Source of the DNA: a virus
Length of the DNA: 64,000 nucleotides
Reading direction: 5' to 3' (one strand)
IMG/VR virus record: IMGVR_UViG_3300025732_000019
Shown: one piece after another, positions 1-64,000 of the stretch
How positions within the stretch are numbered: the first letter of the stretch is position 1
Layout of the letters: each line of letters begins with the position of its first letter
Made by a program: the position numbers and the translations under genes
Notes under the pieces: model-generated
Databases searched by the model: none
What the model was told of the DNA's origin: nothing
The model's input: the letters and a program-made list of their open reading frames with translations, nothing else

Positions 1-16
1 CCTACCGTCCCAGCCA
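1..16 (+). tRNA. 3' end of a tRNA truncated by the window edge
   Basis: CCTAC T-stem half, 7-nt acceptor strand CGTCCCA, discriminator G, CCA; precedes the tRNA array. Confidence 0.7.
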
Positions 17-26
17 TCTCTAAAAC

Positions 27-100
27 GCGGCATTGGTGTAGTGGAAGCATGGAACCTTGCCAAGGTTCAGGTATCGGATCGTTACCGATATGCCGCTCCA
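27..100 (+). tRNA. tRNA-Gly(GCC)
   Basis: GCGGCAT/ATGCCGC acceptor stem; GAACC-TTGCCAA-GGTTC anticodon arm; atypical T-loop ATCGTTA; CCA. Confidence 0.93.
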
Positions 101-101
101 C

Positions 102-172
102 GCGGGTATGGTATATCGGTTGTGCCTCGGCCTTCCAAGCCGAAGAAGTCGGTTCGACCCCGACTACCCGCT
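102..172 (+). tRNA. tRNA-Gly(TCC)
   Basis: GCGGGTA/TACCCGC; TCGGC-CTTCCAA-GCCGA; GTTCGAC T-loop; no encoded CCA. Confidence 0.93.
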
Positions 173-188
173 TACCCAATCCATTTTT

Positions 189-263
189 GTGCCGTTGGCT
201 GATTGACGAGGCGAACGCCTGCAAAGCGTTTTCAAGATGGTTTGATTCCATCACGGCACTCCA
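189..263 (+). tRNA. tRNA-Cys(GCA)
   Basis: GTGCCGT/ACGGCAC; AACGC-CTGCAAA-GCGTT; U73, CCA. Confidence 0.9.
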
Positions 264-268
264 TCTAT

Positions 269-344
269 GGTGGTATAACTCGATTGGAACAGAGGGCAGA
301 CTGTGACTCTGCTGAAGCGGGTTCGATTCCCGTATACCACCCCA
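269..344 (+). tRNA. tRNA-His(GTG)
   Basis: G-1 plus GTGGTAT/ATACCAC, C73; GCAGA-CTGTGAC-TCTGC; CCA. Confidence 0.93.
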
Positions 345-347
345 TAT

Positions 348-424
348 CGGAGAGTGGGCTAAAGGCTGGCCGCCTGCCTTGGGAGCAGGATATCAAGCGA
401 GTTCGATTCTCGCCTCTCCGACCA
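348..424 (+). tRNA. tRNA-Pro(TGG)
   Basis: CGGAGAG/CTCTCCG; CCTGC-CTTGGGA-GCAGG; CCA. Confidence 0.93.
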
Positions 425-428
425 TCTT

Positions 429-503
429 GGGTCGTAAGCATTCGTGGTGATGCTCTAGACTTTTAATCTGGCGAACCGAGTTCGACTCTCGGACGACCCA
501 CCA
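429..503 (+). tRNA. tRNA-Lys(TTT)
   Basis: GGGTCGT/ACGACCC; CTAGA-CTTTTAA-TCTGG; CCA. Confidence 0.93.
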
Positions 504-531
504 TTTATCTTTCGGATGATATGCAGTATAT

Positions 532-607
532 GTCGGTGTGGTCTAACGGAGAAGGCACGGTGTTTCTACCACCGAAGATGTGGGTTCGACTCCTACCACC
601 GACACCA
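532..607 (+). tRNA. tRNA-Arg(TCT)
   Basis: GTCGGTG/CACCGAC; CGGTG-TTTCTAC-CACCG, 7-nt loop with anticodon TCT; CCA. Confidence 0.9.
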
Positions 608-611
608 GTAT

Positions 612-686
612 ACCAGTGAAGCCGATTGGCGAGGCGCGACGCCCATACCGTCGTTGTAGTGGGTTCGATTCCCTCCGCTGGTACCA
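612..686 (+). tRNA. tRNA-Met/Ile2(CAT) with non-canonical C33 and A8
   Basis: ACCAGTG/CGCTGGT; CGACG-CCCATAC-CGTCG; GTTCGATT; CCA. Confidence 0.85.
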
Positions 687-687
687 C

Positions 688-765
688 GGGCACCGAGCGA
701 GTCTGGTGATTCCGCGCCTGTCTGAAGAGCAGGAGAATGTGGTTCGATTCCACAGGTGCCCACCA
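688..765 (+). tRNA. tRNA-Phe(GAA)
   Basis: GGGCACC/GGTGCCC; CCTGT-CTGAAGA-GCAGG; CCA. Confidence 0.92.
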
Positions 766-772
766 CATGTAC

Positions 773-855
773 ACCCGCGTGTCGTAATGGCAGCCGAGGT
801 AGACTCAAAATCTACTGCTCGAAAGAGCGTACTGGTTCGATTCCAGTCGCGGGTA
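773..855 (+). tRNA. tRNA-Leu(CAA)
   Basis: ACCCGCG/CGCGGGT; GTAGA-CTCAAAA-TCTAC; long variable arm GCTC-GAAA-GAGC. Confidence 0.93.
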
Positions 856-880
856 CTATCTAAGTACAATGAGCGCAGAT

Positions 881-1420
881 ATGGAACAGACACTCTTACT
901 CAACGCAACCTACGAACCAATGGACGTCGTGCACTGGCAACGAGCGATGACGTTATGGTGTCAGGGAAAAGTGGAAATCGTCGAAACACATGATCGCGAA
1001 GTGCATGCGGTGACGTTCTCCTTCAAACTACCGTCTGTGGTGCGACTCCTTCGGTGTGTGCGTTCCAAGCGGCGGCCTGAAGTACAGTTCACACGGGCGA
1101 ACATCTATGCCCGAGATAACTATACCTGTCAATACTGTCGTCAGACCTATGCCACGCACGAACTGACATTTGATCATGTGCTGCCAGTCTCCCGAGGCGG
1201 GAAACGTAGTTGGGATAATATCGTCACGTGTTGTCTTCCGTGCAATCGTTCCAAAGGTTCCAAGACGCCACACGAGGCGCAGATGGTGTTGCTGCGTAAA
1301 CCTGCGAAACCCGCGTATACACCGGTGTTTCGTATCACACTCGGTATGCGGAAGACGCCCGAGAACTGGCGCGACTATTTGTATTGGTCAACAGAACTTG
1401 TCAACGACAACGATGCATAA
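881..1420 (+). CDS. HNH endonuclease (McrA-like) embedded in the tRNA array
   Basis: LLLNATYEP N-terminus; RDxYxCQYC...DHVLPxSRGG...WxNIVxCCxPCN motif. Confidence 0.9.
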   Translation: MEQTLLLNATYEPMDVVHWQRAMTLWCQGKVEIVETHDREVHAVTFSFKLPSVVRLLRCVRSKRRPEVQFTRANIYARDNYTCQYCRQTYATHELTFDHVLPVSRGGKRSWDNIVTCCLPCNRSKGSKTPHEAQMVLLRKPAKPAYTPVFRITLGMRKTPENWRDYLYWSTELVNDNDA

Positions 1421-1489
1421 CAGGAGATCGTGACGGATGCTCTCTGAATTGGGTGACATTGCTATGGCGTGGTTTCGTTCAACCTTTTT

Positions 1490-1500
1490 TGTGGTATAAT
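1490..1500 (+). promoter_or_regulatory. extended -10 promoter for tRNA-Asn
   Basis: TGTGGTATAAT about 20 nt upstream of the tRNA. Confidence 0.7.
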
Positions 1501-1521
1501 ATGTCTCGTGTAACATTGTAT

Positions 1522-1608
1522 TGGCGTGTGTCCGGAATGGCATCGGCCCTGACTGTTAATCAGTGCGCCCGAAAGGGAATGTAGGTTCGAATCCTACCAC
1601 GCCAGCCA
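1522..1608 (+). tRNA. tRNA-Asn(GTT) with long variable arm
   Basis: TGGCGTG/CACGCCA, G73, CCA; loop CTGTTAA; extra arm CCC-GAAA-GGG. Confidence 0.88.
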
Positions 1609-1626
1609 TCTCTAAAACGCGTTGTT

Positions 1627-1642
1627 TGGTATGAACGTTGCA
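1627..1642 (+). promoter_or_regulatory. sigma54-type (-24/-12) promoter upstream of the OmpA gene
   Basis: TGGTATGAACGTTGCA has exact GG-N10-GC spacing, ~55 nt before the ATG. Confidence 0.55.
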
Positions 1643-1696
1643 TCGTTACCACTAAAACGTGTGCATATCGCACACCACATATAATAAGGAATAGTC

Positions 1697-2359
1697 ATGA
1701 GGAAAAAATTACTCGTTTTCAGCTTCATCAGTCTTCTGAGTGCCGCCTGTGCAACCAAGACATTTGTGCGCCAGTCCGTACAGCAAGTCGAACAGCGTGT
1801 CGAGGATCAAGAGCAGCGCACACAGCAGAAGATTGATGCCTTGAACGCAGGGTTGTCACAGCAGCAGGATCGGCTCGCAGGCACCCAAGAACACGTCGGT
1901 CGTGTCGAAACCCATGCCGCGTCGGCCGAGAAACACGCACAGACAGCGCAGGCGTCAGCGGATGGGGCCCATCAGCGTACGCAGGCACTCGAACTCACGC
2001 TGTCCAATGTGAATCGTCAGGTCGTGCTGGCGGATCGGGCACAGGGGTTCACTCGCAACTCGGCGCGGCTGTCGCGTGAGACGCAGGCGGCGCTCGATGC
2101 GTTTGTGGATGAAGTGCGTCGCCAGCAACTGGTCTGGATTGAAATTGAAGGGCATACCGACAATACCGGCAACGCGGCCTATAACGCACAGTTGAGTGTG
2201 GCTCGTGCAGAAGTGGTGCGTCAGTATCTGGCGTCGAAAGGTGTGCCGCTACACAAGATGACCGTGATTGGGTATGGTGTGACGCGCCCGGTGGCGCCGA
2301 ATCGCACTCGCGGCGGTCGCGCACAGAATCGTCGCGTCGTCGTACGAGCGGTGCGCTAA
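1697..2359 (+). CDS. OmpA-family peptidoglycan-binding lipoprotein
   Basis: lipobox LSAAC, coiled-coil stalk, IEGHTD..G...YN..LS..RA and NRRV motifs. Confidence 0.93.
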   Translation: MRKKLLVFSFISLLSAACATKTFVRQSVQQVEQRVEDQEQRTQQKIDALNAGLSQQQDRLAGTQEHVGRVETHAASAEKHAQTAQASADGAHQRTQALELTLSNVNRQVVLADRAQGFTRNSARLSRETQAALDAFVDEVRRQQLVWIEIEGHTDNTGNAAYNAQLSVARAEVVRQYLASKGVPLHKMTVIGYGVTRPVAPNRTRGGRAQNRRVVVRAVR

Positions 2360-2371
2360 TACGTGTGTGGG

Positions 2372-2399
2372 GATGCCCGCTCAGTCACCTGAGCGGGTG
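2372..2399. terminator. hairpin between convergent genes
   Basis: ATGCCCGCTCAG-TCAC-CTGAGCGGGTGT. Confidence 0.6.
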
Positions 2400-2400
2400 T

Positions 2401-3177
2401 CTACTCAGCCAGCACTTCTTTCGGTCGATACCAGCGATATCGCTTCTCTTGCCATGCTTTCAATGCCACTCGAAACCGACTCACGGGAATCGCGACAATC
2501 GTACTTTCGCCAATCGACCCCACCAGAAATCCAATAATCGTACGCTGCGTCTGAGAGACTAACGCACTGCCGGAGGAACCGCCATTGACACCCGCTTGCT
2601 GCAAGACGAGAGAGTGCTGCCAGTTGATGTCATTCTGCTTGACAGGGCGATCCAGATCCAGACTGGTAACGCTGCCAGAGAAGACTTGTTTGCCAAGACC
2701 GAGCGGTGACGCAATATTCCAATACAATGCAGGGATCACTTCATGCTGCTCATCGCCGAGTGGAATGACAGGCCAGTGTTTGGTCGTCTCCACCTCAAAC
2801 ACGGCGAAGTCTTCGCCACGCGACTGGTATCCGATGAACACCGGTTCCGCAGGCCAAAACGTTTTCTCAGCATGTTCGTCGAACGTGATGAAGAACGGCG
2901 TTTCCGCAGACGCACTTAATTCTTTGTCACGATTGTCGGAGCCGATGCAGTGCGCGGCCGTGACGAATCGATACCCCGTCTTGATGCGCTCGTATGCGGT
3001 CGCCGTACACGCCATGCGCATGCTCCCGGATTGATCCTGGCTATAGAGCAAGCCCACCGCATTCTGAATTGTCGTAATGAACTCGGTATCTGACTGTCGT
3101 GATTGTGCACGACCACTCTGAGTACTCAGGAGCATCACGATCACGGCACATATCGACCATACGCGAAGATGAGACAT
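2401..3177 (-). CDS. secreted trypsin-like (S1) serine protease
   Basis: signal peptide, TAAHC, DFAV, GGSSGS catalytic motifs; AGGAG RBS before ATG 3177. Confidence 0.88.
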   Translation of the reverse strand: MSHLRVWSICAVIVMLLSTQSGRAQSRQSDTEFITTIQNAVGLLYSQDQSGSMRMACTATAYERIKTGYRFVTAAHCIGSDNRDKELSASAETPFFITFDEHAEKTFWPAEPVFIGYQSRGEDFAVFEVETTKHWPVIPLGDEQHEVIPALYWNIASPLGLGKQVFSGSVTSLDLDRPVKQNDINWQHSLVLQQAGVNGGSSGSALVSQTQRTIIGFLVGSIGESTIVAIPVSRFRVALKAWQEKRYRWYRPKEVLAE

Positions 3178-3231
3178 GAGAATTTCTCCTTGAGCATATT
3201 TAGCAGAAACGCGGTTCTCACCGCATGAATT

Positions 3232-3416
3232 CCTATAACGTGTTGATATGACAGATGTTACGGGTAGTCTATACATATTTTGCATCAATCCATCCGGGTC
3301 GATACAATAAATATATCATCACGGGTGCTCGTAAGTCGTAGAATCTACACCACTTATACGTCATCATTCGTCTGCCCGGAGTTGACATCTTCATACACAG
3401 TCACTATAATACACGC
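3232..3416 (+). promoter_or_regulatory. paired-palindrome promoter cassette A
   Basis: degenerate 27-bp palindromes at 3235 and 3331, ATACATATTTTGCAT box, TTGACA 3382, TATAAT 3405. Confidence 0.7.
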
Positions 3417-3530
3417 ATGCTTAATCATCAGTTTTCATTGACGGTATGGGATATTGTCGTACTGTTCATCGATGCGACATTCTTTGCTCTTGGGATTGGG
3501 TTTTACCTGCTACATATGGGAGTCATCTAA
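3417..3530 (+). CDS. 37-aa membrane peptide, leaderless (not in ORF track)
   Basis: ATG 6 nt after TATAAT; MLNHQFSLTVWDIVVLFIDATFFALGIGFYLLHMGVI. Confidence 0.6.
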   Translation: MLNHQFSLTVWDIVVLFIDATFFALGIGFYLLHMGVI

Positions 3531-3532
3531 TC

Positions 3533-3739
3533 ATGCATCGTCTCCGTCGCGTCTCGTCGCGATCATCAGTGCCTTCGTTTCAGTTGTTTCGTGTCGTCGA
3601 GCGGCATCCCGTCACGGGAGAGTTTGTCGTGAGTGCCTCTCTGACGCTGCGAGATGCGGAAGCGTTAGCGGATCGGTGTCTCGCGAGTCGGCCGCCGCAG
3701 TCGCGTGTACTGTATGCGGTTGAACCGATGGGTCGCTAA
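3533..3739 (+). CDS. hypothetical protein
   Basis: tightly packed ORF in early operon. Confidence 0.55.
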   Translation: MHRLRRVSSRSSVPSFQLFRVVERHPVTGEFVVSASLTLRDAEALADRCLASRPPQSRVLYAVEPMGR

Positions 3740-3750
3740 CGGAATCGCGC

Positions 3751-3978
3751 ATGTCCGCCACAGGTTCATTACTCAGTCTCAGTGAAGAGGAACTACTCTT
3801 ATTGCATGAGTTATTGACGTTTGTGATTACGCATTACGAAGGCACCGATGCTATGACGGATGACGCGCTCGATGCGTTTATGAGATTGCAACAGAAGATC
3901 AACTTTCTGTTGGAAGTGACAGCGTTTCAGCGCGCCGTGACGCTACCCCATAGTAACACGTCATCACAAGTACATTAG
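3751..3978 (+). CDS. hypothetical protein
   Basis: ORF packing; LSLSEEELLLLHEL resembles the N-terminus of 8898..9107. Confidence 0.65.
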   Translation: MSATGSLLSLSEEELLLLHELLTFVITHYEGTDAMTDDALDAFMRLQQKINFLLEVTAFQRAVTLPHSNTSSQVH

Positions 3979-3998
3979 TGAGGAGAAAAGAGATAAAG

Positions 3999-4280
3999 AT
4001 GATTCGAATGTATCAGCATATTGTGTGTGCGGATGGTGCCTCGGTGAGCATTCAGGCGGGTCGGCATATGTACTGCACTCCGCGTGATGACCGTGGCCCC
4101 TACACGCACATCGAAGCAGGGTTTCCCTCGGTGGAACCGCCCGCGTCGTGGCGCGAGTATGCGGAAGAACTCGACGCACTGACCGAGACAGTCTACGGCT
4201 ACATGCCGTTCGACTGCGTGGATGAGTTCATCAACATCCACGGTGGCATGGTGAGCGGGGAACTGCCGCAGAGAGCATAA
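3999..4280 (+). CDS. conserved phage hypothetical protein
   Basis: CADG..SIQA...YCTPR...PY..E.GFPS motif; GAGGAG RBS. Confidence 0.8.
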   Translation: MIRMYQHIVCADGASVSIQAGRHMYCTPRDDRGPYTHIEAGFPSVEPPASWREYAEELDALTETVYGYMPFDCVDEFINIHGGMVSGELPQRA

Positions 4281-4295
4281 GGAGAGGGTGAGAGT

Positions 4296-4787
4296 ATGTT
4301 TATCACACATCGCAACGGGTCGGTCATTACTGACCAGTATGCATCGGTCGCTGACGCGGTTCATGCCGGCGTGGATCTGTCGTATGCGAATCTGACGGGT
4401 GCGAATCTGACGGGTGCGGATCTGACGGGTGCGAATCTGTCGTATGCGAATCTGTCGGATGCGAATCTGACGGGTGCGAATCTGACGGGTGCGGATCTGA
4501 CGGGTGCGAATCTGTCGTATGCGAATCTGACGGGTGCGAATCTGTCGTATGCGAATCTGACGGGTGCGAATCTGACGGGTGCGGATCTGACGGGTGCGGA
4601 TCTGTCGTATGCGAATCTGTTGGGTGCGAATCTGTGGGGTGCGAATCTGGCGTCAGCACATCTGTATCGTGCGGTTCTGACGGATGCGGTTCTGACCCGT
4701 GCGAATCTGGCAGGTGCGAATCTGTTGGGTGCGACTCTGACGGGTGCGTGGACGTTTCTCGGTAATCAACTCGTGTCGTTGGCATAG
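4296..4787 (+). CDS. pentapeptide repeat protein 1
   Basis: A(N/D)Lxx repeats encoded by 15-bp tandem DNA units; AGGAG RBS. Confidence 0.95.
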   Translation: MFITHRNGSVITDQYASVADAVHAGVDLSYANLTGANLTGADLTGANLSYANLSDANLTGANLTGADLTGANLSYANLTGANLSYANLTGANLTGADLTGADLSYANLLGANLWGANLASAHLYRAVLTDAVLTRANLAGANLLGATLTGAWTFLGNQLVSLA

Positions 4788-4805
4788 AGGAGAGAGAGAG
4801 AACCC

Positions 4806-5309
4806 ATGACCATTTATCATAAGAACGGTACGGTAATTACGGATCAGTATGACAGCATCGGAGCAGCCGTCAAGGCGGGAGCGGATCTGGCAGGTGCGAC
4901 TCTGGCAGGTGCGACTCTGGCAGGTGCGGATCTGACGGCCGCGAATCTGACGAATGCGGATCTGCGGAGTGCGAATCTGCTGGGCGCGAATCTGACGAAT
5001 GCGGATCTGCTGGGCGCGAATCTGACGAATGCGAATCTGCGGGGCGCGAATCTGACGAATGCGGATCTGTGGGGTGCGGATCTGCGGAGTGCGGATCTGA
5101 CGAATGCGGATCTGTGGGGTGCGGATCTGCGGAGTGCGAATCTGCTGGGCGCGAATCTGACGAATGCGGATCTGCTGGGCGCGAATCTGACGAATGCGAA
5201 TCTGCGGGGCGCGAATCTGACGAAGGTGAATCTGTGGGGTGCGAATCTGACGAAGGTGAATCTGACGGGTGCGATCATCTGTCTGGGCAACCGCCAGGTG
5301 ACGCTGTAA
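4806..5309 (+). CDS. pentapeptide repeat protein 2 (tandem paralog)
   Basis: same repeats; shared caps HxNGxVITDQY and LGNxxVxL. Confidence 0.95.
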   Translation: MTIYHKNGTVITDQYDSIGAAVKAGADLAGATLAGATLAGADLTAANLTNADLRSANLLGANLTNADLLGANLTNANLRGANLTNADLWGADLRSADLTNADLWGADLRSANLLGANLTNADLLGANLTNANLRGANLTKVNLWGANLTKVNLTGAIICLGNRQVTL

Positions 5310-5325
5310 AAGAAGAAGAGAGAAT

Positions 5326-5589
5326 ATGATCATCACTCGCTGCTCGAACTGCGACCGCGTATTGACGACGGCACACGGGGTGCGTCTGGAAAGTGCCAAC
5401 TTCTCGTCTGCACTTCCCACGCGACCTGCGACGACGACCATCACGTATGCGTGGTGTGATGGCTGTCTTGTCGATGCGTCTGGGCAAGATCGGGAGAGTT
5501 ATACCGATACACAAGATCGCGCCAACTATCATGAAGAACAGGACACCGAACACATCGATGACGATCACACCTGCACAGATATTCGATGA
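5326..5589 (+). CDS. small Cys-containing hypothetical protein
   Basis: CSNC...WCDGC, acidic tail. Confidence 0.55.
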   Translation: MIITRCSNCDRVLTTAHGVRLESANFSSALPTRPATTTITYAWCDGCLVDASGQDRESYTDTQDRANYHEEQDTEHIDDDHTCTDIR

Positions 5590-5965
5590 GGCCTGTGGCG
5601 ATTACCTGCGCTTTCTTGAACGGGATTATCATATTGTTCAGGATTTTCAGAATATCCCTCGCGCCCATCGGCACTGTGTGTTCGTGCTGCGTCATGGTAC
5701 GTTGTTGCACTATGTGCTGCGCGTGATGCGGCACAGCGACGACGCATATACGCGCTCGGTGCATTCCTGTCTGGTGCGCCACGATCATCCACGCATGCGG
5801 TTGCGGGCGGGAGATCTCTTACGCTATGCGGGTGTGCGCACACTGCGGACGTCTGCGGTGTATGGCAACATCTTTCAGTCGGACAGCTATCTCCGGTATG
5901 CACGATGGCATGATGACGTGTCACTGACGACACCGGTGCCGAACTCGATCTCGGAGACGTGGTAA
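5558..5965 (+). CDS. hypothetical protein, divergent paralog of 7889..8233
   Basis: SVHSCLV...HP.....GDLL.......YGNIF aligns with SCHAFVV..HP....GDLLKPA...RGNVL; start uncertain. Confidence 0.7.
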   Translation: MTITPAQIFDEACGDYLRFLERDYHIVQDFQNIPRAHRHCVFVLRHGTLLHYVLRVMRHSDDAYTRSVHSCLVRHDHPRMRLRAGDLLRYAGVRTLRTSAVYGNIFQSDSYLRYARWHDDVSLTTPVPNSISETW

Positions 5966-5966
5966 C

Positions 5967-6452
5967 ATGTCATCAACCTTGACACCGCTCTTCAGTAAAG
6001 CCAGTGATCTGTGGGGCACCCCCGCAGCCGTCTTTCAGCATTATCATACGCGCTATGGGTTCACCATCGACGCGGCCGCGAATGCACAGATGACGCTGCT
6101 GCCGCGCTGGTGGGGGCCTGACTCGCGGTTGAGTACAGACGCGTTAGCCGTCTCATGGGCGGGAGAAACGTGTTGGTTGAACCCGCCGTATTCTCGCGTC
6201 AAAGACTTCACGCGCAAAGCGCGCCTCGAACAACTCGAACAGCGCGTCACCACGGTGATGCTGATTCCAAGTCGTACGGATACCGCGTATTGGCATGACT
6301 ACATTTGGAATACCGCCGCGCACACCTGGCAGCATGGCATACAGGGGCAGTTCCTCCGTGGACGATTGAAGTTTCGTGATGCGCGAGGAACATCCATGAA
6401 CCCGGCACCCTTTCCCAGTGTGGTGATCGTGTTTGACGGAGCGACCGTCTAA
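5967..6452 (+). CDS. phage N6-adenine DNA methyltransferase (T1/lambdoid Dam family)
   Basis: WxTP..F, IDAAA, WLNPPYS, LIPSRTDT, RGRLKF, APFPS motifs. Confidence 0.92.
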   Translation: MSSTLTPLFSKASDLWGTPAAVFQHYHTRYGFTIDAAANAQMTLLPRWWGPDSRLSTDALAVSWAGETCWLNPPYSRVKDFTRKARLEQLEQRVTTVMLIPSRTDTAYWHDYIWNTAAHTWQHGIQGQFLRGRLKFRDARGTSMNPAPFPSVVIVFDGATV

Positions 6453-7042
6453 TGCCCTCACGCACCATTACGTCAGCACATATTCGTCAGTATGCCACGT
6501 CAGAGGACAGAGTGGATCATTATGATGATGCGATCGAACTGCGCCGATTCGTGTCTCTTCTGCATGCACACGTCTTTCCGAATCCGCAGCAGCGCGAGAT
6601 CCGCATCAAACCGTATGGAAAGACCGGCGTCGATATCGGCGTCTTCGACCCCCGCTCCCGTGCGCTGGTCTGTGCGTTTGACGTCGAACGCTGTATGATA
6701 TGGCAAGCGGATTGGCCCGCGCATTGGCGGTGTCTCAGTTTTCTCGCACGAAAAGAGAAGTACTTGCGGTTTCCGCAGTTTGGCATGGTCTGGTTCAATC
6801 GCTCGGTCACGACGTGCGCCGTCGCATGGAAAGAGGATCTGGTGTCCGCGCCTCTCGTCACGCGTCGATTCTCCCGTCGTACCTACACCGATCAGGTGCG
6901 AGAACTTCCATGTGCGGCCGGGACCTTGATCGGGCAGACGTTTGGTGTGCGTGAAACAGCACTGTTTACCAACCGTCGGACGTTCGATTTCACACAATCC
7001 GACGCACGACCCGCTCGGGAACAGATGCCCGTAACTCGTTGA
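6452..7042 (+). CDS. hypothetical protein, possible PD-(D/E)xK nuclease
   Basis: TAATG-coupled to the MTase; GVDIG...FDVER motif. Confidence 0.5.
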   Translation: MPSRTITSAHIRQYATSEDRVDHYDDAIELRRFVSLLHAHVFPNPQQREIRIKPYGKTGVDIGVFDPRSRALVCAFDVERCMIWQADWPAHWRCLSFLARKEKYLRFPQFGMVWFNRSVTTCAVAWKEDLVSAPLVTRRFSRRTYTDQVRELPCAAGTLIGQTFGVRETALFTNRRTFDFTQSDARPAREQMPVTR

Positions 7043-7202
7043 CAATCAAGCACATACGGGAATCGCATGCATGCAGCGCATCCTGCGGCAGACATTCATA
7101 CAATCTTTGCATCCCAAACCCTCCTGTAACCCCTTGATAATCAAGCACTTACACGCATCCTCGATTTGACACTGCTGGCAGAATCTCCTATACTGTATGC
7201 AG
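7028..7202 (+). promoter_or_regulatory. paired-palindrome promoter cassette B
   Basis: palindromes at 7031 and 7126, CATACAATCTTTGCAT box, TTGACA 7166, TATACT 7189. Confidence 0.85.
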
Positions 7203-7391
7203 ATGATGACTCGTAAACATTTTGTGCTGATTGCACACCTCTTCAAATCCACGAAGCCTGACGCGTCGAACACTGTCGCTATGCGGCAGTGGGAATCCAC
7301 CGTCATGCAGTTCGCGCATGCGGGTGTCACGATGAATCCGCGTTTCAATGCCACTCGGTTTCTCAAGGCGTGTGATCTGTGGCTGCGCTAA
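7203..7391 (+). CDS. small phage protein (MTRKHF...NPRFN..RFLKAC family)
   Basis: recognisable small phage family; starts directly after the promoter. Confidence 0.75.
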   Translation: MMTRKHFVLIAHLFKSTKPDASNTVAMRQWESTVMQFAHAGVTMNPRFNATRFLKACDLWLR

Positions 7392-7393
7392 AC

Positions 7394-7636
7394 ATGCAGA
7401 CGGAAACCGTGAGCGCATTTCTTGCCCGTGGTGGGCGCATCGTGCGGTGTGCGCCGTCGAAGCGCCCCGCGTATCGACCGACAAAGCTGCTCAACATGAA
7501 GCGCGGTCATAACCTGACCGGTCGCATCGTGCGCGTCGCGAATGCGCTGCCACCCTCGGATGGCCCTCGCGTGTCGTCACTGGAGCGATTGTCACAGTAT
7601 CAGTGCAAGTACCGCCACTTACAGCGGATGCAGTAG
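7394..7636 (+). CDS. small basic phage protein
   Basis: ETV.AFLARGG.I..C motif. Confidence 0.7.
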   Translation: MQTETVSAFLARGGRIVRCAPSKRPAYRPTKLLNMKRGHNLTGRIVRVANALPPSDGPRVSSLERLSQYQCKYRHLQRMQ

Positions 7637-7650
7637 AGGAGCAGAGAAAG

Positions 7651-7920
7651 ATGTATCGTTCAAACGTAGAGTGGTGGTGGAGTTGTGAAGCGGTGGCCGT
7701 CGGTGTCAATAAGCACGGGATTGCACAGGATATCGACGTCGCGACCCGAGAACCGGGACGCAAGAACATCGCCCGGCGCAGACTGCGCATGTATTTGGAT
7801 GACGCCGCGCGGGCCACATGCGCGGAGCATGGATTGACGTTTGTGGGGTATCGTGAGGAGCCGAGTTATGACGGTGAGGGGATGGAATATGACGAATATT
7901 ATGACGAATATGACATTTGA
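7651..7920 (+). CDS. hypothetical protein
   Basis: GAGGAG RBS, acidic tail. Confidence 0.65.
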   Translation: MYRSNVEWWWSCEAVAVGVNKHGIAQDIDVATREPGRKNIARRRLRMYLDDAARATCAEHGLTFVGYREEPSYDGEGMEYDEYYDEYDI

Positions 7921-8233
7921 ACTCAAAACGGCGATTGATCAGTACCTCGCCGCGTGTGAAGCGGATTACACGCGCATGTCGTATGCTTCCATGCGGCAGA
8001 TTCGGTTTATACTCGATCCCGGTCGGAAGTTCATCCGCATCTGGCGCCAGTTCGATGGCGAGTCGAGTCGGTCGTGCCATGCGTTTGTGGTGCTCACGCA
8101 TCCAAAGTTTCGCACTGGTGACTTGCTGAAGCCCGCGACGTGGAAAGCGCCCGCAATGAACGCGGCGCGTGGGAATGTGCTGGAACCGTCGTCGTATCGT
8201 GCGCAGTGGACGGGCCCCGAGTATTTGCGCTAA
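7889..8233 (+). CDS. conserved T4-like phage early protein
   Basis: GRKFIRI...GDLLKPATWKAPA.NAARGNV...WTGP.YL family motif. Confidence 0.8.
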   Translation: MTNIMTNMTFELKTAIDQYLAACEADYTRMSYASMRQIRFILDPGRKFIRIWRQFDGESSRSCHAFVVLTHPKFRTGDLLKPATWKAPAMNAARGNVLEPSSYRAQWTGPEYLR

Positions 8234-8258
8234 GAGAACCATAGAGGAGTCGAGAGAG

Positions 8259-8708
8259 ATGATTACCACAGCGTTTGCGTTTGCAGGTCGTGCGTCGTAC
8301 GTGATCGAGAACCCGAAAGGGGAATCCGTCACTGTCAAGTTGAGTCGGTCGAAGGCGGGGAACGTGAATCCCTACACCGGCCAGCCGTACGCGGAAACGT
8401 TCTTTGTCTCGCTGCGACACAATAACGCGCCGTGGATGTTTGTCGGAAAACTCGATGCGCAGCGGCGCAAGATTCTCGCGACGTCAAAGGTGGAAGCCTA
8501 CTGCGACCTGGTGGAAGCCTACTGGCAGTCGCCGGCGGGTGCGCGAGCGATTGCCATCGCGCAGTGGTCGCTGGATCTCATCCATGCACGGGCGACGGTG
8601 CCTGCGGGCTATCGTCTCGCGCATACCGGTCGCTGCGGAAAGTGCGGGAAGTTGCTCCGGGATGCGGAAAGCATTGCGCTCGGATTAGGGCCGGTGTGCC
8701 GCGGGTGA
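8259..8708 (+). CDS. DUF6011-like Zn-finger protein
   Basis: C-terminal GRCGKCGKLL...ESI..GLGPVC. Confidence 0.8.
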   Translation: MITTAFAFAGRASYVIENPKGESVTVKLSRSKAGNVNPYTGQPYAETFFVSLRHNNAPWMFVGKLDAQRRKILATSKVEAYCDLVEAYWQSPAGARAIAIAQWSLDLIHARATVPAGYRLAHTGRCGKCGKLLRDAESIALGLGPVCRG

Positions 8709-8724
8709 TTCCCCGTCGCACAGA

Positions 8725-8897
8725 CCCGTAACGCGTTGCACATCACGCACATACGGGAATCGTATGCATGGTGCGCATGGTGCTCGACGATGGCATACAA
8801 TCTTTGCATGTCAAAACTTCCTGTAACTCCTTGAAAATCAAGCACTTACAGATACCCCTGATTTGACAGGTTCGCGGGTTTCGCATACACTATACCT
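8725..8897 (+). promoter_or_regulatory. paired-palindrome promoter cassette C
   Basis: palindromes at 8728 and 8823, box 8794-8809, TTGACA 8863, TACACT 8886, leaderless ATG 8898. Confidence 0.85.
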
Positions 8898-9107
8898 ATG
8901 AGTAACGACATGACTGGCACGTTGCATCTCACGGAAGACGAACTGACGTTCCTGCTGGAACTAGTGCACAACGAGATGTACACTGCGAATACGAACATCG
9001 TGCTTGCGGAGAATCTCGCGGCTCGGCTGTCTCGCGATCTGCACCATGTGCGGATGGAGAACGAAGACGCAGAGGCCGTCGCTGCATGGGATGCGGTGTC
9101 GTGGTAA
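8898..9107 (+). CDS. small acidic hypothetical protein, leaderless
   Basis: ATG 6 nt after the -10 box. Confidence 0.7.
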   Translation: MSNDMTGTLHLTEDELTFLLELVHNEMYTANTNIVLAENLAARLSRDLHHVRMENEDAEAVAAWDAVSW

Positions 9108-9250
9108 CGCGCATCGATGCCATGTGCGCATGGTTCGGATGCGAGCCATAGAATGTTCGCATCCCAAACTCGTCTGTAAGTCGTTGATAATCAAGCACTT
9201 ACAGACACCCAACATTTGACAGATTGTTTGAAAGGGAGTACACTTTAGGT
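9104..9250 (+). promoter_or_regulatory. promoter cassette D (first palindrome deleted)
   Basis: box 9147-9162, palindrome at 9176, TTGACA 9216, TACACT 9239, ATG 9251. Confidence 0.85.
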
Positions 9251-10582
9251 ATGAAAAATGCTCGGTATGCAGTGATTCTTGAGATTGCGCGTCAAAACAA
9301 CGGTATGGTGCGGTGTGACGATCCCGCGTTGATTGCGGGTTTGGGTGATACCGCGTATCGGTTGCCGACCTATATCGGCGACATTCGTCGCAAAGAGGGA
9401 TTGACAGTCGAACCCCTCAAGTCAGGTCGTACCGTCGTCGCGTACACCTTCCCGGCGTTTGCAGACGGCTCCGCGCCGGTTTCCGCACCTGTCGTCGCAG
9501 TCAAGACGGCAAAGCCCGCAAAAGGGCCGAAAGCCGCTCCTGTGGTGGTTCCTGCGGTCGATGTGGAATCGCTGGTCGCGAGTACTGACAACGCGTCAAG
9601 TCTGTCACTGACGGCGAGTGCCGCGAGTTCGAAGTCGGAGATTACCGCATTACTGCGAGAACTCGCGACGGGTGACAGTGCACTGGTGAAGGTGCCTGCC
9701 AAGCTGCGCGAGTTTGTGCCCTTCGGTCAGTATGACGTCGTGCATCGGATTGTCTCGTCTCGCGTCTTCTGCCCGATCTTCATCACCGGACATTCCGGAA
9801 ACGGCAAGACGCTGCAAGTCGAACAGGCGTGCGCGGCGGCGAACCGCGAGTTTTTGCGCGTGAACGTGACGGCTGAGACGGATGAGGATGCGCTGATCGG
9901 TGGATTCCGTCTCAAGAACGGCAATACCGTGTTTGAGTTTGGCCCTGTCGTACAGGGTATGATTCGCGGTGCGGTGCTCCTGCTCGACGAAATCGATCTT
10001 GCGGGGCCGAAGATTCTCTGCTTGCAGTCGCTGATGGAAGGCAAGCCGATGGTGATCAAGCCGCTCGGCATCACGATTGCGCCTGCGCCGGGGTTCACCG
10101 TCGTCGCGACCGCCAACACGAAGGGTCGCGGGTCTGACGATGGCAAGTATATCGGGACCGGCCCGCTCAATGAAGCGTTTCTCGAACGGTTTCCGATGAC
10201 AATCGAGCAGGAATATCCGGGCGCCGCTGTGGAGAAGAAGATTCTCACGAAGACGTACGAGTCGTATGGCGGTGTCGTAACGGATGGTGTCCTGACGTTT
10301 GCGGATACGCTCACGAAGTGGGCAGACGCGATTCGTGCGACGTTCAACGAAGGGGGTATCGAGGATGTCATCTCGACGCGCCGTCTGTGCCACATCATGC
10401 GCACGTATCAGATTTTCGGTGATGAATCGAAGGTGCTGGCGCTCTGCTTGAACCGCTTCGACAAGTCGGTGCAAGCGAAGTTCTTGGATCTGTATGCCAA
10501 GTTGTCGCCGAGCGCAGCGGGTGCGGCGGCCACGTCCGTCAGTGACGATCCTCGCGTCATTGCTGCCCCGGTGAACTTCTAA
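9251..10582 (+). CDS. MoxR/CbbQ/CobS-like AAA+ ATPase with N-terminal wHTH-like domain
   Basis: Walker A GHSGNGKT, Walker B LLLDEID, ATANTKG, NEAFLERF, ISTRRL. Confidence 0.92.
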   Translation: MKNARYAVILEIARQNNGMVRCDDPALIAGLGDTAYRLPTYIGDIRRKEGLTVEPLKSGRTVVAYTFPAFADGSAPVSAPVVAVKTAKPAKGPKAAPVVVPAVDVESLVASTDNASSLSLTASAASSKSEITALLRELATGDSALVKVPAKLREFVPFGQYDVVHRIVSSRVFCPIFITGHSGNGKTLQVEQACAAANREFLRVNVTAETDEDALIGGFRLKNGNTVFEFGPVVQGMIRGAVLLLDEIDLAGPKILCLQSLMEGKPMVIKPLGITIAPAPGFTVVATANTKGRGSDDGKYIGTGPLNEAFLERFPMTIEQEYPGAAVEKKILTKTYESYGGVVTDGVLTFADTLTKWADAIRATFNEGGIEDVISTRRLCHIMRTYQIFGDESKVLALCLNRFDKSVQAKFLDLYAKLSPSAAGAAATSVSDDPRVIAAPVNF

Positions 10583-10599
10583 TCGAAAGGGATCCCCAC

Positions 10600-10878
10600 A
10601 TGCATCTGACACCAGAAACACTGAAACTCTACGATCTCGTGGCCTCGCAGATCAATACGCTCGCGTGGACATGCTTGCTGGCGTATGTCGCACGGCTCAC
10701 GCAGCAGTACCTGATGCACCGTTTGACGGTGCTGCAGCATGGGATTCTCGAAGCGGTGAGTGATTGCGGGTGTGCGCCGCACACGGATACCGATGCGACA
10801 GCGCCCGGGTCGTCCACCGGGACGAATGCGATTGGATTCCACCATGCGGTCGAGGAACCCGATGAGGATGACGACTAA
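10600..10878 (+). CDS. hypothetical protein
   Basis: ORF following the AAA gene with AAGGGA RBS. Confidence 0.55.
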   Translation: MHLTPETLKLYDLVASQINTLAWTCLLAYVARLTQQYLMHRLTVLQHGILEAVSDCGCAPHTDTDATAPGSSTGTNAIGFHHAVEEPDEDDD

Positions 10879-10885
10879 CCGCTCT

Positions 10886-11061
10886 CCCGTAAGTGCTTGA
10901 AATACAAGCATTTACGGGGATGTATGCGTCACACGCATACTGGTCGGGAGAGTATAGAAAGTTTGCATACTAAAATACCCCGTAAGTCGTTGAAAATGCA
11001 GGGGTTACGGATATCCCCGGTTTGACAGGGATGCCGGTTTCGGAATATACTATACGTATCA
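10886..11061 (+). promoter_or_regulatory. paired-palindrome promoter cassette E
   Basis: palindromes at 10889 and 10982, TATAGAAAGTTTGCAT box, TTGACA 11022, TATACT 11046. Confidence 0.85.
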
Positions 11062-13359
11062 ATGATGATGAATCACTCCTCCTCTCCCACGAACTGGTCA
11101 AAACATGTGCAGTTGGATGATCAGAAGCGTGGCCTTGCGCGTCTCATGGCGCGTGAGAATATCACCGTCGAACATGGTGCATACGAGACAGCTTCCTTTG
11201 ACGTCGAGACTCGCGTGTTACGGCTCCCGCTGTGGGACAATGTGACGCTCGATCAGTATGACCTCCTGATTGGTCATGAAGTCGGTCACGCGTTGTATAG
11301 CGACGATTTGTCGTTTATTGACGATTGCAAAGCCGCTCCCGGTTTGCATACCTTCATTAACGTGCTTGAGGATGTGCGCATTGAGCGCCGCATCAAGGAT
11401 GCGTTTCCTGGCATGCAGGGTGCGTTTCAGCGCGGCTACCGTGACTTCTTCGAACACGGCCCGCTGTTTCAGTTGACGAAGCCGGTTGCGGAATACAGCT
11501 TCATTGACCGCATTAACATCCATTACAAGATTGGTGCGCACGTGACGGTACCGTTCACGGATGATGAACGTGCGATTCTCGCGAAGGTCGACGCCACGCG
11601 TACGATGGGTGACGTCATTGCGCTGGCCAAGGAACTGTACGGCGCTGCCAAGTCTGAACAGAAGAAGCAGAATCCTGAGTCGGGATCGCAGTCGTCGAAG
11701 CCGTCTTCTGACGAAACGACTGGCCAGTCGCCGACGGCGAAGTCGTCGGATTCAGAGTCTAATTCAGAGTCGGACTCAGAGTCTAATTCAGAGTCGGATT
11801 CAGAGTCGGACTCAGAGTCTAATTCAAAGTCGGATTCAGAGTCTAATTCAGAGTCGGATTCAGAGTCGGATTCAGAGTCGGATTCAGAGTCGGAATCGAG
11901 TTCGGATTCAGAGTCGGATTCAGAGTCGGAATCGAGTTCGGATGCGACGTCAGAATCGGATGTGACGTCGGATGCGCCGCATGCGGAAACGGATATGGCG
12001 AACGCCGCTGCCATGAAGACGATGCAGTCTGCGACGTCTGACGTGCGCACCGTGACGCATGTGCCGCTGACGAAGAGTGAAGCGGATGCCTACACCGTGA
12101 GTGTCGCGGACGTCGTGCGCGAAGCGGTGCGGATCGAAACGCAGTATGCCACGCGTGCGACGAGCATCACGGCATCGCTGGAAACGCTGACGCGTCAGTA
12201 TGCACCGACTGCCGCGCACATGGCGCGAGAGTTCGAACGTCGCAAGAGCGCCAAGCAGTTGGAACGTGCGCGAGTCGCGACGACGGGTCGTCTGAACCTG
12301 AAGAAGTTGCCGTTCTATCAGTTCCGTGAAGATTTGTTCCAGCAAGTGACGATTCTTCCGAACGGCCAGTCACACGGTTTGATGCTCCTGATCGACGGTT
12401 CCGGCAGTATGTCGGGTGTGTTTCCGGATGTCATCGAGCAGGTGTTTCTCTTCGGATTGTTCGCCAAGCAGGTGCGCATTCCGGTGCAAGCGTTTGTCTT
12501 TCAGACGTCGTATCACAGTCCGTTGATGCCGAACGCGCAGCGATTGATGCCGCGTGCGGTGCAGTTGGTGACAGTCTTGGATACGACGTCGAAGGTGCCG
12601 ATCGCTGCGCAGTTGCGCAGTCTTGCGCAGTTGCATTGCGCGTTCTCGGGATTCGACGCGCATCTCGCGCCGTATGTGCGTCTCGCGGCCACGCCGCTCT
12701 ACGGTGGCATGCTCGTCATGGAAACGCATGTCCTGCGCATGCGCGAGTCGCTGGGCTTGCAAAAGATGACAGTCATGGTGCTGACGGATGGTGAAGACTC
12801 CGACGGTCTGTATGCGGGTGAGCAGCGCATCTCGTCGTCTCCGGGGGCGGCTCGCGTGATCGTGCGCGACACGCTGACGCATCGCACGTTTGTGGGGTTC
12901 ACAGACGCGCCGGATACGTATTGGGGATACACGACGGATCGACACCTGCTGAACCGTCTGATGCATCATGTTTATACGGTGGGCCTCGGTGTCTCCCTGA
13001 TTCGCTTGTATATCGGTCGCGACTCGGATTGCCGTAGTCATCGTGCCGTCGGGACGATGGCGAGCGCGTTGGGCTCGTTGACGGATGCCAAGGATGTGTA
13101 CCAAGTCGCCGCGCCGTACGGTGCGCGTCTCGCGGATGACAAGATTGCTGCGGTGACACGGAAGGATCTGCCGAGCCTGTTTGCGGATACCGCGATTATC
13201 GTGTCGAACCGCAAGCTGGATATGCAGGATGACACGTTTGAAGATCTCGATACTTCGACGATGACGAATCGCCGAATCATGAGTGCCTTTACGAAGAGTA
13301 ACGTAGCGGCCGCTCAAAATCGCGTCTTAATCAATGCGGTGATGCCGTTCATTGCGTAA
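11062..13359 (+). CDS. CobT-like VWA protein with N-terminal HExxH domain and Ser/Asp/Glu linker
   Basis: HEVGH and NVLEDVRIE; MIDAS DGSGS...TP...LTDGE; partner of the AAA ATPase. Confidence 0.9.
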   Translation: MMMNHSSSPTNWSKHVQLDDQKRGLARLMARENITVEHGAYETASFDVETRVLRLPLWDNVTLDQYDLLIGHEVGHALYSDDLSFIDDCKAAPGLHTFINVLEDVRIERRIKDAFPGMQGAFQRGYRDFFEHGPLFQLTKPVAEYSFIDRINIHYKIGAHVTVPFTDDERAILAKVDATRTMGDVIALAKELYGAAKSEQKKQNPESGSQSSKPSSDETTGQSPTAKSSDSESNSESDSESNSESDSESDSESNSKSDSESNSESDSESDSESDSESESSSDSESDSESESSSDATSESDVTSDAPHAETDMANAAAMKTMQSATSDVRTVTHVPLTKSEADAYTVSVADVVREAVRIETQYATRATSITASLETLTRQYAPTAAHMAREFERRKSAKQLERARVATTGRLNLKKLPFYQFREDLFQQVTILPNGQSHGLMLLIDGSGSMSGVFPDVIEQVFLFGLFAKQVRIPVQAFVFQTSYHSPLMPNAQRLMPRAVQLVTVLDTTSKVPIAAQLRSLAQLHCAFSGFDAHLAPYVRLAATPLYGGMLVMETHVLRMRESLGLQKMTVMVLTDGEDSDGLYAGEQRISSSPGAARVIVRDTLTHRTFVGFTDAPDTYWGYTTDRHLLNRLMHHVYTVGLGVSLIRLYIGRDSDCRSHRAVGTMASALGSLTDAKDVYQVAAPYGARLADDKIAAVTRKDLPSLFADTAIIVSNRKLDMQDDTFEDLDTSTMTNRRIMSAFTKSNVAAAQNRVLINAVMPFIA
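11746..11972 (+). repeat. 12-bp tandem repeats (TCGGATTCAGAG / TCTAATTCAGAG) encoding SDSE/SNSE linker
   Basis: direct reading. Confidence 0.9.
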
Positions 13360-13398
13360 GACGCGTGCATTACTCACAACACACACAAGGAACAGACA

Positions 13399-13683
13399 AT
13401 GCAGAAGATGTTTGAAAAAGTCGCGGATGTGATCAAGTCGAAGCAGGGCATGATCGCGGTCAATGATCCGGATCTCGATGCGGTGCTGATGGTGAATGGA
13501 AAGTCTACGAAGTATCGCTTGGCCACCTATATGTGGGAGATTCGCACGAAGATGAATCTTGCGGTGGTGCCGGTGCGCACCGGTCGCACCGTGACGAGCT
13601 ATGAGGTGCCGGCATTCAAGGTGGTCGCAGATGCGACAGTGCCAGCGAGTGTCGCGGAGTCTGCCGTCGCTGCGAGTCTCTGA
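13399..13683 (+). CDS. stand-alone wHTH-like protein homologous to the AAA N-terminus
   Basis: GM...NDP.L...YRLATY..EIR.K..L.V.P...GRTV..Y..PAF shared with the 9251 protein. Confidence 0.85.
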   Translation: MQKMFEKVADVIKSKQGMIAVNDPDLDAVLMVNGKSTKYRLATYMWEIRTKMNLAVVPVRTGRTVTSYEVPAFKVVADATVPASVAESAVAASL

Positions 13684-13706
13684 GACGTCTCTGAGAGGCT
13701 GCGGGT

Positions 13707-13732
13707 GTGGGGGAGTCTTCGGATTCTCCCAC
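13707..13732 (+). terminator. C(UUCG)G hairpin after the operon
   Basis: GTGGGGGAGTC-TTCG-GATTCTCCCAC. Confidence 0.7.
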
Positions 13733-13750
13733 GCGTTAAACCAACCCAAC

Positions 13751-13800
13751 CTCCACCAGTCTCCACCAATCTCCACAGGCCTCCAATCATCTCCACCATT
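13751..13800 (+). repeat. five 10-bp-period CTCCA repeats
   Basis: CTCCACCAGT CTCCACCAAT CTCCACAGGC CTCCAATCAT CTCCACCATT. Confidence 0.85.
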
Positions 13801-14047
13801 ACGATTCCACAAACACGGGGAATATGCATCACATCGCATGCGTCATCGATCACACGGATCCGTCAAATGCCAGAAATCTCGAACATTTTTCTGTCAATTC
13901 TGCCTGTCATCGTATCTGTTCCATGAGATAATGGTTTCGTTCGCATGAGTGCGAACAACGAACAGTGAACACCCATGGCACTGCGGTGCCTTTTTGACTG
14001 ATCTGTTCGATGTACACCAAACACCCGAAAGAAAAAAGCACCGTATC

Positions 14048-15709
14048 ATGAAGACGTTATACGACACGACAAGTAGTAAAAACGAATTCGGCTTTACGAA
14101 GAATCTGTACACGGTTGATACCCTGTATCAGATGTGGAAAGAGAAAACGCTGATCCCTCGACCTATTGAGTTTCAACGAAAACTCGTCGCGACAGATGAA
14201 TGGAAAGGCGGCATCGTCTATACCGCGTTGAACCGTACCGCATCACTGACGCTGACCGCGAGTTGGACGCGCCTCCCGGATAATCGTCTCGTGCTTGAAG
14301 TGCTTGACGGTCAGCAGCGCATCACCAGCTTGTTTCAGTACTTGGAAAACAGAAAGACGATTGTCTTGCGCAAGCTGTCAGATGCATCAGCAGACGGGAA
14401 GAACCGTTCCGTGACGAAGTTGAATGCGCTGCCTGTGCCTTTGAGAGATGCCGGCATCACCGTCACCGTCGATCCGCGCAAAACTGGAGGCATCGAGCAG
14501 TTGGCGTCATACGAGCATTACGGCACGGAATTGGCACGCCAGTTGCGTGAGACGCCGATCGAAGTCGAAGAATATGGTGAAGACACGACGAACGAAGAAA
14601 AAGCGGAAATCTTCTTCATGAAGAATAACACCAACGACCTCGTCGCACAGGAAAAGCGCAATGGCGTTCGAGGCTGGGTGGCGCGAATCGTGCGTGGCAT
14701 GGTGCGCACGGGTACGGGAAGCGTGACGCCTGATACGGAGATCGAACCCTATAAGATTCCTGTGTCACGGTTCATCAATGAAGGTGCGAACGACACCGGC
14801 ATCATGTCACATCTCACGAACGACAGACTGGAACTGGAAGAGTGTCTCGCTCGACTGTTTGTGTTCGAAAAGCTGAAGACACCGTTTGCGACGAACACGG
14901 GGTATGCGTCAGATGACGAGATTACCAAGATGTATCGCGACATCGCGTATAAGGGCGACGAAGACATGGAATCCGACACGTCGCAAGATGCGCGCCGATC
15001 GTGCGAAACGATGCGAAAAGCGATCGAAAGGCGGTTCAAACATATGGAGACGATTATTCCGCCGTCGAAGCAGCACGATGCACAACGATTCGGAAAGTTC
15101 TCCAATACGCGAAGGAATAGCAAAGTGTTTTCCTATTGGACGACATTGTATGTATTCCTGATGTGGCTCGATCAGGAACACAAAGGCTGGAAGTTCGGCA
15201 ACGAATGCAGTGCAGACGACATCACGGATGCGTTCATGAACGCGTTCAAGAAGCTCACGGTGTCTCCGAAAGACACGAATCCCTATCCCGATTGGAACGA
15301 GACGGATGCGGGCACCGGCAAAGCGACGATGTTTTCCCGCTTGCTCGGCAAGTATGCGCCGCACGAACTCGCGACGAAGTGTGAAATGCTGTTGACGGCG
15401 ATTCAGTTGGAAAATGCGAATGTGATTCGATTGTTAGACCCGAAACGCAACTTCTCGTTTGCGGACAAGGTTCGGAAATGGAAGGAGCAAGGCGAGCGGT
15501 GTGCATACACCAACAAGTTCTTGGTCTTGGATCACGCTGTAGCGGGTCATAAGATTGCTCACAGCAAGGGTGGGCGAACGACGTACGACAATCTTGTCGT
15601 CATCAGTCGATCCGTCAATCAGAGGATGGGTGATATGTCATGGGATGACTTTAGAGACGCGCAGGCGACGAAGCGCACAGCGACACGTGCGGCGACACGT
15701 GCAGCGTAA
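14048..15709 (+). CDS. DUF262-HNH (GmrSD-like) endonuclease
   Basis: FQR, LDGQQR, IF..xN motifs; C-terminal GH.IAHSKGGRT..DNL....VN. Confidence 0.85.
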   Translation: MKTLYDTTSSKNEFGFTKNLYTVDTLYQMWKEKTLIPRPIEFQRKLVATDEWKGGIVYTALNRTASLTLTASWTRLPDNRLVLEVLDGQQRITSLFQYLENRKTIVLRKLSDASADGKNRSVTKLNALPVPLRDAGITVTVDPRKTGGIEQLASYEHYGTELARQLRETPIEVEEYGEDTTNEEKAEIFFMKNNTNDLVAQEKRNGVRGWVARIVRGMVRTGTGSVTPDTEIEPYKIPVSRFINEGANDTGIMSHLTNDRLELEECLARLFVFEKLKTPFATNTGYASDDEITKMYRDIAYKGDEDMESDTSQDARRSCETMRKAIERRFKHMETIIPPSKQHDAQRFGKFSNTRRNSKVFSYWTTLYVFLMWLDQEHKGWKFGNECSADDITDAFMNAFKKLTVSPKDTNPYPDWNETDAGTGKATMFSRLLGKYAPHELATKCEMLLTAIQLENANVIRLLDPKRNFSFADKVRKWKEQGERCAYTNKFLVLDHAVAGHKIAHSKGGRTTYDNLVVISRSVNQRMGDMSWDDFRDAQATKRTATRAATRAA

Positions 15710-15743
15710 AGCGGGTTCAGGCGATCAACGAATCGAGGAACGC

Positions 15744-16355
15744 ATGAGCGACCACCCCACGCCTCAGCCCGCCGCGTCGTCTGCGGTGGAGCAGGCCATC
15801 ACCGCTTTCATTGAAAAATGGGAGTCATGGGAGCCCGAGACTGGGGCCGAGCTTCAGACTGACCTCACGGCCCTGATCGCCGCCGTGCGTGCCGAATCAT
15901 GTCCCGCCGTCCCTGATCCCGTTCCTGCTGGATGGACGTGTCCCACCTGCGGCTTGGCCCATCGCCGGTATTACGAGAGCATCATTGAGCGTCTCAAAGC
16001 CTTGGAAGCGCAAGCCGTTCGGGGGTGCCCCGCCTGCGCCGAGAAGATCCGTCGTGCGTATCGGGATCGAAACAGACACATGAGTGAGATCGAACAGGCC
16101 ATTCACCTGCTGCAGACGAAGGTGGCAGAGATTCGTCGAGACGCGGCGAAGCCACATCCAGTAGAAGATGCGCATTTCATCGCAACCAGCGTGGCGGAAG
16201 CCGACGCGATTGACACCGTGATTGCTGCGCTGCCCCCGCACGAATGGCGCTATGACGAACGTGCGCAAGTGTATCGGTGCTGGAAGTGTCTTGTGCGCAG
16301 CGACCGCCCGCATGAACGCACCTGTGCTGTCACGCTGACCGTCACATGCGACTGA
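15744..16355 (+). CDS. hypothetical protein with several CxxC motifs
   Basis: GAGGA RBS; CPTC, CPAC, CWKC. Confidence 0.6.
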   Translation: MSDHPTPQPAASSAVEQAITAFIEKWESWEPETGAELQTDLTALIAAVRAESCPAVPDPVPAGWTCPTCGLAHRRYYESIIERLKALEAQAVRGCPACAEKIRRAYRDRNRHMSEIEQAIHLLQTKVAEIRRDAAKPHPVEDAHFIATSVAEADAIDTVIAALPPHEWRYDERAQVYRCWKCLVRSDRPHERTCAVTLTVTCD

Positions 16356-16699
16356 CCCGCATCAGTCTCCTCATCGGGTGGTGTGTGCTCAGTCTGCATT
16401 GTGCGTCATCGCTGCACATACAGATACGGAATATGACGCCCTTCGTTCGATGGGCAGACACACGCGTCACACAGATGGAGATCACGCTCCCCGCACAGGA
16501 TCCCGGCAGGTATGCGCTCGTCACCGTCGAAGATGCCATGACGGTGCGCGATTCCGTGGTCACATTGACCCCGAGCGTACAACATCTGCCGTGGACGATT
16601 CCGGTGCGCACGTCAGGCACGATATGGGTGCGCATCGAAATCTATGACCAGCACCATCGGTGTCTGCAGACGCGCATCGAACGCATGGAAGTGCCATAA
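16346..16699 (+). CDS. putative lipoprotein
   Basis: hydrophobic N-terminus ending LHC. Confidence 0.6.
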   Translation: MRLTRISLLIGWCVLSLHCASSLHIQIRNMTPFVRWADTRVTQMEITLPAQDPGRYALVTVEDAMTVRDSVVTLTPSVQHLPWTIPVRTSGTIWVRIEIYDQHHRCLQTRIERMEVP

Positions 16700-16757
16700 T
16701 GCGCGTTTGACTTTTCCATCGGGATCGGATATCATACGAACAGGAGTTGAACATCTC

Positions 16758-17819
16758 ATGACACATCCGCAAGAGAAGCCGATTATCGTCTTCGGTCTTG
16801 GCCACATTGGCCAATACATCCACGCAGAACTGATCAAGCGCACCTATCGTGTGATCGGGTATGATCTCCGTGACGGTCATGATCTCACCAATCGTGAGAC
16901 GATCCGTTTGGCACTCGTCAAGGGGTGTGCCGTCATTGACACGCTCCCCTATCAATGCAATCTCGCGGTGGCGGAGGAAGCCGCGTCATTGGGTGTCGCG
17001 TACTTCAATCTCTCAGAGGATGTACGGAACACCAACCTCATTCGAAATCTGCAGACCACCAGCGTCTTGATTCCACAGTGCGGATTAGCGCCGGGCATGG
17101 TCAGCATTCTCGCCGCGCATCTGGCGCATCCGTTCGACCGTCTTGATGAGATCCTCATTCGCGTCGGCGCACTCCCCCGCGTGCCGTTCAATCATTTGCA
17201 ATACGCACTCACATGGAGTTGTGCGGGACTCGTCAATGAATACTGCGCACCGTGCGATGTGATTGAGAATGGCGTGCGCACACAGGTACGAGCCTTGGAT
17301 GACGTGGAGCCGCTGGAGTTTTTGGGGCACACCTTTGAAGCCGCACATACGAGTGGCGGCATTGGCACGTTGTGCAACAGTTATCTTGGCAAAGCCCAAC
17401 GCGTCAACTACAAAACGCTGCGGTATCCCGGTCACTATCAGTACATGCACATGTTTCGCGATGATTTGAAACTTGCGGAGCATAAAGATCGTGCAGAACA
17501 ATGGTTCTCCGCGGCGTTGCCTCGCACCACGCACGATCTCGTCGCGATCTGGATCTACGTCGAAGGCACCTATCTGGGCGTCAACGGCCATCGTGCCCAT
17601 CTGTTTGATGGGTATCAGCATATCGTACACGCAACCCCTGACGTGACGGCGATTCAGCGGACCACCGCGCATGGCTGTCTTGCGGTGGTCGATGCGTATC
17701 TGCGTGGTCAGATTCCACAGCGCGGATTTGTGCGACAGGAAGATCTTCCGTTTGACGCGATTGCCGCATCACCGTTCTTTGATGTCTATCGCGCAGGATT
17801 GCGACAGGTGACGCGATGA
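16758..17819 (+). CDS. saccharopine/lysine dehydrogenase-family oxidoreductase
   Basis: GLGHIG, YFNLSEDV, PQCGLAPG, YALTWS..GLVNEY, YKTLRYPGH. Confidence 0.9.
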   Translation: MTHPQEKPIIVFGLGHIGQYIHAELIKRTYRVIGYDLRDGHDLTNRETIRLALVKGCAVIDTLPYQCNLAVAEEAASLGVAYFNLSEDVRNTNLIRNLQTTSVLIPQCGLAPGMVSILAAHLAHPFDRLDEILIRVGALPRVPFNHLQYALTWSCAGLVNEYCAPCDVIENGVRTQVRALDDVEPLEFLGHTFEAAHTSGGIGTLCNSYLGKAQRVNYKTLRYPGHYQYMHMFRDDLKLAEHKDRAEQWFSAALPRTTHDLVAIWIYVEGTYLGVNGHRAHLFDGYQHIVHATPDVTAIQRTTAHGCLAVVDAYLRGQIPQRGFVRQEDLPFDAIAASPFFDVYRAGLRQVTR

Positions 17820-18961
17820 CAGAACCATTGAAACCGTGGCAGCACGGGTACACACTCGATACATTGCTTGACTATGAAGCGCGGTACACCACATACAACA
17901 GTTACATGGCGTCTCCGTTTGCAGCATTCAAGAAGCATCGAATTGCAGAACGCCTCCACGCAAACGAATTTGTCGTAGGAGAGGGATATGCGTATGTGAT
18001 CACGACGGCGAAAGTGCGCACGGCACTGTCACAGTTTCCGGATGTCGCGTTTGGTGAGCGGTTTGCGGGCGACCGTACGTTGTCATATCTCGCAGTGGAT
18101 TGGAATGATGGCCGATGGCAGCAAGAGTTTGCGCGTCTGTGTACGGCACCATCTCCGCTGTGGATACAGGTGCCGGTGCGCGACACGGAAGCCATCACGC
18201 ACATTAGTCGCGTCGCGACCCGTGCAGGCACCAAGATTACCACGTTCGGTGATATCTTCGCATGGTTCGTACGCGAATCCGAAGAAGACGCAGGATTGTT
18301 TGGTTCGTCACGATTGCGCACCGTGGAACCCGTGCATCAATATGGCATTTGCCCGTGTGAGGTCGACGTCGAAGCACATGCACGGGCATTGTATTCCGAA
18401 GTCACGGCGCTGTCGGTACCGTATCAAGATCATTACAGCAACTACAATGCGGGTCATGCATGGGGGGCGTTATCGGTGCGCGGATATAGTGCTGACGTGC
18501 ACATGATCGCGAAACCATCGGAAATGAATGCGAAGTGGAAAGCCGCGCATGCGCATGAAGATTTCACATTGCAGGATACCACGCTTCGTGCGCAACTGCC
18601 GTCATTGGAACCGCTGCTCCATGCGTTTGGCGATGTTACATGGCATCGTATTCGATTGATGCGTTTGCAGCCCGGCGGGGGTGAACTTCAGCGTCACACC
18701 GATCAAGTCGATGCAGATTCTGGATTCGGTGTCGGGCAATTGATGCGCATACACGTGCCGTTGAAGACGAATCCGCAAGTGATCTTTACGGTATGGGATG
18801 CGAATGATGTCGCGCAGGAGGTGCACATGCCCGCGTTCTCTGCGTATGCATTGGATACGCGCTGGCCGCATCGAGCGATCAACGGCGGCCGCGACGAACG
18901 AATTCATCTGGTCATGGATGCGGTGACGACGCCCGCATTGCAAGCGAGGTTGCGACCATGA
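17816..18961 (+). CDS. Asp/Asn beta-hydroxylase-like 2OG-Fe(II) dioxygenase with extra N-terminal domain
   Basis: RLMRL.PGGG.LQRHTD, RIHVPLKTN, H.A.NGG...RIHLV.D. Confidence 0.85.
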   Translation: MTEPLKPWQHGYTLDTLLDYEARYTTYNSYMASPFAAFKKHRIAERLHANEFVVGEGYAYVITTAKVRTALSQFPDVAFGERFAGDRTLSYLAVDWNDGRWQQEFARLCTAPSPLWIQVPVRDTEAITHISRVATRAGTKITTFGDIFAWFVRESEEDAGLFGSSRLRTVEPVHQYGICPCEVDVEAHARALYSEVTALSVPYQDHYSNYNAGHAWGALSVRGYSADVHMIAKPSEMNAKWKAAHAHEDFTLQDTTLRAQLPSLEPLLHAFGDVTWHRIRLMRLQPGGGELQRHTDQVDADSGFGVGQLMRIHVPLKTNPQVIFTVWDANDVAQEVHMPAFSAYALDTRWPHRAINGGRDERIHLVMDAVTTPALQARLRP

Positions 18962-19293
18962 GTCTCACGGGATGGAAGAAGCGGATGCTATTGGAGCTTC
19001 CACATACGATGGCATCTCCCATGCGCTCTGAACGTGCGGAGGCATTGTGGATCGTGCCCGTGAAGGATGCATACGCAGTGGTGGCGATTCGCAAGGGCGC
19101 GCCTCGTGCTGTTGTCGCGTATTGTCATGAGCTGGATCTCCGTAATATTCATTATCAACCTGTCAAGGTGCGCACGGAAGCAAAACGCTTGACGCCACGT
19201 ACGTCATATCTGGAATTGACCCCGAACGACGCGTCACACGCATTCTACGTCATGAACTCACAAGCGGTCACAGAAGTAGTTGTCACTCAATAG
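18958..19293 (+). CDS. hypothetical protein
   Basis: ATGA overlap with the upstream gene. Confidence 0.6.
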   Translation: MSLTGWKKRMLLELPHTMASPMRSERAEALWIVPVKDAYAVVAIRKGAPRAVVAYCHELDLRNIHYQPVKVRTEAKRLTPRTSYLELTPNDASHAFYVMNSQAVTEVVVTQ

Positions 19294-19302
19294 CGATATT
19301 CC

Positions 19303-19308
19303 TAAATA
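19303..19308 (+). promoter_or_regulatory. T4-type late promoter core TAAATA (also at 21794, 22637, 39639, 41689, 45376, 51885, 52472)
   Basis: recurs just upstream of gene starts; T4 consensus is TATAAATA. Confidence 0.7.
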
Positions 19309-19313
19309 TCCAC

Positions 19314-19484
19314 ATGTCGCTATACGTCAAACTCATGCTTATTGCGCTCAGTAGTGCCTACGTGTGTTTATTCGTATGGTTTGTGCGCCGCATTCGAATC
19401 ATTGCTCGACACGTGCCACCAAGATCGCATGCGGAAAACGAGACGCATCATGCGGATACGCCTCATCACAGTGTGTGGCACTGA
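19314..19484 (+). CDS. 56-aa single-TM protein with His-rich tail (not in ORF track)
   Basis: MSLYVKLMLIALSSAYVCLFVWFVRRIR...HAENETHHADTPHHSVWH; follows the late promoter. Confidence 0.6.
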   Translation: MSLYVKLMLIALSSAYVCLFVWFVRRIRIIARHVPPRSHAENETHHADTPHHSVWH

Positions 19485-19498
19485 TAGAGGAGACGCAT

Positions 19499-19756
19499 AT
19501 GCTCTCACGACGTTCATTTCTGACGGGGGCCGCGTTTAGTGTTGCGGCGACAATGGCATACGCTGCGCAACAGTCACAGACCCCCGAATCCCCCAAGTCA
19601 CCTCCACCTGAGAAGCCAAATGAGAAGCCAAATGAAAAACCGTTGATTGATGCAGACGGTCGGGAATATCGCGTGTGCCCACAGTGCGGCAACAATATGT
19701 ACAAGCAGGGTCGCATGTGGGTGTGCGAAGTCTGCGGTTATAGTTACGTCGAATAG
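19499..19756 (+). CDS. Tat-signal small protein with C-terminal CxxC-CxxC ribbon
   Basis: SRRSFL...AYA signal; CPQC/CEVC; GAGGAG RBS. Confidence 0.8.
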   Translation: MLSRRSFLTGAAFSVAATMAYAAQQSQTPESPKSPPPEKPNEKPNEKPLIDADGREYRVCPQCGNNMYKQGRMWVCEVCGYSYVE

Positions 19757-19765
19757 GAGAGCATC

Positions 19766-21136
19766 ATGTTCCTGACACAAAAAACGCTGCCTCGTCGCAC
19801 CGTGCTCAAAGGATTGGGGGCCACACTCTCGCTCCCGCTCTTGGATGCGATGATTCCGTTGAATGCATCCGCGGCTCCGACCACCCCCAAAAATCTGATT
19901 GCCATCGAAGTCGTTCACGGCTCCGCCGGCAGCACCACCTACGGGCAGAGCAAAAACCTTTGGTCGCCTGCGACCACCGGCACCGAGTTCGACATCTCTA
20001 AGAACATTCTGTCGTCGTTGCATCCGTATAAAGACCATCTTACCATCATCAGTCAGACGGATGTGCGCATGGCGGAAGCGTTCACTGCACCGGAGATTGG
20101 CGGTGATCACTTCCGTGCGAGTGCGGTGTTCCTGACGCAATCGCATCCGAAACAAACGCAAGGCTCCGATGTATTCGTAGGCACGTCACTTGATCAGATC
20201 TACGCAAAGGCATACGGGCAACAGACGCCGCTGCCGTCGATGCAGTTGTGCATTGAGAATGTCGATCAAGCGGGCGGCTGCTCCTACGGCTATACCTGCA
20301 CCTATACCGATACGATTTCATGGGCGTCCCCGACGGAACCGCTCCCGATGATCCGTGATCCCCGTATGGCGTTCGAAGCGTTGTTTGGGGATGGCGTCGA
20401 TGCGGCGGATCGTCGCGAACGATTGCAGTCACGTCGCAGCCTGCTGGATTTCATGCAGTCGAGTATTCGTCGCATTCAACGCGAGTTGCCCAAATCCGAT
20501 GCGATCCGCTTGGATCAAATGACGACCTATGTGCGAGAACTCGAACGCCGCATTCAGTTGACGGAAGCGCACAATACCAGTGGTGAAGAACGCAGTCTGC
20601 CCAATGCGCCCGTCGGCGTGCCGGATGACTATGAAGAACACATGCGTCTGATGTTCGATCTGCAAGTGGCCGCGTTTATGATGGGCACCACCCATGTGTT
20701 CTCGCTCAAGACGGGACGGGATGCCTCGAACCGCGTCTATCCCAAGAGCGGCGTCTCGGGTGGGTTCCATCCCACGTCACATCATGGCGAAGTGGCGACA
20801 CGCATTGAGGAGTTTGCGAAGATCAACCAGTATCATGTGAGTATGCTGCCGTATCTGCTCGACCGTCTCAAGTCGGTGCCGTCAGCGGGTGGCACGTTAC
20901 TGGATGATACGCTCGTCATCTACGGGTCACCAATGGGGAATCCGAACCTGCACAACCACAAACGCTGCCCGCTCCTGCTGCTCGGTCATGCAGGCGGCAC
21001 CATCAAGGGGCATCGTCACATTCATGCCGCAGACGGCACCCCGATGGCGAATGCAATGTTAGCCGTGCTGCAGAAGTTGGGTGTTGACGTAACGTCTTTC
21101 GGCGACAGTAACGGCGTCATGGATCTCAACGCATAA
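19766..21136 (+). CDS. DUF1552-family protein with twin-arginine N-terminus (host-derived)
   Basis: LPRRTVLKGLGATLSLPLLDAMIP, SLDQIYA, ISW..P..PLP, HPTSHH, LLDDTL..YGS. Confidence 0.9.
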   Translation: MFLTQKTLPRRTVLKGLGATLSLPLLDAMIPLNASAAPTTPKNLIAIEVVHGSAGSTTYGQSKNLWSPATTGTEFDISKNILSSLHPYKDHLTIISQTDVRMAEAFTAPEIGGDHFRASAVFLTQSHPKQTQGSDVFVGTSLDQIYAKAYGQQTPLPSMQLCIENVDQAGGCSYGYTCTYTDTISWASPTEPLPMIRDPRMAFEALFGDGVDAADRRERLQSRRSLLDFMQSSIRRIQRELPKSDAIRLDQMTTYVRELERRIQLTEAHNTSGEERSLPNAPVGVPDDYEEHMRLMFDLQVAAFMMGTTHVFSLKTGRDASNRVYPKSGVSGGFHPTSHHGEVATRIEEFAKINQYHVSMLPYLLDRLKSVPSAGGTLLDDTLVIYGSPMGNPNLHNHKRCPLLLLGHAGGTIKGHRHIHAADGTPMANAMLAVLQKLGVDVTSFGDSNGVMDLNA

Positions 21137-21177
21137 AACACTTGACTCGGTACGTGTGATCGTGTATACTATGGGAT

Positions 21178-21372
21178 ATGATGAAATATGTGATTCGTAT
21201 GCTCCATCGATGGTGGTATCATGCAGAAGTATTGCCGTCATCGTCGTCTCCGTCAACTTCTTCTATTCGCATGGTCGTCAATGGTCATGTATTTGACCAT
21301 GATCCGGATGCGCTAATCCGTACATGGCAGTTTCCGCGTCGGCAGAATATCTCTCGTGGCGGGTTTCGCTAA
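21178..21372 (+). CDS. small hypothetical protein, leaderless
   Basis: TTGACT-17-TATACT promoter immediately upstream. Confidence 0.55.
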   Translation: MMKYVIRMLHRWWYHAEVLPSSSSPSTSSIRMVVNGHVFDHDPDALIRTWQFPRRQNISRGGFR

Positions 21373-21800
21373 TGCCACGTAAATGCCGATGCGGAACCGC
21401 GATTAGTGCCGCGCGTCTCGCAGCACTTCCACATACGCGCACGTGCACCGCGTGTTCTGCGGAAGAACCCGTCAAGGGCTTCATGACGTGGGAGCACAAA
21501 ACAGCACCAGTCTTTCAAGTCGTAACACCGAAACAGCATGCATGGTTTCAGCAGCACGATCGGCGCTCCGTGCATTCAAACCTACCAATGGGAACGCGCA
21601 CGATCTCCGGTACGCAATCTGCCGTGAGTCGAACGCTGCCGGTATCCGTGCGGTTGTCTCCACGCACACCGTCACTTCCTGTGATTGATATGCGACCACG
21701 CGCACGAAAATGCGCACATACCGATGCGCCTCAAGCATCATCATATGGGTTGTGTGTCACCTGTGCGCTCGAATGGTATGCAGTACGCGCACGTAAATAG
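21372..21800 (+). CDS. DksA/TraR-type C4 zinc-finger protein
   Basis: CxCG..I...RL.ALP.T.TC..C. Confidence 0.7.
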   Translation: MPRKCRCGTAISAARLAALPHTRTCTACSAEEPVKGFMTWEHKTAPVFQVVTPKQHAWFQQHDRRSVHSNLPMGTRTISGTQSAVSRTLPVSVRLSPRTPSLPVIDMRPRARKCAHTDAPQASSYGLCVTCALEWYAVRARK

Positions 21801-21814
21801 ATGTGGAGGTGTAT

Positions 21815-22639
21815 ATGTACACATGGATGGCCAAACCACAAACAAACGGTGCTGATACCGATGTACTTCAGCAACTAGATCTTACGCGGTTTGGATGGAA
21901 AAAGCATCCCGCGACAACACCCGTCACATTGTGTGACGGTGCGATTGATGTCTATTCGGGCAAGTCACCACACTACAAATCATCATTGGGTATGGGTGAT
22001 ACTTTGCGACCTGCTTTGTCGGAAGAACTATCCGACGCGTGGGCAGCCGCGATTCGCCCCTACATACAGACGTGGCCAGCAGGTCATGATGCGCTTGCGC
22101 GATACCTTGATGAAGTTTGGCTATGGCAAAGCATCGAGGCCAAGCACGGCATAGGAGGATGCACATCGGGGCACATCAATACCTATCAGCAACCGACATA
22201 TCCATATCATGCCGTGTATGTCAGTATGTATGACTTACAAGGTACCGCGCAGGGTATCTATCATGAATATGCGCATTTACGACTGGAAACGTTGGGTGTT
22301 CAAATAGAAACGCACGACTATGCGTTACTTCTCAACGACCCGACTGAGTTATATCACTCATCCGTACGGTTTGATGTGAAGCGACCGATGTCAGCCGTCG
22401 TGCACGGTGTGTATGCGTGGTTAATGTTCACGGAGAACGATTGGCAACTGTACGAGCATCACGTCATTGATCAACCGACGTTCAGCATGTACACCAAACA
22501 CAATATTCCAAAGATTCGTAACGGGATTCGTGAAATTCAGGAATACGGTCGGTTTACCAATGCCGGCACAGAATTCATCACCGGCGTCTATCTATGGGCC
22601 GATGATCTCTGTCGTCGATGTGAGGAGGCATACACCTAA
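21815..22639 (+). CDS. HExxH-domain protein (aKG-HExxH / RiPP-maturase-like)
   Basis: HEYAHLRL...LY.S.VR.D..RP.SAVVHGVYAW. Confidence 0.8.
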   Translation: MYTWMAKPQTNGADTDVLQQLDLTRFGWKKHPATTPVTLCDGAIDVYSGKSPHYKSSLGMGDTLRPALSEELSDAWAAAIRPYIQTWPAGHDALARYLDEVWLWQSIEAKHGIGGCTSGHINTYQQPTYPYHAVYVSMYDLQGTAQGIYHEYAHLRLETLGVQIETHDYALLLNDPTELYHSSVRFDVKRPMSAVVHGVYAWLMFTENDWQLYEHHVIDQPTFSMYTKHNIPKIRNGIREIQEYGRFTNAGTEFITGVYLWADDLCRRCEEAYT

Positions 22640-22663
22640 ATATCCATATTCATAGGAGTCTGC

Positions 22664-23383
22664 ATGCGGTCGTTCAAATCATTCCTAACGCTCGACGAAG
22701 GCGTCTTCGATCCGGGGATTCTGAAAGCCATTTTTATGGCGGGTGGGCCCGGCAGTGGAAAATCCACGAAAGCCGAAGAACTCTTCGGATTGGATGCGGG
22801 GTTCAAGTCGTCATTCAGTCACTACGGCTTGAAGGTGGTCAACAGCGATCACATGTTCGAATATTTGCTGAAGCAAATGCATGTCTCTCCGAAAGATCTC
22901 GCGAACATTGAACGCGAAGACCCCGCTCGATTCCTGCATCTCACTGCCGACCCGCATGGCCCACGTGCACGGGCGAAAGCTTTGGTGGATCGTCAACGAG
23001 AACTCTATATTCAAGGGCGCTTGGGGATGATCATTGATGGCACGGGTGATGACTATGCAAAACTTGCCACCAAGAAACATCATCTGGAAGACTATGGATA
23101 TGATACGGGAATGGTGTTCGTGCACACGTCACTTGAAGTTGCGCTGGAACGGAATCGTCAACGGCCGCGTCAGTTGCCAGACGGATTAGTTACCGATATT
23201 TGGCACAACTGTCAAAAAAACCGTGAGCATTATCAAAAACTGTTTGGAAAGCACTACGTAGAAGTCTACAACACGACCGGTGGCGTTGTGCATCAAGTCG
23301 TACAACGAGCAGTGCAAACCTTTATTCATACGCCCGTGCAGAACCCCAAAGGTCAGGCGTGGGTTCGCAGTCAGACTCTCTAG
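22664..23383 (+). CDS. P-loop kinase (zeta-toxin/PNK-like) with capsid-targeting N-terminus
   Basis: MRSFKSFLTLDE; MAGGPGSGKS; IIDGTG; RNxxRxR; late promoter. Confidence 0.85.
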   Translation: MRSFKSFLTLDEGVFDPGILKAIFMAGGPGSGKSTKAEELFGLDAGFKSSFSHYGLKVVNSDHMFEYLLKQMHVSPKDLANIEREDPARFLHLTADPHGPRARAKALVDRQRELYIQGRLGMIIDGTGDDYAKLATKKHHLEDYGYDTGMVFVHTSLEVALERNRQRPRQLPDGLVTDIWHNCQKNREHYQKLFGKHYVEVYNTTGGVVHQVVQRAVQTFIHTPVQNPKGQAWVRSQTL

Positions 23384-23476
23384 GATCACCTTCGATGTCG
23401 TCACAGGCGCAGTCTTCCGTCGTATAAGACGCACAAGATTACAACGAACGATATTCACTCACTGAAGGAAAACGCT

Positions 23477-24376
23477 ATGTCGGCATCAAAGCTATTATCG
23501 ATTCTTCGAACCATTCGCGAAACTGAAGAAGATTTCAAAGGTGGTCAAACGACCAATGCCGCCTATGAAGACTGGAAAGAACTCAGCGAAGATGCCGAGT
23601 ATGACGGGCGTAGTGTTAGTCTCAACAAGCCTTTCCGCAGCAACGACGGCAAGCATAAGTTCTATGTCTACGTCAAGAACGACAAAGGCAATGTGATCAA
23701 GCTCGGGTTCGGCGATCCCAACATGGAGATCAAACGCGATGACCCCGACCGTCGCAAAGCGTATCGTGACCGACACAACTGCGACAACCCCGGGCCGAAA
23801 TGGAAAGCCGAATACTGGTCGTGCCGCATGTGGTCGGCGAAACCCGTGAGTAGTATTGCGGAAGCGATGTCGTCAATTCACCGTATCCATAATGGAGATG
23901 TGGTGCGCGGCACCTACATGAATGTGCCGTATACGGGCTTTGTGGCCACGCAGCGTGTGCACCCCACGAACCACGACATCCGCATCTTTACGGTGAAGCT
24001 GGATGCGCCGATTGTCGTGCATGGTGCTCACATGAATTACCTCACCATCAATGCGTCAGACAATCCCGCGTTGGCGAGTGATCATATTGCGCTTCGCGAA
24101 GCGCGGGAGACGTTTCAACAAAATCTTCCCCACCTCCCCATTTCAAAGCTGCAAGCGAAAGCGGTATTGATTGCCGTGCCCAAAAATCCCCATGCGGGTG
24201 ATGGAAGAGGGTTCTGGAAACTTGGCGATGCCGTATATCGCGCATCCGTTGACGGTGCGACAGATATTCACGGTGCCCCCATCGATAAGCGATGGGAGAG
24301 TTCGTATAGCCATTTTACGCGCTATTTTGATGCTGTGTACAGTCAACATTACGTGAAGACCCCGGAGTGGAAGTAG
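23477..24376 (+). CDS. multi-module virion internal protein
   Basis: AEY.G..V.LNKP...KFYVYVKN...FGDP...RHNC...YWSC module; LxE/IxE junctions. Confidence 0.75.
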   Translation: MSASKLLSILRTIRETEEDFKGGQTTNAAYEDWKELSEDAEYDGRSVSLNKPFRSNDGKHKFYVYVKNDKGNVIKLGFGDPNMEIKRDDPDRRKAYRDRHNCDNPGPKWKAEYWSCRMWSAKPVSSIAEAMSSIHRIHNGDVVRGTYMNVPYTGFVATQRVHPTNHDIRIFTVKLDAPIVVHGAHMNYLTINASDNPALASDHIALREARETFQQNLPHLPISKLQAKAVLIAVPKNPHAGDGRGFWKLGDAVYRASVDGATDIHGAPIDKRWESSYSHFTRYFDAVYSQHYVKTPEWK

Positions 24377-24603
24377 TGCAGTCATTTCGAGCACACGTCG
24401 CAGAAGTCTCGCGACTGAAGCGGTTCTCGGTTGATTACATCTATCAGACCGCGACGGGCGGCCCGCATCGTACGCAATTGATTTCGACGAACACGCAACT
24501 CCCGAACCTTGCCACCAGCGAGACAGCAGTTTTGGCATGGCTGCGAAAGCGGCATGTTGGGTGTGAGATTACGATCATTTCCCTTGATTGGCAGAGTCTC
24601 TAA
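24376..24603 (+). CDS. small protein with capsid-targeting-like N-terminus
   Basis: GTG start MQSFRAHVAE. Confidence 0.6.
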   Translation: MQSFRAHVAEVSRLKRFSVDYIYQTATGGPHRTQLISTNTQLPNLATSETAVLAWLRKRHVGCEITIISLDWQSL

Positions 24604-24609
24604 CTCCGC

Positions 24610-24748
24610 TTGACATCCGCATGTATGTGCGGTATACTTGCTTTCGTTGTTGGTGATGCGTTTTGAAATTTCCATTGCATGCCAACGTTGGCAGACGTGG
24701 TACAGAAGCAAAAGAATGCTTGACACCGACTCTGCAATGTGAGATAAT
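24610..24748 (+). promoter_or_regulatory. two tandem sigma70 promoters
   Basis: TTGACA 24610/TATACT 24633 and TTGACA 24720/GATAAT 24743, both with 17-bp spacers. Confidence 0.8.
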
Positions 24749-24757
24749 AGTTCTCAT

Positions 24758-24812
24758 GGTGATGAACGAAAACACTGGCGACGGTTATCACCCTTCAAAC
24801 TTCAGAGCCAGT
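24758..24812 (+). promoter_or_regulatory. predicted 5'-UTR pseudoknot abutting the RBS
   Basis: GGTGAT(G)AAC/GTTATCACC crossed with ACTGGC/GCCAGT. Confidence 0.55.
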
Positions 24813-24830
24813 CACAAAGGTAAAATGAAT

Positions 24831-25151
24831 ATGTCGAACACGTCAATGACCGCTACGCAGAAGCTGCTTTCCTACCTCAAGACCGGTCGCGATATTACCG
24901 CTGCACAGGCGCAGAGCCGCTTCGGTATCTCGAACGTTTCTGCTCGGGTGTCGGAGCTTCGCAAGGCGGGTTATTCGGTGTACCTGAACGAGAAGGTCAC
25001 GTCGAACGGCAAGACGATCAAGGCGTACCGCCTCGGTACTCCGACGCGTCGTCAGGTGGCGATCGCGAACTTCGTCGAGAGCAACCCGAACTTCTTCGGC
25101 AAGGCGTCGTGGATCGGTGACCGCGCCGCGCGTCTGATGAAGACCGTGTAG
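24831..25151 (+). CDS. winged-helix DNA-binding protein
   Basis: KLL.YL..G..IT..QA..RFG..N..AR.SELR..GY.VY.N...YRLG.P; highly biased codons. Confidence 0.85.
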   Translation: MSNTSMTATQKLLSYLKTGRDITAAQAQSRFGISNVSARVSELRKAGYSVYLNEKVTSNGKTIKAYRLGTPTRRQVAIANFVESNPNFFGKASWIGDRAARLMKTV

Positions 25152-25155
25152 TCAT

Positions 25156-25187
25156 GACGAGGGGCTTCGGCCCCTCGTTTTGTCTTT
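25156..25187 (+). terminator. Rho-independent terminator
   Basis: GACGAGGGGC-TTCG-GCCCCTCGTT followed by T-rich tail. Confidence 0.85.
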
Positions 25188-25247
25188 GCATCTCTGACGA
25201 GCCCGCAAGGGCGAAACATGCTGTGCACACACCAGCATGTCAGATGC
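25188..25247 (+). ncRNA. hammerhead ribozyme (type I)
   Basis: stem I GCATCT/AGATGC; CTGACGA; stem II GCCC-GCAA-GGGC; GAAA; stem III CATGCTG/CAGCATG; GTC cleavage site at 25241. Confidence 0.92.
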
Positions 25248-25422
25248 TGTTCAAGGGGTGTCGTATCCTCTTGAAGTGATATCGCGTGTTGCATACGAAC
25301 CAACCGTGATACCATAAGCCTCAATGACAGGAACGTTGGTGGTGACAGGCGTCATTGAGTATATAGAAACCATCGACGCCGTGGATGCGAGTGCACTTGC
25401 GCCACGGCGTTATTATTTTTTC
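25242..25422 (+). ncRNA. candidate structured ncRNA released by the hammerhead
   Basis: four hairpins, loop-loop complement TCGTAT/ATACGA, terminal hairpin plus U-tract. Confidence 0.6.
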
Positions 25423-25427
25423 TCCCT

Positions 25428-26273
25428 ATGACGACCGCACACGACTATCTCTCACTCATTGGTGATTGGCAGGATCCACTTCCCACACCACATCTCGAAG
25501 AACACGATGGTGTCTTGGTGGTGCGCGACGATCTGCTCGGCGCAGGCTCTAAAGTGCGCTTTCTCGATTATCTCATCGGGCACGATCCATCGAACACTGA
25601 TGTGCGTGAATGGGTTTTCGGCTCATGCCCTGCGACGGGCTACGCGCAGATCAGTCTCCCCGTTGTCTGCGAACGATACCAGAAAAAGGCCGTGCTCTTC
25701 ATGGCGCAACGGGATCCTTCGAAGTTTCATCCATACCAGCATCGCGGTCTTGCGCTCGGCGCCGATTATCGATGGGTGCCAAACGGTATGCTCAGTGTGA
25801 CGCAGAAACGTGCCCGTGATTATGCGAACGACGACCCGATGCATCGTCGTGTGCTCCCTCTTGGGTTGGAGCATCCCACGGTGATCGCCAGCATCATTCG
25901 TGTTGCTCGGAGTCTTCCTATTGTACCTGACGTGGTGTGGACGGTGGGCTCCAGCGGAACACTCTCGCGTGGTCTACAACTTGCATGGCCAGACGCAGAG
26001 GTGCATGTCGTGTCAGTCGGTCACACCATGACGGATCACGAACGCGGTCGAGCGATTCTCCACCGCTCTCCCTACAAGTTTGATAAACCGGTACGCCCGG
26101 AAGATGCACCTCCGTTTCCGAGTGCGCCGACATATGATGCGAAAGCATGGCGGATACTGCTCGATTGGCGACATACTCGCACACAGACACTGACGGTGCC
26201 ATCATCCGGACGTGAAGGCGCATTAAATATTCTCGCACATCAGAAAATTCTTCTCTGGAATGTAGGAGCGTAA
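25428..26273 (+). CDS. PLP-dependent fold-II enzyme (ACC deaminase/D-Cys desulfhydrase-like)
   Basis: VVRDDLL..GSKVR, VGSSGTLSRG, TYDAKAW, LLWNV. Confidence 0.85.
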   Translation: MTTAHDYLSLIGDWQDPLPTPHLEEHDGVLVVRDDLLGAGSKVRFLDYLIGHDPSNTDVREWVFGSCPATGYAQISLPVVCERYQKKAVLFMAQRDPSKFHPYQHRGLALGADYRWVPNGMLSVTQKRARDYANDDPMHRRVLPLGLEHPTVIASIIRVARSLPIVPDVVWTVGSSGTLSRGLQLAWPDAEVHVVSVGHTMTDHERGRAILHRSPYKFDKPVRPEDAPPFPSAPTYDAKAWRILLDWRHTRTQTLTVPSSGREGALNILAHQKILLWNVGA

Positions 26274-26539
26274 TGCGAAAATACTTCACCCGACCGTGTT
26301 TAGAATTAGCAGGTATTGAATTCGCCAGTTACTTCATCATCACGCTGAATACACGAGCAATTGCCTCGGTGAACTATGTGGGTACATTGGTGACAGATAT
26401 TTGCATTGCGGGATTGACGTTCACCGCCGTCAAGCGAATCGCGGAGGCCTCGACACGCGAAGAACAAGTGATGTACGTCGTAGGTGCGGCGCTTGGTGCG
26501 CTGGCAGCGTTGTGGTGTTCGACATTTATTTTTTTGTGA
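26273..26539 (+). CDS. small membrane protein
   Basis: 2-3 hydrophobic segments, TAATG coupling. Confidence 0.7.
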   Translation: MRKYFTRPCLELAGIEFASYFIITLNTRAIASVNYVGTLVTDICIAGLTFTAVKRIAEASTREEQVMYVVGAALGALAALWCSTFIFL

Positions 26540-26551
26540 TATAATTATTCT

Positions 26552-26672
26552 TGTAGCATCATGCTACAGCCGCGCGTCCGACAAGCACGAAAAGTGCCAT
26601 GATGTTCATTCATGCATTATTCGTGTGATGCGTTCCCACCGAGGCGAACCGTTCTGGTTCGCTTCATTCTTT
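26552..26672 (+). ncRNA. candidate small RNA
   Basis: own TGTGATATAAT promoter, nested helices, terminator-like hairpin 26641-26665. Confidence 0.45.
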
Positions 26673-26741
26673 ATGTCTGCTATATAGCAGTGTATGTGGT
26701 AGAATGCGTTATGAATTGTTATTAACTTTTTGGAGTCTTAC

Positions 26742-27602
26742 ATGGCAAAGATTGAAGTACCGATTGAAGAAATCCGCAAGCGCAAATTATTCGTTGCGAC
26801 CCCAATGTACGGCGGCCAGTGCGCGGGCCCATACGCAAAGTCTTGTCTCGATCTGAATGCCGTGTGTATCAAATACGGTGTGCAAGTGCAGTTCTTCTTC
26901 CTTTTCAATGAAAGTCTCATCACTCGCGCTCGAAACTATCTGGTCGATGAGTTTCTCCGTAGTGATGCCACGCATCTGATGTTCATCGATAGTGATATCG
27001 ACTACAACCCGATGGATGTGATTGCCCTCCTTGCGCTGGATAAACCTGTCGCGGGTGGCCCGTATCCGAAGAAGACTATCGCATGGGAAAAGGTCTACGA
27101 CGCCGCGAAGCTCGGTCTTGCTGACGAGAATCCACTGCACCTTGAACAGTATTCCGGCGATTATGTGTTCAATGTCGCGCCCGGCACGAAGGAGATTCGC
27201 CTCGACGAGCCTGTTCCGGTGCTGGAAATCGGTACTGGTTTCATGCTGGTGCGCCGTGATGCATTCGAAAAGTATCGTGAGGCGTATCCAGACTACTCAT
27301 ACAAGCCGGATCACAACCGCACGAAGCACTTCGATGGAAGCCGTGAGATTCATGCGTTCTTCGATACCGTCATCGATCCCGAAACGCGGCGCTACTTGTC
27401 GGAAGACTACATGTTCTGCCAGTGGGCACGAAAGATCGGCATCGAGATCTATCTCTGCCCGTGGATGAAGCTGAAGCACGTGGGCACCTACGTCTTCGGT
27501 GGTTCTTTGGATGCCTTGGCAGGATTGTCGCACAAGCAGCAACAGCAGAACTTCTCCACGCCCGTCGCGAGAGACGCACAGGAAGTCATCAAGCGCGATT
27601 AG
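26742..27602 (+). CDS. GT-A fold glycosyltransferase-like protein
   Basis: VATPMYGG, NESLITRARN, FIDSDI, GTGFM, LSEDYMFC. Confidence 0.85.
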   Translation: MAKIEVPIEEIRKRKLFVATPMYGGQCAGPYAKSCLDLNAVCIKYGVQVQFFFLFNESLITRARNYLVDEFLRSDATHLMFIDSDIDYNPMDVIALLALDKPVAGGPYPKKTIAWEKVYDAAKLGLADENPLHLEQYSGDYVFNVAPGTKEIRLDEPVPVLEIGTGFMLVRRDAFEKYREAYPDYSYKPDHNRTKHFDGSREIHAFFDTVIDPETRRYLSEDYMFCQWARKIGIEIYLCPWMKLKHVGTYVFGGSLDALAGLSHKQQQQNFSTPVARDAQEVIKRD

Positions 27603-27624
27603 CGTCATTGGTGCGCATACGGTT

Positions 27625-28470
27625 ATGATGGAGACTCTGACGCATCCTGTGCAGGTTTTTGGGTTCTGTGGGTTCATTGGCAGCGGTAAGAATGCCGCTG
27701 CTAACGAATTGCTCACGCTCACCAACGGTAAGGAATTGAGCTTCGCTGGCCCACTCAAAGATGCGGTTGCGAAAATCTTTGGGTGGGAGCGGCACATGAT
27801 AGAAGGTGCCACGCCCGCATCTCGCGAATGGCGTGAGACAAAAGACGCGTACTGGTCTGACGTGCTGCGTCGCGATGTGACACCGCGTATGATCCTGCAA
27901 GAAGTTGGCACGAATGTGTTCCGCGAATATCATTCGTCAATCTGGCTCGCGGCCGCGGCGCGTCAACACACACCCCCCATCCCAAGCATCTTTACCGATT
28001 GTCGATTCGGAAACGAACTGCATTGGGTCACCACTCAACAGGGCATGAATATTTGGGTCTATCGACCCGATAGTTTTCCGTTCGATGAGACGACTAATGC
28101 CAGCATTCAAGCGCGGGTACAACGCCGAGATGGGTTGACGAACATGAACATCGACGTGCCCGATTTGCATCTCAGTGAATACGCATTTCTCTCGGAAGGT
28201 GCGCAATTCATTCATGTGGTGGTCGAGAACACAGGTTCCCTTGAAGATCTTCGCGCCGTGCTGTCATCCGTCTATCAGATGTCGCAAGCACCAGATTATC
28301 ACGGCATTCCGTGGCGTGAACGTACTGTGTATGTGCGTACCGAACCAACAGTTACCACAGAGAAAACTGTGTTATGGCAATGGAGGAATCCTGATGGTCG
28401 TATTGCGGGTGTGTTAGAAGCACCCCGATGGTTAGTAAATGATGAAGAAGTTTATGGTCATGGTGTATAA
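27625..28470 (+). CDS. deoxynucleoside monophosphate kinase (gp1-like)
   Basis: GFIGSGK, SFAGPLKD, TPR.ILQ.VGT, DCRF.NE, H.SE. Confidence 0.9.
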   Translation: MMETLTHPVQVFGFCGFIGSGKNAAANELLTLTNGKELSFAGPLKDAVAKIFGWERHMIEGATPASREWRETKDAYWSDVLRRDVTPRMILQEVGTNVFREYHSSIWLAAAARQHTPPIPSIFTDCRFGNELHWVTTQQGMNIWVYRPDSFPFDETTNASIQARVQRRDGLTNMNIDVPDLHLSEYAFLSEGAQFIHVVVENTGSLEDLRAVLSSVYQMSQAPDYHGIPWRERTVYVRTEPTVTTEKTVLWQWRNPDGRIAGVLEAPRWLVNDEEVYGHGV

Positions 28471-28512
28471 TGTCGTGTTAGTATTTCATGTAATTCATGT
28501 GAAGGAGAACCT

Positions 28513-29217
28513 ATGAGCAATGCCGTTGCAAGTGAAACCTATACGTTGACGGATACGACGCTGAAGATCCTGAAGAACTTTTCCGATATCGCGGAGTCTG
28601 CCTCTTTGGTGGAAGGTGACGTGCAGCGTACCACGCATCCCGCAAAGAGTTTGTTGGCGATTGCGACACTGGATACGCCATGGCCGAAGCAGACACCAAT
28701 CTATCAGTTGCGCGAATTCCTGTCGAACGTGTCTGCGTATGAGAAGCCGACGTTGACGTTCGAAGAGACGCAGTTTGTGATTCGTGGCGCGAATAGCCCG
28801 TCGCACGTGGAGTATCCGTATTCGGATCCGTCTGTCGTCATGGCACCACCGTCGAAGGAATTCGTCACATCGAATCCAAAGGCGAAGTTTACGCTGCCTG
28901 AGCATGCGGTGAAGGAAATCAAGAAGTTCTCCGGCATCAACAATCTGCCGACGATTGCGTTTGAGATCGGGAAGTCTTCAGTGATTGTGAAGCCGCATGA
29001 TGAAAAGAATTCTGCGTCTCGCGTGTATTCGTATCCCGTCAACACGAAGGATATCGAGACGTTGAGCGGCGACGAATTCTCCGCGACGATTCGTCGTGAA
29101 CTGTTTGATCTGATTCTGGATGGCACCTATCATGTGAGCGTGAGTTCGTGGCCGTACATCTACATGGAGCATACGACGCTGCCGATTGCGTATCTGATTG
29201 TGCGTAAAGCGCAGTAA
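28513..29217 (+). CDS. 45: sliding clamp
   Basis: T..ILKNFS, IY.L.EFL, Y.YSDPSV; synteny. Confidence 0.9.
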   Translation: MSNAVASETYTLTDTTLKILKNFSDIAESASLVEGDVQRTTHPAKSLLAIATLDTPWPKQTPIYQLREFLSNVSAYEKPTLTFEETQFVIRGANSPSHVEYPYSDPSVVMAPPSKEFVTSNPKAKFTLPEHAVKEIKKFSGINNLPTIAFEIGKSSVIVKPHDEKNSASRVYSYPVNTKDIETLSGDEFSATIRRELFDLILDGTYHVSVSSWPYIYMEHTTLPIAYLIVRKAQ

Positions 29218-29223
29218 CGTCGC

Positions 29224-29316
29224 GCCCCTGTAGTGTAACGGTGAGCACCCGAGGCTTATACCCTCGCAGCCCTAGATGTGGGCGGAGTCTTGGTTCGAAT
29301 CCAAGCGGGGGTACCA
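29224..29316 (+). tRNA. tRNA-Ile(TAT) with long variable arm
   Basis: GCCCCTG/CGGGGGT; CGAGG-CTTATAC-CCTCG; 22-nt variable region with GCCC/GGGC stem; CCA. Confidence 0.88.
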
Positions 29317-29339
29317 TTTGATGATGAGAGGTGAGTATA

Positions 29340-30284
29340 ATGACGCGTGAGTTCTTTGTGTGGGTCGAGCGGTATCGACCCAAAACACTCTCGGAGTGTA
29401 TTCTTCCGCAATCGATCCTTCAAACGCTCGAAGGCATAAAAGCCATGAGCGATACTCCAAACTTGCTGTTGACGGGGAAACCGGGCACGGGTAAAACCAC
29501 CGTCGCCCGGGCCCTCGCCGCAGATCTTGGCATGGATACGTTAGTCATCAACGCGTCAGACGAAAACGGTATTGACGTGTTGCGCACGAAACTCAAAGAG
29601 TATGCGTCGTCGATGTCGCTGGATGGCAAGCGCAAGATGATTATTCTCGACGAAGCAGATTATTTGAATCCGCAATCGACGCAACCCGCACTGCGCTCGT
29701 TCATGGAAGAGTTCTCTTCCACGACCGTATTTGTGTTGACCTGCAATCACAGCAACCGCATCATTGCTCCGCTGCATTCTCGGTGCTCCGTTGTGAACTT
29801 CACCATTCCGAAGGCAGAACGTGCGAATCTGATGGCGCAGTTCGCAAAACGGGCGCTGGAGATTCTTGATACGGAGCACGTCACATACGACAAAGCTCTC
29901 GTACTGGAAGTGTTGCGTCTGTATTTTCCAGACTTTCGTCGTACCCTGAATGAACTTCAGCGATTCAGCGCGACAGGCGCATTGCAATCTGAGATTCTTG
30001 CACAGATTTCGGATAAAGATGTGATGACGCTGATGAAAGCCTTGAGCAGCGCGAACTTCGTCGCTGTGCGCAAGTGGATTAGCGATCACGAAGATGCGGA
30101 TGAAGCCGCGTTCTATCGCATGCTCTCAGAGACGGTGCCAAAGCATGTGAAGCCTGACGAACTTCCCAATATCATTCTGACGATGGCGGATTATAGCTAT
30201 CGTTCCGCGTTCGCTGCAGACAAGTCGCTCAACATGTTGGCATGTCTCGTTGAGATCATGTCGCATATCCATGTGACTGAGTAG
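29340..30284 (+). CDS. 44: clamp loader ATPase subunit
   Basis: WVERYRP, GKPGTGKTT, DEAD, LHSRC, PDFRR. Confidence 0.95.
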   Translation: MTREFFVWVERYRPKTLSECILPQSILQTLEGIKAMSDTPNLLLTGKPGTGKTTVARALAADLGMDTLVINASDENGIDVLRTKLKEYASSMSLDGKRKMIILDEADYLNPQSTQPALRSFMEEFSSTTVFVLTCNHSNRIIAPLHSRCSVVNFTIPKAERANLMAQFAKRALEILDTEHVTYDKALVLEVLRLYFPDFRRTLNELQRFSATGALQSEILAQISDKDVMTLMKALSSANFVAVRKWISDHEDADEAAFYRMLSETVPKHVKPDELPNIILTMADYSYRSAFAADKSLNMLACLVEIMSHIHVTE

Positions 30285-30287
30285 TCT

Positions 30288-30701
30288 ATGGCACAGGGCC
30301 CATTTGAATATGTGGAAGCGGTGTCCCATTCCAAGAATGCGGCACTGCTTGACGCGCCAGATTTCGAGAAGCATTACATTCCCTTTCTGGTGAACCGCGC
30401 ATTCTCCTACCATCACGACACCGTGTTGGCGGCGAACACCATGAACGAGCGTTCATGGCTCGACAAACGTTTACAGTTTTTGTTTTTTCTAAATATTCTC
30501 CGACCGAGAAAACGCTACAGTAAGTGGCTCAAACATCAGGTGTCTGATGATGCGCGATTGGTTGGAGAATACTATGGTTGCAGTTTGCGCCATGCGATCA
30601 CTCTTCTACCCCTCCATACATCAGACCAGTTAACGATTATACGCCAGCGTCTTGATAAAGGCGGCATGGTTTCGACAAAGGGTCGAATGTATGGCACATG
30701 A
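30288..30701 (+). CDS. 62: clamp loader small subunit
   Basis: Y.PFLVNRAFS...AN.MN...RKRYSKW. Confidence 0.93.
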   Translation: MAQGPFEYVEAVSHSKNAALLDAPDFEKHYIPFLVNRAFSYHHDTVLAANTMNERSWLDKRLQFLFFLNILRPRKRYSKWLKHQVSDDARLVGEYYGCSLRHAITLLPLHTSDQLTIIRQRLDKGGMVSTKGRMYGT

Positions 30702-31131
30702 AAAATCATTACCTCCGCACATCGCCGCGATCATAGATCAATGCGTCGAAGTGCGCCTCACATCACCAGACAACTTCTTAAAAGTGAAAGAGACACTGAC
30801 GCGTATTGGCATTGCATCGCGCAAAGATAAGAAACTGTATCAGTCATGCCATATTCTACATAAGCAGGGGCATTACTATATCGTGCATTTCAAGGAACTG
30901 TTCTTGCTGGATGGAAAGATGCAGCAGACGGTATTCGACGATACAGATCGTGCTCGGCGCAATACGATTGCGAACATGCTACAGGAATGGGGCCTGATTA
31001 CCTTGGTGCAGCCCGCACGGGCGCAAGAGCCATTGCTACCAATGAATCAAATTGTGGTACTTCCCTTTCGTGAAAAAAACGAATGGGAGTTGGTCGCGAA
31101 GTATGAGATCGGAAAGCGTCGAACACCTTAA
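30691..31131 (+). CDS. regA: translational repressor RegA
   Basis: FLKVKETLTRIGIAS...LYQSCHILHKQG.YYIVHFKELF. Confidence 0.96.
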   Translation: MAHEKSLPPHIAAIIDQCVEVRLTSPDNFLKVKETLTRIGIASRKDKKLYQSCHILHKQGHYYIVHFKELFLLDGKMQQTVFDDTDRARRNTIANMLQEWGLITLVQPARAQEPLLPMNQIVVLPFREKNEWELVAKYEIGKRRTP

Positions 31132-31138
31132 AGGAGCG

Positions 31139-31642
31139 ATGAATAGTATGGAGCGTTTACGAGTGATACCTATTCCAATCTTTACGCAAACTGTCATGAA
31201 TACGACAGCCGCGATTCCCTCTCGACAGACTACTGAAGCCTACGGATATGACGTGTGTGCATTTCTGCCAGAAGGAGATGTTTCACTTTCTCCTTTGCAA
31301 ATTGTGCGCGTTCGAACGGGGTTGCACGTGGCACTGCCAGAACATTCAAGTTTGCTAGTGTGTAGTCGTAGCGGTTTGGCGGCCAAAGGCGTGCAAGTCA
31401 TCAATGCACCCGGCATTATCGACAGTGATTACCGTAACGAAATTCAGGTGCTTCTAACGCTTATTGCACCTCCTGATGCTCCTGCATTTACTATTACGCA
31501 TGGTCAACGGATCGCACAGTTAGTATATCTTCCGGCATTTGGCATTCCAGACTTTGATGCTGTTACTGCGGCCGCATGGCAAGAACAGCTTCGCGCTCGG
31601 GAACTGTCGCGAGTCGGAGGGTTTGGCTCTACAGGTTCCTGA
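31139..31642 (+). CDS. dut: dUTPase
   Basis: GYD, SRSGLA, GIIDSDYR, RIAQL, R.GGFGSTG. Confidence 0.95.
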   Translation: MNSMERLRVIPIPIFTQTVMNTTAAIPSRQTTEAYGYDVCAFLPEGDVSLSPLQIVRVRTGLHVALPEHSSLLVCSRSGLAAKGVQVINAPGIIDSDYRNEIQVLLTLIAPPDAPAFTITHGQRIAQLVYLPAFGIPDFDAVTAAAWQEQLRARELSRVGGFGSTGS

Positions 31643-31644
31643 TC

Positions 31645-32106
31645 ATGGCGTTTACGTTAAGCGCGACAGGTTTCGATCTCCTCAAACAATTCGAGGGATG
31701 CCGATTGAAAGCCTATCAAGATTCCGCAGGCATTTGGACAATCGGCTACGGTACCGTACGACTCAACGGAAAGCCCGTAGTCGAGGGGCAACGATGTACG
31801 CAGCGCGAAGCCGAGGATGCATTACGAGAGTTTGTTGAGAAGACGGCACGACAACTCGAAGAACAAGTATCCGTGCCGCTTGCGCAAAACCAGATTGACG
31901 CGCTCATTTGCTTTTGCTATAATGTCGGAATATACGCATTTGCAAAATCGTCACTGCGAAGAGCGGTCAATAAGAACGCTCCAGTTTCCGAAGATCTTTT
32001 TGTGCGATGGAATAAAGCACGGGATCCGAAAACACAAACGTTGGTCGAAGTGCCGGGGTTGACAAATCGACGTAAAGCAGAATACACACTTTTTACAAAG
32101 GGTTAG
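31645..32106 (+). CDS. GH24 lysozyme (endolysin)
   Basis: FEG.RL.AY.D..G.WTIGYG; Q.DAL..F.YNVG; GL..RR.AE. Confidence 0.95.
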   Translation: MAFTLSATGFDLLKQFEGCRLKAYQDSAGIWTIGYGTVRLNGKPVVEGQRCTQREAEDALREFVEKTARQLEEQVSVPLAQNQIDALICFCYNVGIYAFAKSSLRRAVNKNAPVSEDLFVRWNKARDPKTQTLVEVPGLTNRRKAEYTLFTKG

Positions 32107-32109
32107 CAT

Positions 32110-32349
32110 ATGTACATCATTGTTACTGTCGTTCTTGTAGGCCTCGCATATTGGTTAGGTGTCAGTGTGACTCGATGGATACTTGAACGCGAACACCAGC
32201 ACATTGAAACATGGCGTGGCATTGAGCAAGTAGAAGAGCGAATCATACGTCGTATGGATGACGAGGTGCGCAATATGCATCGCCGTCTCGACGCCCTCGT
32301 TGAAAACGGGGAGCGAAAGCGATGCGGCTCACAGTGTAATTGTCAGTAA
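32110..32349 (+). CDS. single-TM coiled-coil protein
   Basis: N-terminal TM; follows the lysozyme. Confidence 0.7.
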   Translation: MYIIVTVVLVGLAYWLGVSVTRWILEREHQHIETWRGIEQVEERIIRRMDDEVRNMHRRLDALVENGERKRCGSQCNCQ

Positions 32350-32374
32350 GTTTACCGAATAGGGAGAGAAAACG

Positions 32375-32722
32375 ATGCTCATTGTGTATTGTTTAGGAAT
32401 TATTGCATGCGTAAGTATCGGATATGTTTTTGGCATGCGGATCTGGAATCGAGTTCGTGCGAATCAACGCCTTGACGATGATGATGTTGACTATCGGTTA
32501 GTCGATGAAGAGTTCTATAAGGATTGGCCTGAAGCGTTTGAGTCATGGACGACGCCCGTGACAGATGACACGGATGACACTACGGAACCACCTGCTGCAA
32601 TTCAAACATACGAAAAAGCGCGGAAAACGCAAAAGCGTCTGCAGGAAAAGACGAAAGCAAAGCCTCGAAAGAAAACGGGCAGTAAGAAACCAAAGACGGT
32701 GACAAAGAGGAAGAAGGCATAA
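32375..32722 (+). CDS. single-TM protein with acidic and basic tracts
   Basis: GGGAG RBS; composition. Confidence 0.7.
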   Translation: MLIVYCLGIIACVSIGYVFGMRIWNRVRANQRLDDDDVDYRLVDEEFYKDWPEAFESWTTPVTDDTDDTTEPPAAIQTYEKARKTQKRLQEKTKAKPRKKTGSKKPKTVTKRKKA

Positions 32723-32723
32723 C

Positions 32724-33044
32724 ATGGAGAATACTGTGATTCGTATGTTGCACCTCACCACGGGCGAGGATGTGATCGGTCGTATGCGCCTTGATGATCA
32801 AGGCGTGACATGGTTGGTTGACGATGCAGTGATGCCAAATATGGCTATCGATCCGTCAACAGGAAGTGTGCGTGTGGGATTATTGCCGGTGCGCCCCTAT
32901 GCGGAGACAGATCAGTTGCGGATTTCGACGCTGCATGTAATCTACGACGCGGCGCTGACCGAACAGATGGAAACCGCGTATCGTTCGTATTGCTCGGGTA
33001 TCGTAACATCCGCACCGCCGCTGTCGTCGCTCTTGACGAACTAA
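32724..33044 (+). CDS. conserved T4-like small protein (Sm-like) upstream of the polymerase
   Basis: L.TGEDVIG motif; synteny. Confidence 0.7.
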   Translation: MENTVIRMLHLTTGEDVIGRMRLDDQGVTWLVDDAVMPNMAIDPSTGSVRVGLLPVRPYAETDQLRISTLHVIYDAALTEQMETAYRSYCSGIVTSAPPLSSLLTN

Positions 33045-33067
33045 CGTGATTGCAGTATCATTAGTAG

Positions 33068-35614
33068 ATGCTGCATCCGTCGCAAAAGCCTAAGTTTTCC
33101 GGCACGTTCGATTCATCGCTACTATACACCTATACCGCTACCATCAGCAATCGTTGCTACATCCGTGGCCGCGATGCTGATGGAGCACCCCACTTTCTCG
33201 AACTCAAGTATCAACCCACATATTATTTGCCGACGACGGAACACACCGGCGTATCGGCGCTCGACGGCACACCATTGTTGCCGCACACATGCGACTCCAT
33301 TGCTGACGGTCGTGAATTTCTTGAATCGCATTCTGACGCGTATGGAAACATTCAACCCGAGTATATGGCGCTATCTGATATGTACGGGGCCACTGAAATC
33401 CTTCCTGACATGTCGCGTCTCTATATCTGGAACATTGATATCGAAGTCGAATCGGATACGGCATTTGCTCCGCCCGATGATCCTTTCAATGCAATCACCA
33501 CGATTACCGTCAAGTGGCGCCACAGCAATCAATCGGGTGTCGTCGTCTATGGCACCAAACCCTACAATCCACCCGACACGATAACCTACAAACAGTGCGC
33601 GGATGAGCGGGCGCTGCTGACAGAGTTTCTACGTGACTGGAGAGGTCAGCGTGACTATCCTGATATCATTACGGGCTGGAACATTCAATTTTACGATATT
33701 CCCTACATCGTCAATCGCATGCGACGGGTGCTCTCGGATGAGCAGACGCTGAAACTGTCACCGTTCGAACGACTGGCAGAACGCCGCGTAACGTTGAATG
33801 GGCGTGATCAAACCGTCGTCGATATTCGCGGCATCAATATTCTCGATTACTACGAACTCTACCGAAAGTTCACATACTCGCAACAGGAAAGTTATCGACT
33901 CGATCACATTGCGCACGTGGAACTCGGAAAACGGAAATTGTCGTATTCAGAATACCAATCACTGGCGCAGTTGTATCGTGAAAACTTCTCCAAGTTTATC
34001 GAGTATAACGTGCGCGACGTGGAACTTGTCGATGAACTCGATCAAAAACTCAAGCTCATCGAACTAGTGTGCGCGTTGGCCTACAGCGCAAAAGCAAACT
34101 ATGTCGATACGTTTCGGCAAGTGCGGCTGTGGGATATCATGATCTACCACTACTTGCGAGAGCGACAGATTCAGATTCCGCCGCGCCGCGAGGTTGAGAA
34201 AACTGAGCAGTATGCAGGCGCGTATGTGAAAGATCCGCTTGTCGGGCAGCATCAATGGGTCGTCTCTTACGATCTTGCGTCGATGTATCCACATATTATT
34301 CGTCAGTGGAATTTGTCGCCGGAAACGATTATTGAGAAGTGTGATACCGCATCCGACATTGACGCGTTGTTGACGCACGCCCCGATTGCAGAACTCTATG
34401 CCGCAGGCGAACACATGGTAGATGGTTACGCGTATGCGGCGAATGGTGTATTGACGCGGCGAGATGCTGAAGGATTTCTCCCGGCGATGCTAAAAACTCT
34501 GTACGACGAACGTGTGAAGTTCAAGCGTTTAGCGACAGAAGCGAAACAGAAACGGGAGACGGTTGCGAAAACGTCGCCCGAATACGCAGAATTGAGCAAG
34601 CTGATCGCAGCGTATAACAATCAGCAACTTGTTCGTAAGGTGAACCTCAACTCTGCGTACGGCGCACTCGGCAGTAACTACTTCCGCTTCTACGATCTCA
34701 ATCTAGCAGAAGCGGTGACAATCACTGGCCAACTCGTCATTCGATGGATTGCGCGTGACGTGAATGCGTATTTGAATACCGTGCTGCGGAGTTCAGCGGA
34801 TTACATCATTGCATCGGATACCGATTCGATCTACATCAATCTCGGGGCGCTTGTCTCCGCACAAGAGGCGTTTCGTGAAAAGAATACGCATCAGATCGTG
34901 ACGATGTTGGATCGCTTCTGCGAACAACGGCTTCAATCTGTTATCGACGCGTCATTGGCATCCCTCGCTAAATATATGAATGTCGCGGTACCGTGCTTAT
35001 CAATGAAGCGAGAGATTATCGCCGATAAGGGTGTTTGGACAGCCAAGAAGCGATACATGTTGAACGTCTACGACACGGAAGGTGTGCGTCATACAGAACC
35101 GAAACTCAAGATGATGGGTATCGAAGCGGTGAAGTCATCGACGCCCACGATTGCGCGTGACATTCTCACGCATGCGATTGAGTTGCTGTTGCGTGGGTCA
35201 CAAGAAGATATCTGGGCATATATCAAGTCATCCCGTGCGCGGTTTGAATCCGCATCGTTCGCAGACATTGCGATGCCTCGTTCTGTGAATGGATTGACAC
35301 GGTATCAGAATGCAGAAAAGGGTATCCCGATTCACGTGAAAGGCGCTATCGTCTACAATAAGAAGATCGCCTCGCAGGGGTTATCACATCTGGAAGCCAT
35401 TCGTGATGGCGCAAAGATTCGATTTGCATATCTGCGAAACATGAACCCGTTTGGTACACACGTGCTCTCTGCACCGCATGAATGCCCACCAGAATGGCAG
35501 ATCGAACGGTACATAGACTATGAGAAGCAATTTCAGATTGCCGTGCTCGATCCGCTCAACGCCATTCTGCAACATGTGCAGTGGAGTGCGGAATACGAGC
35601 CGTCATTATTCTAA
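33068..35614 (+). CDS. 43: family B DNA polymerase
   Basis: DIE exonuclease motif, DLASMYP, KVNLNSAYG, SDTDS, KKRY. Confidence 0.97.
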   Translation: MLHPSQKPKFSGTFDSSLLYTYTATISNRCYIRGRDADGAPHFLELKYQPTYYLPTTEHTGVSALDGTPLLPHTCDSIADGREFLESHSDAYGNIQPEYMALSDMYGATEILPDMSRLYIWNIDIEVESDTAFAPPDDPFNAITTITVKWRHSNQSGVVVYGTKPYNPPDTITYKQCADERALLTEFLRDWRGQRDYPDIITGWNIQFYDIPYIVNRMRRVLSDEQTLKLSPFERLAERRVTLNGRDQTVVDIRGINILDYYELYRKFTYSQQESYRLDHIAHVELGKRKLSYSEYQSLAQLYRENFSKFIEYNVRDVELVDELDQKLKLIELVCALAYSAKANYVDTFRQVRLWDIMIYHYLRERQIQIPPRREVEKTEQYAGAYVKDPLVGQHQWVVSYDLASMYPHIIRQWNLSPETIIEKCDTASDIDALLTHAPIAELYAAGEHMVDGYAYAANGVLTRRDAEGFLPAMLKTLYDERVKFKRLATEAKQKRETVAKTSPEYAELSKLIAAYNNQQLVRKVNLNSAYGALGSNYFRFYDLNLAEAVTITGQLVIRWIARDVNAYLNTVLRSSADYIIASDTDSIYINLGALVSAQEAFREKNTHQIVTMLDRFCEQRLQSVIDASLASLAKYMNVAVPCLSMKREIIADKGVWTAKKRYMLNVYDTEGVRHTEPKLKMMGIEAVKSSTPTIARDILTHAIELLLRGSQEDIWAYIKSSRARFESASFADIAMPRSVNGLTRYQNAEKGIPIHVKGAIVYNKKIASQGLSHLEAIRDGAKIRFAYLRNMNPFGTHVLSAPHECPPEWQIERYIDYEKQFQIAVLDPLNAILQHVQWSAEYEPSLF

Positions 35615-35625
35615 GGAACTATTGT

Positions 35626-36696
35626 ATGCATCGTCACATTCTTCGTGCGCTGTTATTTCTCACAGGGTTATTGCTGTCAAGCATTGCGGCATTCTATTCC
35701 GTGACAGGTCTTGCGCACATCTTTAGTGGTGCGTTAGTGCCTGTCATGGTTATGGGAAGCGCGTTAGAGTTAGCAAAACTCGTTGGCGCGTCATGGGTAT
35801 TTCGGCATTGGCGCGACGCCCCCAAAATGCTGACCGCATACGTCAGCGTGGGTATTCTTGTGCTCATGATGCTCACGGGTGTTGGCATCTTCGGGTATCT
35901 CTCCAGAGCGTATTTGGTGCAGCAAGCTCCGTTGGCGGCAGCGGCCGCCGAACGCACGACACTGGAACGTGCCGTCACATTAGCGAAAGATGCATACACA
36001 CGTGATGAAAATGCGCTCGAAACGTTCTCATCGAAGAATGCCGGCGATCAGATCATTGCTCGGCTCACAGAAAGGGATCGGTTATCGGGAAACTCGGGTG
36101 CGGTCAATGTGCTACGGTCGCAGCAAACACTCCAACGCGAACTACAGACACGTGCTCGCGAGAGTGCCAAAGAATTACAGGTAGCAGAACAAGCACTTGC
36201 CGTCTTCAATCAGCGCACACAAGAGCAAACCGTTGATATTGGCCCATTGCTGTTCATTGCAAAAGCGTGGTATCGTGATACGTCTGTAGATGTGCTGGAT
36301 CGAACCGTCACCATTTTTATTCTCATCATTATCTCGGTGTTCGACCCGATGGCAATTGCGTTACTCCTCGCAGCACAGTCATTGGCACGGGAACCTGTAG
36401 GGTCGACAAACGAACCTGATAAGGTTGACAATACTTCGCCTAACATTGACAATACTCCGGAACTCACGCTAACGCCTGCGGTTCCCGATCCCTCTGCGTT
36501 GTACGTTGTCGCCAGCATACCCCCAAATACGGCAAACACCGTCGTTCCCGAAAGCAATTCAGTCATATCTTCCGCGACAGATACGAGCACGTTGGCCGAT
36601 CCGGTCTTGAGTGCTCCGTTGCCCATCGAACGCCCTAAGCACGCCCGAGCACGTCGAGTACGTTCTGCAGAAGCACATCGACTTTCACATTCATAA
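35626..36696 (+). CDS. conserved phage membrane/coiled-coil protein
   Basis: AAFYSV.GL..IF, LELAKL, GIFGYLS.A, GPL..IA, VFDP.A. Confidence 0.8.
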   Translation: MHRHILRALLFLTGLLLSSIAAFYSVTGLAHIFSGALVPVMVMGSALELAKLVGASWVFRHWRDAPKMLTAYVSVGILVLMMLTGVGIFGYLSRAYLVQQAPLAAAAAERTTLERAVTLAKDAYTRDENALETFSSKNAGDQIIARLTERDRLSGNSGAVNVLRSQQTLQRELQTRARESAKELQVAEQALAVFNQRTQEQTVDIGPLLFIAKAWYRDTSVDVLDRTVTIFILIIISVFDPMAIALLLAAQSLAREPVGSTNEPDKVDNTSPNIDNTPELTLTPAVPDPSALYVVASIPPNTANTVVPESNSVISSATDTSTLADPVLSAPLPIERPKHARARRVRSAEAHRLSHS

Positions 36697-36777
36697 TGTT
36701 GTATCGTGGTATAATGTGATGAACATGTTTCATAAGAATAATACCTTTCACTGTGTGTTTATGGTTTAGGAGTTTTC

Positions 36778-37842
36778 ATGGCCAAAGATTTCTTTCGTCA
36801 GTTTGTAGCAGACATTGACGACCCCGATACAGCATTGGCGTCCGAGGGTAAAAGCGCAGCCGAATATTCTGGCTTTATTGATAGTGGAAGTTATATCCTC
36901 AATGCCGCATTGTCTGGCAGTTTATTTGGTGGACTACCCAACAATAAAGCGTTAGTACTGGCAGGTGATCCCGCTGTGGGCAAGTCATTTTTTGCACTGT
37001 CAATCGCTGCAAATTTTCTTTTGACCAGCGAAAAGGCGCGTGTGGTGTATTTCGATACAGAATCTGCCATCACGAATGATATGCTGACATCGCGAGGCAT
37101 CCAACTCGACAGAATCGTCAAATCAGAACCGGAGTCTATTGAACGCTTTCGAACTGTTGCAGTCAAAATGCTCGATGCATACGCAAAGATTCCCGTTGAA
37201 GACCGGTTCCCGCTACTGTTTATTCTCGACTCTCTTTCAGCACTTCCGAGCGGAAAAGAAGTCGGTGATATTACAGAAGGTAAAGACACCCGCGATATGA
37301 CGAAAAGTCAATTGATTCGTGGCGCGTTTCGTGTCTTGCGTCTTAAGATGGCGAAGTTACAAGTACCGATGATTATTACTTCACACACATATGCGATTAT
37401 CGGGGCGTATGTGCCTACAAAGGAAATCGCCGGCGGGAATGGAGCAAAATACGCGGCCGATACGATTGTGTTGCTAAGTAAGCGAAAAGACCGCGATAGT
37501 GAAAAGGAAGTGGTGGGGAACATTATCACAGCGCGTATGGCAAAGTCGCGACTCACCAAAGAAGAAACAAAGATTGATACGCGCATTCTATTTGACGGCG
37601 GCCTTGATCGCTACTATGGGTTGCTTGAATACGGCGAGAGCGCAGGCATCGTCAAGCGCGTTGGGAACAAGTACGAGTTCCCCGACGGCACCAAGGCATT
37701 CGAGAAGGCGATCTTCGCCACTCCGGAAAAGTTCTTTACTGAAGACGTGCTCAAGCAGATCGACGCGCACATGCAGTCAGTGTTTCTTTACAGTGCTGCC
37801 ACAACGAATACGTCGAACGTGGAAGTTGAGGACGAGGAGTAA
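36778..37842 (+). CDS. uvsX: RecA-like recombinase
   Basis: GSYILNA.LSGS, GKSFF, DSL, DMT, GG.G.KYAA. Confidence 0.95.
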   Translation: MAKDFFRQFVADIDDPDTALASEGKSAAEYSGFIDSGSYILNAALSGSLFGGLPNNKALVLAGDPAVGKSFFALSIAANFLLTSEKARVVYFDTESAITNDMLTSRGIQLDRIVKSEPESIERFRTVAVKMLDAYAKIPVEDRFPLLFILDSLSALPSGKEVGDITEGKDTRDMTKSQLIRGAFRVLRLKMAKLQVPMIITSHTYAIIGAYVPTKEIAGGNGAKYAADTIVLLSKRKDRDSEKEVVGNIITARMAKSRLTKEETKIDTRILFDGGLDRYYGLLEYGESAGIVKRVGNKYEFPDGTKAFEKAIFATPEKFFTEDVLKQIDAHMQSVFLYSAATTNTSNVEVEDEE

Positions 37843-38174
37843 TGGAACCCATCGACACCAATATCCTGACGACGATCATTCCAAGACTCATTCCCGTTAC
37901 GCATGGTGATCCCATCCTTGGGTTGGAGATCATCAAAGGGCCATATATCGGAGTGACGTTCTCATTTAAGCGGTTTGTCGTTTCCAATGGACTGACCCCG
38001 GACGGCATGGTGCCAACAAAGTTTGAGACGGAGGTGCATTCCGCGCCCGAAGGGTTTTATGTGACAGAAGACTTCGATCTGTTCTGCGGTGAAGTGTTGT
38101 TGGCATGGCTGCATCACATTTCGTTGTCAAATTTTGATATACTGCTAAACGCAGAAACTAAAGGTTTGCACTAA
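37842..38174 (+). CDS. probable gp40-like head vertex assembly chaperone
   Basis: position between uvsX and 41; I..GPY.GV motif. Confidence 0.5.
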   Translation: MEPIDTNILTTIIPRLIPVTHGDPILGLEIIKGPYIGVTFSFKRFVVSNGLTPDGMVPTKFETEVHSAPEGFYVTEDFDLFCGEVLLAWLHHISLSNFDILLNAETKGLH

Positions 38175-39604
38175 TGACTTTGTTAGAACAAACGATCCTT
38201 CGCCAGTTGATGGCGTCGCAGGCGTTTGCGGAACAAGTGACTCCGTACTTGAAGCAGGAGTATTTTCCGACAAATAGTTGTGCCACGCTGTACACCGTGT
38301 TCTTAGAGTTTTTTGAGAAGTATCGGCAACTGCCTTCGTTCACCGCTGTGCGGTTGGGCGTTGACAACCAACACGATCTATCGGAAGGCGCCCTGAAAGA
38401 GGCGCTTTCTGCACTCACACAGGTGGAAGCATCGGATGCTCTTAATGAAGAGACACAAAGCGACTACCTTCTCAAAGAGACGGAGAAGTTTTGTCAAGAC
38501 CGCGCATTGTATTGTGCGTTACGCAAAAGCGTCTCGATGCTTGATGACCCGAAAGCCTCTCCACATGCGATTCCCGATCTGCTGAAAGAAGCTCTCGGTG
38601 TGAGCTTCGACACGCACGTTGGTCATGACTTCTTTGCCCAAGCCGAACAACGGTATGACTTTTATCATCAAGCGGAGTCGCGTATTCCGTTTGACTTGAA
38701 CATCTTCAATGACATGACAAAAGGTGGCGTTCCCTCGAAGACATTGAACATTGTTCTCGCAGGTACCAATGTTGGCAAGTCGCTATTTCTTGTGCATCTC
38801 GCAGCCGCGTGTCTGCGTATGAGTAAGAAGGTGCTCTACGTGACGCTGGAAATGGCCGAGGAGCGTATTGCTGAACGCATCGATGCCAACATGCTCGACA
38901 TTCCGATGGATGACTTGATTGCATTACCGCGAGAACGCTACTTGAAGAAGTTGAACACCCTTCAGCAAACCTCAACTGGCCGCGTCATCATCAAAGAATA
39001 CCCTACGGCAACTGCACATACCGGTCACTTTCGAGCGTTGCTGCACGAACTGAAAATGAAGCAGAACTTCAAACCCGATATTCTGTTTGTAGACTATATC
39101 TCGATTTGTGCCTCAGCGCGAATCAAGATGGGTAATGCGATCAACTCCTACACGTACAACAAGTTCATCGCAGAAGAACTGCGAGGCCTCGCTGTCGAAC
39201 AGAACATTCCCGTCTGGACGGCGGCACAGTTCAATCGTCAGGGGTTTGCGTCAAGCGATCCTGACTTGTCAAATGTTGGCGAGAGCTTTGGTATTCCACA
39301 GACAGCAGACTTCATGCTGGCATTGACGACTTCTGAGGAGCTTGAACGCAATAACCAGATTCAAGCGTATGTGCTTAAGAACCGCTATGCAAAACGAAAC
39401 AGCTTTCAAAAGTTTGTTCTCGGTGTCGATACGAGCCGTATGAAACTGTATGAAACAAACCTCAATGGTGCGACGGGAGAGAATGCCGCGCAGCAAAGTG
39501 CCGGATTTCCCAAAGATTTCAATATGCTGCCAGCTTCCGAGGGTATCCGCCGTATGGCATCACGTCGAAAGCCCCTTACACACTTGAAAACCACAGAAGA
39601 CTGA
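38174..39604 (+). CDS. 41: replicative DNA helicase
   Basis: AGTNVGKS, LEMAEE, KEYPT, VDY, AEELRG, ESFG.P. Confidence 0.96.
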   Translation: MTLLEQTILRQLMASQAFAEQVTPYLKQEYFPTNSCATLYTVFLEFFEKYRQLPSFTAVRLGVDNQHDLSEGALKEALSALTQVEASDALNEETQSDYLLKETEKFCQDRALYCALRKSVSMLDDPKASPHAIPDLLKEALGVSFDTHVGHDFFAQAEQRYDFYHQAESRIPFDLNIFNDMTKGGVPSKTLNIVLAGTNVGKSLFLVHLAAACLRMSKKVLYVTLEMAEERIAERIDANMLDIPMDDLIALPRERYLKKLNTLQQTSTGRVIIKEYPTATAHTGHFRALLHELKMKQNFKPDILFVDYISICASARIKMGNAINSYTYNKFIAEELRGLAVEQNIPVWTAAQFNRQGFASSDPDLSNVGESFGIPQTADFMLALTTSEELERNNQIQAYVLKNRYAKRNSFQKFVLGVDTSRMKLYETNLNGATGENAAQQSAGFPKDFNMLPASEGIRRMASRRKPLTHLKTTED

Positions 39605-39661
39605 GGTATAATAGACGCATGATATTGGGTGCCGCACCTAAATATCGATAAGGAGGTCTTC

Positions 39662-40423
39662 ATGCGTCTTGATGCGCTCCATCGTCGGGTCGTTATGGAT
39701 GCGCGGGTGATACAACAGAAAGTCAATGACGTCTTTCCCCGAAAACTTCCTGCCGAATATCGCGGGCGGGCGACAAATATTCAAGCATTTTTGAATCGTT
39801 TGAATACCGTTACAGAACCTTTTGGTGTGAGAAACGTTATTGTTGATGACCCGCGTTTGCTCAAAAATGTCAACAAAATGACTGCGTACTGGATAGCCGA
39901 ACGAGAACTTCCATACGAACAGTCAATGGCAGACATCCGCCTCGAATGGCATGTACACCCACAAGCACATCGTATAGTGTGGAATGTCCGCACATGGGCG
40001 CAGCGTCGATTCTTTTTCTGGACATTCTTGATGCACGAACTATGTCATCGACATCAGAATATCTATCGGGAAAATCGCGACCAGCACGAATCCCGCACCT
40101 ATCGCTCGGATGCCACGCATGAGGATATACGAAGCGATCAGGAGTATCTTGGCGACTATGATGAAATAGAAGCCTATGCGCACGACGTTGCGTTTGAAAT
40201 GCTTATTCAATTCCCCGAATTGTCATTCACGGAAGCGTTGAGTGCGGTTGCGGGGCAAGCTGATGCAGACGACCCGTCATCGTATAGCTTTTTCATGAAA
40301 GCCTTTGAGACGTCACCCAAACATCCCGCACTGAAGATTTTCCAAAAAAAGATTCGACAATGGTATCGAATCTTGAGTGGAAACATGGAATTTTACCATT
40401 CACTTCATTTGGATATCATATAA
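39662..40423 (+). CDS. HExxH zincin-like protein
   Basis: HELCH...YL...DEIEAYA; AGGAGG RBS and late promoter. Confidence 0.7.
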   Translation: MRLDALHRRVVMDARVIQQKVNDVFPRKLPAEYRGRATNIQAFLNRLNTVTEPFGVRNVIVDDPRLLKNVNKMTAYWIAERELPYEQSMADIRLEWHVHPQAHRIVWNVRTWAQRRFFFWTFLMHELCHRHQNIYRENRDQHESRTYRSDATHEDIRSDQEYLGDYDEIEAYAHDVAFEMLIQFPELSFTEALSAVAGQADADDPSSYSFFMKAFETSPKHPALKIFQKKIRQWYRILSGNMEFYHSLHLDII

Positions 40424-40433
40424 GTACTGACCT

Positions 40434-41675
40434 ATGACGCTACCATCATTTCGTGGATTTCTCGAAGAATCTGCTCCGACAGGAAAACTCACCCACCTGC
40501 AACATTTAGAAGATTTGGTGCTCGATGAAGGTATTGCCGGGCTGGCGTTGGCGGAAGAAGTTCTCCGAGAATTTCATGTCATGCTGCGCGACGGCGGCGT
40601 GTCCCGTTCCATGAATGTACGCACGAAATGGGATGGTGCACCGTCAGTTGTTTTCGGCCACGATCCCGCTGACGGTCAATTCTTTGTCGCAACAAAAGCT
40701 GCCTTCAGTAAAACTCCCAAGCTGATGAAGACGCACGATCAGATTGTCGCAGCCTATGGCGATTCCGGTGTCGCCAACAAGCTGCATACGTGCTTGAGTG
40801 AACTTGCGCTGTTGCGGCCGAAACACATCTTTCAGGGTGACTTAATTTTCACGGATGACGTGCGGGAACAACATATCGACGGCGCCGACTATCTGACGTT
40901 TCGACCGAATACGATTCTGTATGCGGTGGACAAGCACAGCGAGTTCGGTCAACGCATCGCCCGCGCACAACTTGGAATCGTCTTACACAGCATGTATGAG
41001 GGGCATGGAAACTCCTTTGCGAACTATCATGTCGTCTCAACGTCGCCAATGGCGTTTGCGTCATTAGCGCATTCGAGCCGTGTTGTCGCGATTGATAATA
41101 CCTTCGATGATCTCTCCGGTACTGTCACATTCACCGATACCGAAGAAACGGATTTTGTGTTGGCGATGCATCGGATCCGAGAGATTGCCGGTAAAGTACC
41201 TGCCAGCACCATTTCGCTGTTTTCCACGAAACCCCTGCATCCGCTGATTCAGCAATTTTTGAACGCCCGTGTGCGTAGTGGTGCGCATGCAGGCTCCGGT
41301 AGTCGTGCGTTACAGGAATTGGTCAGCTTTCTGACGGATCGCCGCGATAAGGAAATATCGGAACGAAAAACACCTGAAGGCCAAGACCGCATTCGCGCAC
41401 AGTTTGACGGATGGTTGCGAGATCTGATGCAGCATAAAGACCATGCGGAGATGTGGTTCAATCTGCATGCTGCGCTGAATACCGCCAAAATACTGGTACT
41501 CCGCAAACTGGCACAAGCAAAGAACGTCGCGACGTTTGTACCAACACCCGAAGGCCTCCGCGCTACCAGTCATGAGGGATTCGTGGCAACGTCGCATAGC
41601 GGTCGGATGGTGAAATTGGTGGATCGGTTGGAGTTCTCCCGCAACAATTTTTTGGTGCCTAAGCAGTGGGCATAG
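40434..41675 (+). CDS. T4-like conserved KxDG (ligase-like) protein, DUF6267-like
   Basis: SFRGFLEE; THL.HLED; TKWDGAP; QGD; EGFV; KLVDRLEFS. Confidence 0.8.
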   Translation: MTLPSFRGFLEESAPTGKLTHLQHLEDLVLDEGIAGLALAEEVLREFHVMLRDGGVSRSMNVRTKWDGAPSVVFGHDPADGQFFVATKAAFSKTPKLMKTHDQIVAAYGDSGVANKLHTCLSELALLRPKHIFQGDLIFTDDVREQHIDGADYLTFRPNTILYAVDKHSEFGQRIARAQLGIVLHSMYEGHGNSFANYHVVSTSPMAFASLAHSSRVVAIDNTFDDLSGTVTFTDTEETDFVLAMHRIREIAGKVPASTISLFSTKPLHPLIQQFLNARVRSGAHAGSGSRALQELVSFLTDRRDKEISERKTPEGQDRIRAQFDGWLRDLMQHKDHAEMWFNLHAALNTAKILVLRKLAQAKNVATFVPTPEGLRATSHEGFVATSHSGRMVKLVDRLEFSRNNFLVPKQWA

Positions 41676-41699
41676 GGTTGAAAAACTCTAAATACTCAT

Positions 41700-43523
41700 A
41701 TGCCGTCATTGTATAGACCCATCGTCATTGGATTCGGTCGGTTCAATCCGCCGACGACGGGTCATGCGCAACATATTGAGTTTATTCGCAAACAAGCCGA
41801 GCGGTTGCATGCGGATCATCGCATCTATGCGTCTGTATCGCAGGATCCGAGAAAGAACCCGTTGCCGTTTAGTGAGAAAGTGCGCTTTTTGGAACAACTG
41901 TTCCCACATGCGAAGTTCAGCACGAATGCAGGTGTGCGCACACCATTTGCTGCATTTTCCGAATGTGCAGCGGCAGGCTATACGGATTTGTTCGTTGTGG
42001 TAAGCGGAGAGCGCGTACCGGAGTTTCAACGTTTCGCTAAATACTTTGCGAAGCCTGGCACGCCGGGATACCGTGAAGGATCGTCGATTCCCATGTCGTA
42101 TACGGTAGTCGATTCTGGTCGAAGCATGAACACCGAGCATCGTGTTTCAGGCACACAACAACGTCGATTTGCATCAGACGGAAACTATGCTGCATTTCGA
42201 CAGCACGTGCCAACAACGAGTGATCAAATTGCGAAAAACTTATACCGTAGCGTAAGAGTTCATATGGGATTACACGAAATGTTCAACGTCATATCTGGTC
42301 AGTTTGCCATCAATCTGTTCGAAGCGCACGACACGTATGCCGTCATGGCCATCGAGCACGATAGGGTGGTATGGCAAATGTGGGATGTCGAGAAGAGTGT
42401 AATCACTCTCGCCGCAAAAACAGCACGTGAAAAGCATCCGCATGCGACCGTTTCCGTGGAGAACAAAAGCGGAAAGATCGTCAAGGTGTTCAAGCCGGGC
42501 GAGGCGATTCATGAGGCCAATTCCCCGAACGTGCGCTGTGCTGAATGTGGCGACATTCTAACGCCCAAGGAACGTCAAAAAGCATCCGGCACGTGTGATA
42601 TGTGTGACTTAGAGCATCGCGACAAGATGGATCGCAAGCGGATGTATGAAGACCATATTAAGGTAGGTGACTACGTGCACGCCGGGTTTGCGGTCAAGGG
42701 TGGTGCAGGGTTCTCCGGCCGCGTGGATAAGATCGAGGGCAACCGCGTCTACGTGAACGTCAGCAAAGACAAGTCTGTGCGGATGAAAGATGACCCCAAG
42801 TGGGGCGACCGTATCATTATCGCACCGATGAAAAACGTCACGGTGCAGGAAGCGATTCACGCGACGTTTGGTCAGAAGATGACCGCAGCATCGATTGTCT
42901 ACAAAGCGATCACGGGTGAGCATCGTATTCCGTCGCACCTCGAATCACCGGAAGCATTGGTGAATGCGGCGATACTGGTGTTTGCGGATCCGAATAAGCG
43001 ACTGACACCGGAAGGATGGAAGATTGCCGGGCAAATGCTTCAAAAGATGGATGAACTGGGTGTGAAGTGGAATAAAGCGTCTCTCCGTCCTCTGACCCTT
43101 CGCGCTCTCGGTTTGACGTCGATACACGAAGAACGAATGCCGTTGAAAGGTCATCCGTGGCATCGTAAGAGTGACGAGGAACTTCGGTACATCATTCGCG
43201 ATGCTGGCAAAGCTGCGGAAGCGATGCGTGGCCATAATCGCACGGCGGAAGACAAGTATCGTGACCAAGTGAACGACGCGAGCAGCATTCTCTACTACCG
43301 TCGTAATGGTGGAAAGCGTATCGAAGAGGCCGAAGTCTCCACACCGAAAGAACCGACAGAAGCGGATCGTCTTCGCACAAAACAGCAACAAGAGTTGATC
43401 ACATTGAAACAGCGCCAAGCGAACGATATGATGGCGGCCAAGCTTCGCGATGTACAACAGAAGACACGAGAACAGCAACAGAAACTCAACGCACCGAAGC
43501 CTGCCGCAAAACCGGCATCTTAA
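41700..43523 (+). CDS. cytidylyltransferase-like domain plus multi-module polyprotein
   Basis: FGRFNPPTTGH, KNPL, SGT..R; then modules separated by xxE sites. Confidence 0.85.
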   Translation: MPSLYRPIVIGFGRFNPPTTGHAQHIEFIRKQAERLHADHRIYASVSQDPRKNPLPFSEKVRFLEQLFPHAKFSTNAGVRTPFAAFSECAAAGYTDLFVVVSGERVPEFQRFAKYFAKPGTPGYREGSSIPMSYTVVDSGRSMNTEHRVSGTQQRRFASDGNYAAFRQHVPTTSDQIAKNLYRSVRVHMGLHEMFNVISGQFAINLFEAHDTYAVMAIEHDRVVWQMWDVEKSVITLAAKTAREKHPHATVSVENKSGKIVKVFKPGEAIHEANSPNVRCAECGDILTPKERQKASGTCDMCDLEHRDKMDRKRMYEDHIKVGDYVHAGFAVKGGAGFSGRVDKIEGNRVYVNVSKDKSVRMKDDPKWGDRIIIAPMKNVTVQEAIHATFGQKMTAASIVYKAITGEHRIPSHLESPEALVNAAILVFADPNKRLTPEGWKIAGQMLQKMDELGVKWNKASLRPLTLRALGLTSIHEERMPLKGHPWHRKSDEELRYIIRDAGKAAEAMRGHNRTAEDKYRDQVNDASSILYYRRNGGKRIEEAEVSTPKEPTEADRLRTKQQQELITLKQRQANDMMAAKLRDVQQKTREQQQKLNAPKPAAKPAS

Positions 43524-43537
43524 CGAAGGAGTAACAC

Positions 43538-44500
43538 ATGTCTGCATGGGGTGGTAACAGTAACAACGAAAGCAAGCCAAAGTTTCCGTGGATCGTCAAC
43601 GGCGACGGAAAGATGTTTGGCAATAGCTCAACAAACAACAGCGCCAACACGTACGCAACGGAACAGGGATGGGTGTTTCGGTGGCCGTGGGGTGAGGAAG
43701 TGCTTGTCGGCATTGGGCAGTTGGCGACAAACCTTGGCGCGCCGACGATAACTGGTGTGGAACTGGTTTCAGCGGTGTCGAATATCGCATCCGCAAATAT
43801 TCGTTTCCGTCTCGAATGGAACGAACCCGTCACCGTGTCGGGCGGTACACCGTCTATCGTCGCGATTGGTTCGAACGGTGCCGCAAACATCGTATTGACC
43901 TACTCTGCAACGGATTCGGATGCGAACAGCGGTAAGCTGGTGTTCGCAAACACGACACAGAATCTCAACACCGCAGCAAAGGCGGATTGGGCATTCACCG
44001 TCAACTCAACATCAGGTGGCGCCAACTTCACCAACTACGGCGCAATCAAGGATCGCAACAATAGTTCGATTAACATTTCGAGCACATTGGTGGGTTCTGC
44101 GTTGTTGGCCATTGACGCCTACAAGCCTGGTATTGCACCGGGCGGTATCGTCTCCGGCGCAGCACCGTCACCCGCAGCGAACCAGACACTCTCGATCACA
44201 GTCAACTTCAATGAAGCCGTGACAGTGACGGGTTCGCCCAGTGTGGTAGCGGTTTCGAGCAACACAAGCACCATCGCGAACAAGACGCTGGTCTATCATG
44301 CGGCAAGTTCGAACACCACTGCTGGCAACCTTGTGTTCCGTCTGACGGGTATCGATATGACGGGTGCGAACAGTATCGTGTTCACCATCAACGGTTCGTC
44401 AACGCTCGCCAACTGGCCGAACATCGTCGGTATCTCGGGCAACAGCGCACAGAACACACTCGGTGCGTCAGCGAACACCGTCACTGTGGCGGCATCGTAA
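43538..44500 (+). CDS. virion structural/decoration protein with two Ig-like repeats
   Basis: MSAWG start; twice-repeated NE.VTV.G..PS.VA...L.Y....S....G.LVF. Confidence 0.75.
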   Translation: MSAWGGNSNNESKPKFPWIVNGDGKMFGNSSTNNSANTYATEQGWVFRWPWGEEVLVGIGQLATNLGAPTITGVELVSAVSNIASANIRFRLEWNEPVTVSGGTPSIVAIGSNGAANIVLTYSATDSDANSGKLVFANTTQNLNTAAKADWAFTVNSTSGGANFTNYGAIKDRNNSSINISSTLVGSALLAIDAYKPGIAPGGIVSGAAPSPAANQTLSITVNFNEAVTVTGSPSVVAVSSNTSTIANKTLVYHAASSNTTAGNLVFRLTGIDMTGANSIVFTINGSSTLANWPNIVGISGNSAQNTLGASANTVTVAAS

Positions 44501-44516
44501 TAGCGAGTCTCACGTC

Positions 44517-44852
44517 ATGACACTCTCAATGAAGCAACGTGAACTGTGTCAGGAACTCGGGATTTCGGAGCGGCTGATCGAGGATATCGTATCAGTCGCT
44601 TCGGAACCCGGTCTTCCTTGCCCAGACTGTGAACAATCGCCGTGCAAATGTCAGATTGATGAATTTCCATTTGGATTAGAATCAACGGCCAATCCCGCAA
44701 TTGCGGCACAAGATGCCAAACAGAAGGAAGCCGAACGTGAGAAGAAGTTGAAAGATAAAATGCAGGATACTGTACAAGATGACATGCATCGAAAGTACAA
44801 TGCAAAGCCGGATAAAGTGACACTCTTTCCCTCAACCGATGCGCAAATCTAA
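44517..44852 (+). CDS. hypothetical protein
   Basis: CPDC...C.C; LxE sites. Confidence 0.65.
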   Translation: MTLSMKQRELCQELGISERLIEDIVSVASEPGLPCPDCEQSPCKCQIDEFPFGLESTANPAIAAQDAKQKEAEREKKLKDKMQDTVQDDMHRKYNAKPDKVTLFPSTDAQI

Positions 44853-45382
44853 TGCTGATCTCTCACATCTATTGCGATATGGATGGCGTGCTCGCGAATT
44901 TCAAAAGTGCCGCCGAAGATTTTTTTGATATCGATATCGACCGAGACAGTGCTGCATTTGACCGCATTTGGAGTGGTGCGCAAGGTAGTGAACGACTAAA
45001 GAAAGAATGGCCGACATTCTGGATGGATCTCGATCCGATGCCCCATGCGGTCGCCCTCTGGAAAGTCATTAGCCCCTATCATCCGTCTATCCTCACGGCT
45101 ATTCCACAAAATTGGCCGTCGAGCGCAACAGGGAAACTCGTCTGGTGCAAGCGTCACTTACCCAAATTCGGGTATCACCCGCAGCAGACATTTCATGCAG
45201 TGTCGCGCAGTCAAAAGCAGCACTACGCACGTCAAGCTGACGGCACGCCAAATATTCTCATCGACGATTTCACCAAAAATATTCATGAATGGGAACGTGC
45301 CGGTGGGATTGGCATTTTATACACAGATGGAATGACGAGCGTCAATCGCGTCGAAGGTGTACTTCATCGTTTAGATAAATAG
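44852..45382 (+). CDS. HAD-family 5'(3')-deoxyribonucleotidase
   Basis: DMDGVLA.F, K..W, ILIDD, W..AGG.GI. Confidence 0.92.
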   Translation: MLISHIYCDMDGVLANFKSAAEDFFDIDIDRDSAAFDRIWSGAQGSERLKKEWPTFWMDLDPMPHAVALWKVISPYHPSILTAIPQNWPSSATGKLVWCKRHLPKFGYHPQQTFHAVSRSQKQHYARQADGTPNILIDDFTKNIHEWERAGGIGILYTDGMTSVNRVEGVLHRLDK

Positions 45383-45405
45383 TCATTGATCACAATGGAG
45401 GCAGT

Positions 45406-45603
45406 ATGTCATCGCATATTTCAGTCAGTGAAGTGGAAGAACGTATCAAGCAGTTGAAGGCGACCGCAGAGCAGCTTGGACAAGAATTACAGAATCTCGA
45501 CGCAGCGCGACAGCAGACATTTTTGCGGGCGCAAATCGTACAGGGTGTGGTCGCGGTGTTAGAAGATCTGGTTCGCACGACTCGCCCCGACGATGGAGTT
45601 TGA
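45406..45603 (+). CDS. small coiled-coil protein
   Basis: GGAGG RBS, late promoter. Confidence 0.7.
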   Translation: MSSHISVSEVEERIKQLKATAEQLGQELQNLDAARQQTFLRAQIVQGVVAVLEDLVRTTRPDDGV

Positions 45604-45988
45604 ACAACTAACACCCAAGAATGCGATTCTCTACGCGACGCGTATGTATGATAATCCGCAATGTATCTCTTTTGATGAGTTTGCGGAAGATTATAAGCGG
45701 TTCAAGTATATCAAACGACTGTGCCGCCGGTATGTGTTGTCAAAGCAATTGAGCGAACGGCTGATTCTGAATCATATCATTGGGTTAGTGAATGTGTTTG
45801 GCCCTGAAGCCACCGTGCGATTGTTGTTTGTGAAATGCGACAACGAGCGCACCTATCGTGTGTTAAAACCGTTTCTGTCATATCTCGCAATACTGCCTGA
45901 TGTGATTGTCGGTATCAACGGATATGATATCATCACACGTGATATACCAAATGATGAGCGGATTTGGAAAAAACTACGAGAACTCTAA
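45593..45988 (+). CDS. conserved T4-like protein
   Basis: YDNPQC...EF.ED..RFKYIKRL...ERLILNH. Confidence 0.85.
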   Translation: MEFEQLTPKNAILYATRMYDNPQCISFDEFAEDYKRFKYIKRLCRRYVLSKQLSERLILNHIIGLVNVFGPEATVRLLFVKCDNERTYRVLKPFLSYLAILPDVIVGINGYDIITRDIPNDERIWKKLREL

Positions 45989-46896
45989 TGTCTTTACTTC
46001 CACGTCTTCAACGTATCCTTCGTGAATCGCCGGCGATTCTCGATAAGCCCACACGAACGCCTCAAGAAATTGCCGACAAGCACGGCGTGCCTCTTGCGGA
46101 TATCGAAGCACAATTGAAAAAGGGTATTGCTGTCGAGAAGGAACATACATCAGACGAAGCGATTGCTCGGGAGATTGCGCTCGATCATCTTTCAGAAATG
46201 CCCGACTATTACGATAAACTGGCGAAGGTCGAAGAAACAGTTGCGAGGGTTCCCGGTCGATTACCAGAACGAGGAATGATGCCTTCACCCTTTCCAGTTA
46301 CTAACTACCATATTCCGCTACACCAGAATTTTGTCAATGCCCCCGTCCGCCGCGTTTCTCTCCACGATCTTCACGCAACACAACGCACCGTCGATGCGGA
46401 TAACGTCAGACGGTTTATCGACGACCCTACGCTTGGCGGAAAACCCATCGTCGCGAATCTTGACGGCACCCTGACCATTGTAGACGGGCATCATCGTCTT
46501 ACCGCGGCCAAATTGCGTGGTGAAACGTATGCACTCGCGCATGTTGTTGAGGATGCACCAGCGATGGCCGCGGGTCACGGAGCTATTGCAGGGATTGGCG
46601 TGGGCCCAAAGGGTGAACCTGGCGTCATGCTTCCGCGTAAGAAGCGCGTCGATGAAGCCGTCGCGGATACCTTCGGAAACGCGGATGTATTTGATGTCGA
46701 TATGGATTTGGTCATGAACGTACGCGACCCCAAAAAAAATTGGGAACGGTATTCCAAATACGTAGGCATCGATGAAGTCGGTGAAGATATTCGTGCGCAT
46801 GCTCGCAAGCACTGGAAGCGCGACATTATTCTTCGCGACAGTAAGACGGGTGTTATGCGGTTTTTGCGTCGTCGGCAACCTCGCGTGGTGAAGTAA
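45988..46896 (+). CDS. multi-module protein: DUF5661-like plus ParB/Srx-like domain
   Basis: G..VE.EHT...A.EIALDHL.E.PDYY; ATQ...DGHHR. Confidence 0.8.
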   Translation: MSLLPRLQRILRESPAILDKPTRTPQEIADKHGVPLADIEAQLKKGIAVEKEHTSDEAIAREIALDHLSEMPDYYDKLAKVEETVARVPGRLPERGMMPSPFPVTNYHIPLHQNFVNAPVRRVSLHDLHATQRTVDADNVRRFIDDPTLGGKPIVANLDGTLTIVDGHHRLTAAKLRGETYALAHVVEDAPAMAAGHGAIAGIGVGPKGEPGVMLPRKKRVDEAVADTFGNADVFDVDMDLVMNVRDPKKNWERYSKYVGIDEVGEDIRAHARKHWKRDIILRDSKTGVMRFLRRRQPRVVK

Positions 46897-47381
46897 TGGA
46901 TAACGGATTTGCCGCGCTGCTCGGTTCATTGACAGGATTCTCGGCGAGTTTGGTGCCGCATCTTATCGATCTGTATCGTTCGTATCAAAGTCATACGTAT
47001 AAGATGGAAGAACGTCAGCAAGAGTTGCAAGCTGCGGAAGCGAACTACAAGTTTCAAATAGAGAAAAGCAATACCACGGCCAGTACCGCAGAACTGAAAG
47101 CACTGTTGGCACACGACGAAAATCTGACTAGCAGTAAATGGCTACAAGATCTTCGTGCTAGTGTACGCCCGGTCGTAACGTATATATTCATGCTGTTGTT
47201 CGTATTTGTCAAAGTAGCATCGTTTATTCATTTTGCTAACGATCCTCGGATTGACGTGACGACCGCCGTCACATTATTATGGGATACGGAAACTATTGCG
47301 CTGTTTTCCGCAGTGCTTTCATTTTGGTTCGGGTCGCGTGCGATGGATAGTTATCGCTTATCGACCCGCATTAAGAAGTAA
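46896..47381 (+). CDS. holin-like membrane protein
   Basis: RASVRPVVTY...FWFGSR. Confidence 0.65.
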   Translation: MDNGFAALLGSLTGFSASLVPHLIDLYRSYQSHTYKMEERQQELQAAEANYKFQIEKSNTTASTAELKALLAHDENLTSSKWLQDLRASVRPVVTYIFMLLFVFVKVASFIHFANDPRIDVTTAVTLLWDTETIALFSAVLSFWFGSRAMDSYRLSTRIKK

Positions 47382-47386
47382 ACTAT

Positions 47387-47845
47387 ATGACGACTCGACG
47401 CTCGGCACGTGCTCGATACCCTCGCGACATTGATTTGGCCACAGAATTGGAAATCGCGAAGCAAGTAGAAACGACGGAAGAAAAAGTCATGAAGAGACTT
47501 GACGAATCGGTGGTGCGATTCGAAACCGTCACACACGAGATGCGAGAAAAGCAAACGTCAGACAGAGCCTATCTTACGGAAAGCGTACAAACCGTGGAAC
47601 GCAACCTCACCGAAAAAATCGAAACCGAAACAAAGCGCCTCACCGCACATTTTGATTCCGCTATCGCCAAGCTCGATGCAAAATGGAGTCAGCAAGTACA
47701 GGAACTGGAAACCCGCGATAGAAATATCGAAAAGCGCGTGGGCCTGCTAGAAAATTGGCGTTGGCTATTGGTTGGTGGTGGAGTGGTCGTATTGTGGATC
47801 GTATCGCAGATCATTCTCGATAAAATTGTGCACACTCCACAGTAA
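47387..47845 (+). CDS. coiled-coil protein with C-terminal TM
   Basis: LE.WRW...GG. Confidence 0.75.
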   Translation: MTTRRSARARYPRDIDLATELEIAKQVETTEEKVMKRLDESVVRFETVTHEMREKQTSDRAYLTESVQTVERNLTEKIETETKRLTAHFDSAIAKLDAKWSQQVQELETRDRNIEKRVGLLENWRWLLVGGGVVVLWIVSQIILDKIVHTPQ

Positions 47846-47868
47846 ACTGTGGTATACTGCATTTTACT

Positions 47869-48888
47869 ATGTCGTTGTGGCGTGATAAAAAATATGTGAA
47901 CCTTCTCGCTGCTCAGTTGCCACGGTTTCGTTGGAAATCGTCTACGATTGCCAATTGCCGATGTGTCTTGTGCGGCGACTCCGCAAAAAGTCAACTCAAA
48001 GCACGCGGCTATTTCTTCCCACACAAGCAATCCTATCTGTATAAATGCCACGATTGTGGTGTGTCGATTCCGTTGGCGGCGTTTCTCTATCGCGTGTCGC
48101 GACAGTTGCATCACGAATATGTTATGGAGAAATGGAAAGACGATGCACCAGAGGTAGTTCCGGCCTCCACACCATCACAGACCGTCTTTACGCCATCTCG
48201 GGTGTTTACACAGCCGAAAGAGATGGAGCAACTATCGGCATCCGTGCTCTCTCCAGAATTGATTGCGGTTCGAGAATTCGTCGAACATCGACAGATACCC
48301 GCATCCGCATTGAAGTATTTGTATGGCACCACACACGCGCACACGTTTCTGCAACCCCTCGTCGGCGATGCGAAAGCCGCCGCAGTCAAGGATGGCCTTT
48401 CCTATCTGGTGATTCCCCTGTGCCTTCCAAACGGCACATGGTATGGTGCACAGTTTCGACTGTTGACACGAAAAGAATATTTGACGTTTCGTTGGGGGCA
48501 CGATCGACTGCGCGTCTTTGGATTGCAGTATTGCAATCTCACACAACCCGTGTATTGCGTCGAAGGCCCGCTCGATGCACTCTGCCTACCCAATGCGTTA
48601 GCAATGTGCGGATCGGATTTGCAGGGAGGCGTCGATGCGCTTCGTGCAGAAGGTCTTGAACCGAAACGCTATGTATTGGTGTGGGATAATGAACCTCGAA
48701 ATACTTCCGTGCGCGCATTGATTACGAAGGCCGTACACAAGGGTGAGCCCGTTGTCATTTGGCCACCGGCACTTCCCAAAGATGTGAATGAAATGGTGCA
48801 GCATGGAATCGACGCGATTGCTCTTATTCGCGCACATACATATCAAGGTATTCGAGCAGAATTGGAGTTACAGCAATGGCAGAAGTGA
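47869..48888 (+). CDS. 61: DNA primase
   Basis: RC..CGDS...KARGY, CH.CG, VEGPLD, DNEPRN, KD.NEM. Confidence 0.95.
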   Translation: MSLWRDKKYVNLLAAQLPRFRWKSSTIANCRCVLCGDSAKSQLKARGYFFPHKQSYLYKCHDCGVSIPLAAFLYRVSRQLHHEYVMEKWKDDAPEVVPASTPSQTVFTPSRVFTQPKEMEQLSASVLSPELIAVREFVEHRQIPASALKYLYGTTHAHTFLQPLVGDAKAAAVKDGLSYLVIPLCLPNGTWYGAQFRLLTRKEYLTFRWGHDRLRVFGLQYCNLTQPVYCVEGPLDALCLPNALAMCGSDLQGGVDALRAEGLEPKRYVLVWDNEPRNTSVRALITKAVHKGEPVVIWPPALPKDVNEMVQHGIDAIALIRAHTYQGIRAELELQQWQK

Positions 48889-49790
48889 AAAATGATAACG
48901 GTATTCTTCGGTTCGCACACACCGCAGATAAGTTTGGTGCCCGACCGGAGAACCCGGACACCGCATTGGCATCAATGCCTGTGCATGACAACGGTCATGT
49001 CGCGCTGCTCTCTGTATATGGCAGTGATGAGTTGATTGTTGATGCCGCACGTATCAGTTATGGAAAAGGCACAAAATCTACACGCAGCACTGCGGCACTC
49101 ATTCGATATCTGTTGCGACACAAGCACACCAGCCCATTCGAACAAGCAGAAGTGACGTTTGTGCTTCGTGCACCCATCTTCGTTGTGCGTCAACTGATTC
49201 GACATCGCACCGCGAATGTCAATGAGTACAGTGCGCGGTACAGCGAATTATCGAATGAGTTTTATCTACCCGGTCGCACCCATTTAGCCGAGCAATCAAA
49301 GACGAACAAGCAAGGTCGTCAAAAGAAGAGTCTGGAAGACCGTCATGATGCGGTGCAGATGGAGTTCGTGCAAGCGCAACAGAACGGCATCGATACGTAT
49401 CAGCGTCTCCTCACAAAGCACAATGTCGCTAGAGAACTCGCACGTGTCGTCACCAGTGTCGGCACCTACACGGAACTCTATTGGAAGTGCGATCTACATA
49501 ACTTCATGCACTTCTTGAACCTTCGCATGGATGAACATGCTCAGCAAGAAATTCGCGACTATGCAAATATTATGTATCAGTGCGCTCTTCCGTTTTTTCC
49601 GATCTCGTTTCAAGCGTGGAATGACTACGTGCGAAACAGCTACACCCTGAGTGCTGCGGAGCGGCGAATGTTGGGGGACATTCTTCGCGCCCACGTGACC
49701 ACGAATACTGCGTGGCCTACCAACACATATGGGATGTCAGATCGGGAATATGCAGAGTTCAAATCGTTTTTAGATCTCACATTAGTATAA
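48876..49790 (+). CDS. thyX: FAD-dependent thymidylate synthase
   Basis: AARISY, H.SPFE, RHRTANVNEYSARY, HAQ.EIR. Confidence 0.96.
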   Translation: MAEVKNDNGILRFAHTADKFGARPENPDTALASMPVHDNGHVALLSVYGSDELIVDAARISYGKGTKSTRSTAALIRYLLRHKHTSPFEQAEVTFVLRAPIFVVRQLIRHRTANVNEYSARYSELSNEFYLPGRTHLAEQSKTNKQGRQKKSLEDRHDAVQMEFVQAQQNGIDTYQRLLTKHNVARELARVVTSVGTYTELYWKCDLHNFMHFLNLRMDEHAQQEIRDYANIMYQCALPFFPISFQAWNDYVRNSYTLSAAERRMLGDILRAHVTTNTAWPTNTYGMSDREYAEFKSFLDLTLV

Positions 49791-49791
49791 A

Positions 49792-49893
49792 TGTGTGCAT
49801 AAGGATGTCAATGTAATCAAATGGGATCTTGATCATCAACAGTTTTTAGATTTATGTAAAATCATCACGGAGAGAAACAATGCAAGAGAATAA
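49792..49893 (+). pseudogene. C-terminal remnant of an HNH homing endonuclease
   Basis: translates CVHKDVNVIKWDLDHQQFLDLCKII, matching WVHKDVNMMKNHFPESRFIEVCQAV of 51899..52474. Confidence 0.8.
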
Positions 49894-51829
49894 AGACGAG
49901 TTTGGCATGACACCCTATATGCAGTTTATCCATCTTTCTCGTTATGCGCGGTGGAATCCACAAGAAAACCGTCGTGAAACATGGCAAGAAACCATTACAC
50001 GATATTTTGACTTCTTTGCGAAACATCTCAAGGAACATTACAAATATACGTTATCCGATGCGTTGCGAAAAGAACTTGAAACCGCAGTCTTGAAACTGGA
50101 TGTGATGCCTTCAATGCGGTGTCTCATGACCGCGGGTGAAGCATTAGAACGCGAGAACGTCGCAGGCTATAACTGCTCCTACGTCGCAATCGATTCACCA
50201 CGTGCATTTGACGAGATCTTGTACATTCTCATGAACGGTACCGGCGTCGGGTTCAGCGTCGAGTCACAATGTGTTGACCAGTTACCAAAGATCGCGGATG
50301 AGTTTCATGATACGGAAACATGTCTTATCGTGCGTGATAGTAAGCTCGGGTGGGCGAAAGCGTTCAAAGAACTGATCGCAATGCTGTATGCAGGGCAGAT
50401 TCCCACGTGGGATGTAAGTCGTGTGCGCCCAGCAGGAACGCCGTTGAAGACATTTGGTGGTCGTGCGAGTGGCCCGGAACCGTTGGTGGAACTCTTTAAG
50501 TTCTGTGTGCGCGTATTTCGTGCGGCGGCCGGGCGTCGATTGACGACGCTCGAATGCCACGATATTGTCTGCAAGATCGCGGAAATCGTCGTCGTCGGTG
50601 GCGTGCGACGCAGTGCGCTGATCTCCCTGTCAGATTTGTATGATGACAGAATGCGCCACGCGAAGAACGGCGAATGGTGGAACATGAACTCCCATCGTGC
50701 GCTGTCGAATAACAGCTACGTAGCGCATCGCGAACGCCCCACGCTGACGACATTCATCGATGAGTGGAAGGCGCTCTATGAGAGCAAGAGCGGGGAACGT
50801 GGTGTGTTCTCTCGGTACGGGGCGAAGCAGCAAGCAGAAAAAACCGGTCGGCGCAATGCGGAACATGATTTTGGCACCAATCCGTGCTCGGAGATCATTC
50901 TGCGCAGCCGTGAGTTCTGCAATCTGTCGGAAGTCGTCGTTCGCGCAGACGATACCCTCGACACACTGAAGAACAAAGTGCGGTTGGCCACGATTCTTGG
51001 CACCTTTCAGTCAACATTGACAAACTTCAACTACATCAATAAAGACTGGAAGCGCAACTGCGACGAAGAGCGATTGCTTGGCGTTTCGCTGACCGGTATC
51101 ATGGATAGCAAACTAACCAACGGCACTGAGAAGAACCTCGAAACGCGATTGCAGGAACTGAAGCGCGTGGCCATCGAGACGAACGAACAGTTTGCCGCAA
51201 CGCTCAAGATTCCGCAGAGTGCTGCGATTACGTGCGTCAAGCCGTCAGGAACGGTGTCAAACCTTGTCGATAGCGCCTCTGGCATTCATGCTCGACACTC
51301 CGAATACTACATTCGTACCGTGCGGGCGGATAAGAAAGATCCGTTGGCGCAGATGATGATCGATGCAGGATTCTCTGCAGAGCCCGATGTAATGCGCCCT
51401 GAGCACACATGGGTGTTCTCCTTCCCACAGAAGTCGCCCAAAGGTGCGATCACGCGTCATCAGCGTTCCGCGATTCAGCAGTTAGAGTTTTGGAAAGTGT
51501 ATCAGGACAACTGGTGTGAACATAAGCCGAGTGCGACTATCTACGTCAAGGAAGACGAATGGCTCGACGTCGGCGCGTGGATCTATCGCAATTTCGATAG
51601 CGTGTCAGGGCTGTCGTTTCTTCCGAACTCGGAGCACATTTATCAGCAGGCCCCCTATCAAGACATCACTAAAGTGGAATATGACGAATGGGTGAAAAAG
51701 ATGCCCAAGAACGTAGATTGGTCGCGGTTGTCAGACTATGAAAAGGCGGATAACACGACGGGTGCACAAGAACTCGCGTGTAGCGCGGGAGTATGCGATA
51801 TAGTTGACATCACCTCGCAACGCTCATAA
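49880..51829 (+). CDS. nrdJ: class II (B12-dependent) ribonucleotide reductase
   Basis: MPSMR, YNCS, GGVRRSA, TNPCSEI, CNL, KPSGT, C-terminal C...C; no beta subunit adjacent. Confidence 0.9.
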   Translation: MQENKDEFGMTPYMQFIHLSRYARWNPQENRRETWQETITRYFDFFAKHLKEHYKYTLSDALRKELETAVLKLDVMPSMRCLMTAGEALERENVAGYNCSYVAIDSPRAFDEILYILMNGTGVGFSVESQCVDQLPKIADEFHDTETCLIVRDSKLGWAKAFKELIAMLYAGQIPTWDVSRVRPAGTPLKTFGGRASGPEPLVELFKFCVRVFRAAAGRRLTTLECHDIVCKIAEIVVVGGVRRSALISLSDLYDDRMRHAKNGEWWNMNSHRALSNNSYVAHRERPTLTTFIDEWKALYESKSGERGVFSRYGAKQQAEKTGRRNAEHDFGTNPCSEIILRSREFCNLSEVVVRADDTLDTLKNKVRLATILGTFQSTLTNFNYINKDWKRNCDEERLLGVSLTGIMDSKLTNGTEKNLETRLQELKRVAIETNEQFAATLKIPQSAAITCVKPSGTVSNLVDSASGIHARHSEYYIRTVRADKKDPLAQMMIDAGFSAEPDVMRPEHTWVFSFPQKSPKGAITRHQRSAIQQLEFWKVYQDNWCEHKPSATIYVKEDEWLDVGAWIYRNFDSVSGLSFLPNSEHIYQQAPYQDITKVEYDEWVKKMPKNVDWSRLSDYEKADNTTGAQELACSAGVCDIVDITSQRS

Positions 51830-51898
51830 TGCCTGAGAACATGTGTGACGTGTGTATCCGGAGTATGTGAAATATAAGTTTCCCTAAATAGATTGCAT

Positions 51899-52474
51899 AT
51901 GTCACAAGCCGTAAAGGGAAACAAACTACCCATTTTCCGTGGTCACGACTATACCGGAGAAAAAATCGGACGTTGGTTGGTTCTGGGCCAATCGCGCTGT
52001 GAACGATATCCTACCGGAAGGAATTATCGTACAAAATGGTTGTGTCGCTGTGATTGTGGTACTGAAAAATGGATAACTAAGGAAAGCCTTACAAAAGGAA
52101 AAAGTAAGGGATGCTATTCCTGTTCGGTCGAAAATAGTTTCGGAGAAAACAATCCCAATTGGAAGGGAGACGGGGTTGTATCTGGTTCATATTGGTATCG
52201 TATGATACATAGTGCGGAATATCGAAACATCGAAGTTTCCGTAAGCATTGAAAATTTGAACGAGATATGGACGGGTTATTGTGTTTTAACCGGATGGCCT
52301 ATTTCAACCGAAGATGGAACCGCATCCCTCGACAGGATCGACAGCGATGCGGGATATGTGCCCGGTAACATTCAATGGGTTCATAAAGACGTCAACATGA
52401 TGAAAAATCACTTTCCCGAATCACGGTTCATCGAAGTATGCCAAGCGGTAAATGTGCACCTCACCAAACCCTAA
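51899..52474 (+). CDS. free-standing homing endonuclease (HNH-like)
   Basis: W.C.CDCG, SLDRIDS..GY..GNIQWVH..VN.MK; AT-rich; own late promoter. Confidence 0.88.
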   Translation: MSQAVKGNKLPIFRGHDYTGEKIGRWLVLGQSRCERYPTGRNYRTKWLCRCDCGTEKWITKESLTKGKSKGCYSCSVENSFGENNPNWKGDGVVSGSYWYRMIHSAEYRNIEVSVSIENLNEIWTGYCVLTGWPISTEDGTASLDRIDSDAGYVPGNIQWVHKDVNMMKNHFPESRFIEVCQAVNVHLTKP

Positions 52475-52501
52475 ATATCTCTATGTTCCAAGGAGAGATA
52501 C

Positions 52502-52708
52502 ATGGCTAAGAAAAGTATCACCATCGATTGCCCACAGTGCATGAACACATGCACTGTGCATGGCCAGAATGCAGAACTCTCACAGTTTTGCCCGTTCTGT
52601 GGTGAAGTGTTTGTTGCGGCATATGATGACGATGATGACGATGAATCATACGGTGCAGATTTTGATGATGATGATTACCGCTCACTTGCGGATGATGACG
52701 AAGAATAA
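52502..52708 (+). CDS. Zn-ribbon protein with acidic tail
   Basis: CPQC...FCPFCG; AGGAG RBS. Confidence 0.8.
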   Translation: MAKKSITIDCPQCMNTCTVHGQNAELSQFCPFCGEVFVAAYDDDDDDESYGADFDDDDYRSLADDDEE

Positions 52709-52711
52709 CGC

Positions 52712-53266
52712 ATGACTGTTGGAATTGATTATAGTATGCAGGCACCTGCGGCGTGTGTCTTCTCGGAGACGCCGCAATTCTGGTGCGCGAGTCAACGCTC
52801 GTTTCCAACCTTGCCATCCCTCACCACGACAACGATTTCTGTTACCGAAGTCGTTCCACGTGCGGAACAGATGGCACAAGCGTTGATTCAATGGTTACAG
52901 CATTATCCAGATGTTCGTACCGTGTATATTGAAGACTATGCCTACAATGCAACTGGGCGCGTCTTTCATATCGGTGAACATGCAGGCATCCTCAAATATC
53001 TTTTGTGGTTGTCTCGCTACGATATCGTCGCGGTTCCGCCTACCGTCATTAAGAAGTTTGCGACCGGTAAGGGGAATGCCGATAAGAATCGTATGACGAG
53101 TGCATTCATGAAAGAATACCCCGAGGCGCATCGCTGGCAAGCCACATTCTTCCCTCGCACGGCTGCCACTGCGTCTGTTGCCAAATCCCCTCTTTCTGAT
53201 TTGGCGGATGCTTACTGGATTGCCAAGTATGCGAAAGCATACATTGACAAGACAACAGTAAAATAG
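52712..53266 (+). CDS. RuvC-like resolvase/endonuclease
   Basis: GIDYS, IEDYA, KKFATGKGNA.K, D.AD. Confidence 0.88.
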   Translation: MTVGIDYSMQAPAACVFSETPQFWCASQRSFPTLPSLTTTTISVTEVVPRAEQMAQALIQWLQHYPDVRTVYIEDYAYNATGRVFHIGEHAGILKYLLWLSRYDIVAVPPTVIKKFATGKGNADKNRMTSAFMKEYPEAHRWQATFFPRTAATASVAKSPLSDLADAYWIAKYAKAYIDKTTVK

Positions 53267-53294
53267 TATAATCTTAACCAAATTAGGAGGTTAT

Positions 53295-54686
53295 ATGAAG
53301 AGTCTGCTACGACTCGTCGCGCTGACATTGGCGCTATGGATAGTGTATTCGCTACTCACGTTTGCAGCATCGACTGAACAGGTATTGCGCGAAACCATAA
53401 ATGGCATCGATGCGCGTTCAGCTATTGTCTTGAACGTGCAGACGGGTGATATTGTGTGGGAGCAGAATGCACACGCGGTATTTCCGATTGCGAGTCTGAC
53501 GAAATTGATGACCGCAGCAGTGGTGATCGACGAACAACTCCCGCTGGATCGGATGACGACGGTGACGGTCGCAGACGTCAAATCCGCTTCGGTTACGTAT
53601 TTGCGGCCGCGTGATACCGTCTCTGTAGAAACACTGATGTATCTCATGATGGTTGGCTCCGACAATGCGGCCGCACGTATTCTCGGTCGACTTGTCGCGC
53701 AAAACACGTGGCGGTTTAGTCAAAAAATGAATACCTTAGCGAATGCGTTGGGTATGGAACGTGCAACGTACGTAGAACCTTCCGGTCTTTTAAGCGGAAA
53801 TCAAGCGTCGGCCGCGGATCTGGTGCAACTGTTGGTTCACGTGCAGCGACAGAGCGAATCGTTTCTACACCACTTATTGAACACACGCATCTATCAAACG
53901 CGCATTGGAAAACGCACAGTTGTCGTCAGTAATACCAATCGGTATCTCAACGATCATTTTCTGGCAACAAAAACTGGATACACCGCCGCAGCCAAATATT
54001 GCCTTGCGTTCATGTTCACCGCAGAGAACGGGCAGCAATATGCTGTGGTGATTCTCGGCGCGCCGTCGAGTTTGACACGATTTGAGATTAGTCAGCAAGT
54101 GTACGATATCTTGAACGAGACAGAAACAGAATCCACCAACATCGATGCGTGTGGGTTTCAGCCGAAAGCGATCAGTGAATCCGGTAAGACATTTATTCGC
54201 AGATTTGAATCGTTGCGACTGACGCCCTACTACGATCATATTGGTTATGCAGTCGGATATGGTATGCACACGTGGCAAGGCCAATCCGTAACGCGACGAT
54301 TCCCGTTCGCAATTACGCCAATGGATGTCGAACAAGAGTTTGACGCACAATTGACGAAATACACACAGGTGGTGAAAAGCAGCGTGTGCGCACCATTGTC
54401 GCAACCGATGATGGATTCGCTCGTCAGTATTGCGTGGAACCTTGGTCGCGTCAATACATCGATTGTCAACAAGTTCGAACGAAATCGCCCGTTGACCGCG
54501 ATTGATTTCTTGACAACCGCCACAGTAAAACGCCGACAGACAGATGCACTCGTCAATCGTCGTTTGCGCGAATATCTGATGTTTACGGGCGATTACGATA
54601 CTGCATTGGAGCGCAATACGAATCACAGTCTTCGTGCCGCAGTCAAGGGATTGCGCGTGGAAGTATATGATAACTCAATGATGTGA
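53295..54686 (+). CDS. peptidase S11 (PBP7/D-Ala-D-Ala peptidase) fused to a GH24 lysozyme-like domain
   Basis: signal peptide; SLTK, SDN, KTG; then FIRRFE.LRL.PY.D....VGYG...AWNLG...RR..E. Confidence 0.85.
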   Translation: MKSLLRLVALTLALWIVYSLLTFAASTEQVLRETINGIDARSAIVLNVQTGDIVWEQNAHAVFPIASLTKLMTAAVVIDEQLPLDRMTTVTVADVKSASVTYLRPRDTVSVETLMYLMMVGSDNAAARILGRLVAQNTWRFSQKMNTLANALGMERATYVEPSGLLSGNQASAADLVQLLVHVQRQSESFLHHLLNTRIYQTRIGKRTVVVSNTNRYLNDHFLATKTGYTAAAKYCLAFMFTAENGQQYAVVILGAPSSLTRFEISQQVYDILNETETESTNIDACGFQPKAISESGKTFIRRFESLRLTPYYDHIGYAVGYGMHTWQGQSVTRRFPFAITPMDVEQEFDAQLTKYTQVVKSSVCAPLSQPMMDSLVSIAWNLGRVNTSIVNKFERNRPLTAIDFLTTATVKRRQTDALVNRRLREYLMFTGDYDTALERNTNHSLRAAVKGLRVEVYDNSMM

Positions 54687-54698
54687 GATAATGCGCAT

Positions 54699-55268
54699 AT
54701 GAATATTTTTGTTCTTGACGAAAATCCAAAAGTTGCCGCACAGATGCATTGTGATAAGCATGTGTGCAAGATGTCTATCGAATACGCACAGTTGCTTTCG
54801 ACAGCGCATCATATTCATAATACAGATATTGCGCAAACAGGCCATATCTACAAACCGACACATGCAAAGCATCCTGCGACATTGTGGGTATCCGCGCATC
54901 CATTGCACTATGCATGGGTCTTTGAACTCATGCGTGAAACGTGGAACGAATACACATATCGGTATCAGCGTGTGCATGCGTCAAGTCGTTTGCTGTCGGC
55001 ACTTCAGATTGTACCCAATATGGGAACGATTGAAATGCCAACAGCACCCCCTCAGTGTATGCCAAATGCGTGTAAGATATCCGGCAATTCTTGGCAAGCA
55101 ACGGCTACCGCATACCGGCAATATTATATGATCGAAAAACGTGCATTTGCCACGTGGAAGACACGCGAGATTCCCACGTGGTTTATGCCACAAAATTGTG
55201 TTGACTCATTACCCATGTCGCAGTATAATATTTCTCATGAAACGAAATTCTCGTCATTGGGCAGATAA
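54699..55268 (+). CDS. pyrimidine-dimer DNA glycosylase (DenV-like)
   Basis: MNIFVLD, HCDKHV.KM..EYAQLLSTAH, H..HP...W, AYR.YY. Confidence 0.88.
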   Translation: MNIFVLDENPKVAAQMHCDKHVCKMSIEYAQLLSTAHHIHNTDIAQTGHIYKPTHAKHPATLWVSAHPLHYAWVFELMRETWNEYTYRYQRVHASSRLLSALQIVPNMGTIEMPTAPPQCMPNACKISGNSWQATATAYRQYYMIEKRAFATWKTREIPTWFMPQNCVDSLPMSQYNISHETKFSSLGR

Positions 55269-55506
55269 ACTCACCGCTAAAGACATTCATCGCATCATCA
55301 AACACTTCGAAGAGTGTGAAGCGTATGCAAAACCGTTAGCAGATAAGAAACGGGAACTGTGGATAATTGCACAGAAACGTGCGGCGTACATGCAAGAATT
55401 TTGGCGCAATATGCTTGTTGTGCAGCAAAACAATGAATCTATCGTACCGCATCTTCGCACTCTGCGAAATATCACGTGGTGCGCTGACGAACGTACGGAA
55501 TCGTGA
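55237..55506 (+). CDS. hypothetical protein, leaderless
   Basis: TTGACT 55201 and TATAAT 55224, then ATG. Confidence 0.6.
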   Translation: MKRNSRHWADKLTAKDIHRIIKHFEECEAYAKPLADKKRELWIIAQKRAAYMQEFWRNMLVVQQNNESIVPHLRTLRNITWCADERTES

Positions 55507-55535
55507 GCAGCAACGTGGAATTAATGACGAATAAC

Positions 55536-55620
55536 GGAGAGGAGCCCAACGGTCGGGAAGCAGTCTTGAAAACTGTCGCCGGTAATACGGTAGCAGGTTC
55601 GAATCCTGTCCTCTCCGCCA
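55536..55620 (+). tRNA. tRNA-Ser(TGA)
   Basis: GGAGAGG/CCTCTCC; loop CTTGAAA; long variable arm; GCCA. Confidence 0.93.
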
Positions 55621-55636
55621 TTTTCATGAGGAATAT

Positions 55637-56146
55637 ATGAGTCTACGCAAACCCATTGCATTTAGTTCATTCGGTGGGTATCGTCGATTTACGCGATATT
55701 GGTGGAATGATATTTTTTGGTATCTGACGGGAATAACATTCTATTCATTTGAATGGACATTTGATTATGGTCTGCCAGGATGGTGCCGAGATATTCATGC
55801 ATATTGGCATCGTGCACGATATGGCTGGGCACCACGAGATACGTGGAGCCTCGATGGGTATCTTAATCAAACATTGGCAGGGTCATTAGAATATTTGTCG
55901 GAACATACGCATGGATGCCCCGCCGCATATATCTCCGCAGAAGAGTCTGTTGACGCGGATTGTGATCGATGGGAGGCGGATCTTCGTCGGTGGGCGTTAG
56001 CATTCAGTGAAGACCCGCAGGATGTGGATATTTTTGATGCCGAACACGGATATGCTCGGCACAATGCGGAAGAAAAGCGCCGGCGGCATAACCTGCATCA
56101 GGCGCTAAAAGAAATTGAACCAATGTGGGAGGCATTATGGGATTAG
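55637..56146 (+). CDS. hypothetical phage protein
   Basis: D.WSLD...G.P...LWD motif. Confidence 0.75.
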   Translation: MSLRKPIAFSSFGGYRRFTRYWWNDIFWYLTGITFYSFEWTFDYGLPGWCRDIHAYWHRARYGWAPRDTWSLDGYLNQTLAGSLEYLSEHTHGCPAAYISAEESVDADCDRWEADLRRWALAFSEDPQDVDIFDAEHGYARHNAEEKRRRHNLHQALKEIEPMWEALWD

Positions 56147-56409
56147 CAAAAAAGAAACTGTATCTCATTGAAACTACGTCGTCATTTCGACTTCGCTATC
56201 TCGTCGAAGCCGACTCTATGCAAGCCGCTGAAGATGAGGTAACGTCTGAACGTGCTGTAGAATGGCAGCAGAAACATCTTGGTGAATCGATTGATGGTGT
56301 CGAGGTTGTCACCCTGCGTCAACTGAAGACGGGCCGATATCACAAGGATAATAAGACGGATGGGTCGCATTGGGTGCCGGTTGAACGATTCATTCACAAA
56401 GGAAAGTAG
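56137..56409 (+). CDS. hypothetical phage protein
   Basis: YL.ET...FR..Y.VEA...Q.HLGE. Confidence 0.75.
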   Translation: MGLAKKKLYLIETTSSFRLRYLVEADSMQAAEDEVTSERAVEWQQKHLGESIDGVEVVTLRQLKTGRYHKDNKTDGSHWVPVERFIHKGK

Positions 56410-56410
56410 T

Positions 56411-56728
56411 ATGAGTCGGCCAAACCTTGAACTTGATCTTCTTCGCAATATCGCACTCTGCGAACGAGTGCAGACTGACCGCGAATTTGCCAAATCGCTC
56501 TATGCGGCGTTGTGTAATATTGAGTTTCACCATCCTGAGTTGGATGAGCCGTGGGGTTGTACGTGGCGCTATGCGGGTGGGATTGTAGCCGATATGGAAA
56601 ATAACGGCGGCGACTATATAGATTATTACTGCTCAGGCAACGAAGGTCATGTCACCGAGGAACTCCGCAGCATTTTTATGGAGATGGGGTGGGATCCTCA
56701 GCCATATCCCAAGATGAGCAACCAGTAA
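56411..56728 (+). CDS. conserved phage protein
   Basis: LYAALCN...WR.AGGIVAD....DYIDYYCSG.EG. Confidence 0.8.
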   Translation: MSRPNLELDLLRNIALCERVQTDREFAKSLYAALCNIEFHHPELDEPWGCTWRYAGGIVADMENNGGDYIDYYCSGNEGHVTEELRSIFMEMGWDPQPYPKMSNQ

Positions 56729-56732
56729 GCCT

Positions 56733-56975
56733 ATGCGTACATACGCACAAGAACTGGCCAGCGTCGTGCAGCAAGAACTACTTCCCCGACTAAAACGTTT
56801 GGGTGTAACGATTGATGGCTCTCCAATTACGCACGAAGATATGGCATTTTTAGTACATGCCAAGTTGCGCGGAGAGTTATCCCATCGGCAGCTTCGTACG
56901 ATCATGGACGCAATGTGCGATCCAGAATTTCCCACGTTCGTGTCCAAAATGGAGACATCTGATCATGAGCAATAA
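56733..56975 (+). CDS. hypothetical protein
   Basis: ORF packing. Confidence 0.6.
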   Translation: MRTYAQELASVVQQELLPRLKRLGVTIDGSPITHEDMAFLVHAKLRGELSHRQLRTIMDAMCDPEFPTFVSKMETSDHEQ

Positions 56976-57267
56976 TAATCTTTATATCGTGCCCGAACAA
57001 AAAAAATCTTCTGAAACACAAACGCCATCCTCAGAAACACTGGTGATCGATACGTCGCCAAGCCGTGCGGCAGATCAGCCTGCGATTGAGACGCAGGAAG
57101 AGCGATTGCGCCGAGCAGAAGTGGCGGCTGCCAACATGCAGTATCTGCGACGAATGGTCGAACTTGCAGAACGGCAAGAACGTCGTGTCGTCATGAAGCA
57201 GAAGCGTAAAGCGAAGAACCGAGCCAAGAATAAAGTCGCTCGTCAGTCGCGCAAGCGTAATCGCTAA
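56965..57267 (+). CDS. hypothetical protein with basic tail
   Basis: R.KNKVARQSRKRNR end. Confidence 0.7.
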   Translation: MSNNNLYIVPEQKKSSETQTPSSETLVIDTSPSRAADQPAIETQEERLRRAEVAAANMQYLRRMVELAERQERRVVMKQKRKAKNRAKNKVARQSRKRNR

Positions 57268-57283
57268 TACCTTACTAATCAAC

Positions 57284-57369
57284 GGGGGCGTGGCGTAATG
57301 GCAGCCGCGGAAGCCTTAAGAGCTTTTGTTCGCAAGAACGTGGGGGTTCGAGTCCCTCCGCCCCTACCA
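57284..57369 (+). tRNA. tRNA-Leu(TAA)
   Basis: GGGGGCG/CGCCCCT; loop CTTAAGA; variable arm GTTC-GCAA-GAAC; ACCA. Confidence 0.93.
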
Positions 57370-57381
57370 CCATTTTTCATC

Positions 57382-57455
57382 GGGGTTGTAGTTCAGTTGG
57401 TTAGAACGCAGCACTGTCACTGCTGAGGCCGCGAGTCCAGTCGCGGGCACCACCG
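57382..57455 (+). pseudogene. degenerate tRNA-Asp(GTC)
   Basis: perfect D and anticodon arms (CAGCA-CTGTCAC-TGCTG) but no TTCG loop, proper 3' acceptor strand or CCA. Confidence 0.8.
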
Positions 57456-57461
57456 TCGTAG

Positions 57462-57510
57462 CGTCTCAGATATGAAACCGTAACATACATAGTGTCTCAT
57501 ATCTGAGACG
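57462..57510. repeat. 14-bp perfect inverted repeat with 21-nt spacer
   Basis: CGTCTCAGATATGA...TCATATCTGAGACG. Confidence 0.85.
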
Positions 57511-57587
57511 TTAGTATTCAATGTCATACATTTACGTCATTTTCAAACTCCTATATAGTATCAGTAACCTTTTTCATGGAGTTTGAC

Positions 57588-58502
57588 ATGGCGTTATCTG
57601 TTCGTGAACAATCGTTCTTGCTCGTTGCGGCCGTTGCTCTCGGTATTACACTCGGTGTTCTTGTGCGCCCTGCACCGTCAGGTTCAGATCTGAATGTCAC
57701 ATTAGCGCATCCAGCCCCAAACGTTGCCACACTACAAGTGCCTGTGCCTGTCGTCACCGAAAAAGTGGTGAAAGAGTACGTGCGTGTGGAAGACCGCGCG
57801 GCGCTGACGGCATTGATCGAAGAAAACCGAAAACTCAAAGTGCAGGTGCAAGAACTAAGCGTCACCGTGGCCGAATATCGCAGCGCAGGCACCGGCACTG
57901 CGACGGTGACACCGGCGACACCTGCGTCAGTAGAACCGGAACCCGTGCATGCGGAGTTTAAGGATTGGCGACTGGCATTTACATTGAATGGCACCGATGC
58001 TAACTACACGTTGACACAGAAGTTTGTCATTCTCAACACCGTAGGAAAGAACAAGAAGAATGTGCCAACGCAACTCATTCGATTGTATGAGGTGGGCCCC
58101 GATGAGCAGCGAACCCCCATTCCAACGGTCGAAACCACCACTATTGCCGCAACCGAAAATCTTCCCCATACGTTTTCACATATTACGGTACAAGCGGGGT
58201 TAGGTGCAACATTTTCGACGACAGGAACCACATCTTCGACACGTGCAGGAGTCGTGGCCGTCACGTGGTTACAACGAGGTCGTTCTATTGCTACGGCAGA
58301 CACTCGTTGGTCGTACCTTGCGCCAGCCGTGGCGCTGACGAACACCGAGAAGATTATTGGTATTGTTCCCATTGCGTTCAATCTTGGTAGCCTACCCAAA
58401 CAGCCATTTACCAATGTCTGGATCTCTCCGTTTGTTGGAACCACAGATATTGCTATTCCGCGAGTGACGCGATTCGGAATATTTGGAACAGCAACATTTT
58501 AG
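57588..58502 (+). CDS. membrane-anchored/secreted hypothetical protein
   Basis: N-terminal TM, coiled coil, beta-rich C-terminus ending in F. Confidence 0.7.
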   Translation: MALSVREQSFLLVAAVALGITLGVLVRPAPSGSDLNVTLAHPAPNVATLQVPVPVVTEKVVKEYVRVEDRAALTALIEENRKLKVQVQELSVTVAEYRSAGTGTATVTPATPASVEPEPVHAEFKDWRLAFTLNGTDANYTLTQKFVILNTVGKNKKNVPTQLIRLYEVGPDEQRTPIPTVETTTIAATENLPHTFSHITVQAGLGATFSTTGTTSSTRAGVVAVTWLQRGRSIATADTRWSYLAPAVALTNTEKIIGIVPIAFNLGSLPKQPFTNVWISPFVGTTDIAIPRVTRFGIFGTATF

Positions 58503-58540
58503 GTTGACGTGCGCATCAACAGATCGTATAATATACAACT

Positions 58541-58936
58541 ATGAAGTCAAACACATCATCTCAACCGGCATGGTGTTGCCTTACGTGCGGCACTAAGTTT
58601 GGACGCTGGTACGTATCGGGCACATATACCGGCCCTGTTGGGCACCTCGCAACATGGCATCCCGGTACCTGCGGCGTCTGTGGCTATGGACGTGAGGTTA
58701 CGGAACCTCGCGACTTCGGATACCTCATTCCTGCATGGAACAAAAACCTTCACTTCCGCCTTCGGCCAAGAGCAAACAAACTCTCCAAGTTTGGCAAGCT
58801 ACCTCGCAAAGCTGCTAAAGCCCACGAAACACGCAGAAAAAACAAAGCTCGAAAGCGTATGCTCAAAAAGATTGATGATGCGGTTCGTGCACGGCATAAT
58901 GCGTTTGACCCGACGCCGCGCCTACGAAAAGCGTAA
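58541..58936 (+). CDS. Cys-rich basic hypothetical protein
   Basis: TTGACG/TATAAT promoter; C..CG...H.G.C.VCG...TEPRDFG. Confidence 0.7.
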   Translation: MKSNTSSQPAWCCLTCGTKFGRWYVSGTYTGPVGHLATWHPGTCGVCGYGREVTEPRDFGYLIPAWNKNLHFRLRPRANKLSKFGKLPRKAAKAHETRRKNKARKRMLKKIDDAVRARHNAFDPTPRLRKA

Positions 58937-58992
58937 GTGCGCTACAATATACGTTGTCACGTCTGTTTGATACATAGTTGAGGTAATACACA

Positions 58993-59184
58993 ATGCCACG
59001 ATGGGATTTTCAATGTGAACAGTGCCGGTGCGTTATGGAGATCAGTTTTTCGTCATACGCTGCATCGGAAACGGCCACATGCCCGACGTGTCACTCTCCC
59101 CTTCGACGTCTTCCGAGCACCGCAGTTTTTACCATTCATGGATACAACGCAAAAAACCTCTATTCGATCAAAGGAAAATCATGA
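58993..59184 (+). CDS. FmdB-family zinc ribbon protein
   Basis: MP.WDF.C..C...CP.C. Confidence 0.85.
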   Translation: MPRWDFQCEQCRCVMEISFSSYAASETATCPTCHSPLRRLPSTAVFTIHGYNAKNLYSIKGKS

Positions 59185-60131
59185 GCACAAACGCTAAAGG
59201 CGGCACAGAACTGATCTGCGCCAATCTTCACGCAGCACTTCCGGAATTAACCAGTCAGGTGCAGATCATCATGTCGCGCCCAGAACAGGTGACGCTAGAA
59301 GACAAACCGCGTATTCTGTGGTTGCAAGATCTACCACAAGACCCTGCTAGTGCATGCCTTCGCGATAAATCGTATCGCACACAGTTCAATCGTATTGTGT
59401 TCTGCTCACATTGGCAGCAACAGCAGTATCAACAGTATTTGGGCATTCCGTATGCAGAAGGCGTTGTCATCAAGAATGCGGTGCCGTTTCGTGAAGCGCA
59501 GTTTCCAAAGCCGCGCACGGAGAACAAGCTCAAGTTTATCTACACTTCGACGCCACATCGTGGATTAGCGGTTCTTGCGGCGGCCGCAGAAGCCCTCTCC
59601 AAGATTCGTCAGGATTGGGAACTGCATGTCTACTCCTCATTCAAGATCTACGGATGGGAAGGAGCGGATGCCCAGTTTGAACCACTCTACACGTTGCTGA
59701 AGAATAATCCCTGCGTCGTCTATCACGGCACACAGCCGAATGATGTCGTGCGTGACGCGTTGCAGTCATCTCATGTGTTTGTCTATCCGTCAATCTATGC
59801 GGAAACCTCATGCATGGCGATTCAGGAAGCCCTCATGTCTGGCTGTCTCGCGATCACCTCAAACTTTGGTGCGCTGCCAGAAACGTGCGCAGAGTGGGCA
59901 TGGATGTTCCCGTTCGACGAACGGCCGGAACTCATGATTCATCGCACGTTAGCTGGCATGCAGCGCGCCTTGGAATCTTACGATGAACCGCTGATGCAGG
60001 AACAACTGCGTGTGCAGAGTCTCTACTATCAGCAGTTCTATGCGTTTGAAGGCCGAGTGCCGACATGGAAGCGATTGCTGGAAATGGTCATTGAAGAAGG
60101 CACGCCGGTGCAGAAGCTGGTTATTGAATAA
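59181..60131 (+). CDS. GT-B fold glycosyltransferase
   Basis: GGTE, YTSTPHRGL, YPS.Y.ETSC...EA, GALPET. Confidence 0.9.
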   Translation: MSTNAKGGTELICANLHAALPELTSQVQIIMSRPEQVTLEDKPRILWLQDLPQDPASACLRDKSYRTQFNRIVFCSHWQQQQYQQYLGIPYAEGVVIKNAVPFREAQFPKPRTENKLKFIYTSTPHRGLAVLAAAAEALSKIRQDWELHVYSSFKIYGWEGADAQFEPLYTLLKNNPCVVYHGTQPNDVVRDALQSSHVFVYPSIYAETSCMAIQEALMSGCLAITSNFGALPETCAEWAWMFPFDERPELMIHRTLAGMQRALESYDEPLMQEQLRVQSLYYQQFYAFEGRVPTWKRLLEMVIEEGTPVQKLVIE

Positions 60132-60376
60132 TGGCGCGAGTGATTCCCTTTCCGACGCCGGAGTCAACACCAAACACCACAAATGTGGTGTTGACACGCG
60201 ATGATCACAAAGAACGTCTTATTTCGGAAACGTCATTCTATTGTAAGCGATTGCTAGGATTTTATCGGTCAACCGGATTGTGGCACGACAAATGTAATCG
60301 CCCGATGGGCATGGCGATTCATTCGCTACAAGATGTCTGTAATCTCATGTTGGAGCAAGCACATGTTAAAGAATAA
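60131..60376 (+). CDS. hypothetical protein
   Basis: VIPFP motif; coupled start. Confidence 0.65.
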   Translation: MARVIPFPTPESTPNTTNVVLTRDDHKERLISETSFYCKRLLGFYRSTGLWHDKCNRPMGMAIHSLQDVCNLMLEQAHVKE

Positions 60377-60815
60377 AAACTTGGGTGAAGTCTTCGAACG
60401 TCAGCAGAAGTTGGTCAAAATTCCCGACAAAGTGGACAACTTACGGCAAAACGATACTCCCGGCATGCGCTACATTTTGCAATTAGCGCATGCTGATGTA
60501 AAATGGTTGTTACCAGAAGGTGCACCACCGTACAAAGCGGATCCGGGCACACATGGATTGACGCCATCGAACTTGTTTCGCGAACTACGAACGCTCTATT
60601 TGTTTCTCGACGGAGGCAATCCAACACTGACACGCTTGCGTCGTGAACAACTGTTTGTGCAACTACTTGAACGTGTACATGTGTCTGAAGCAGAAATGTT
60701 GATTGCCTTGAAAGATAAGAAGTTTGTCAACAAGTATCGATGCCCTAAAAACGTGGTGGAAGAGGCGTTTCCGCAGTTGCTAGAACAACCATTTCAAATT
60801 CGGTTTATTCGGTAG
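60363..60815 (+). CDS. conserved T4-like protein
   Basis: LPEG.PPY...RRE.LF.QLLE..H..EA. Confidence 0.85.
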   Translation: MLKNKNLGEVFERQQKLVKIPDKVDNLRQNDTPGMRYILQLAHADVKWLLPEGAPPYKADPGTHGLTPSNLFRELRTLYLFLDGGNPTLTRLRREQLFVQLLERVHVSEAEMLIALKDKKFVNKYRCPKNVVEEAFPQLLEQPFQIRFIR

Positions 60816-60830
60816 GAGAGGAACATCGTC

Positions 60831-61031
60831 ATGTCGAGAAGTTGGCAAGGAAAATACCGTGCTCGGGATTCCAAGAAAGTACAGAAGTCAAAGCGCAAAC
60901 GAGAACCCAATGCCTACGACAGCAAGATTGTCAAACCGCCAACAAAAACTGAACTACGTAATACTTTGCAGCATGCTATCTTGACGCAAGACCATGAAGC
61001 ATTTGAAGATTACGATGAATGGGAGTTCTAA
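60831..61031 (+). CDS. small hypothetical protein
   Basis: AGGAG RBS. Confidence 0.65.
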   Translation: MSRSWQGKYRARDSKKVQKSKRKREPNAYDSKIVKPPTKTELRNTLQHAILTQDHEAFEDYDEWEF

Positions 61032-61034
61032 TCG

Positions 61035-61373
61035 ATGAATACCAATGATGACATGCCAACGCCAGATATTTCGAGTGTGGTGCAGTCTGTTATTGCGAAA
61101 AACTTGAACCTTGAGTATGAACGCGTGATTTCCCCATCGCGTCTTATTAACACCGTGATAGGAAGTCTGTGCTTTTTCAGTAGTGTGCGCGCCCTGTCAC
61201 AGGGTACAACCCCAACAGATTTTGTCATTGGTGCGATCGCCGCTGCCGGTTTTTTGCGAGTAGTGGTCGGCCCGATTACTATAGTACAGTTGACTCATGC
61301 ATCGTCTGTTCGCTTCGAGCAATGGTTGATGGAAGAAGACGCGAAAGACGATACGGAGAATAATGATGCCTAA
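61035..61373 (+). CDS. two-TM membrane protein
   Basis: hydrophobic segments. Confidence 0.6.
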   Translation: MNTNDDMPTPDISSVVQSVIAKNLNLEYERVISPSRLINTVIGSLCFFSSVRALSQGTTPTDFVIGAIAAAGFLRVVVGPITIVQLTHASSVRFEQWLMEEDAKDDTENNDA

Positions 61374-61623
61374 TTATGATTTTCAATGCACCTCATGCGG
61401 CTTTACCGTCACCGATATGCAGTTGACAATTGCGAACCGCGACTATCCCACCACGCAGCCGTGCCCGCAGTGCAACGAACTCGGTTCAATTGAGCGGTGT
61501 GCATCCGCGCCCGGTGTGGGGTACACCATCAATCGCGGCGGATTGAAGACGCCTGAAGCGTTCAAAGACATTTTGCGCGACATTAAGAAACGGCACCGTC
61601 GCTCGACCATCAACATCGACTAA
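61366..61623 (+). CDS. FmdB-family zinc ribbon protein
   Basis: MP.YDF.C..C...CPQC...F.D.L..IKK. Confidence 0.85.
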   Translation: MPNYDFQCTSCGFTVTDMQLTIANRDYPTTQPCPQCNELGSIERCASAPGVGYTINRGGLKTPEAFKDILRDIKKRHRRSTINID

Positions 61624-61627
61624 CATC

Positions 61628-62305
61628 ATGTTTCATCACTATCCTCCACTGTCGCTTCCGACATTGGAGCAGATGAATCTGAAAACCGGTCGCGTTTATC
61701 ACGTGCTCAACGGTGCAGACTCCGGCGTGCATTATCCGTCTATCACACGGGTACTCGGTGCAAAACCCAAACCGCAATTGGAAGCGTGGAAACGGCGCGT
61801 GGGCCATCAAGAAGCACAACGCGTCTCACAAGCTGCGTCTGGGCGTGGTAAGAAACTGCATGCGCTGGTTGAGGAATACGTCGGTAATCATCCCATTGGC
61901 ACAATTGAACCCCACGTCAATGAACTGTGGCAGCATCTATCGCCATGGCTCGATGCGCATATCACGGGTGTCTACGGTCAGGAATGCGATCTCTATTCAC
62001 GCAAACTCGCAGTTGCGGGTCGTACCGACATGATTGCCACCGTTGATGGTGCATTGGCGATTGTCGATTTTAAGCAAGCGAATCGGCCGAAACGCCCCGA
62101 ATATGTTGGCGACTATTACCTTCAAGGTACGTTCTACAGTCTTGCTTTGTATGAACTAACAGGAATGCAAGCAAAACATATTGTTATTCCAGTAGCTTCG
62201 CCAGAAGGATTGCAAGTTTTTGTCACACAACCGAAGCTTCATTACCAAGAACTTTTCAAGCGAATCAAGGATTTTTACATTGATCTGGAGATGCGAAGCG
62301 ATTAG
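61628..62305 (+). CDS. PD-(D/E)xK exonuclease (T4-like)
   Basis: YPSIT, W..RVG, RG...H, AGR.D, IVDFK, Q...Y. Confidence 0.9.
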   Translation: MFHHYPPLSLPTLEQMNLKTGRVYHVLNGADSGVHYPSITRVLGAKPKPQLEAWKRRVGHQEAQRVSQAASGRGKKLHALVEEYVGNHPIGTIEPHVNELWQHLSPWLDAHITGVYGQECDLYSRKLAVAGRTDMIATVDGALAIVDFKQANRPKRPEYVGDYYLQGTFYSLALYELTGMQAKHIVIPVASPEGLQVFVTQPKLHYQELFKRIKDFYIDLEMRSD

Positions 62306-62322
62306 TGTGGTATAATAGATAC

Positions 62323-62580
62323 TAAATGTAGTCAATGAAGTAATCGAGACATGTTTTGGACGCGGCTTCGATGCCGCCACCTCCACCAATAAACCTATGG
62401 GGGGTGAAAGGTTTCGACAGAGCAGAGTTGAGGTTATGGAGACTACCGACACGTCGCTGTCGTTAAACAGAGACACACAGAACTGACAACCAGTTCTCAT
62501 TCGCAGCCTGAACGCTGCTTCTGCTTATGATAAACATAAGCGCGGTCTTGGCGTCGTACCGGGCAACAGAAAGCACGCCA
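62323..62580 (+). ncRNA. ssrA: circularly permuted (two-piece) tmRNA
   Basis: acceptor piece ending CACCTCCACCA (62388) precedes GGGGGTG...TTCGAC (62400); G3:U70; tag (A)DNQFSFAA* 62485-62511; TGTGGTATAAT promoter. Confidence 0.9.
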
Positions 62581-62609
62581 TAGTCGTAAGTAGGGGAAAC
62601 GCTATTTAC

Positions 62610-62641
62610 CAGCACGCCGGCTCTGCTGACAACAACCCGGC
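62610..62641 (+). promoter_or_regulatory. H-type pseudoknot upstream of gene 33
   Basis: CAGCA/TGCTG crossed with GCCGG/CCGGC; A/C-rich loop ACAACAAC. Confidence 0.6.
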
Positions 62642-62652
62642 ACCTTTATTAT

Positions 62653-62877
62653 ATGCCTGTGATGAACGTCTCGTCTGAACAACTCACCAAAGAGTTGCAA
62701 TCCATCGTCGCAAGTCATCGTCTCTCGTTTCTCGATGCGGTGTTATACTATTGCGAACAACGCAACATTGAACCCGAAGATATTGCTCTCAAGTTGGGCG
62801 ACCGAATCAAATCGGAGTTAGCGCGAGAAGCGCGGCATCTTCATCTCTTACAGGCGAATACCGAAGAGTTATTCTAA
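62653..62877 (+). CDS. 33: late transcription coactivator
   Basis: DAVL.YCE...IEPE......IK..L..EA..L.LL. Confidence 0.88.
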   Translation: MPVMNVSSEQLTKELQSIVASHRLSFLDAVLYYCEQRNIEPEDIALKLGDRIKSELAREARHLHLLQANTEELF

Positions 62878-63576
62878 ATGACTGCGGAACAGGTGTATCA
62901 ATTCAGCACCGCGTATCGTTTGTATTTTTCAACAGATTCATACGACTTCATTAAGTATCGCGGAGTCGTCAAACGCGGTGTCTTCATGCAACAGCGTGAC
63001 CGACAGTTTTACTATCGGCTCGCCACCAAGTTTTCTGACTCACAAATCCATGCGGCGCTGATGCTGGCGTATTTCTTCAAACCCAAAGCGTACATTGCGG
63101 ATGTTGTTGCGGCAGAAAATATGAACGCGGGATTAGATTTTTCCACTCGCGCAGAAAACGGTATGCCGCTCTACCTCGCAAACTTGTATGAGTTACGCAA
63201 ACGACTCACACCCGATGCACTCGATGCATGGCTCTATGCGCCGAGACTATCTGACGGAAGCCGAGCGGTACTGCCCGACTGTCTTGCAGACATCATGAAC
63301 CGCAGTCTTCCTCTTGATCTCGCATGTGCGCTCTTGCTGATTCCCCATGACGAATACGGGTATCATTGGCCACAGTATTGGGAAACGCGGGAACCCGCAG
63401 GATTTACGTTTGGGGTACGGTCGTGGTTAACGCGACTTCGAAAGTTCGATCAACTGCTGGCATGGCATCACACCACGTGGCGGCGTGACAGTCGAATTTT
63501 AGCATCACGATTCTGGTCATCCTATACGCAACTCTCATTGATGCCTATTGAAGGAGAGCAGACACTCTTTTCTTGA
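62878..63576 (+). CDS. 59: helicase loader
   Basis: Y...A..L.F....YDF.KY.G...RDR.FY; synteny 33-59-32. Confidence 0.85.
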   Translation: MTAEQVYQFSTAYRLYFSTDSYDFIKYRGVVKRGVFMQQRDRQFYYRLATKFSDSQIHAALMLAYFFKPKAYIADVVAAENMNAGLDFSTRAENGMPLYLANLYELRKRLTPDALDAWLYAPRLSDGSRAVLPDCLADIMNRSLPLDLACALLLIPHDEYGYHWPQYWETREPAGFTFGVRSWLTRLRKFDQLLAWHHTTWRRDSRILASRFWSSYTQLSLMPIEGEQTLFS

Positions 63577-63643
63577 CACACCTAAGTATTTCATCGTATA
63601 ATACGTTTCATACACCGTCACATTACGTTTATAAGGAGCATAC

Positions 63644-64000
63644 ATGGCAACAAATTTCACGTCTCTCCGTAAGAACCGCGCCTCTCTCTTGACGAAGCTC
63701 ACCGAGGAAGTCAAGAAAACCTCTTCAACTAAAGGCAGTGCCGACGAGCGTTTTTGGAAGCTGTCTGTCGATCCCAAGACGGGCATCGGATACGCACGGA
63801 TTCGGTTTCTGCCGGCGCCGAAGAACGAAGACATTCCGTGGGCACGTGTCTTCTCACATGGGTTTCAGGGCCCCACGGGATTGTGGTTCATTGAGAACTG
63901 CCCGACGACGCTGAGCGATCGGCCATGCCCCGTCTGCAAGAACAACAACAAGCTGTGGAATTCCGGCATCGAATCCGATAAGGCAACGGTGCGTGAGCGT
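63644..64000 (+). CDS. 32: single-stranded DNA-binding protein (runs off the window)
   Basis: DERFWK...G.A.IRFLPA...PW....HGFQGP.G.W.IENC.TT...CPVC. Confidence 0.95.
   Translation, partial: MATNFTSLRKNRASLLTKLTEEVKKTSSTKGSADERFWKLSVDPKTGIGYARIRFLPAPKNEDIPWARVFSHGFQGPTGLWFIENCPTTLSDRPCPVCKNNNKLWNSGIESDKATVRER

Follow-up and report, generated by a model that had tools for sequence, protein, structure and literature searches.

The window, which is the whole 64-kb stretch of DNA analysed here, comes from a new, uncultured T4-like phage, whose DNA polymerase shares 43% identity with the enzyme of T4-like cyanophages. Five cassettes (A to E) are repeated within 8 kb of a variable region of the window, where long palindromes and small dyads precede a promoter and a first ORF. 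The parts are as follows.

3235-3530, plus strand: cassette A, atypical, in a divergent gap beside a minus-strand trypsin-like gene (2401-3177)
3235-3261: distal palindrome of A, with a perfect bottom-strand IHF core at 3236-3248
3271-3285 and 3302-3316: dyads of A
3331-3357: proximal palindrome of A, degenerate
3382-3387 (-35 box) and 3405-3410 (-10 box), plus strand: promoter of A
3417-3530, plus strand: first ORF of A, 37 aa, hydrophobic, predicted leaderless
7031-7057: distal palindrome of B, 1 mismatch to the pattern, CCC...GGG flanks; WATCAA perfect on the top strand, 1 mismatch on the bottom strand
7067-7112: inner dyads of B, ATGC-N7-GCAT (7067-7081) and ATAC-N7-GCAT (7098-7112)
7126-7152: proximal palindrome of B, centre -62, with an inverted pair of perfect IHF cores
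7166-7194, plus strand: promoter of B, TTGACA-17-TATACT
7203-7391, plus strand: first ORF of B, 62 aa, predicted leader of about 2 nt
8728-8754: distal palindrome of C, inner part degenerate
8764-8809: inner dyads of C (8764-8778 and 8795-8809)
8823-8849: proximal palindrome of C, centre -62, perfect IHF core on the top strand
8863-8891, plus strand: promoter of C, TTGACA-17-TACACT
8898-9107, plus strand: first ORF of C, 69 aa, predicted leaderless
9117-9162: inner dyads of D (9117-9131 and 9148-9162)
9176-9202: only palindrome of D, centre -62, with an inverted pair of perfect IHF cores
9216-9244, plus strand: promoter of D, TTGACA-17-TACACT
9251-10582, plus strand: first ORF of D, AAA_5 (MoxR-like) ATPase, 443 aa, predicted leaderless
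10889-10915: distal palindrome of E, the sole copy forming a near-perfect hairpin
10924-10968: inner dyads of E (10924-10938 and 10954-10968)
10982-11008: proximal palindrome of E, centre -63, right half degenerate
11022-11051, plus strand: promoter of E, TTGACA-18-TATACT
11062-13359, plus strand: first ORF of E, a vWA-like protein of 765 aa that is the partner of the ATPase, predicted leader of about 4 nt

When the 64-kb window was searched for GTAA-N4-TTG-N5-CAA-N4-TTAC with up to 3 mismatches allowed, 10 matches were found against 1.9 expected, a number reached in none of 100 shuffles. Eight of them are cassette sites (starting at 3235, 7031, 7126, 8728, 8823, 9176, 10889 and 10982), and the ninth cassette palindrome, at 3331, is degenerate and still alignable. 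All nine palindromes named in the preliminary description are therefore present, far above chance, and their pair spacings of 96, 95, 95 and 93 bp were the same when measured here. The absence of the distal palindrome from cassette D, where the preceding ORF runs to 9107, was also confirmed and is shared by the close relative L113. The conserved blocks of the palindrome are 12-3-12, and its symmetry reaches about 33 bp, the size of the IHF footprint; G1, G/C5 and C...G flanks (CC...GG) are conserved as well, and a tract of A3-A8 lies just outside the proximal copy. The conserved box that had been noticed between the palindromes is real and reads ATAC/ATAG-N7-GCAT (7098, 8795, 9148 and 10954), at a constant 28 bp before the proximal palindrome. 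An additional dyad, ATGC-N7-GCAT, which was absent from that first list, lies 30-31 bp further upstream (7067, 8764, 9117 and 10924).

The five cassette promoters are the top five sigma-70 matches within 2800-14000, scoring 12/12, 11/12, 11/12, 10/12 and 10/12. The distance of 13 bp from the end of the proximal palindrome to TTGACA is exact in cassettes B-E, as had been claimed, and cassette A departs from it with a gap of 24 bp and a degenerate proximal site. The 17-bp spacer holds for A-D and fails for E, which has 18 bp. Taking +1 as 7 nt past the -10 box, the A of the first ATG coincides with predicted +1 in three cassettes (A, C and D) and is at +3 in cassette B and +5 in cassette E, in line with the claim of little or no leader, and we infer that the early start sites are leaderless. 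On the same numbering, the proximal sites of B-E would occupy the class I activator position, near -61.5 on the face of the DNA where the polymerase sits, as proposed earlier, in terms of position only. The statement that each cassette heads small accessory genes does not apply to D and E, with their large ATPase and vWA-like genes; downstream of cassette A are pentapeptide-repeat proteins and a Dam methylase, with predicted early function. The view of these elements as repeated early-promoter cassettes is supported.

In relatives at 36-52% protein identity, the site is kept 13-14 bp before the -35 box, and the predicted leaderless starts are kept too. This gap is the only conserved distance, since the pair spacing is not: the phasing of about 9 helical turns holds in the window, whereas the pairs of relatives are 74-96 bp apart (7.0-9.1 turns), some of them 38-39 bp. 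In L114, the DNA between the sites consists of phased A-tracts. A scan of metagenomes with a cassette-specific pattern gave one true relative among 13 matches, and two such scans of viral contigs had no match.

Because covariation is missing, folding energies vary irregularly and no terminator comes after them, the palindromes are, judged from their sequence, DNA sites for a protein and not hairpins. Among 147 distinct sites, pairing at the variable positions 5-8 and 20-23 was no commoner than with shuffled right halves (complementarity z of 0.4, -2.4, -2.7 and 1.1). Hairpin energies lie anywhere between -5.6 and -23.4 kcal/mol, and the internal loops are large. It is quite improbable that the palindromes work as RNA or single-stranded DNA hairpins, the "stem-loop" half of a PeSL, and serve as terminator, RNA 3′-end protector or processing site for read-through from the upstream cassette. 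PeSLs are by definition a stem-loop with an early promoter, the units have no other terminators, the distal copies carry CCC...GGG extensions, and the copy at 10889 folds at -23.4 kcal/mol (z = -7.6). Against this, the variable positions show no surplus of complementarity and, if anything, a deficit, most copies fold weakly with internal loops of 3x3 to 5x5, and no U-tract follows the palindromes. Moreover, it is the sequence and not the pairing that is kept across unrelated phages, and an RNA element would not need the fixed register of the proximal copy with the -35 box. A search for terminators found none in any cassette, and an Rfam scan of 2500-12000 (E <= 1) gave no match.

The IHF site consists of WATCAA and, 4 bp on, TTR, with AA/TT steps at the proline kinks (PMC1874591). 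Each half of the palindrome fits the IHF core WATCAANNNNTTR, and TTG-N5-CAA sets T9T10 and A18A19 nine bp apart, as at the IHF kinks. Perfect WATCAANNNNTTR cores occur nine times in the 64 kb against 2.1 expected, and six of the nine are inside palindromes. When 31 sites of the lineage were chosen by the outer GTAA-N19-TTAC pattern alone, WATCAA was perfect and in register in 12 (0.03 expected) and had at most one mismatch in 19 (0.5 expected). Other features fit less well. Many left halves in the lineage (GTAAGTCCTG...) have a poor inner WATCAA, and the A-tract that some IHF sites carry in the non-consensus half is replaced by a second inverted core. Natural IHF sites are asymmetric, and we found no symmetric one described. 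The palindrome is tighter than the consensus of E. coli IHF, so that the binder could be another protein or an IHF particular to the host. Furthermore, promoters so near to consensus should need no activator, which counts against a role of IHF, and the hosts of some palindrome-rich phages with a GC content of 33-42% may be without classical heterodimeric IHF. PF00216 had no match in three palindrome-bearing phages that are 89-100% complete, and a custom DNABII HMM had none in the window, its relatives or G001-G007. Since no IHF/HU-type gene is found in the phage DNA examined, the likeliest binder of the palindromes appears to be a host factor.

The same palindrome marks early-gene arrays in many unrelated uncultured phages. 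In 520 kb from 51 IMG/VR loci, 235 sites were counted, mostly as 50-bp pairs, against 2 for the reversed pattern. This distribution bears on a possible, if doubtful, alternative, in which the palindromes are operators of a dedicated phage regulator, a dimer or tetramer made early or injected, that loops between the two sites and shuts off or boosts the early promoters. Paired sites suit cooperative binding, the register with the -35 box is fixed, the motif has conserved positions beyond the IHF consensus (G1, G5 and the CC...GG flanks), and the regulator gene could lie outside the 64-kb window, as the genome measures about 148 kb or more. However, the half-site is the consensus of a known host factor, the pair spacing varies (74-96 bp), and no phage-made protein is around when immediate-early promoters fire, so that only host or injected proteins can serve. 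A BLAST comparison of all ORFs of the window with the 51 loci, and with seven contigs (whole or partial) that carry the palindrome, found no shared phage regulator; the proteins in common were limited to an HNH endonuclease, ribonucleotide reductase, ThyX, a RecA-like protein and the like. Clustering of ORFs among the loci likewise gave no DNA-binding family, so a regulator common to the unrelated palindrome phages is lacking in the DNA compared. The N-terminal domain of the 9251 protein, a binder suggested earlier, is not kept in the relative L096, which retains the palindrome. The dedicated looping activator proposed at first is thus disfavoured, both by half-sites that equal the host IHF consensus and by a palindrome occurring in unrelated phages that have no regulator in common with the window in the DNA compared.

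Cultured phages and E. coli genomes had no counterpart of the palindrome or of cassette D. Single chromosomal copies in MAGs of Fibrobacter, Prevotellaceae and Polaromonas follow tRNA or large genes, resemble ordinary hairpin terminators and are likely due to chance or convergence; no regulator was found among the proteins neighbouring them. In other phages, a GCGTGCCAA motif adjoins the palindromes. Read as a sigma-54 promoter (-24/-12), it fits L064, L013, L011 and L019, and not G006. The motifs of FNR, CRP, CIRCE, LexA, dif, parS and attC do not fit the palindrome, and no description of it turned up in the literature, whether searched by sequence or by topic.

The preliminary description had also seen Xer/tyrosine-recombinase geometry (11-6-11) in the palindromes. 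Xer/dif cores, on which a tyrosine recombinase acts, have two 11-bp arms around a centre of 6-8 bp, whereas the conserved blocks here are 12-3-12, without likeness to the dif consensus, and no recombinase is among the annotated genes of the region. It is very unlikely that the cassettes serve site-specific recombination of a Xer-, integron- or intasome-like kind, with the palindromes or dyads as recombinase sites, IHF as accessory and gene cassettes actively moved. IHF sites around small dyads do recall the architecture of lambda attP, cassette D is short of one palindrome, and in L096 the AAA unit and the vWA unit have changed places together with their cassettes. Nevertheless, the annotated products and gene lists, which cover part of the ORFs, contain no recombinase, and in relatives with as little as 43% identity cassette E still stands ahead of the vWA-like gene. 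In L113, at 93-98% nucleotide identity to the window, only one of the four larger indels abuts a cassette (cassette C), and most indels sit at ordinary gene junctions. The permuted cassette-plus-gene units of L096 make the earlier comparison with PeSLs an apt one. Since modules of about 170 bp are repeated in one orientation, promoter-plus-gene units could be permuted by ordinary homologous recombination.

The reading that we prefer, with a probability of about 0.5, is that the cassettes are immediate-early modules, in which a near-consensus sigma-70 promoter is combined with predicted symmetric sites of IHF/DNABII type bound by an IHF-like protein of the host. The mRNA would start at or a few bases from the start codon, and one or two mirror-symmetric sites of 27-33 bp would stand ahead of the promoter. 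Each palindrome half would provide an IHF core, WATCAA-N4-TTR, and the two cores would share their centre, so that the TT/AA kink steps come to lie 9 bp apart. The IHF-like protein, already present in the host when the DNA enters, would occupy the site centred at -62, which is in constant register with the -35 box, and also one at about -157 where a second site exists, and would fold the upstream DNA back onto the polymerase. The folded DNA would contain the two small dyads in the window phage and phased A-tracts in a relative. Through such a fold, early transcription may be strengthened or shaped and the unit boundary marked, and homologous recombination between the modules could reshuffle the units, as proposed for PeSLs. 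From this arrangement we infer that IHF binds, which way transcription is affected and that recombination takes place at the cassettes.

If host IHF-type proteins organise such promoters across many large uncultured phages, a single conserved 33-bp word would flag early regions and unit boundaries in metagenomic phages, would hint at host range, namely hosts with an IHF-type protein, and would explain strong, structured early expression ahead of any phage protein. The predicted leaderless early mRNAs would be a second unusual trait of these phages. A bolder and rather unlikely extension is that the symmetrised site is a portable part of early cassettes, exchanged or converged on by unrelated large phages. 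Paired U-turns, induced by protein, would then give leaderless immediate-early expression by host factors only, together with shufflable units, an integron-like economy in lytic phages having neither a dedicated recombinase nor a phage regulator.

Among known systems, PeSL cassettes are described in the T4-type phages RB49/phi1, T4/PST and KVP40/nt-1 (PMC2839356, PMC4122927). As in those, short composite elements recur in the variable early regions of a T4-like phage, with a dyad followed by a sigma-70 early promoter close to consensus at the head of one or a few accessory genes, and units are reshuffled between relatives; the present elements would extend the idea of a shufflable promoter cassette to another kind. 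The PeSL dyad is a short GC stem, whereas that of the window is a long, sequence-conserved, IHF-like predicted protein site without terminator features, and immediately before the promoter neither a terminator nor a stem-loop was found, the dyad behaving as a DNA site. In addition, the window site is doubled and in 13-bp register with the -35 box, the module of about 170 bp has two further dyads, the palindrome is common to unrelated phages, and indels mediated by cassettes are weakly supported at close range in this lineage.

The H' site of lambda attP is the crystallised IHF site. Its sequence conforms to AA-N4-TTG-N5-CAA-N4-TT, the skeleton of the palindrome, and has the WATCAA and TTR elements, but its consensus is one-sided and its role is in recombination, not transcription. 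Mu Pe and P. putida Pu are IHF-assisted promoters. There, an IHF site upstream of the core bends A/T-rich or activator-bound DNA back to the polymerase, in the way suggested for the cassettes. Lambda pL is another, with a distant UP element, according to the citation of Giladi et al. 1998 (PMID 9791187) in PMC1784095. Like lambda pL and Mu Pe, the cassettes would be phage early promoters relying on a host factor. In contrast to the single, asymmetric sites of lambda pL, Mu Pe and Pu (a consensus half plus an A-tract), the candidate site of the window is symmetrised and often paired, stands at every early unit and is conserved across phage lineages.

The cassettes stand where the plus-strand early genes of the window begin, next to a divergent trypsin-like gene. 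GC content in the window is 49-57%, nearly all genes lie on the plus strand, and there are 13 tRNA genes. With a DNA polymerase that shares 43% identity with its counterparts in T4-like cyanophages, and no close nucleotide relative found by megablast among 50,697 GenBank phage records, the window represents a new, uncultured T4-like myovirus.

Features of the window discussed in the text
869-1420: HNH endonuclease gene, within the tRNA array
2401-3177, minus strand: trypsin-like gene, divergent neighbour of the early region
3417-3530: 37-codon ORF, strongly hydrophobic predicted peptide, at the start site of the cassette A promoter
4296-4787: pentapeptide-repeat protein 1, DNA-mimic type, first early unit
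4806-5309: pentapeptide-repeat protein 2, DNA-mimic type, first early unit
5967-6452: Dam-family methylase gene, present in the window, absent from the relative L113
7067-7081, 8764-8778, 9117-9131, 10924-10938: dyad ATGC-N7-GCAT, 15 bp, between palindromes
7098-7112, 8795-8809, 9148-9162, 10954-10968: dyad ATAC/ATAG-N7-GCAT, 15 bp, between palindromes
9251-10582: AAA_5 (MoxR-like) ATPase, 443 aa, headed by cassette D
11062-13359: vWA-like protein, 765 aa, headed by cassette E

The genes downstream of cassette A include those for two pentapeptide-repeat proteins and a Dam methylase, which are usual early functions in host takeover or anti-restriction. The pentapeptide-repeat genes are tandem paralogues; L113 has one copy at the matching place and a third related copy elsewhere. 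The genes for the AAA_5 ATPase and the vWA-like protein are conserved as a pair, and homologues of the vWA-like protein occur in hundreds of T4-like cyanophage records, variously labelled peptidase, midasin or RNA-binding protein.

The palindrome pattern matched the window 10 times against 1.9 expected. Eight of the nine palindromes listed in the preliminary description were recovered in place, and the ninth, at 3331, is degenerate. The five regions align as one module of ~170 bp, consisting of the distal palindrome (farther from the -35 box) with CCC/GGG flanks, the dyad ATGC-N7-GCAT, the box ATAC/ATAG-N7-GCAT, which is the conserved box earlier noticed between the palindromes, the proximal palindrome and the promoter. 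The box follows the dyad at 30-31 bp and precedes the proximal palindrome by 28 bp; then come 13 bp, TTGACA, a 17-18 bp spacer, TAtACT, ~6 nt and ATG. The best five sigma-70 matches in 2800-14000 are the five cassette promoters, the one ahead of the 37-codon ORF being the best of the region (12/12 matches). Cassette A has a 24-bp gap to the -35 box and weak palindromes, and cassette D has no distal palindrome. The claim that small accessory genes follow each cassette fails for D and E, which head the ATPase and vWA-like genes. Both 15-bp dyads keep rigid distances and are confined to the window lineage; in their place, relatives have small TATGC-flanked hairpins or phased A-tracts.

If transcription is taken to start (+1) 7 nt downstream of the -10 box, the first ATG of cassettes A, C and D begins at +1; in B it begins at +3, and in E at +5. 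This agrees with the little or no leader described before, and on these positions the first genes are predicted to be leaderless. ORFs 3417, 8898 and 9251 (also 7203, 11062 and 21178), each the first after a strong sigma-70 promoter, begin at most 4 nt from the predicted transcription start. The same appearance was seen in the relatives L096, L113, L114 and L116 and in the unrelated phage G006; the promoter at 53244 differs in having an ordinary AGGAGG leader.

Column counts gave the palindrome consensus C-G-T-A-A-(G/C)-N3-T-T-G-A-W-W-W-T-C-A-A-N3-(C/G)-T-T-A-C-G, each half of which reads WATCAA, four variable bases and TTA, matching the IHF core consensus WATCAANNNNTTR. In IHF sites WATCAA lies near the centre and TTR 4 bp further 3', the prolines of the protein intercalate at two AA steps nine bp apart, and some sites have an A-tract in the opposite half (PMC1874591); in the TTG-N5-CAA of the palindrome, the distance between the TT and AA steps is exactly nine bp. 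The lambda H' IHF site, printed as AAA-AGCA-TTG-CTTAT-CAA-TTTG-TTG (PMC1807965), fits the same skeleton. The two strands of the window hold only nine perfect WATCAANNNNTTR matches, where 2.1 would be expected; cassette palindromes account for six of the nine. Among 31 lineage sites selected by the outer GTAA-N19-TTAC pattern alone, 12 had a perfect in-register WATCAA in one or both halves (0.03 expected) and 19 had it with at most one mismatch (0.5 expected). Symmetric conservation spans ~33 bp, and the size of the IHF footprint is ~33 bp. The inner core is poor in many left halves, and the motif is tighter than the IHF consensus of E. coli. Overall, we regard the palindromes as candidate IHF-type sites with a probability of roughly 0.5. 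In the relatives L114 (13540-13660) and L116 (8216-8340), a second IHF-like core, AATCAA-GGAG-TTA, lies upstream of a cREC_REC-domain gene and overlaps the ribosome-binding site; the Shine-Dalgarno GGAG occupies its four variable positions.

Searched with the palindrome core, IMG/VR yielded 51 contigs, and these loci contain 235 sites in 520 kb, compared with 2 for the reversed pattern. At least two sites were present in 23 loci and at least five in 18, the most frequent spacings between neighbours being 50, 49, 53, 58 and 42 bp. In 147 distinct sites, Watson-Crick complementarity of positions 5-8 and 20-23 showed no excess over random right halves (z = 0.4, -2.4, -2.7 and 1.1 at the four variable position pairs). 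Therefore, the halves are chosen independently from a permitted set, and perfect symmetry is, if anything, avoided. What is conserved is the sequence of each half, which suggests that the palindromes are bound by a protein as duplex DNA. It is very improbable that the palindromes act as hairpins, given this independent variation, the uneven predicted RNA hairpin energies in the window (-5.6 to -23.4 kcal/mol, with large internal loops in most) and the lack of intrinsic terminators within any cassette; Rfam gave no match to them. Near-identical palindromes are found directly 3' of tRNA genes and followed by a T-run in L054, L059 and L060 (Prevotellaceae and Polaromonas MAG contigs). Single chromosomal copies in bacterial MAGs mostly resemble ordinary terminators and were set aside as likely chance or convergent matches.

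PF00216 (HU/IHF family) had no match in three palindrome-bearing phages of 89-100% completeness, with 9 of 14 control genomes positive. A DNABII HMM made from Polaromonas, Pantoea and Daeguia genes (cut-off E <= 10) had none in the window, its relatives L084/L096 and L113-L117, or the palindrome-bearing phage contigs G001-G007. BLAST of all window ORFs against the contigs of other palindrome phages revealed no common regulator, the shared proteins being only HNH endonuclease, ribonucleotide reductase, ThyX and similar. Immediate-early promoters are active before any phage protein exists. Taken together, these points make a conserved host factor the simplest candidate for the binder. A dedicated phage regulator is unlikely, since unrelated palindrome-bearing phages share none with the window; further alternatives would be a protein injected by the phage or a regulator whose gene lies beyond the 64 kb.

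A metagenome scan with the right arm, 12 nt and TTTGACA led to L084/L096, in which five window proteins have counterparts of 36-52% identity. In each of its three cassettes, exactly 13 bp lie between the end of a palindrome and TTGACA or TTGACT, and 6-11 nt separate the -10 box from ATG; additional sites are 38-39 bp apart. L113, reached through homologues of the vWA-like protein, has 93-98% nucleotide identity to the window and the same five cassettes, D likewise without the distal site. L114-L117 (43-44% identical) keep a cassette ahead of the vWA-like gene, where the gap measures 14 bp, and L114 has more cassettes, with 13-bp gaps; phased A-tracts lie between their sites. The register of palindrome to -35 box is conserved. 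The phased spacing of nine helical turns proposed for the pairs is not, as it varies to 74-77 bp in L084/L096 and 86-97 bp in L114-L117.

The preliminary description had also asked whether gene-content breakpoints map to the sites. Four larger indels set L113 apart from the window: one comprises the Dam gene and another a stretch of 588 bp, the third is an insertion of two genes, and in the fourth a GmrSD-like gene is swapped. Only the insertion of two genes touches a cassette, abutting C. In L113 a 161-aa ORF is inserted just upstream of cassette C. Unit shuffling was observed once, at long range: the window order is D-AAA then E-vWA, and that of L096 is cassette-vWA, cassette-AAA and a homologue of the window 3978 gene. 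Active site-specific recombination at the cassettes is very improbable. As repeated modules, they would be obvious substrates for homologous recombination, like the PeSLs (promoter-early stem-loop cassettes) of T4-type phages (PMC2839356, PMC4122927).

G006 is a complete phage of 170 kb and 35.5% GC, with ~16 palindrome pairs within the first 16 kb and across the ends, and shares no regulator with the window. The sites of each pair have their starts 50 bp apart, with a GC-rich 23-mer between them, and a promoter-like TTGC..-16/17-TATTCT lies ~100 bp after each pair; ATG follows 6-7 nt further, and thus its early genes look leaderless too. Of the window proteins, only the HNH endonuclease at 869-1420 has homologues in both G006 and G007, near-complete phages that bear the palindrome. 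In several other palindrome-bearing contigs, L064 (497-1600), L013 (9280-9340), L011 and L019, TGGCA(C/T)G-N4-(C/T)TGC, which resembles a sigma-54 -24/-12 promoter, adjoins IHF-like sites; in L064 it is ~40 nt downstream of the site, as in IHF-assisted sigma-54 promoters. G006 has a related GCGTGCCAA motif without the -12 GC.

If the palindromes are IHF-type sites, the proximal site, which has its centre at -62, would be occupied by an IHF-type protein of the host, and this protein would force a U-turn with a fixed register to polymerase. The U-turn would return DNA at ~-90 to -130 to polymerase, a segment that contains the two dyads in the window and curved A-tract DNA in L114, and the distal site at ~-157 would provide a second bend closing the unit. 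The net effect may be to activate transcription, to insulate it from read-through and supercoiling, or to set its timing. Promoters as strong as these would scarcely need help. Neither a description of the element in the literature nor a counterpart in cultured phages was found. Comparable IHF-assisted promoters are Mu Pe and Pu of P. putida. The closest known kinds are such IHF-assisted promoters and the PeSL cassettes, and the cassettes of the window would combine both.

Follow-up and report, generated by a model that had tools for sequence, protein, structure and literature searches.

A DNA stretch of 64,000 nucleotides from an uncultured T4-like phage, called the window hereafter at its full length, raises the question of why one small domain occurs twice within a single locus, once at the N-terminus of an AAA+ ATPase and once as a free protein encoded behind the gene of a VWA protein. 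Three open reading frames (ORFs) of the plus strand are concerned, and they lie where an earlier note on this DNA had placed them: the AAA+ gene, first of its operon, at 9251-10582, the gene of a CobT-like HExxH-VWA adaptor of 765 residues at 11062-13359, and that of a 94-residue protein, last of the CobT-like operon, at 13399-13683. The ATPase is taken to start at ATG 9251, the position equivalent to the ATG at which its L001 homologue begins, rather than at the TTG 9224 of the ORF list. Between the ATPase and VWA genes, a 92-residue ORF of unassigned function (10600-10878, plus strand) occupies the second place of the AAA+ operon; it is kept in lineages L001/L002 (E 2e-22) and, weakly, in L095 (E 5.5e-4). 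The VWA gene and the gene of the 94-residue protein are separated by 39 nt, which contain an AAGGAA ribosome-binding site and in which no promoter was found.

Judged from their sequences, the genes of the ATPase and of the HExxH-VWA protein are the cobS/cobT pair already known from phages; such cobST clusters are reported to be widely distributed among tailed viruses, with cobT frequently misannotated as a peptidase (PMC8651126). The CobS-like, MoxR-class core of the ATPase (9671-10582, plus strand) contains a Walker A (GHSGNGKT) and a Walker B (LLLDEID) motif, both invariant across six homologues. Residues 161-432 match the viral CobS-like profile (phrog_249, annotated as porphyrin biosynthesis) at 2.1e-99, the Pfam AAA_5 match (7.6e-18) lies above the cut-off, and residues ~157-424 share 57-61% identity with cyanophage CobS. 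In the PDB, the AAA domains of midasin are matched at 3e-32 and CobS more weakly, at 1.8e-16. A cellular cobaltochelatase CobS equivalog was considered for the ATPase and rejected, since TIGR01650 gives 58.7 bits where the equivalog cut-off demands 558.55.

The CobT-like protein matches phrog_459 (annotated as peptidase) end to end, residues 20-765 covering positions 5-736 of the 736-position profile at 1e-122, and both large proteins are full-length members of the viral families. Its N-domain possesses HExGH (nt 11275-11289) and EDxRIE motifs, invariant in eight homologues, and is followed by an acidic Ser/Asp/Glu repeat linker with 12-nt tandem repeats (about nt 11650-12010) and by a VWA domain with the MIDAS motif DGSGS (nt 12394-12408). 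The DxSxS...T...D ligands of the latter are complete, D445, S447, S449, T544 and D576 being invariant in eight homologues. Since the Pfam VWA_2 match is only weak and local (E 0.055), the VWA domain was assigned from these motifs and the PHROG profile. No Pfam CobT match was obtained for the protein, a phmmer search against the PDB gave no significant match, the solved CobT (9uka) included, and the CobT-like profile reaches CobT only at E 0.0048, in a match confined to the acidic low-complexity stretch. The MoxR-type ATPase with a VWA partner postulated in the earlier note is thus borne out by the AAA_5 class of the one and the intact VWA/MIDAS of the other.

The pair arrangement and the succession of HExxH motif, acidic linker and VWA domain are also those of the viral cobS/cobT genes, including those of cyanophages. 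The cellular CobST of CobNST and the Mg-chelatase BchI/BchD similarly associate a MoxR-class AAA+ ring with an adaptor in which an acidic linker connects the N-domain to a C-terminal VWA/MIDAS domain, and the docking logic, in which the adaptor plugs the ring, is likely the same. Unlike cellular CobST, however, the phage system comprises an ATPase which is not the CobS equivalog and a CobT-like protein in which HExGH is invariant; no CobN is in view, and the winged-helix parts have no counterpart in the cellular motor. RavA-ViaA, CbbQ-CbbO and NorQ-NorD, which act on defined enzyme complexes, also consist of an AAA_5 ATPase adjoining a VWA partner, and the LARA domain of RavA offers a precedent for an extra targeting domain on a MoxR ATPase. 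None of these three pairs is known to possess a targeting domain of winged-helix type or a third subunit consisting of a small winged helix.

Instead of the N-region of ~110 residues usual in the PHROG profile, the ATPase of the window carries an N-terminal domain, predicted as a winged helix (9251-9460, plus strand), which is connected to the AAA+ core by a flexible linker of ~70 residues, rich in Ala, Pro, Val, Lys and Ser (9461-9670, plus strand), that does not align between lineages. This domain is a paralogue of the free 94-residue protein. In BLASTP, residues 8-82 of the small protein align with ~75 residues at the start of the AAA+ protein (30/75 identities, 40%; E 1e-15, far above chance), and a profile built from the family recovers the free and the fused copies at 4e-29 and 2e-25, respectively. 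The earlier note had aligned the ATPase N-terminus with the whole small protein; the homology stands, but the alignment is limited to some 75 residues of its front part. The free protein is made of a basic domain (residues 1-75) and a low-complexity tail comprising the last ~19 residues (76-94).

According to profile searches, the ~72-residue winged-helix domain is a new, previously unnamed family of about 85 representative clusters, standing outside Pfam and PHROGs. None of 47 members has a PHROG match at E < 0.001, no NCBIfam match was found for the family, and the best Pfam matches of the 47 members, to the Rep3 WH2 domain and to HTH_91, are restricted to two members and weak (E 0.006-0.04, with HTH_91 at 0.006). 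The domain has a mean pI of 9.8 and a net charge of +5.8, whereas the tail is acidic (mean -4.3) and disordered, with no conserved motif found among the family members. In 66-100% of the 47 members, a basic residue occupies the positions of R40 and R49 (helix 3) and of R60, R63 and K64 (wing); these are retained in the fused copies, which carry a lower charge (+2) than the free ones.

The AlphaFold2 model of the 94-residue protein (pLDDT 77) predicts a winged helix of topology H1-b1-H2-H3-b2-wing-b3 (H-b-H-H-b-b), with helices at residues 4-14, 24-30 and 38-51 and strands at 18-20, 57-61 and 64-69. The top 50 structural neighbours given by VIA are all winged helices, with Z-scores of at most 7.2 that fall within the stated background of the tool; the best of them, DrrB (Z 7.2, rmsd 2.2 over 64 residues), has itself a background-level score. 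Foldseek neighbours are likewise all winged helices, the best E-value being a weak 0.083. The HTH-like nature proposed beforehand is in agreement with this predicted fold and with the conserved basic residues of helix 3 and wing, while the structural scores are weak.

The grouping of the three genes into a triad finds support in gene linkage, the free copy being a conserved companion of the ATPase/VWA pair across relatives. Its gene lies 22-97 nt 3' of the CobT-like gene in the window, L001, L008/L218, L010, L011, L095, L096 and L097, and closes the CobT operon in seven lineages; in L012 and L013, it occurs within the same block. The adjoining CobT proteins share as little as 29% identity with that of the window (L097). 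In two contexts, L005 (a 70%-identical homologue) and L098 (a distant member), the CobT-like gene is absent beside the winged-helix gene. A stable stem-loop followed by a conserved CGTTAA ends the operon of the window (13705-13734, plus strand; -23.1 kcal/mol, z -4.1), and equivalent hairpins of differing sequence (-20 to -44 kcal/mol) occur 3' of the winged-helix gene in six other lineages. Downstream of the hairpin of the window stand five tandem repeats of ~10 nt (TCTCCACCAn; 13746-13798, plus strand; TRF score 48-57), and other lineages show different short repeats in the same position.

The fusion of the domain to the ATPase was found only in the window, L001/L002, L218 and three more 90% clusters (P0109-P0111). 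Sister lineages possess, at the same place of the ATPase, an unrelated N-domain of ~55 residues, also with a predicted winged-helix-like topology, the structural neighbours of which include MCM and Rpa2 WH. The best explanation is that, in the narrow lineage of the window, the winged-helix paralogue took the place of another small domain at the N-terminus of the ATPase. Among 80 other phage CobS-like loci sampled in IMG/VR, 69 of them with a CobT-like gene, none contains the winged-helix domain, either on the ATPase or as a small gene after cobT. The terminal position of the free gene in the CobT operon and the fusion within a narrow clade are new here.

By Rosetta stone logic, this fusion argues for a functional link between the domain and the motor. 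We give about an even chance (roughly 0.5) to the winged-helix domain being a targeting or adaptor module of a CobST-like motor. Beyond the observed homology, predicted fold, gene linkage and narrowly distributed fusion, we infer binding partners, nucleic-acid binding and a remodelling role as follows. The triad would consist of the widespread phage cobS/cobT module supplemented with a basic winged-helix part of ~72 residues bearing an acidic disordered tail. A hexameric ATPase would display six winged-helix heads on its flexible linkers, and these heads may keep the motor bound to a target that is most likely a nucleic acid or a protein complex sitting on nucleic acid. The CobT-like protein would dock on the ring and turn its MIDAS site towards the target in the manner of cellular CobST, where the N-domain of CobT attaches to the CobS ring and ATP binding moves the VWA domain to the pore (preprints 10.64898/2026.10.09.757910, 10.64898/2026.07.21.739949). 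The free winged-helix protein may bind the same kind of ligand and either work with CobT as an adaptor or mark the target. A comparable layout, a small DNA-reader-like domain followed by a linker, a ring ATPase and a pore partner, is provided by the McrB N-domain of McrBC and the winged helices of Orc1/Cdc6, MCM and RuvB, but as an analogy only, these proteins having no sequence relation to the phage ATPase. The widespread phage cobST genes would then hint at an action on a DNA- or protein-bound target, and not only at vitamin B12 synthesis.

Against such a targeting or adaptor module speak the background-level structural matches (Z <= 7.2; Foldseek E >= 0.08), the 80/80 other CobS-like loci which work without the domain, the two contexts lacking a neighbouring CobT-like gene and the less basic character of the fused copies. 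In addition, winged helices mediate protein-protein contacts as often as DNA contacts, and the neighbours of the model include the protein-binding winged helices of cullin (WHB), ESCRT-II and ScpB. These neighbours, together with the MCM and Rpa2 WH domains retrieved for the sister N-domain, would equally suit a pure protein-protein module that binds no nucleic acid, in which the acidic tail of the free protein is captured by the CobT-like MIDAS as a substrate or adaptor and the fused copy brings the same protein, of host or phage origin, to the ring. MIDAS sites bind carboxylates, as established for integrins and midasin, and tails are acidic in most members; the LARA domain of RavA, moreover, sets a precedent for a protein-binding targeting domain on a MoxR ATPase. 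We nevertheless regard this explanation as rather improbable, because the tail has no conserved motif and the conserved residues are the basic ones of helix 3 and wing, the usual nucleic-acid face.

DUF6011, AAA+, CobT-like and winged-helix genes form a syntenic block in the early region of this clade and, since gene order is conserved block-wise with DUF6011 travelling along, the adjacency may partly reflect synteny rather than function. The free protein could accordingly be an independent small DNA-binding or regulatory early factor, e.g., an autoregulator or a tandem-repeat binder, whose place after cobT is a matter of gene order only and whose copy on the ATPase is an incidental accretion. 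Its occurrence without a neighbouring CobT in L005 and L098, the lineage-specific tandem repeats 3' of the gene in several lineages and the weak Rep3 WH2 and HTH_91 matches point in this direction. Such a factor is unlikely, however, given that L097 keeps the CobT/winged-helix adjacency with a CobT of low identity and no ATPase gene within 7-10 kb, that the two genes have no promoter between them and share a terminal hairpin in seven lineages, and that, if no functional link existed, the fusion to the partner ATPase would be difficult to account for. The tandem repeats are also low-scoring, and the octamer TCTCCACC is not enriched across the window as a whole.

As previously proposed, palindrome cassettes drive both operons. 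Upstream of the AAA+ operon, a 31-bp imperfect palindrome (CTGTAAGTCGTTGA-TAA-TCAAGCACTTACAG; 9174-9204, plus strand) ends 11 bp before the TTGACA box of a sigma-70-like promoter (TTGACA-17-TACACT; 9216-9244, plus strand; 10/12 consensus matches), with 6 nt separating its -10 box from ATG 9251, so that the AAA+ mRNA is probably leaderless. A distal palindrome or stem-loop (CCGTAAGTGCTTGAAATACAAGCATTTACGG; 10887-10917, plus strand) immediately follows the stop codon of the 92-residue ORF. The CobT-like/winged-helix operon is preceded by a degenerate proximal palindrome (10979-11011, plus strand), ending 10 bp before the TTGACA box of a promoter with 11/12 matches (TTGACA-18-TATACT; 11022-11051). 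Four copies in all are promoter-proximal, with 10-13 bp between their ends and the TTGACA-N17/18-TAnACT sequences. The core of the 31-bp palindrome also occurs in L001, L010, L011, L095 and L218, being located in L010, L011 and L095 also 5' of the CobT-like and/or AAA+ genes.

The earlier note had seen in the domain a candidate reader of these palindromes, i.e., a sequence-specific protein, free and ATPase-tethered, which recognizes the 27-31-bp palindromes ~10-13 bp before the -35 box and regulates early cassettes or recruits the remodeller. The basic domain with its conserved Arg on helix 3 and wing would suit this role, and the fused-copy lineages are the richest in sampled palindromes (nine copies in the window, six in L218, five in L001). 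The distributions of domain and palindromes are, however, largely independent, the very outcome the earlier note had held to speak against its idea: no palindrome was found in 11-20 kb around the family genes of L012, L013, L096, L097 and L098 in spite of a conserved helix 3, IMG/VR contains the core at 166 sites, spread over at least 119 other stretches whose flanks (1.06 Mb) encode no family member, and five multi-copy palindrome records (two of them 83-86% complete) gave no family match. Probably, therefore, the winged-helix domain does not read the palindromes next to these promoters, a role made very improbable by this independence and by promoters that are already near-consensus for sigma-70.

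The cassettes rather fit the PeSL class of T4-like phages, a terminator/promoter class associating a stem-loop with an early promoter (PMC2839356, PMC4122927), so that no phage-encoded reader is needed. Matched by layout, they correspond to the PeSL description (PMC4122927), with a repeated intergenic stem-loop followed by a near-consensus sigma-70-type early promoter in the variable early region of a T4-like phage. In the PeSLs described in the literature (Arbiol et al. 2010, PMC2839356; Comeau et al. 2014, PMC4122927), the stems are short and specific to their lineage, whereas the stem-loop of the window is a long, sequence-conserved palindrome of 27-31 bp, often paired ~95 bp apart, with a core common to many unrelated viral contigs.

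The locus comprises three plus-strand genes in two transcription units, encoding a CobS-like AAA+ ATPase (9251-10582), a CobT-like HExxH-VWA protein of 765 aa (11062-13359) and a free, predicted winged-helix protein of 94 aa (13399-13683). The ORF list gives a TTG at 9224 as the start of the ATPase gene, and the homologue in the related contig L001 starts at an ATG equivalent to 9251. Both units are served by near-consensus sigma-70 promoters (9216-9244 and 11022-11051), each preceded on its 5' side by an imperfect palindrome of 27-31 bp, in agreement with the earlier note, which had placed palindrome cassettes ahead of both operons. No promoter was found in the interval between the 765-aa and the 94-aa genes, a spacing of 39 nt in which an AAGGAA site is present. 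The -10 boxes end 6 nt upstream of the ATG codons at 8898 and 9251, and 10 nt upstream of that at 11062 (8863-8900, 9216-9253 and 11022-11064), with an identical geometry ahead of the ATPase gene of L001 (~742-779). Since these boxes sit so near the start codons, the mRNA of the first gene of each unit is probably leaderless or nearly so.

The N-terminus of the ATPase and residues 8-82 of the 94-aa protein share 40% identity over 75 positions (BLASTP, E 1e-15), and the duplicated domain described in the earlier note is thus real; the shared domain leaves out the last ~19 residues of the free protein, which are a low-complexity tail. When 1.84 billion representatives were searched with a profile of the domain, 85 clusters were retrieved, 25 of them at E 1e-10 or better, nearly all corresponding to stand-alone proteins of 90-125 aa from metagenomes. 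None of 47 family members matches a PHROG, Pfam yields scattered matches at E 0.006 or worse, NCBIfam returns nothing for the window's own 94-aa protein, and nucleotide and tblastn searches of phage records gave no relative of the region or of this protein. The nearest clusters in the ESM Atlas are unnamed, and the Atlas's own model is poor (pLDDT 0.41). These proteins define a new small family of about 85 clusters, devoid of any Pfam or PHROG entry.

The AlphaFold2 model of the free protein, built on an 8-sequence alignment, displays an H1-b-H2-H3-b-hairpin topology (pLDDT 77) followed by a disordered tail, and the neighbours retrieved by Foldseek and VIA-align are winged helices throughout. 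They comprise DNA-binding domains (SSV1 F-112, Stf76, the BirA N-domain, OmpR/PhoB, MarR and ArsR types) together with protein-binding ones (cullin WHB, ESCRT-II, ScpB), all at scores of background level (Foldseek E 0.083 or more, VIA Z 7.2 or less). Assignment of the predicted structure to the winged-helix fold class is reasonably supported; the function of the HTH-like DNA-binding domain initially proposed is not. In the family as a whole, a strongly basic domain (mean pI 9.8, net charge +5.8) is followed by an acidic tail (mean -4.3). The best-conserved charged positions, R40 and R49 in helix 3 and R60, R63 and K64 in the wing, are retained in the fused copies.

The genomic contexts of the free gene were taken from independent contigs obtained by exact look-ups of family members, because the scans for related loci gave no confirmed locus in viral_contigs (A2) and none in metagenome_contigs (A7), and A3 contained no segment of sufficient conservation for a scan. 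The free gene lies directly 3' of the CobT-like gene in the window, in L001-L004, in L008, L009 and L218 (the last a close relative of the window), and in L010, L011, L095, L096 and L097; in L097 the CobT-like protein is 29% identical to that of the window (A6) and no ATPase gene occurs within 7-10 kb. L012 and L013/L014 show the arrangement CobT ... AAA ... DUF6011 ... winged helix, within 8 kb. Two exceptions were encountered, namely L005, with a 70%-identical winged-helix homologue preceded by a partial ORF that is not CobT-like, and L098, with a distant family member that has no adjoining CobT-like gene. Among the 80 best CobS-like loci from IMG/VR, the ATPase occurs in all 80 and a CobT-like gene in 69, and the domain in none; the third component is hence restricted to a single cobST phage clade. 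A protein with a DUF6011 C-terminal motif (8169-8708 in the window) accompanies the cobS/cobT/winged-helix block in all lineages examined (the window, L010, L011, L095, L012, L013 and L218); in L012 and L013 its gene precedes that of the winged helix by two positions.

Downstream of the free gene, seven lineages contain a hairpin that is very stable (-20 to -44 kcal/mol, z -3.9 to -7.9) but differs in sequence between them, and past it a conserved CGTTAA (window 13705-13798; L001 5205-5300; L008 2236-2370; L010 9345-9480; L011 9992-10061; L095 10378-10500; L096 10362-10408), so that the winged-helix gene is the last of its unit. In several of these lineages, short tandem repeats peculiar to the lineage come next: five of ~10 nt (TCTCCACCAn) in the window, three of 17 nt in L010 and three of GACCCGCTGTCTCC in L095. 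Hairpin and repeats could represent an operon-end terminator or processing site combined with a protein-binding array, and this region could offer an alternative site for the winged-helix protein.

The fused copy has a narrower distribution, being recognized by the family HMM only in the window, L001/L002 and L218; a search of longer proteins added three 90% clusters of 440-447 aa carrying the fused domain. It is tethered to the ATPase core by a flexible, Ala/Pro-rich linker of ~70 aa. Sister lineages (L010, L011, L013, L095 and L096) possess a different domain of ~55 aa at the same position, for which no homology with the winged-helix family is detectable (hhalign probability 0.3%). This sister domain is also predicted to adopt an H-b-H-H-b-b arrangement, and its weak fold neighbours (Z 4.7 or less) are mostly winged helices (MCM, Rpa2, cullin). 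In L012 the N-domain is absent. Because a fused winged helix, a different domain or none occurs there depending on the lineage, the ATPase N-terminus is an exchangeable small module on a flexible linker, replaced in the window's lineage by a paralogue of the operon's own winged-helix protein. A domain tree built on 78 columns places the fused copies in a separate clade (100/99), with the deeper forks unresolved. The free copies from these phages do not group as sister to that clade, and a recent in-genome duplication is therefore rejected as the origin of the fusion. The locus illustrates in a clean way how a MoxR ATPase may have its N-domain swapped. The joining of one gene's domain to the protein encoded by a linked gene is a classical sign of shared function, and the fusion found here may reflect a common function of the ATPase and the winged-helix protein.

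Pairs of cobS and cobT are among the commonest "auxiliary" genes of large phages and belong to the core genes of T4-like cyanophages; the window's pair are members of these viral cobST families. The profiles recognizing the ATPase core are Pfam AAA_5 (7.6e-18) and PHROG 249 "porphyrin biosynthesis" (2.1e-99), and the CobS proteins of T4-like cyanophages are 57-61% identical to residues ~157-424, while no phage record covers the first ~140 residues. As an equivalog of the cellular enzyme it is rejected by TIGR01650 (58.7 bits vs a cut-off of 558.55). PHROG 459 "peptidase" covers the 765-aa protein end to end (1e-122). Eight homologues, when aligned, show an invariant HExGH in the N-domain with EDxRIE further downstream, a long acidic Ser/Asp/Glu linker and a complete MIDAS (D445-x-S447-x-S449, T544, D576); outside the low-complexity linker, no significant match to the solved CobT was found. 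Both the catalytic core of the viral CobS-like ring ATPase and the MIDAS of the CobT-like adaptor are intact. The linker (11650-12010) is made of 12-nt tandem repeats encoding (S-D/E-S-E/N)n, with a length and sequence that vary in every lineage; because of this construction, matches to the staphylococcal SD-repeat adhesins (MSCRAMM/Sdr) and to Nop14/BUD22 are artefacts of the Ser/Asp repeats. In L002 (2455-4976) the CobT-like gene is broken into two overlapping fragments with three minus-strand gene calls between them, which reflects either an assembly chimera or a disrupted gene, and L096 contains a run of N inside its CobT-like gene.

The mechanistic frame adopted for the viral triad is the cellular CobST motor described in two 2026 preprints (10.64898/2026.10.09.757910, 10.64898/2026.07.21.739949), in which the CobS ring is bound by the CobT N-domain and the VWA domain shifts to the ring pore upon ATP binding. 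Transposed to the phage, where a small basic protein of predicted winged-helix fold is conserved and co-transcribed with the adaptor and a paralogous copy is carried by the ATPase on its ~70-aa linker, the winged-helix heads would serve as targeting modules that hold the motor on a nucleic acid or nucleoprotein target; the free protein would hold the adaptor on the same target, and the VWA/MIDAS adaptor would engage it for ATP-driven remodelling. The probability that the winged helix is a functional partner or targeting module of the CobST-like motor is put at about 0.5, with about even odds, within that reading, between a nucleic acid and a protein as ligand. The triad as a whole would work in the manner of the MoxR-VWA chaperones, and its architecture may be likened, by analogy only, to that of the McrB-type AAA+ machines with a tethered reader. 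The novelty lies in a winged-helix family that had no name, in the conserved position of its gene as the closing one of the cobT operon, and in the exchange of N-domains from which the fusion arose. A small and easily purified winged-helix protein provides a bait for the target of phage CobST.

A bolder reading concerns the purpose of the motor itself. Phage cobS/cobT have been assumed, without experiments, to raise host cobalamin synthesis via a hijacked CobN (PMC8651126). In this clade the ATPase bears interchangeable winged-helix-type heads and a basic winged-helix protein closes the CobT operon, which suggests another target or a further one. A more far-reaching possibility, considered unlikely, is that phage cobS/cobT are not (only) cobalamin helpers: they would form a MoxR/VWA remodeller whose exchangeable winged-helix modules and free winged-helix subunit direct it to a host or phage complex bound to nucleic acid, for example a nucleoid or the machinery of transcription, replication or defence. 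If this holds, the clade would provide the first means of getting at what viral CobST truly acts on.

In the earlier note the shared domain was a candidate reader of the palindromes, and a distribution independent of them had been named beforehand as a refutation of that idea. Copies of YGTAAGT...ACTTACR number nine in the window, five in L001, six in L218, one in L010, two to three in L011 and two in L095. In L012, L013, L096, L097 and L098, the 11-20 kb surrounding the winged-helix gene contain no such palindrome, and the winged-helix proteins encoded there keep the same helix-3 motif. Conversely, scanning IMG/VR with the 18-base palindrome core GTAAGTnnTTGnnnnnCAAnnACTTAC, which in the window lies at 7028-7172, 8725-8869, 9126-9222 and 10887-11028, located it far beyond the window's phage clade, in at least 119 stretches with at least 166 sites (L099-L217). 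Among the matches listed, the stretches have a mean G+C of 41% (range 30 to 73%), and 1.06 Mb of their flanks contain no member of the winged-helix family; nor do five multi-copy records, of which two are 83-86% complete and which may be fragments. Since the domain occurs without a palindrome nearby and the palindrome without the domain, the two distributions are largely independent, and it is highly improbable that the palindromes are the cognate site of the domain; a tempting but unsupported link is thereby removed. The strong sequence conservation of the palindrome across diverse viral contigs stands out.

The palindromes are better explained as units of the PeSL (promoter-early stem-loop) type. 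In each cassette a stem-loop comes with a near-consensus early promoter; this unit recurs within a T4-like phage's variable early region and fits the published PeSL class (PMC2839356, PMC4122927). Among the matches listed, multiple copies and pairs are frequent, and G+C-rich arms often flank the sites and lengthen the stem; TTGAC is found within 25 nt at only 20 of the 166 sites listed. The outermost pair is C..G in 5 cases, T..A in 6, T..G in 3 and C..A in 1, a covariation too weak to discriminate between a hairpin and a dimer site. Because Rfam gave nothing over 3000-14200 at E up to 1, neither the palindromes nor the hairpin is a catalogued RNA.

Directly 3' of the triad, a 586-aa ORF (13949-15709) shows a weak match to GmrSD_N (DUF262; E 3.7e-6, below the Pfam cut-off), a DGQQR motif and a C-terminus that looks HNH-like by eye, and may correspond to a phage-borne GmrSD-like nuclease; L008, L009 and L218 encode a ParB_N protein at the equivalent place. 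Upstream, at 4224-5300, two ORFs (4296-4787 and 4806-5309) contain long arrays with a 15-nt period, totalling over 50 copies. As the arrays read in frame as pentapeptide repeats (A-N/D-L-x-G), the phage encodes pentapeptide-repeat proteins, the fold of which is that of DNA-mimic proteins such as Qnr and MfpA.

Follow-up and report, generated by a model that had tools for sequence, protein, structure and literature searches.

A hammerhead ribozyme at the 5' edge of an undescribed structured RNA in uncultured T4-like phages

What is the cut of a phage ribozyme for? The roles of the self-cleaving ribozymes of bacteria and phages have been described as 'largely elusive' (PMC6765202). Hammerhead, twister and pistol ribozymes occur by the thousand in phage DNA, and at the locus described here the predicted product of the cut is a conserved, knotted RNA. 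The locus lies in a stretch of viral DNA of 64,000 nucleotides, analysed as a whole and called the window below, which belongs to an uncultured T4-like phage with sliding clamp, clamp loader and RegA-like genes at 28.5-31 kb. Its nearest cultured relatives by protein are Methylophilales phage Melnitz (Kyanoviridae, clamp loader 50% identical) and Stenotrophomonas phage DLP_6. The ribozyme is placed as follows.

25188-25247, plus strand: type I hammerhead ribozyme, composed of the core and three stems, with a predicted cut 3' of C25241

Stem I (6 bp, 25188-25193 with 25242-25247) is the open one, as both the 5' and the 3' end of the motif are found there. The CUGACGA box at 25194-25200 provides the core positions C3-U-G-A-N-G-A9 and is followed by a 4-bp stem II (25201-25204 with 25209-25212) capped by a GCAA loop, by the GAA of core positions G12-A-A14 (25213-25215) and by A15.1 (25216). 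Stem III combines 7 bp (25217-25223 with 25233-25239) with a 9-nt loop; beyond it, U16.1 (25240) stands opposite A15.1, and C17 (25241) is the last base of the cleavable N-U-H triplet, here G-U-C. Cleavage 3' of C25241 is predicted, in the absence of cleavage data, to leave a 2',3'-cyclic phosphate on the upstream fragment and a 5'-OH at A25242. The unconstrained MFE fold of 25186-25250 is exactly this three-stem hammerhead (-25.2 kcal/mol, z = -2.3). A custom hammerhead descriptor scanned over both strands of the 64-kb window matched this one site only, for a chance expectation of 0.01 per 64 kb with loose settings and of 0 at the observed stem quality (200 composition-matched, first-order Markov randomisations). 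No stabilising tertiary contact was identified for this hammerhead.

At the Rfam gathering score the window hammerhead was not reported, and a permissive run returned a partial match to the type III model (Hammerhead_3, 21 bits). We attribute this miss to the length of stem III with its loop; among the homologues, copies whose stem III is short score 30 bits with Hammerhead_1, for a cut-off of 34. A gathering threshold is in any case a property of one model and not a defining trait of hammerheads. Copies at the matching place were found in the related loci L001, L084-L089, L092-L094, L335 and L337. When the window and six related metagenomic loci were aligned (seven copies), 98.8% of the stem cells were paired, versus 79% after shuffling and 23-38% with slid partners, and 7 of the 12 pairs were altered on both sides. 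The first-pass annotation of this DNA had read here a complete core, three intact stems and a GUC cut at 25241; descriptor, MFE fold and stem covariation all bear this out, and 25188-25247 is confirmed, at the level of sequence, as a complete type I hammerhead.

The ribozyme follows a small regulatory-type gene that has its own putative promoters and terminator.

24610-24638 and 24720-24748, plus strand: two sigma-70-like promoters, each with 11 of 12 consensus positions
24825-25151, plus strand: winged-helix (wHTH) gene encoding 108 aa (Pfam HTH_39, PF14090, E = 4e-8)
25156-25187, plus strand: intrinsic terminator T1 of the wHTH gene, with a hairpin at 25156-25179 (10-bp stem, UUCG loop) and a U-rich tail

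The second promoter contains a TG extended -10. Judged on consensus matches alone, the two promoters would drive the wHTH gene and, via read-through, the ribozyme and what follows it. The wHTH protein has 32 homologues among the sequences found. Its predicted structure (pLDDT 74) resembles only generic PadR/MarR/TFE-like winged helices, with Foldseek E values no better than 0.01, so that the modelled fold looks like that of an ordinary DNA-binding regulator and gives no clue on RNA binding. That the hammerhead starts directly 3' of the terminator of this gene, another reading of the first-pass annotation, proved correct for the window; the hairpin of L001 that matches T1 has no U-tract. We also observed, 2 kb upstream, a P-loop kinase with weak similarity to polynucleotide kinases.

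On the other side of the predicted cut lies a segment that we describe as a structured RNA, with the following elements.

25242-25422, plus strand: structured non-coding RNA of about 180 nt that begins at the predicted cut and runs to the T2 U-tract
25250-25275, plus strand: P1 hairpin of 9 bp, with loop L1 at 25259-25266
25276-25315, plus strand: P2/P2a hairpin, P2 pairing 25280-25286 with 25305-25311 and P2a pairing 25288-25291 with 25301-25304
25320-25359, plus strand: P3, pairing 25320-25328 with 25351-25359, with a conserved AGGAAC bulge and a short P3a inside
25375-25422, plus strand: intrinsic terminator T2, a 16-bp interrupted stem (25375-25411) followed by a U-tract, which forms the 3' end of the RNA

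Measured from cut to U-tract, the window RNA has 180 nt and those of relatives have 181-251 nt. Its plan, from 5' to 3', comprises a leader of 8-13 nt, P1, a spacer of 9-12 nt, P2a enclosed within P2, an AGRCC linker, P3, a tail and the terminator hairpin. Loop L2a of the P2a hairpin occupies 25292-25300, and P3a (25335-25337 with 25344-25346) closes loop L3 (25338-25343). The conserved unpaired bases are those of the AGRCC linker, of the AGGAAC-type bulge and of the A/U-rich UAGRAAC tail. Aligned with L001, the segment is 84% identical with indels of 1 and 4 nt; as these break the frame, it is conserved as RNA and not as protein, in agreement with the earlier statement that the 3' product contains no credible ORF. 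Folding of 25242-25422 gave z values from -3.5 to -4.2; all four hairpins lie at the places first proposed, as does the U-tract. Folded singly, each homologue adopted these hairpins again (z from -1.9 to -4.6). T2 taken alone reaches -26.7 kcal/mol (z = -5.3), and a GC-rich hairpin with a U-tract is found 3' of the tail in 10 of 11 distinct sequences, the exception being L475, which has the hairpin and no U-run.

Homologous loci were reached by four routes: the contigs of the wHTH homologues, a DNA pattern for the 3' domain, and two proteins encoded downstream.

25428-26539, plus strand: context genes, namely a 281-aa ORF ('threonine dehydratase'-like according to PHROG, without Pfam hit) and the gene of an 88-aa membrane protein

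A covariance model built from the 3' domain of the RNA (R1) recognises 11 distinct sequences, the window among them (E = 1e-6 to 6e-15), all members being uncultured T4-like phages. The family was divided as follows.

Branch A: the window and L001
Branch B: L084/L086, L088 and L092
Branch C: L339, L351, L347/L345, L346 and L475
L335: a member apart from branches A, B and C

The 281-aa ORF, used as an anchor, led to 80 viral loci, only one of which (L001) holds the RNA; the RNA is therefore not tied to this ORF. A DNA pattern for loop 3 gave one true match and one chance match (L083), and the 88-aa protein together with the wHTH protein of branch C added L475 to the family and led otherwise to a single uninformative locus (L483). 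R1 found no RNA in 240 other viral and metagenomic loci with a hammerhead core, among the matches listed, and none of the 120 cellular-genome loci that match the DNA pattern of the 3' domain passed. These absences indicate that the family is small and restricted to phages, and that it does not accompany hammerheads in general. A nucleotide search of cultured phages gave no match to the region. In Melnitz and DLP_6 a wHTH homologue is present, with only 55-74 nt 3' of it and no ribozyme or RNA there. A further locus, L486, has an RtcB gene near its wHTH homologue and, according to R1, no RNA. The family is small, its 11 distinct sequences forming some three deep branches, and part of the covariation depends on few deep splits.

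Searched with Rfam 15, the body of the RNA gave nothing credible, even with E values up to 10 allowed in the window and up to 1 in the relatives (17 related loci). The best match within the window RNA, to ES205, scored 25 bits for a cut-off of 86 and concerned the terminator only. Over the window and these 17 loci, Rfam identified hammerhead and pistol ribozymes only. Might the RNA itself be catalytic, as a new ribozyme class, or be an end-joining substrate that is circularised or ligated via its 5'-OH? New ribozyme classes have indeed been found as conserved structures beside hammerheads and twisters (PMC6765202, PMC4604425), and the kinase upstream and the RtcB gene of L486 could be called on for joining. 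However, no match to hatchet, twister-sister or other ribozyme models was obtained, L486 lacks the RNA and the kinase is linked by proximity only, so that we regard this explanation as very improbable.

We treat the segment as a folded RNA whose own structure has been maintained; its conservation, which the first-pass annotation named as a point to check, is seen in the 11 distinct sequences and in the covariation of helices and kiss. In P3, 8 of 8 pairs are altered on both sides, and MAFFT with RNAalifold recovers this helix unguided. Over the 3' domain, 90.3% of cells are paired, versus 69.8% after shuffling and 37-48% with slid partners. P1 and P2a form perfect hairpins of 4-9 bp in all lineages checked, with 10 pairs altered on both sides in a model-fitted alignment of branches B and C, in which branch B is one column off register in P1. 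The model of the 5' domain (R2) fails to recognise branch A and L335; homology of P1 and P2a across branches consequently rests on position, on architecture and on the covarying kiss, not on one alignment. The P2 region depends on the branch, with P2 and P2a coaxial in A and a three-way junction including an extra P2b in B and C, and several helices of P2 and of L335 are assigned only tentatively.

Two tertiary pairings complete this structure.

25261-25298, plus strand: loop-loop kiss, 25261-25266 (UCGUAU) pairing with 25293-25298 (AUACGA)
25338-25374, plus strand: pseudoknot, L3 (25338-25343) pairing with the 3' tail (25369-25374)

The complementarity of loops 1 and 2 had been noticed in the window alone. 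In every lineage the partners change together: GUCGU/ACGAC, UAGUC/GACUA, UUGUC/GACAA and GUAGUC/GACUAC in some, AGAAU/AUUCU, GGAG/CUCC, AGACU/AGUCU and GGAGU/ACUCC in others, and the kiss covaries in nine lineages (the partner in L335 is ambiguous). Loops paired within their own lineage share 4-6 complementary nucleotides (mean 5.1), versus 2.8 for pairs made across lineages, and none of 10000 loop shuffles reached the observed total of complementarity. The pseudoknot reads GGUGGU/ACCAUC in the window and CCGU/ACGG with extensions elsewhere. None of the 11 distinct sequences lacks any of its four core pairs, two of which covary; this covariation amounts to one split, with branch A on one side and all other members on the other, and the extended pairs come from inspection by eye. 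Its 3' strand lies 0-7 nt from the terminator. Within the reach of sequence analysis, the structural claims made at first reading are all supported, whereas self-cleavage, a discrete accumulated RNA and the functions suggested for it there (decoy, antitoxin, scaffold or ligand of the wHTH protein) stay at the level of inference.

In branch C the ribozyme found just 5' of the same RNA, at the position of the hammerhead, is a pistol, a motif absent from the window itself. Rfam RF02679, whose model covers P1, the pseudoknot sequence and P3, scores 63 bits in L347, 43.8 bits in L339 and, just below the cut-off of 34.5, 34.1 bits in L351. No hammerhead is present in these branch C pistol loci. The cut of a type I hammerhead lies six nucleotides before the 3' end of the motif, and the cleaved strand of pistol is its 3' part, far in primary sequence from P1 and the pseudoknot (PMC4604425). 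As the catalytic body is 5' of the cut in both classes, the ribozyme would stay on the upstream fragment and the RNA would keep only its leader of 8-13 nt. Two unrelated self-cleaving motifs placed in the same orientation before the same RNA suggest that the cut exists to make the 5' end of this RNA, and this exchange of class is the strongest argument for it. The upstream gene is the other constant, since an HTH_39 gene precedes ribozyme and RNA in every complete locus, those of the pistol-bearing branch C included, where the wHTH protein is only 34-38% identical to that of the window. In L339, one ORF and another structured segment are located between the HTH_39 gene and the ribozyme and RNA. 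We also considered a hairpin with a pistol-like P1 loop, 5' of the branch B hammerhead, as a pistol remnant; this was rejected as the matching pseudoknot strand is absent.

The ribozyme core is not intact in all copies. The hammerhead of L337 is a U3-A8 core variant and that of L335 a U15.1-A16.1 variant, both being natural active types, the latter weakly active (Perreault et al. 2011, PMC3088659). The copies of L092-L094 have a G at position 16.1, which is expected to impair cleavage, and in L339 the pistol lies farther upstream, with only a decayed hammerhead-like remnant directly 5' of the RNA. Altered or missing cores in three lineages (L092, L335 and L339) imply that cleavage is not indispensable everywhere. 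Damage of this kind could also be expected if the hammerhead were a non-functional relic, or if the segment worked as DNA (protein binding site or origin). Nevertheless, compensating changes that follow the pairing of one RNA strand, with G-U pairs and crossed pairs among them, would be meaningless in duplex DNA and rule out a role as DNA; taken together, we find such readings scarcely credible.

For the locus as a whole, and with slightly more belief than doubt, we favour a ribozyme-released, terminator-bounded RNA that derives from the early wHTH transcript and acts in trans; the evidence is entirely comparative, without expression or cleavage data. What has been observed is limited to the motifs, how they are conserved and covary, the replacement of one ribozyme class by another and the association with the wHTH gene; each of the following steps is a proposal. 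The early wHTH gene and the segment after it would form one transcription unit, started at the wHTH promoters. Part of the transcription would pass T1, a weak stop, and this inferred read-through would allow the hammerhead to be transcribed. The nascent transcript would then cut itself 3' of C25241 (cleavage in vivo being likewise inferred), leaving the ribozyme body, with its 2',3'-cyclic phosphate, on the wHTH mRNA and releasing a 5'-OH RNA of about 180 nt that ends at T2. This product is expected to adopt a compact fold, in which P1 and P2a would be locked by the kiss, while a pseudoknot, stacked beside the terminator hairpin, would join P3 to the 3' tail. A 5'-OH end is a poor substrate for 5'-monophosphate-dependent nucleases, which would favour the stability of the RNA. 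By inference, the released RNA would be discrete, stable and trans-acting early in infection, and most likely would bind a protein or another ligand. We also entertain, as a doubtful extension, a new phage RNA system with this RNA as its active component (ligand-sensing, catalytic or a partner of the wHTH protein), whose activity would require the exact 5'-OH end. Such a requirement, if true, would explain two unrelated ribozymes at one spot.

The genes that follow help to decide whether the RNA belongs with them. At least five unrelated families occupy the position 3' of the RNA: the 281-aa ORF in the window and L001, the 88-aa membrane protein gene in branch B, L351 and L475 and, in other loci, genes for a 2OG-Fe oxygenase, a SAM lyase or a nucleoside deoxyribosyltransferase. 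The 281-aa ORF looks like an insertion, as the 88-aa gene comes after it in the window. In most relatives (branches B and C), a TGnTATACT motif stands 6-7 nt 5' of the next ATG, between terminator and start codon. The first wHTH promoter of the window has the same TATACT as its -10 hexamer, and the TGnTATACT motif looks, by its sequence, like a separate promoter of the next gene, in which case the RNA would end the wHTH unit and not start the next one.

Could the RNA be a cis-acting leader all the same, either a riboswitch or attenuator that sets read-through of T2, or a put/EAR-like RNA that modifies the polymerase, with the ribozyme serving only to trim it? Its complexity is that of an aptamer, with highly conserved unpaired bases (AGRCC, AGGAAC and UAGRAAC), and a structured, sensor-like fold is followed directly by an intrinsic terminator, to which the pseudoknot strand comes so close. 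In the window and L001, moreover, no promoter-like motif was found between T2 and the 281-aa ORF, which starts 6-12 nt past T2. Such a layout, in which only 6 nt separate U-tract and ORF, resembles that of an attenuated leader and counts against the account that we favour. On the other hand, the variety of downstream genes does not define any consistently regulated class, most relatives have the promoter-like motif just described, and no antiterminator pairing is kept across lineages, the candidates, sought by eye without formal test, being confined to single lineages. A leader function also leaves unexplained the selection for a ribozyme upstream, as shown by the exchange of class. The RNA seems not to serve the next gene as a leader, and we consider this explanation unlikely, though not to be dismissed.

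The ribozyme could more simply be punctuation: the hammerhead would separate the wHTH message from the next one, as an insulator or stability control, and the structured segment would be no more than a 5' UTR. Hammerheads are indeed common between phage genes, their core pattern being found in over 120 viral contigs and over 120 metagenomic ones, and phage hammerheads have been proposed to process polycistronic RNAs (PMC3088659, PMC6765202). L337 offers a direct example, with a hammerhead immediately 5' of an ORF and without the structured RNA. Yet at the present locus a strong terminator separates the RNA from the next ORF, the RNA follows the upstream gene and not the downstream one, and a plain UTR has no need of conserved tertiary pairings. 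We judge punctuation alone to be improbable and retain the released, trans-acting RNA as our account.

The purpose of the cut can now be tested by a cleavage assay, by mapping of 5'-OH RNA and by mutants of the kiss and of the pseudoknot. An undescribed family is added to the structured RNAs; it goes with an early winged-helix gene and comes from a T4-like clade of which little is known. Should a system that requires the 5'-OH end be real, the maturation of a specific ncRNA would be the first defined biological job of phage hammerhead and pistol ribozymes.

These elements can be compared with several known systems. The window hammerhead adds a member to a class that is well known, as is its setting (PMC3088659): it shares core, stems, open stem I, GUC triplet and intergenic position with the type I hammerheads found between genes of phages and prophages (RF00163, clan CL00010). 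It differs from them by the long stem III that keeps it under the Rfam threshold, by its tie to one downstream RNA family and by its replacement with another ribozyme class in relatives. Pistol (RF02679; Harris et al. 2015, PMC4604425) is likewise associated with phages and cut near the 3' end of the motif, and whereas its biological role is unknown in the literature, the pistol of branch C has a defined downstream product.

Self-cleaving ribozymes that trim a structured phage RNA have a precedent in the HDV-like 'theta' ribozymes, which assist the maturation of phage tRNAs. Here the product is no tRNA according to Rfam, and the hammerhead or pistol is located 5' of it. Bacterial sRNAs derived from 3' UTRs are cut from the mRNA by RNase E, which leaves a 5'-monophosphate. 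The present RNA is similar to them in its origin from the tail of a coding transcript and in its A/U-rich stretch followed by an intrinsic terminator. It differs by its built-in ribozyme and 5'-OH, by a first terminator placed 5' of the ribozyme in the window, and by being far more structured than sRNAs that act by seed pairing.

A further parallel is offered by orphan structures adjacent to ribozymes. The Drum motif is an example of a non-cleaving structure next to ribozymes. Conserved non-cleaving structures of unknown function are described near self-cleaving ribozymes (PMC6765202, citing Weinberg et al. 2015, 2017). The present RNA resembles these structures by its phage-like context and unknown function, and differs from them by the lack of any Rfam 15 match, by the fixed order of ribozyme, RNA and terminator, and by its linkage to HTH_39. 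No described family matching the RNA of about 180 nt was found in the literature. What sets this locus apart is the combination: the RNA family has not been described before and has two tertiary pairings, a ribozyme and a terminator delimit it, its place downstream of an early HTH_39 gene is fixed, and before it hammerhead and pistol are interchanged.

Structured RNAs seem to accumulate in the space 3' of the winged-helix (wHTH) gene that precedes the ribozyme and the ~180-nt RNA. In the related loci of branch C, where a pistol ribozyme takes the place of the hammerhead before the RNA, an additional block of ~150 nt, conserved in three lineages, is found between the wHTH stop codon and the pistol. 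This block looks structured, has no match in Rfam and would be the 5' cleavage product of the pistol; these units may therefore encode two RNAs each, with the ribozyme separating them. In L084, L085 and L087, but not in L086, the wHTH gene and the hammerhead are separated by an inserted conserved non-coding element of a different kind, ~170 nt long and also without a match in Rfam. An element related to the L084 type is present 3' of the wHTH gene in L339, a branch C locus.

Non-coding elements near the wHTH gene in related loci
L351, about 8080-8234, minus strand: ~150-nt block of branch C
L347, 1-150: ~150-nt block of branch C
L346, about 2450-2600: ~150-nt block of branch C
L084, about 2905-3085: ~170-nt element
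L339, about 2020-2170: element related to the L084 type

The hammerhead itself varies among relatives. The copy in L337 (1910-1983) has a covarying U3-A8 core pair and is located immediately 5' of a 102-aa ORF, with no structured RNA between the two. In the L092 hammerhead (2915-2961), and likewise in L093 and L094, position 16.1 is G rather than U, changing GUC to GGC, and the RNA 3' of this type of ribozyme is intact. This G is probably not a sequencing error, because the associated protein cluster is found on at least 12 contigs.

After the terminator, the motif TGnTATACT precedes the ATG of the next gene by a constant 6-7 nt:
L086, 1538-1558: TGnTATACT 3' of the terminator (also in L088, L092, L335, L336 and L347)
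This constant spacing suggests that the motifs are extended -10 promoters and that, in this phage clade, the mRNAs made from them have no leader or almost none. The window contains 4 instances of TATACT with an ATG 5-8 nt after it, versus 0.93 expected.

Some neighbouring genes possibly concern 5'-OH RNA ends. L486, a 92-kb sediment contig, has a wHTH homologue with an RtcB RNA ligase gene (1-194) 1 kb upstream of it; RtcB ligates cyclic-phosphate to 5'-OH ends. Neither a ribozyme nor a copy of the RNA is present at the L486 locus. The window encodes a P-loop kinase of the AAA_33 / zeta-toxin-like kind (22664-23383), whose PHROG similarity to polynucleotide kinase is weak. Its upstream position is also conserved in the branch B loci, and it may be relevant to 5'-OH RNA ends, or to nucleotide or DNA modification.

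Elsewhere in the window, a permuted (two-piece) tmRNA gene was detected at 62276-62580 (Rfam tmRNA_permuted, 91.7 bits; alpha_tmRNA, 51.8 bits), and such a phage-borne gene may hint at the host group. The window also has 15 tRNA genes, the majority of them clustered at 27-1605. A tRNA gene whose extra arm is long separates the sliding-clamp-like gene from the clamp loader gene:
28513-29217: sliding-clamp-like gene
29224-29313: tRNA gene (long extra arm)
29331-30284: clamp loader gene

Finally, a 456-aa ORF (19766-21136) starts with an apparent twin-arginine signal, judged by eye, and its product is similar to a DUF1552-type protein of cells, a likeness with no family search behind it; for a T4-like phage, this cargo is unusual.
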